A stretch of DNA of 40,965 bases from assembly GCA_002269645.1 (NCBI GenBank), contig NIVC01004597.1:1-40965 (forward strand). The letters are read 5' to 3'. The translations under genes and the position numbers were made by a program. Under the pieces are notes generated by a model, which saw only the letters and a program-made list of their open reading frames with translations, did no database searches and had not been told where the DNA came from. Origin of the DNA: Macrostomum lignano. Lineage: Eukaryota. Each line of letters begins with the position of its first letter. The first letter of the stretch is position 1. Shown here piece by piece: positions 1 through 40,965 of the stretch.

Positions 1-290
1 TTTGAGGACAGTCTCAAAGCTATTTGCAGTACAAAACACGGGGAAAATTACAGGCAAATTAACGAAAGACAGCACAAGAGTATTTTTGTCAGGCTAAAAT
101 AAGACATTAAGAATCATTGCAACACCACACTGTGAGGGAGACTGTAGGAGCGACAAAAGCTTGTCTGTGTAAGCCTCAATATTTTTGTCCAATCCAAGTC
201 TGAAAAAGCGAGGCGAAAACACTGGCTAATTTAGAATATTTTAAAAAATGTTAGTAATATTTGAGTGAGCTTCTGGCCTTCGAAAAATAT

Positions 291-1942
291 TGATTGAGTG
301 ATTTCTTACAATCTGATCATGATCCATCACAGAATCTTGATTGGGTGATTTCTTAGGATCCTATCCATCACAGAATCTTGATTGAGTGATTTCTTAGAAT
401 CCTATCCATCACAGAATCTTGACTGATTTCTTAGGATCCTATCCATCACAGAATCTTGATTGAGTGATTTCTTAGAATCCTATCCATCACAGAATCTTGA
501 TTGGGTGATTTCTTAGGATCCTATCCATCACAGAATCTTGATTGAGTGATTTCTTAGAATCCTATCCATCACAGAATCTTGATTGAGTGATTTCTTAGAA
601 TCCTATCCATCACAGAATCTTGATTGAGTGATTTCTTAGAATCCTATCCATCACAGAATCTTGATTGGGTGATTTCTTAGGATCCTATCCATCACAGAAT
701 CTTGATTGAGTGATTTCTTAGAATCCTATCCATCACAGAATCTTGATTGGGTGATTTCTTAGGATCCTATCCATCACAGAATCTTGATTGGGTGATTTCT
801 TAGGATCCTATCCATCACAGAATCTTGATTGGGTGATTTCTTAGGATCCTATCCATCACAGAATCTTGATTGGGTGATTTCTTAGGATCCTATCCATCAC
901 AGAATCTTGATTGGGTGATTTCTTAGAATCCTATCCATCACAGAATCTTGATTGAGTGATTTCTTAGAATCTGATCCATCACAGAATCTTGATTGAGTGA
1001 TTTCTTAGGATCCTATCCATCACAGAATCTTGATTGGATGATTTCTTAGAATCTGATCCATCACAGAATCTTGACTGATTTCTTAGGATCCTATCCATCA
1101 CAGAATCTTGATTGGGTGATTTCTTAGGATCCTATCCATCACAGAATCTTGATTGGGTGATTTCTTAGGATCCTATCCATCACAGAATCTTGATTGGGTG
1201 ATTTCTTAGGATCCTGTCCATCACAGAATCTTGATTGAGTGATTTCTTAGAATCCTATCCATCACAGAATCTTGATTGAGTGATTTCTTAGGATCCTATC
1301 CATCACAGAATCTTGATTGGATGATTTCTTAGAATCTGATCCATCACAGAATCTTGAGTGATTTCTTAGAATCCTAACCATCTCAGAATCTTGAGTGATT
1401 TCTTAGAATCTGATCCATCACAGAATCTTGATTGGGTGATTTCTTAGAATCCTATCCATCACACAATCTTGATTGGATGATTTCTTAGAATCTGATCCAT
1501 CACAGAATCTTGAGTGATTTCTTAGAATCCTATCTATCACAGAATCTTGATTGGGGTGAATTCTTAGAATCCTAACCATCTCAGAATCTTGATTGGATGA
1601 TTTCTTAGAATCCTATCCATCCCATAATCTTGATTGGATGATTTCTTAGAATCCTAACCATCTCAGAATCTTGAGTGATTTCTTAGAATCCTAACCATCT
1701 CAGAATCTTGACTGATTTCTTAGAATCCTATCCATCACAGAATCTTGAGTGATTTCTTAGAATCCTATCCATCACAGAATCTGGAGTGATTTCTTAGAAT
1801 CCTAACCATTACAGAATCTTGACTGATTTCTTAGAATCCTATCCATCACAGAATCTTGATTGGGGTGAATTCTTAGAATTCTAACCATTACAGAATCTTG
1901 ATTGGATGATTTCTTAGAATTCTAACCATTACAGAATCTTAA
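291..1942. repeat. Tandem minisatellite, about 41-bp unit (37-bp variants), roughly 40 copies
   Basis: Unit GATTTCTTAGAATCCTATCCATCACAGAATCTTGATTGAGT repeats head-to-tail with no unique spacers; it degenerates towards 1940. Confidence 0.95.
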
Positions 1943-2016
1943 ATGATTTTTTTGAATCATGGTCATCACATTCTCACCAATAATCGCACCGACCGTTCAG
2001 CCAGCCACCTGAGGGA

Positions 2017-3354
2017 TCAGAGCGCCAACCGACCCCTCCTCTGTCGCAGCCGTCTCCAGGGCAGCCGCCATAGCAGCTGGACGAGCACAGGCCAGGCCAG
2101 CAGCAGCAGCAGCGCCGGTACCGACAAGCCGCCGACACCTCTGCCGCTGAACAGCCACCGCTGAAACCAGCAGTAGAAACTGCCGGAGCTGTCCGACAAT
2201 GCACTTTTATGACTAGTTCGTTCTAGCCTGTCTAGACGGGTGTGAATCTGTCCAAGATCGCCCGACAGACGATCCAGAGCGGCTCGGATGTGCCTCAGTT
2301 GGCCGACTAGTTCGCGCTCAAGTTCGAAGCTCGATGCAGCAGCTGCCGAGCGGCCAGTAGGATCAGGCGGCGGCAGCGGCGGTTGCCATGACAACCCGTT
2401 GCTATTCTCGAAGCTTGAAGCCGAAGGCAGTTGCTGCTGCTGCTGCTGCTGACGACCTTGACGACGCCCAGCTGATTGGTGACCGCCGCCGGCTGCGGCT
2501 GATGCAGATGAAGGTGAAGTCGAAGGCTGCTGACCGCCGGTGACGTCACCCGGCTGATCATCACCAAACGGCTGTACAAAATTGTCGTAGGAATCGCAGA
2601 ATTCGTCATTGTCGCTGCTGCTGCTGCTGCTGCCGCCGCCGCCTCGGTCGGGATGTTCTGGATCGACAGCAGCTGACGCCACTACCGCCGCCGCAGGCCA
2701 AACTGACGTTTCCGACGCTTGTCTCCGGCGCGGATTAGGCTGACTATTTCTTAGAAAGCCATTCCTATTATCATTACTACTACTACTAGTGATTTTAGGC
2801 GGCAACGATTGCGTTAGAAAATTGGAATTGACATCTAAATCTGCGGCGGCGGCTGATTCTGCATCCAAATTCCCGCCGCTTCGACATCGAATCCGATTGG
2901 CTAATAAAAGGCCGAGTTTAACCTCAGACTCCTGATCATCATCATCGTCAACAAGCCTATAGAAGTTGGCAACTTTGTCAATCAGTCCGCTAACAGCTGG
3001 AGACGAGTTTGGCAGGCTTTCAATCACAGTGCGAAGCTGGCGAGAATATTCCAGCATGGCGCGTTCGCGAGGCATGTCGCCTAGCGCGCGCCAGGCATCC
3101 CATTTCATTTTGCCAATCAGATCCCAGAACGCCGGCCTTGGCTGCTGGCAGGGACCGTTACTAGCCTGCTTATATAGAGCATAGAAGCGAAGCATTAAAT
3201 CCGTTGACGGCTTGAAGCCTTGCATAGCAACCGCTTGGCTAGATGAGCCGCGCGGCAGACTGTCAACAACTTGTACAGCGGCCTCGAACTGGGCTAGCGG
3301 ACTGCGAGATGAGGCATTACGATGCTGGGAGTCTGGACTGGTGTCTGCTGACAT
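2017..3354 (-). CDS. ACBD5: Acyl-CoA-binding domain protein, ACBD4/ACBD5-like, tail-anchored, intronless, 445 aa
   Basis: N-terminal ACBP domain (FEAAVQVV..LP, MLRFYALYKQA..GPC..PRPAFWDLIGKMKWDAWRALGDMPRERAMLEY). It also has an acidic FFAT-like motif (SSSDNDEFCDSYD), a coiled coil (LRHIRAALDRL..LDRLE) and a C-terminal TM segment (LLLLLAWPVLVQLLW). ACBD4 versus ACBD5 cannot be resolved by eye. Confidence 0.85.
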   Translation of the reverse strand: MSADTSPDSQHRNASSRSPLAQFEAAVQVVDSLPRGSSSQAVAMQGFKPSTDLMLRFYALYKQASNGPCQQPRPAFWDLIGKMKWDAWRALGDMPRERAMLEYSRQLRTVIESLPNSSPAVSGLIDKVANFYRLVDDDDDQESEVKLGLLLANRIRCRSGGNLDAESAAAADLDVNSNFLTQSLPPKITSSSSNDNRNGFLRNSQPNPRRRQASETSVWPAAAVVASAAVDPEHPDRGGGGSSSSSSDNDEFCDSYDNFVQPFGDDQPGDVTGGQQPSTSPSSASAAAGGGHQSAGRRQGRQQQQQQQLPSASSFENSNGLSWQPPLPPPDPTGRSAAAASSFELERELVGQLRHIRAALDRLSGDLGQIHTRLDRLERTSHKSALSDSSGSFYCWFQRWLFSGRGVGGLSVPALLLLLAWPVLVQLLWRLPWRRLRQRRGRLAL

Positions 3355-3552
3355 GGCTTAATTTACAGCAGAGCTTAATTTCGCACTTCGAATACAGTAC
3401 AGTTATAGGAGCTTTTTTGATTCACTGAACTCACTGATTGACAATCGCTTGAAGATGAGCAGAAATGTGTAATAAAATCATTCAAATTGCTTCAAGATCT
3501 ATGCCGAAATGAGCGATTGGTTGTGAAATGCTATAAAAATTACTTAATATTA

Positions 3553-4650
3553 GGGAGCGATTCTTGCTGAGATTTTTAGGGCGATTCTTGCTGAGATTTT
3601 TAGGGCGATTTTTGCTGAGATTTTTAGGGCGATTCTTACTGAGGTTTTTAGGGCGATTCTTGCTGAGATTTTTAGGGCGATTCTTGCTGAGATTTTAGGG
3701 CGATTCTTGCTGAGATTTTAGGGCGATTCTTGCTGAGATTTTAGGGCGATTCTTGCTGAGATTTATTGGGGCGATTCTTGCTGAGATTTTTAGGGCGATT
3801 CTTGCTGAGATTTTTTTGGGCGATTCTTGCTGAGATTTTTAGGGCGATTCTTGCTGAGATTTTTAGGGCGATTTTTGCTGAGATTTTTAAAGCGATTCTT
3901 ACTGAGGTTTTTAGGGCGATTCTTGCTGAGATTTTTAGGGCGATTCTTGCTGAGATTTTAGGGCGATTCTTGCTGAGATTTTAGGGCGATTCTTGCTGAG
4001 ATTTTAGGGCGATTCTTGCTGAGATTTTAGGGCGATTCTTGCTGAGATTTTTAGGGCGATTCTTGCTGAGATTTTAGGGGCGATTCTTGCTGAGATTTTT
4101 AGGGCGATTCTTGCTGAGATTTTTAGGGCGATTCTTGCTGAGATTTTAGGGGCGATTCTTGCTGAGATTTTTGGGGCGATTCTTGCTGAGATTTTTGGGG
4201 CAATTCTTGCTGAGATTTTTAGGGCGATTCTTGCTGAGATTTTTGGCGCGATTCTTGCTGAGATTTTTGGGGCAATTCTTACTGAGGTTTGGGGCGATTC
4301 TTGCTGAGGTTTGGGGCGATTCTTGCTGAGGTTTGGGGCGATTCTTGCTGAGGTTTGGGGCGATTCTTGCTGAGGTTTGGGGCGATTCTTACTGAGGTTT
4401 GGGGGCGATTCTTACTGAGGTTTGGGGGCGATTCCTACTGAGGTTTGGGGCGATTCTTGCTGAGGTTTGGGGCGATTCTTGCTGAGGTTTGGGGCGATTC
4501 TTGCTGAGGTTTGGGGGCGATTCTTGCTGAGGTTTGGGGGCGATTTTTACTGAGGTTTGGGGCGATTCTTACTGATACTTGGCGGCGATTCTAACTGAGG
4601 TTTGGGGGCGATTCCTACTGAGGTTTGGGGGCAATTCTTGCTGAAGTTTG
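3553..4650. repeat. Tandem minisatellite, 22-24-bp unit
   Basis: GGGCGATTCTTGCTGAGATTTTTA repeats; the unit shifts to GGGGCGATTCTTGCTGAGGTTT after about 4270. Confidence 0.95.
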
Positions 4651-4989
4651 GATGTTATTTAGTTCAAAGTTTGCTGATCCGTCTGCATGTTTTATCCACA
4701 TTACAGGCTGTCTAACCGTACAGATCAAGCAGTTATTTTGTCAACTTCAGTCTGTCTACTATAATTAAATTCAATAAGCAATTAATTAACTAGTTCTGGT
4801 CTCGCCTGGCTGACGTTAACCGTGGATCGGAAATAAGAGTGAAGTGACCCGCTGCAAAAAACTAATCATATTTACATACGAACCAAGTTCTCTACTTATT
4901 CTGATACAATAACGAGCTTATTTTGTTTTCAAAAATCTTTTTTAAAACTCAGAGAACGAAAACTTACTTCCCACGCTATACTTTCTTAG

Positions 4990-5336
4990 TTAGAGTCAGG
5001 GGGGTCTGAGTGCACCTGGCGCACTTTAAGCGACATTGTCACACAACAGGTGAGAGGCATTACTGCCCATTCTGCCGACTCCCCTGAGCAGGCACACAAG
5101 CGCGCGGATACGTACGCAGTCATACGCACAGGCACACACACACACAGGAGTGTACAGCGGCCCTATGCATGTACACCTCACTGTGCCTTGGGGGTTGGGC
5201 CTCAGGGTCGTTAATTGCATGAGCCGAGCCAAGCCGAGATTCCAATTCAGCCCTAAATTAATGTGACTGCACTTGGAATCGAGCCTGGGCCGCTGGCACG
5301 TCCGAGCGCCACGCTAGACTACTGATCTACGAATCC
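4990..5336 (-). mobile_element. Probable tRNA-derived SINE
   Basis: The minus-strand head GGATTCGTAGATCAGTAGTCTAGCGTGG...GGCTCGATTCC has Pol III A-box and B-box-like motifs, followed by a GC-richer body in AT-rich intergenic DNA. The 3' boundary is approximate. Confidence 0.5.
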
Positions 5337-5551
5337 TTCTCACCCTAAAATTGGCTTCAAACTAAATAAATGAAAAGATCATATTGTAATCAAAAAACAA
5401 AATCACTATTAGAGGAAGACGAAATCAATTGTATTTAATAATTCATATTGCACCATATTTAAACTATCAATAAATAGTAATAACAGTATTAACATTCAAA
5501 ATTCAATTCAAAAATGCTAATAACAAACAAACGACCTTCAAGCTAGCTGAT

Positions 5552-8500
5552 TTAGAAATTCAGCCTAGCAACAACGGCAGCAGAGTTGCCATATCGTTGG
5601 CTTAGAAACCCATGGCAACGGATCTGCAGTACAGGAAAGCCGGCAATGCTAGATGATAGATCGTAGCTCTGCCCAGCTAGTGCAGTCTCATTGACCAGAC
5701 ACACTGCCAGACTATTTTTAGCACCTCGTTGCCAACGGGAAATTAGCGTCGTGACATCATCCAATTCGTCAACATATTCAATGCTAGTAGTTAATGTATC
5801 ATCGTTGGCATTAACTAAAAAGGTGAGCCATTCGACTTTGGCACCTTTAGGCAGACCGGTGCAGAGTGCAGGCAGCACTAGACGACTGGAATTTTCCCGA
5901 CAGATCAATCGTTGAAAGCTATCAACACCGGCAGACAGACAGTCGGCATCTAAACCAAAGCAGATAAACAAACTACAGTCGTTACTACCACTACCAAAGC
6001 GTCCTTGGTAACCATTGGCACGGGCTACTCGTAGAGAATGACGCAAGGACAGATCGGCTTGCCACTGAGCACTGGAGCCTAGTGGAATCTCCAGCGTAGC
6101 CGGATCCATAGCAATCTGACCGGATATTAATAACAATCGATGATTAGCTAATGCAATACACTGACTATATGGACCAATGTTGGCCGGGGCCCAGTGACTC
6201 CGGCTGCGCACGTGCATAGCGGCCACTGTTGAGGCATCGGATCCCTTATCCTCTTTTAAGACTAGGATTGAAGCCGACATCACTTCAGACGCTGCTGTTG
6301 CCAGTTCAACGCAAGCTCGCGCTGGCGGCGATCGATAGCCCGGCCGGCTGGCAAAGCCGAGCTCTGGCGAACCATAGACATAGTTGACTAACGCGAATGA
6401 TGACATGTCTGGCACCTGGAATAGTTTTTAATTCAAGGCTTATTGTGCTGTACACCCTGTGTGAGCGAGTATACGATCGTTGTTGCACTGCTTGATGAAA
6501 ACGAAAAACCAAGGAGAACGATTTCTTAGAAATAAAAATTTCTAAGGATAAGCAGTTCTTTCTTTTAATTAAACTACTATGAGTAGTTTTCACTAGCGGA
6601 AATGTTAGCAGTGAAGTTTTGTATGGGCTTTGGGGATTTGGAAAATTAAGAGACAGTTGAGCACTCAATAATAACTATAATACTTGATTACACCAGCTTT
6701 AATGGAAAGATATTGTGCAACCGACAACTCAGTCGCAGCTATTACGCGGCGCATCTGAAGGCTGCGTACGGCTATTCAGTCCAAGGACTGAAGGGTCGCC
6801 ACACACACCCTCAATTACCCCAGTTTATTCTAGCTTACCCCATTTTGAGGCAACTGAAGCAATGCAGAGTTAAGCGTCTTGCTCGATAAGGGCACAAATT
6901 GTTTCTATTGGGTCAAGAATCGAACCCACGACCTTTCTGTCCTGAGTCAGGCGCTCTAGCTACTAAGCTACAAACACCCTTCAATCAATAAACAATGTGT
7001 AAACCAACGACATAAACTATAACTTACTGTCAAAACACACAGCAGAGGTCGCATCTCAGCCGACTGCTCACCTCCAGCAGCCTGGATTGCAGCATTAGCT
7101 TTCGACATCAATAACTTGGCCATCTCAGCAACAGAGATTTCGCCGCTTTGTTCAGCAACTTGAACATTGATAACTGACAATCTCAATGAAGGCAAATCGT
7201 TTGAATCATCATCACAATACAAAGAACCTCCGCGTGAATTGGGATAGTTTTTGGCGTCAATTTGAAATTCTCGTTCGATTACAGCGGGCGATATGCGATC
7301 GATAGACGACGGTTGCTTTGCACTGAACTCTTCGAGACCAGCCTGAGAATAGTAATCAATTTTATCAGAAACAAAGTATATAATAGTAATAGTACAGATT
7401 GAGTCTGCACCAATCACAGCTAAGCTACACTGAAATACTCCCAAATTAGATTGAATCTGCACCAATCACAGCTAAGCTACACTGAGATACTCCCAAATTA
7501 GATTGAATCTGCACCAATCACAGCTAAGCTACACTGAGATACTCCCAAATTAGATTGAATCTGCACCAATCACAGCTAAGCTACACTGAGATACTCCCAA
7601 ATTAGATTGAGTCTGCACCAATCACAGCTAAGCTACACTGAGATACTCCCAAATTAGATTGAATCTGCACCAATCACAGCTAAGCTACACTGCGATACTC
7701 CCAAATTAGATTGAATCTGCACCAATCACAGCTAAGCTACACTGCGATACTCCCAAATTAGATTGAATCTGCACCAATCACAGCTAAGCTACACTGAGAT
7801 ACTCCCAAATTAGATTGAATCTGCACCAATCACAGCTAAGCTACACTGAGATACTCCCAAATTAGATTGAATCTGTACCAATCACAGCTAAGCTACACTG
7901 AGATACTCCCAAATTAGATTGGGTCTGCACCTATTACAGTCAAGCTACACTGAGATACTCCCAAATTAGATTGAATCTGCACCAATCACAGCTAAGCTAC
8001 ACTGAGATACTCCCAAATTAGATTGAATCTGCACCAATCACAGCTAAGCTACACTGAGATACCGTGGATTCAAGCTAAATTAGGAAATACAACCATCAAA
8101 CTTACCTTGGGCTCGCCAAGCCGACAACAGCCAGTCAGCTTCAAATAGCACACCGGAGCAAAAGCATCGTCGCTATGCACAACCACCCGACTATCCGTAC
8201 CCGCCGCAGTCAAGTGCCCGTTGTCAAGCACAATTCGGCCGTGCTTAAACAGAGGACAGTCCAACGCCAGGGTCTCATATTCGCCGCCCTCGCCGCACGG
8301 ACTCAGGCCGCCGGCGGCCGGAGCGGCCAGGCGCACAAGTTCGTCGCGAATGTCGACAAGGCGGCGACCCAGATGGCGCTTTGGCGACAGGCCGTAGGCG
8401 GCCACTTTGATGAGGATGGCGTCTAAGCCGCTGAAGAGCATCTCGTCTAGCAGCTCGGTCTGGAGATGTGTTCACAGCGACACTGAATGGACTCGCAAGA

Positions 8501-8750
8501 CTGGGACAAATGCAATGCAGAGAAATGCACAGATAGAAGCCGATAGTGCGCATAACAAGCAAACTAATGTACATCTACAGCGCAGATGCATCACAGACAG
8601 ACTGATAAAAACTAAACAGACTAAAGCAGACAAGACAAATATTTTGTGACGGAGACTAAGACAGATAGACAGACAGACGGACAGATAGACAGACAGATAG
8701 GCAGACAGACATACATACAGAAAGACAGACAGACAGACAGACATTCAGAA

Positions 8751-8807
<57 letters not shown>

Positions 8808-9984
8808 CAGAAAGACAGGCAGACAGACATACAGAAAGACAGACAGATAGACAGACAGACGGACACAAAAACCGACAAACAAAGACAGGCAGACAGCTAG
8901 AGACAGACAAACAAACAAGCAAAAACAGACAGACATACACACAAACATATATATATTAACTGGCAGAGAGAGACAAAAACAGACAACAAAACAGACAGAA
9001 AATTGAGGAAAAACAGAGAAAAACAGAAAAAAAGCAGACCTGATCCCGACGCCACAGAAAGGCGAGCACCTGCAGGTCGAGCCGCTCGCACACGGACTCA
9101 ACCCGGACCCGCTGGTAATTAGACAGAATGGCCCCAACTGAAACGGCTTGAAGGCCAGGGATGCCGGCTTTCACCTCGGCCAGGAGTTTATAGAGGTCTT
9201 CGACTTCGTCCTCGCTGTCGCCCGAATTGCTGGAGGACTGTCAAAGTGTTTTAAAGTTAGTGACCTTACGGAAATGGAACTCACTGAATGACCTAAGGGA
9301 AATGGCACTCACTAAATGACCCAAGGGAAATGGCACTCACTAAATGACCCAAGGGAAATGGCACTCCCTAAATGACCTTAGAGAAATGGCACTCACTAAA
9401 TGATCTAAGGGAAATGGCACTCACTAAATGATCTAAGGGAAATGGCACTCACTAAATGACCCAAGGGAAATGGCACTCACTAAATGACCTAAGGGAAATG
9501 GCACTCACTAAATGACCTAAGGAAAATGGCACTCAGTGAATGAGCTTAGGGAGATGGCAGTCACTGAATGACCATATGGAAATGGCGCTTACTAATGAAG
9601 AATATGATGAGGTAAATTAATACACTTAAATTGACACAGTATAGAGAATGCAGGCATTTAAGTCTGTAAAAGACAAAATACTAAAGCAAACTCCAGTTAT
9701 TAAACAATTCTAAAGCCAGACAGAGCACTTACAGCATAGTGATCGGCAGAACCAGTATCCCTAGACTCGCCCACAATAGGCCGAGTATACAGTGGCAAAC
9801 CAGTAGCTTTAGCATAGAGTGCCACAGCCTCGCTGCCAACTGTTTGATACATAAAGCTATCCATTTCTGCTCCACTAGGTGGATAGAGATGAGCTAATGC
9901 AACAATCTGGTGACCAGATCTGACACATTCAATCATATTGTAGCAGCTATCTTTGCCACCACTAACCAAACCAACAACTTTCAT
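5552..9984 (-). CDS. DPH6: Diphthine--ammonia ligase with C-terminal RidA/YjgF-like domains; 5 exons, about 660 aa
   Basis: Exons 9733-9984, 9040-9237, 8106-8459, 7028-7342 and 5552-6415, all with GT-AG phase-0 junctions (1983 nt). Motifs: MKVVGLVSGGKDSCYNM, DSFMYQTVG, EDEVEDLYKLL, GAILSNYQRVRVESVC, CGEGGEYETLALDCPLF, VPDMSSFALVNYVY and HVRSRSHWAPANIGPYSQ. Confidence 0.92.
6715..6978 (-). mobile_element. tRNA-derived SINE with CORE-like segment, in DPH6 intron 4
   Basis: Minus strand: A box TAGCTTAGTAG and B box GGTTCGATTC, then GAGCAAGACGCTTAACTCTGCATTGCTTCAGTTGCCTCAAAATGGGG, which resembles the MIR/CORE-SINE core. Confidence 0.6.
7397..8060. repeat. 52-bp tandem repeat, about 13 copies, in DPH6 intron 3
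   Basis: Unit GATTGAATCTGCACCAATCACAGCTAAGCTACACTGAGATACTCCCAAATTA; for example, starts at 7449 and 7501. Confidence 0.95.
8648..9030. repeat. (GACA)n-type microsatellite, in DPH6 intron 2
   Basis: Runs of GACA/GATA/CAGA. Confidence 0.95.
9268..9595. repeat. 28-bp tandem repeat, about 11 copies, in DPH6 intron 1
   Basis: Unit GGAAATGGCACTCACTAAATGACCYAAG; period 28 (9301 and 9329). Confidence 0.9.
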
Positions 9985-11624
9985 TTTGTTATAACTGATG
10001 GCACACTGTGTTGATGATAAGTAGCTGGAATTTATTTATTTACATTATACATCTAGACTTGGTGTATATATAGTGTTTCAGTGAACAAAAACAGAAATAA
10101 TCATGATTGAATTAATAATTGGTAAGTAAATATACAATTATAAAAATATATTATCAAATTAATAACATATGTTAATTTTTTAAATATACAAATGATAAAA
10201 AAATCTACTTGTATATAGACCTTATATGTTCTTATAGGCTCTTATTGAAATATAACATTTCAGCTGTGGCATACTATGCTAGCTCTTTTGGGGAATATTT
10301 GCTTGGCTTTTGCACTTAGTAGCACTTGCCATTTTTATGCTCAGTAATGCTGGGACCTACTCTATCTGTGTAGTATAGGCTACAAAGTTATACCTAATAT
10401 ATTTTCACAATAAAATGTTGAATGAACTATTTACACTTATCACAAAAAGTCATTAAACTAAGCATCTAGCATATACCCCCCTTTTTCCCTTTTCAACTGA
10501 TTGCTACAATAAGCCTAGTACCTATTGCAGCCTATGGACATTATTGCAAATAGCATCTAACACATATGAGCCTTTAGAAGTGCAGACATGGTCTGACTAC
10601 ACAGTTTAGACATTGTCTGCAATGGAGAGCCAAGTGCTAGGCCAAGTTGATTTACCAAATCATCTATTAATAATAAGATAAAAATACATTTTTTGTAATT
10701 TTTAATTACAATTTTACTTATAATGTAATAATTTTTTTTCATTTTTTATACATTTTTATTATGGACTTATGCATATATGCACAACCTCCCCTGACTTAAA
10801 CTTGCTATGCAACTTACTTTTTGACCTAAAAATATAACTTACCTATGAAAAAAACCTTGAAACAAAATTAACATGATTTTGGATAAATGGCAGGAGTATC
10901 TGTAACTTTATTATCAAGTGTAAATGCCTTATCATCTAATTAGTACTATATTAGCTTTTTGGGGTAGGCATTTTTGCAATTTACCTTGACTTTGCCCCTT
11001 GCTAGCCAGCCAGATTGACTAGGTATTGCACATGTATGGTCTTTTGACCAAAATATCTATTTTGTCACTGATAATGATATGGCATTTGCTGTTCCTAAAA
11101 TGTTCAATTGTTTTAATTTCAAAATTGACTCTGAATTGACTTATAAATTTAATACTTACTAGTTAAAAGTATATATTTTATATTTACATATAGAATGGCC
11201 TTGTAGCCATGCTATGTTGCCATGCTATGCAAACTATAAGAAAATATTAGTTAATTATGAAATCATGACATTAATCATGAAAAGTGTGGGATACATATGA
11301 ACTATTAGGAGCGGACTATAAAAGGAAATTAGTCTATAGGAAAATAATTAAAATTTGATTTAGTGCTTAAAAAGTATAAGCCTAATACAGTAATATTCAC
11401 AAGTTAAAAGTACATTTTTATAGATTATTCTCATATACAATGGCCTTTTAGCTATGCTATGCCATTGTTTTATATATCTATAGTTATATATATCTATAGT
11501 TAGGTCTTGAGTCAAGATACTGTATACTAAAGAAATTTTTGGGTCATAGCTTATACTAAAGCTTATAAGCTAACTAACTTAAATTTCTAGTGCAAACAAT
11601 ATAGAATAGGATAGGCCTATAATA

Positions 11625-12650
11625 TCTCTAACTATAAAAATCAAAACTCTGTGTGTGTGTGTGTGTGTGTGTGTGGACAATTTTGATCACTATGGACTCC
11701 CAAACCGCTCAACCAAATTACACCAAACTTTACACCCACCCTAAACTTACTACGGAGAATGTCTTAGGCTACCTTTAAATTTCCTAAATTTGAGTCTTCC
11801 CACCTAAAAGTACAAAAAACTGCTCAAAATGCGCGATTTTTTACTAAATCCTCCATAGCACCGCTCCACTTCTACCGATTCTCTTCAAATTTGACACAGA
11901 TAATCTTAAACTATTTTGGCACAATCATGTAAAATTTCGAGTCTCAAAGTTAATCCTGAGCGGTGCTGTGCACTTTTAAAGTTAGGCTGTTTTTTTCAGC
12001 GAGGCAGCCACCTCAACCTCCATCCGCCTGTCTCTCTTTCCCGATTTGGGCAAAGGGTGTAAATAGGTTTTAAAATGACTAACTTTCGGCTGCCATAAGT
12101 TTGCTCCATGTGAAGCGATTAACTTCAAACTTGACATAATTCTTCATTGACTCATTCTCTGTCTAAATGTAAAGTCTCAACTTTGTATCTCAATCAGGAC
12201 GGAAACTGTAAGCATGTGAAGTTTGTCTGCTTTTTCTGTTGTTTGTGCCACTCACTCACTCATTTCCCCAGAGCCAGACGAAGGGTCAGGCGATAGGACT
12301 GAATGTACATAGCGAATGTACAGTGTTTTGGAATAACTTTTTAATAATAGCCTTCTCTGTACCCCCGCGAGTGGAGAGGCGTGGAGAGGAGAGAGTTTAG
12401 CGAGAGATTCAATTTCAAACCACTGTCCTCTGAATAGACAAGTCTGCAGCAGTTAAACAAGGATGGCAAATCAAGGCGATGTGGGTGGGTGGCATGGTTT
12501 GTAAAAATATCGAAAAATTAATGAATAACTGATTACAATGCAATCCTACTAAATTAGTTACACTTACACCATGAAAATTTTAACATTAAGATTCGCATAA
12601 GGTACTTTAAAATTTAAATGGCCTCCTAAGAAATGCGTATTTCCATGGTT
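11625..12650 (+). mobile_element. Possible non-autonomous Helitron/DINE-like element
   Basis: Starts A|TC TCTAACTATAAAAATCAAAACTC, followed by (GT)n and recurring motifs such as AACCGCTCAACCAAATTACACCAAACTT and CCGATTCTCTTCAAATTTGACA, a layout I associate with Helitron-type elements. No 3' hairpin or CTRR end was identified, so the end is approximate. Confidence 0.3.
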
Positions 12651-12869
12651 GTTAGACTGCTGCAGACTGTTGTGGTGGAGCTGAAAATATACAAATTCCT
12701 CTCAGGGCTGCTAATTGACCAGAAAAATGACGTGATTAAAGCAGGAGAAATGATAAAAACCATGATAGTACTATGTCCCACAAACTGGCTTTCGAAGCAG
12801 GGATCGGCAGATTTTTTACGTCAAAGGCCAGATAAAGAATCAAGCTCATGGCTGCGGGCCATATGAGAA

Positions 12870-35613: not shown

Positions 35614-36360
35614 AGGAGGATTGTTAGATGTTCAAAAAGGATTAACAAGCTTACCACCAATCTTTACTACTGGAAGGTATACAGGGGAACTACACCTACC
35701 ATCAATGAACTTCACAGGTTAACCCGTGGCCTGAGTGAGGAAGAATGTCCTTGCTAGTCACTATTTGTGGCGACATCTCCAAATTGCGTGAAACCCGTCA
35801 TACAGCTTCAAGTACCACTTCAATTGAGAAATCTTTTGAAGGAACAGAGGTAACTCCTCTTCCCAAAGGTAAAAGCTTGAAGACACGGTGGCAATGCGCA
35901 GCCAAGCTCCTAAGTATTTTAAATATAAGGAGAAGGTTCAGAGAGCAGACGGAGATGGGCGGTAATTATCGCCGCTTAAGGTGTGCTCCAGCCTCTTTCG
36001 AAAGATTGAGGGTAAACTACCCGGCACTCGCTTAGATTTGAGATTAAATCCTGACAATACTCCAAAAGCCGATTCAATTCCATAAATGGATTGATTGGTT
36101 AGCATACTATCATGACTTAGCATACAGAGATGCTGATAAGAACCACCCGAGGAAGCATTAAGATTAAAACATGAAGCCGATCAAAAAATGATTCAAGGAT
36201 TAGATAACTTGCAGGGATTATCGGTAGGTCAAAAATTAACTAGGTGGATGGTTAAAAAGATTTTGCAGTCTAAAGTTAAATTTGGTTTGGGAATTAATTA
36301 TAATCAACATGGAAATAATTGTGTTGAGTGTTTGTTGTTAAGTGGCGGGGTTAAGTTCTG
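35573..36360 (+). CDS. Parvovirus-type phospholipase A2 (PLA2X), interrupted by a group I intron; probably continues into the integrase
   Basis: Exon 1 (35573-35719) ends GELHLPSMNFTG. Exon 2 (from 36020) reads PGTRLDLRLN...ID..AYYHDLAY...HEAD..M...K.KFGLG, giving the Ca-loop GPG and catalytic HD. Two small frameshifts occur at about 36082 and 36148. Confidence 0.88.
35720..36019 (+). ncRNA. Group I intron (ribozyme), subgroup IC1, 300 nt, no internal ORF
   Basis: P1: exon CAGGU with IGS GCCUG (35729-33), U.G at the splice site. P2: 35735-41/35748-54. P2.1: 35757-61/35767-71. P3: CAUCUCC 35774-80/GGAGAUG 35951-57. P4: UUGCGU 35784-89/GCGCAG 35896-901. P5abc with a GAAA loop. P7: GAGAGCA 35941-47/UGCUCC 35984-89. 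P8: GGCGGU/AUCGCC. P9 has a GAAA tetraloop. P9.0: AG 35990-91/CU 36017-18. Confidence 0.93.
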
Positions 36361-37150
36361 ATGAGGCAAAGATTCTTCATAAAGAATATCGAAAACCTAA
36401 ATTTTATAGAAAAATCATGAACTTCAAAAAGAATGAAATTTGGTATGCTGATTTAATGTCGATGCCGAACGAGAGGATATAAATATATCTTAACCATATT
36501 AGATGGTTTTACTCGATACGCGTGGGCTGTTCCTTTAAATCCAAAAAGGAGAGGAGGTTGCTGCTGCTTTTAGAAGTCTTGGAGAAAAAAGCGAACGTTG
36601 TGTGTTGACGAAGGAAAAGAATTTTACAATCCTCATATGTATAAATTATATCATTTTGAAAAAGGACAAGAAAGGAAAAAAGACGCGAATGGGGAGTATA
36701 TTAATAAAATTTATTCTATTTATGGAGAGAGTAAAAACGCATTAATAGAAAGATTTAATCGAACTTTAGGTAAGAAATTGTGGTTTCAGTTTAGTCTTAA
36801 TGGTAACCAAAAATGGGTAAAAATATTACCAGACGTTGTAAAGATTATAACAATTCATATCATTCGGCGATAAAGATGGCTCCTCAACAAGCTTATAACA
36901 ATCCTGAAAACGTTAGGGTTACTTTTGGAGATTTGAAAAAAATAAAAAAAATCTTTTAAGGTTGGTGATTCTGTTTATATCTATAAATGGAAAGATAAGT
37001 TTGAAAAAGGAAGAAAAGGATATTGGAAGATAAGTGAGAAATTTACTATCAGTAAAGTTTTAAATACCAATCCTACAACCTATATAATTGCTGATAAGGA
37101 CGGTGAAGAAATATTGGGTTCTTTTATGAGAACCAGATAATATCTGCGAA
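36345..37150 (+). CDS. int: Retroviral-like (rve) DDE integrase, with multiple frameshifts
   Basis: AKILHK..RK, WYADL (D), YILTILDGFTRYAWAVPL, CVDEGKEFYN (D), KNALIERFNRTL (E), YNNSYHSAIKMAP, and FKVGD...FEKG..GYW..EKFTI. Confidence 0.9.
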
Positions 37151-37331
37151 CTAAGTTCGAAACAGTTACTTAGACAACATGGTAGTAAATTTTTTATAAC
37201 AAACAAAAACAATATTATTACTATAATTGTTACTAATATTATTATTGACATTTGTTCAACTGTTATCAAACTTAAATTTTCATTAAGTTCATTAATTGGA
37301 CATTTCCGATGTAGGAATAGTTTACCTTCAT
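37130..37331 (-). CDS. Small single-pass membrane protein (accessory), probably frameshifted at the N-terminus
   Basis: Hydrophobic stretch MSIIILVTIIVIILFLFVI followed by K and Cys residues; AAAAATG at about 37331. Confidence 0.35.
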
Positions 37332-37453
37332 TTTTTTATATATATTTTTCACAATAAATGTCGTTTCTGTTATAGAATAATAGTTCATTTTTTAAATATT
37401 TTTTTCACATAAAAATTTCACTTTCATTCTCTGAATCACTGGTTTCATATGAA

Positions 37454-37750
37454 CTATAGAATCGAATCACTGGTTTCATATGAACTATTTGTTGATTCGG
37501 AATCTGTTGATCTAACCTCCCAATCATCCGAATTTAAATAATCTCCAAGTTGAAATATTAACTCACCCTCTTGTTCTAAATCATACATCTCATCTAGCTC
37601 TAATGGATAAAGTTTTAGGTCGTGCTTGTCGTCATATTTTAAATAAACTTCATCAATTATTCCATTCAAAATATGTTGTTTTATTATCTCTGCATTTTTA
37701 GCAACAGTCTCAAAAGTATCACTAACAGAAAAGGTGTAAACTCGGGTCAT
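37454..37750 (-). CDS. Acidic hypothetical protein (98 aa) next to the right TIR
   Basis: Clean ORF with TAAAAATG start context. Confidence 0.55.
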   Translation of the reverse strand: MTRVYTFSVSDTFETVAKNAEIIKQHILNGIIDEVYLKYDDKHDLKLYPLELDEMYDLEQEGELIFQLGDYLNSDDWEVRSTDSESTNSSYETSDSIL

Positions 37751-37767
37751 TTTTAGTAACAGAAAAA

Positions 37768-38073
37768 GACCCTTCGCGCCTGCGGCGCGGGCAAGGGGTT
37801 ATAGAGTAGTAGTATAGAAAAAGACGCTTCTAGATCAGACCTTATTTTAATGACCGTTTGTAAGGTCTTAAGAGGGGGGACGCGAGGGGGTGTTGGGGAG
37901 TGTTTGGAAGTGTTGGGAAGTGATTTTTATTGTTAGGGGTGATTATGGGTGATTAGATGTGTTAAGGGTGTTTAGATGTGTTTTTTTATTTACCCCCGTG
38001 TCCCCCCTCTAGACCCTTAAAACGGTCATTAAAAAAGTGCTCTGGGTCTAGAAGCGTCTTTTTCTATACTACT
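37768..38073 (-). repeat. Right TIR of the Polinton
   Basis: Ends ...GAAGCGTCTTTTTCTATACTACT at 38073. Confidence 0.93.
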
Positions 38074-38171
38074 ATCGGCCGAGGTTTTTGCTTTTTTATT
38101 CGATGCTTTCAAGTATCTGTTGAAAGACTTTCGTGAATGTGCTTCAGTGCAGTTCTTGAAGGCAATGTCAA

Positions 38172-38605
38172 TCAGATTCTCAGTTGCTGGGCCAGCCTCC
38201 TAAATCCTCAGTTGCTGGGCCAGCCTCCAGATCCTCAGTTGCTGGGCCAGCCTCCCAGATCCTCAGTTGCTGGCCAGCCTCCCAGATCCTCAGTTGCTGG
38301 GCCAGCCTCACAGATCCTCAGTTGCTGGGCCAGCCTCTCAGATCCCCAGTTGCTGGGCCAGCCTCCCAGATCCTCAGTTGCTGGGCCAGCCTCACAGATC
38401 CTCAGTTGCTGGGCCAGCCTCACAGATCCTCAGTTGCTGGGCCAGCCTCTCATATCCCCAGTTGCTGGGCCAGCCTCCCAGATCCTCAGTTGCTGGGCCA
38501 GCCTCACAGATCCTTAGTTGCTGGGCCAGCCTCACAGATCCCAGTTGCTGGGCCAGCCTCCCAGATCCTCAGTTGCTGTGCCAGTCTCACAGATCCTCAG
38601 TTACT
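38172..38605. repeat. 28-bp tandem repeat, about 15 copies
   Basis: Unit AGATCCTCAGTTGCTGGGCCAGCCTCMC. Confidence 0.93.
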
Positions 38606-38831
38606 CGTCAAATATTGTAACTTGTATATTTCACGATGCAAGTATTATTAATATTAATATTCTATCCGTTTATTTCAGGCATAAAGCAGCTCCAAAGCAT
38701 TTTTTACTCCAAGCCTGGGGTGGGGGCATTGTGAAAAGCGGGAAATTCACAGTTTCACTTGAAAACGCCAACTCCCTAAATCCTCAAGGCATCATCGGGC
38801 GACTGGCTGTGCAGCAGGCGGGCCTTGCGCT

Positions 38832-39756
38832 CTAGGCAGCTGCAGAACGAGTCCAAGCACACCGAAATAAAGAACATGAGAGGAAGAAGTTGTGCGCTGA
38901 ATTCAGCGTCAATAGCAGGTCGGTGACCTCGCGGGCGATCCGCTGTGCGTCTGTGCTGACCTCGTGATAGCCGAGGCCGTACAGAGTCATGGCCGCGTCG
39001 GGCAGGGCGAACACTATGAAGATGCAGATCACGATGATGAGCATGAGGGTGATGCGGTTCCGTGCAGCCAGTCGCCTGTTCGCCCTGGTCCGTCGCACGT
39101 TGACGATGATGCAGGCGTTCAGCACGATCAACAGCGCCAGAGGGCGATGCAGCGGAAGCTGGACTGGAAAATTGAATAGGCCCCGGCGAAGTGATTCTTC
39201 CACAGGTCCGTCACGTTCAAAGTGTAGCCACCGTCAATCGCTGGCACCTTGCGGTAGCGCAGGCCGATTGGCACGGTGAGCAGCAGGACGGTCAGGCCGA
39301 TCACTAGGCACGCCGTAGTCGCCTTGGCAACGGTGAGACGCCGCGACACTCCGTCGGATACACAATCATTAGGAAGCGTTCGAAAGCGACTGCCACGGTC
39401 ATCCAGGCTGCCACAGAGGAAGAATACTGCGACAGGAAGTAGCCGAACTGGTAGTAGTTGACGTAGATAAAACTGTCGCCACCGACGGTGAAGTACTTGC
39501 ACAGTACGCTGGCGGTGTACATGAGATCGTTGATCAGCTTGATGAGGTCTCCGAATGCTAGCACCAGCAGGTAGATGTTAGTTGAAGTTCTCATCTTGGG
39601 CTTGACGAACACCATCAGGCAGAGAGTGTTGCCGGCGATGCCCAGTAGGCAGGCCAGCGGCATCAGGCCCGTGCCGATCACCAGCTGCACTATGGAATAG
39701 GCGCTGCTCTCGTCGCCATTGTCCGAGCTTCTGTTACTGTCGATCGGTGCCAGCAT
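38832..39756 (-). CDS. Rhodopsin-class peptide GPCR (FMRFamide-receptor-like), intronless, with two apparent frameshifts
   Basis: GIAGNTLCLMVF...MRTSTNIYLLVLAFGDL, AWMTVAVAFERF..IVYP, TLMLIIVICIFIVFALP and LLTLNSAHNFFL lie in three successive frames. Confidence 0.8.
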
Positions 39757-40729
39757 GGCTCCCAGAGCTTTCTCAAAGGCTAATTACTGTAGTTAGGAAT
39801 ATCGTGACTGCGGCAGAGTCTCCTGTTGATGCTTTATTTTATAGTCGAGCCGCCATTCGTCTTACGAGCTCAAATCCTAGTGCTCCTGCAGATTCCATTG
39901 GCTCGCATTTAGACTTGGGGACTTTCTATACTTGCTCTCCCTCCCAATGCCCGTCAGGCTGTCGATCTGCCTTGCTCAGTTAGGCCTGAATCCGCCCCGC
40001 GGCCTGCAAGCTACTCGTATATCTTTTCCGAGGCGATTCTTAGTTTCGTTAATTATCAGGCGCATGCTTTTAGAATAGCCGACTTGTGATTACAGATTCA
40101 ATTTCCGTATTACTCGTAATCTCTGTTCAGACGTTACTGGGCGCTTTGATGTCAGTTGCAGTCGTACTCCTTCCTGCACTGCGCTGGATCGGGAGAACAG
40201 CGTCTTCTTTGAGCTCGGTTCAATTAAGCGGTGCTGTTGAACACGACATCCACGCTAGGTTTAGAATTTCTGCTTTCATCGCCCAGCCGGGAACGTGAAT
40301 TAATTGAATTTAGTGAACTCTGTGATTCTCTCATGTCTGACATGCAGCCCCATGGCTTGTTTATCTTTCTCATTATCCGATATATGCCTTTGATTAGACA
40401 TTGGACATAGTGCAGCAGGTGTTCAAGGCGCCGAATACATTCTAGCTACTTATTAATTAAATCCTGTTCTTTCGTCTCTCTACGCAGCACAAAACAGTTG
40501 ATTAGACAGTGGCTCTCGTAGCAACTAGCTAACTGAAATTCCTCATACTTCGTATTTCAAAGGTGTTATTTTCCAAGCGACTACACTCGAATCTCACTTA
40601 ATCAATTATTTAATATTCGAGATTCGCTAGCGAAGAGCCATTATTAGTGATGAACATGAAAGACAAGTGACGAACACAGCACCCTTAGACCTTAGTAGTA
40701 GTATATTGGTTTTTTCAGCCTAACTGAGA

Positions 40730-40935
40730 ATAAAGCCATCCAAAGAGAATCCTGCCTACGCTGACTGCGAAGGGCCTGGCTGCGTGCAGCCTTAGTCTAT
40801 GGGCCATAGACTATAAAGGATAAGCAAAGTGATAAAAAGCCATCCAATGTGAGAATCCTGCCTACGCTGAATACGAAGGGCCTGGCTGCGTGCAGCCTAG
40901 TCTATGAGCCATAGACTATAAAGGACAAGCAAAAT
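40730..40935. repeat. Two tandem copies of a hairpin-rich unit, about 106 bp
   Basis: GAGAATCCTGCCTACGCTGA...GGCTGCGTGCAGCC..TAGTCTATG.GCCATAGACTATAAAGGA starts at 40745 and 40851. Confidence 0.8.
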
Positions 40936-40965
40936 AAAAGAATACGACGCACAGACCAATCGATT

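Follow-up and report, generated by a model that had tools for sequence, protein, structure and literature searches.

A group I intron, probably mobile, in the PLA2-integrase gene of Polintons from the flatworm Macrostomum lignano

The stretch of DNA analysed here (the window; 40,965 nucleotides of Macrostomum lignano contig NIVC01004597.1) carries an insert in a Polinton PLA2 gene that had been proposed, from the letters alone, to be a self-splicing group I intron. Does a ribozyme intron operate in a nuclear mRNA of an animal, and what has kept it at this position? In the accessible part of a review, nuclear group I introns are confined to the rRNA genes of microbial eukaryotes (PMC3679873), whereas more than 150 copies sit in a protein gene of this flatworm. 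The portion available of a second paper gives non-bilaterians and five sharks as the only animals with group I introns (PMC10964413). We read the insert as one of a family of mobile group I introns in flatworm Polintons, spread by nuclease-driven homing and masking a GGNCC site that the gene cannot avoid, and we give this reading as a whole a probability of about 0.65.

Structure and boundaries of the intron

The insert lies at 35720..36019 on the + strand and is 300 nt long, without an ORF of its own (type A). It had been described as a GC-richer block at an exact codon junction, and this was borne out: its GC content is 0.457, whereas the exons on either side have 0.39 and 0.36, and natural intron-less alleles are contiguous at that point. 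A focused Rfam scan matched the group I model RF00028 at 61.9 bits (E 2.4e-15; 35711-36010), above the gathering score of 50, in agreement with the class originally assigned, and sibling introns scored 50.7-85.2 bits. The scan of the whole window with fast filters missed the intron.

All core helices from P1 to P9 could be drawn with standard pairs, and the four P, Q, R and S motifs that had been quoted occur once each, at 35781, 35893, 35936 and 35976. In P1 (35715..35733, +) the last 5 exon bases pair with the internal guide sequence; the U.G expected at the 5' splice site was present in 24 of 24 haplotypes, with 99% of cells paired. P2 and P2.1 follow (35734..35771, +), with four P2 pairs changed on both sides among copies. 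The 5' strand of P3, P4, P5/P5abc and P6 occupy 35774..35937 (+), where the drawn helices show covariation. P7 (35941-35947 with 35984-35989) encloses the 3' strand of P3 and P8 (35941..35989, +) and holds the G-binding G-C pair; P9.0, the P9 hairpin and the terminal nucleotide A complete the intron (35990..36019, +). The window intron thus contains the P3-P7 pseudoknot core, P4-P6 and the G-binding pair. P10 pairs at 4 of 5 positions, as had been claimed; this was read directly from the sequence.

From 98 distinct cores we selected 46 for alignment, of which 13 belong to the flatworm genome and 33 to viral contigs. Here 93% of cells were paired and 33 of 52 pairs had changed on both sides, against 39-51% pairing for slid partners, a comparison that favours the drawn pairing over the slid controls because the structure was drawn on the window sequence. 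P7 was paired in 100% of the 46 sequences, two of its pairs being swapped on both sides in 17 of them. Within the genome itself, 24 of 30 haplotypes under 312 nt had 98% of cells paired, and two-sided changes were found in 8 of 74 pairs. The folding z of the intron was -2.85.

P2, P2.1 and a P5abc with an A-rich bulge are features of subgroup IC1, and all are present in the window intron. The core and these elements are IC1-like, and the assignment to IC1 made in the original prediction is putative; the Tetrahymena-type P9.1/P9.2 are absent, with just 30 nt between P7 and the intron end.

The intron ends are fixed by the natural intron-less alleles (3 close, 19 divergent) and by P9.0. The terminal G of group I introns is near-universal, and the window copy ends in A; among the 100 copies listed, the final base was A in 77 and G in 23 (hand count). 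Accepted exceptions to the terminal G exist, and we take the terminal A to mark a variant and not exclusion from the group I introns. All 54 of the 54 A-ending loci have an intact P9.0, and the splice site was accordingly placed there.

The ribozyme would excise itself from the transcript by two guanosine-dependent transesterifications, most copies having A where the terminal G would stand, and we consider this self-removal very likely. What counts against it is that a terminal A should slow exon ligation. It could be that only the G-ending introns splice and that the A-ending majority, the window copy included, is dead, with integrase made from a downstream start or the elements moved in trans; the near-universality of the terminal G would fit this, as would internal Met codons in exon 2 and the frameshift of the window copy described below. 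However, the A-ending majority spans haplotypes 94-100% alike, and besides P9.0 it has kept exon 1 open in 52 of 54 loci. The pN/pS of exon 1 was 0.31 across 20 haplotypes of A-ending copies; this exon is under purifying selection, although part of the divergence may be older than the intron. A precedent for splicing without a terminal G is also found in the hexacoral mitochondrial intron ND5-717, likewise a group I intron of an animal protein gene, whose exons are ligated in vivo; according to the part of the paper accessible to us it differs in being mitochondrial, non-bilaterian, obligatory and vertically inherited (PMC6545197). We consider a dead majority unlikely, and splicing by the ribozyme remains our preferred reading.

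Removal by the spliceosome, or read-through of the insert, appears extremely improbable. Read-through would be favoured by a length that is a multiple of three (300 nt in the window, 303 in most siblings), but in 22 of 30 loci the intron opens with a stop codon, and stops occur in every frame across the intron. As for the spliceosome, none of the 13 in-frame GT/GC-AG pairs keeps both an open frame and both motifs, and the junction 35719/36020 has no GT-AG ends. No joint skipping the intron was seen in four contig-level runs (three guessed to be RNA), where contigs show presence and not absence, so that this weighs for neither side; the one joint listed there is unrelated to the intron.

The host element and the interrupted gene

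The insert had been assigned to an animal Polinton, and we found the element at 20303..38074 (no strand assigned). It is 17,772 bp long, within the 15-25 kb range of Polintons, and is bounded by terminal inverted repeats (20303-20611 and 37768-38074) that are 94-96% complementary. A pPolB-like gene (23797-26227) was recognized through atlas look-alikes at 0.97, the polymerase itself having no Pfam, PHROG or PDB match. The A32 ATPase (32050-32781) matched above cut-off; the capsid-like pieces (32787-34299) stayed under the recognition threshold and are given as a lead, and a Polinton protease is presumed from a motif. The polymerase (22265-26227) and capsid-like (32787-34299) genes of the window copy are each broken across several frames.

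The rve integrase was matched at 32.7 bits in a sibling copy, and in one intron-less relative the PLA2 and rve families were both above cut-off, so that the interrupted gene is a PLA2-integrase fusion. Its exon 1 (35573..35719, +) has 49 codons, the last being the Gly of the calcium-binding loop; exon 2 (36020..37165, +, end approximate) holds the remaining PLA2 domain and the rve integrase. Removal of the insert had been said to restore the PLA2 loop. The intron-less alleles do show this junction; exon 2 of the window copy, however, is frameshifted and closes after 21 codons, where many siblings have 382 open codons, so that removing the intron alone would not yield a whole protein from this copy. 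At the small gaps of the window copy the sequencing runs mostly show the sibling state, and some of its frame breaks may be assembly errors. Polinton integrase genes may be mis-annotated as truncated. PLA2-like genes are described in the accessible part of the adintovirus paper, without mention of a group I intron (PMC8502044).

Upstream of exon 1 is a variable nuclease slot. In the window it is occupied by a free-standing endonuclease VII/HNH-like ORF (35056..35610, +), which matches phrog_1035 at E 0.009, and at E 7e-8 in a sibling; in other copies an Eco47II-like gene takes its place.

The animal origin that had been proposed is supported by a host gene on the same contig with 97% identity to an NCBI protein labelled Macrostomum lignano. 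That the elements come from a protist or another co-sequenced organism, or that the insert is an assembly artefact, is very improbable. Such a source would fit the low GC of the element (~0.28-0.38, host genes ~0.45), the lack of a shared target-site duplication at the two element ends of the window (20303, 38074) and the group I introns of protist Polinton-like viruses, as reported in the accessible part of PMC12220804. But contigs bearing copies reach 1.5 Mb, and 28 of 42 distinct outer flanks have a 6-bp reverse-complement partner (hand count; fewer than 1 expected). The flanks were taken from 52 terminal-repeat matches, two of them inner repeats, with a search pattern that left out flanks beginning with C. 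Moreover, more than half of the query words were present in 19 sequencing runs from 7 studies, all under a single organism label, and intron pieces were found in all four contig-level runs examined. The Polinton family is integrated in the host genome.

The flank partners lie on other contigs. Where two ends stand on one contig at element distance, they mismatched in 3 of 3 cases (G000 C92, C4011, C4661 and C5215 are among the flank contigs). The window contig therefore probably joins the flanks of two insertion sites in the same host. Of the contaminant or chimera that had been envisaged as refuting the prediction, a probable mis-join is thus what was found, in a contig that is not a contaminant. 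In general, either the assembly seems to have joined contigs wrongly over the 18-kb repeat or there is recombination between copies.

The host side of the window (2017-9984, -; 16742-18761, +; 39304-39756, -) contains an ACBP-domain gene, an L-PSP-like gene, diphthamide synthase exons and a rhodopsin-family GPCR. Host-side features further include the remnant of a MULE transposase, which has a Pro/Ala tandem repeat.

Alleles, nuclease and target site

The original prediction had called for a survey of alleles with and without the intron, and both occur. Out of 150 protein matches, 100 loci were fetched and 9 duplicates dropped; the 91 unique loci read comprise 63 with the window-type intron, 10 with a second type, 1 with a third type and 17 without intron. 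Short exact patterns, which give lower bounds, placed at least 106 copies of the window type, at least 22 of the second type and at least 22 intron-less alleles in the genome. The copies are kin and their contigs look mis-joined across the repeat, so these counts do not represent independent events. Three intron-less alleles are 93-97% identical in amino acids and 19 belong to a family of ~60% identity; in all of them the exons directly adjoin each other at the predicted junction. Since occupied, empty and nuclease-bearing alleles occur together in the genome of a laboratory animal, ribozyme function in an animal nuclear mRNA becomes testable, and so does the tolerance of a terminal A.

The second type (type B; L061-L069, L096) uses the same 5' splice site and has P2, P2.1 and P5abc in common with the window type. 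Its core is different, and we take it to be IE-like; exon and guide sequence change together in P1. At its 3' end we observed no plain Gly|Pro junction, and the in-frame ends preceded by G alter or shorten the loop. One set of type B loci scored 38.8-42.9 bits with RF00028, under the gathering score. Among type A variants, the L033 group and L077 measure 332-337 nt: the former has an extra 30-nt insert in the P5c/P5a region, also present in the nuclease-bearing type C, and the latter a different insert near P5. L033 and L096 gave no RF00028 match at E 0.01 in the multi-locus scan. At L089:1-900, a second exon 1 and an intron-like fragment stand just upstream of an intact intron-less gene, as a tandem remnant.

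The third type (type C) was read at L088. It is a complete intron of 880 nt at the same junction, ending in G, and its 3' part scores 85.2 bits. A nuclease ORF of 228 codons lies in P2.1, where an 11-bp stem flanks it with its two arms, and continues into the core. The protein matches the Eco47II family PF09553 at 26.2 bits, marginally above the cut-off of 25.9. Its structural model has a pLDDT of 91.7, and the best fold match was EcoO109I (E 1.4e-4) at 13-14% sequence identity. From motif and fold we predict an Eco47II-like PD-(D/E)xK nuclease, with a correspondingly predicted activity. No PDB sequence match was found under E 0.09, and the nuclease as a single query found no relative in the viral contigs.

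In the divergent family, 32 of 53 exon-1 ends are followed by a nuclease ORF 80-111 nt downstream (hand count), 19 are intron-less without such an ORF and 2 were unclassified; L088 is the one of the 32 read whole, and the placement in P2.1 is taken from it. Across the fetched set, the nuclease was present in 19 of 74 intron-bearing and in none of 17 intron-less loci. In the window's own family, 18 of 73 intron-bearing loci and none of the 3 intron-less ones have a 62-66% identical nuclease as a free-standing gene upstream of exon 1. The window intron is best read, from these comparisons, as a nuclease-less derivative of a form with an Eco47II-like PD-(D/E)xK gene in the P2.1 loop; its core is 78% identical to that of the nuclease-bearing type. 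The nuclease would suggest a route from restriction enzyme to intron mobility.

We also considered the 96-codon ORF inside the window intron (35745..36035, +) as a gene, and rejected it, as 28 of 29 other loci sampled have an extra base within it. Its translation matches the C-terminal tails of nuclease records P0142 and P0143 (E 3e-10 and 1e-10), and by sequence comparison it is the frame that nucleases borne by introns follow when their reading continues into the ribozyme core. Nine of 161 nuclease homologue records (P0139-P0143, P0147, P0149, P0152, P0153) end in a translated group I core, which indicates that the nuclease-in-intron form exists in other assemblies.

The window copy and all three close intron-less alleles have the endonuclease VII-like ORF in the upstream slot and no Eco47II-like ORF, which counts against our reading. 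Collaborative homing by this endonuclease VII-like ORF was likewise unsupported, since it is present in all three close intron-less alleles.

EcoO109I recognizes RGGNCCY. Gly-Pro codons always spell GGNCC, and the intron interrupts precisely such a site. According to the accessible part of the relevant paper, Eco47II homologues cut GGNCC (PMC10305163). We observed no GGNCC in the 17,772-bp element, where 20.3 +/- 4.7 were expected, and it is the most depleted of 256 such patterns. With proteins kept, the expectation falls to 3.8 (5 of 300 shuffles as low), and with codons reordered it is 10.4 (0 of 300). Gly-Pro itself is absent from the element ORFs, against 8.4 expected. Next in depletion within the element comes CCNGG (0.34).

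Only 5 of 85 close-family loci contain GGNCC, three of them intron-less with the site at the junction and two elsewhere. The junction site was present in 17 of 17 intron-less loci; this is not independent evidence, since it is forced by the codons. The intron-less relatives P0005, P0010, P0023 and P0028 have a residue other than Pro following the loop Gly, a replacement that would likewise abolish GGNCC.

The mechanism that we propose is as follows. A mobile group I intron family would have colonised the Gly|Pro junction in the PLA2 calcium loop of the flatworm PLA2-integrase gene, and the window intron would have arisen by loss of the nuclease. GGNCC is the predicted cleavage site of the nuclease. 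The elements appear to have purged this site everywhere, and intron-less alleles would retain one exactly at the insertion point because Gly-Pro codons cannot avoid it. Cutting there would lead to the intron being copied in by break repair (homing), or to an intron-less competitor being disabled, while the intron would mask the site in its carrier. That the nuclease cuts empty alleles at or around GGNCC and so drives homing or interference we regard as likely. It would imply that animal Polintons meet and compete as replicating viruses. The full picture of a selfish module, with working and mostly A-ending group I ribozymes in bilaterian endogenous-virus mRNAs, a restriction-type enzyme cutting GGNCC, a virus purged of the site and an intron as the antidote, has about even odds in our judgement.

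The marginal Pfam score and the low identity to EcoO109I count against this mechanism, and so does a second GGNCC near the junction, present in 12 of the 14 intron-less loci of the divergent family. The pattern is scarce in other places too. In giant-virus loci it was at 0.37 and 0.65 of expectation, ranking first or second in depletion, and in other integrase loci at 0.82, ranking 8, with none in 7 of 57 long ones; the left host flank was at 0.49 (others 1.37). The intron might then splice while its nuclease is a long-site homing enzyme or a passenger, the lack of GGNCC coming from outside pressure, such as giant-virus restriction systems or general composition, and the intron giving no protection. 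The giant-virus relatives of the nuclease would suit a passenger: L336-L366, 30-39% identical, are free-standing, and a motif scan found no intron motifs in 31 of 31 loci. So would the viral contig L108 (see below), with an intron at the same site and a GIY-YIG gene in place of this nuclease. Yet within the element the depletion is complete and extends to the proteins, and family, fold and insertion site all indicate the same motif. We judge the passenger or long-site nuclease to be improbable and retain homing or interference through GGNCC.

Three of the 31 giant-virus nuclease loci lie near an apparent cytosine methyltransferase; these loci are GGNCC-poor (0.37 of expected). No methyltransferase was seen in the window element. 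A four-base cutter without a methylase would damage host DNA, so either the real site is longer or expression is confined; a longer site, or late and confined expression, are the simplest guesses as to how the host escapes.

Relatives among known introns

IC1 introns had been described at the outset as typical of nuclear rDNA in microbial eukaryotes. The nearest relatives among the sampled introns, a sample of viral sequences outside which rDNA introns lie, appear by sequence to be giant-virus introns. The compensatory P7 variant, which has 6 of 6 Watson-Crick pairs and, as had been described, retains the G-C pair, is not unique to the flatworm: it occurs in 7 IMG/VR contigs (L101-L107) with giant-virus-type capsid and RPB1 genes, at two places on the tree. 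One of these introns, in L106, likewise seems to have A as its last base. Combined with a canonical P7, the Q-R region had 117 matching stretches. In the tree, the flatworm cores fall on one side of a branch (92/95), deeper forks being open; it is unrooted and its other rows are all viral, with no rDNA intron, so that it does not place the donor. The window core is at most 67% identical to sampled viral cores.

Among published systems, the closest in setting are group I introns of Polinton-like viruses in the protists Rhodomonas lacustris, Paulinella micropora and Desmodesmus armatus. They too match RF00028, measure ~300-380 nt and sit in protein genes of integrated Polinton-type elements; in the accessible part of that report their hosts are unicellular, the gene, a neighbour of the capsid gene, encodes a short protein, and neither a nuclease borne by the intron nor a mechanism is given (PMC12220804). 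The flatworm case, in contrast, has a bilaterian host, a PLA2-integrase gene, and nuclease-bearing and intron-less alleles that coexist. The earlier impression that such an intron might be unreported thus stands for animals in the literature searched, but not for Polinton-type elements. We found no report of group I introns in animal nuclear protein genes, nor of an Eco47II-like intron nuclease, in a search that left subscription journals largely outside. New here are the animal nuclear host, the terminal A and the nuclease family. The terminal A, the PLA2-integrase fusion, the exon 2 frameshift, the nuclease-bearing form and the avoidance of GGNCC had been missed by the original prediction.

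In the portion available of the Bodo saltans virus paper, the polr2a/b introns resemble ours in having nuclease-bearing parents, ORF-less offspring and a proposed interference with intron-less competitors; they differ in their HNH or GIY-YIG nucleases and protist host, with no genome-wide avoidance of a short site described there (PMC5871332). Such interference has been demonstrated for phage PhiPA3, where the nuclease targets the intron-less allele of a competitor, as the accessible part of that study states (PMC11620839). In collaborative homing, likewise from a partial source, a nuclease inside or beside the intron is aimed at the intron-less allele (PMC3984707). Both are bacteriophage systems with HNH-type enzymes, whereas the flatworm has a restriction-enzyme-family protein in a eukaryotic element. 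With the type II restriction endonucleases Eco47II and EcoO109I this protein shares the PF09553 match, the PD-(D/E)xK motif and fold, and GGNCC; unlike in those systems, protection in the flatworm element apparently consists of site loss and intron insertion, and the nuclease activity is predicted. The nuclear rDNA IC1/IE introns are alike in core motifs, P2/P2.1 and P5abc, and loss of their homing endonuclease gene leaves all-ribozyme introns, as given in the available part of the review (PMC3679873); the flatworm intron differs in its place in a protein gene of an animal endogenous virus, in having no P9.1/P9.2 and in its mostly A-ending copies.

Read-through proteins and one IMG/VR contig suggest, at the level of sequence, that the same site is occupied in other Polinton lineages. 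Viral and metagenome collections supplied 110 integrase loci; a PLA2 segment was present in 39, and one of these (L108) had an insert in it. This Polinton-like contig (L108:2699-3000; IMGVR_UViG_3300027939_000003) carries at the same Gly|Pro junction an insert of 302 nt whose last base is G, and upstream of it lies a free-standing GIY-YIG gene; the insert did not reach E 0.01 with RF00028 and is group I-like by motifs and pairing. In a Polinton lineage of ~46% protein identity (P0128, P0022, P0026, P0034 and cluster members), proteins start at the Pro or read through a canonical core. P0128, known like its lineage from proteins only, continues across a canonical group I core to arrive at the same Pro, and has intact siblings in P0007 and P0129.
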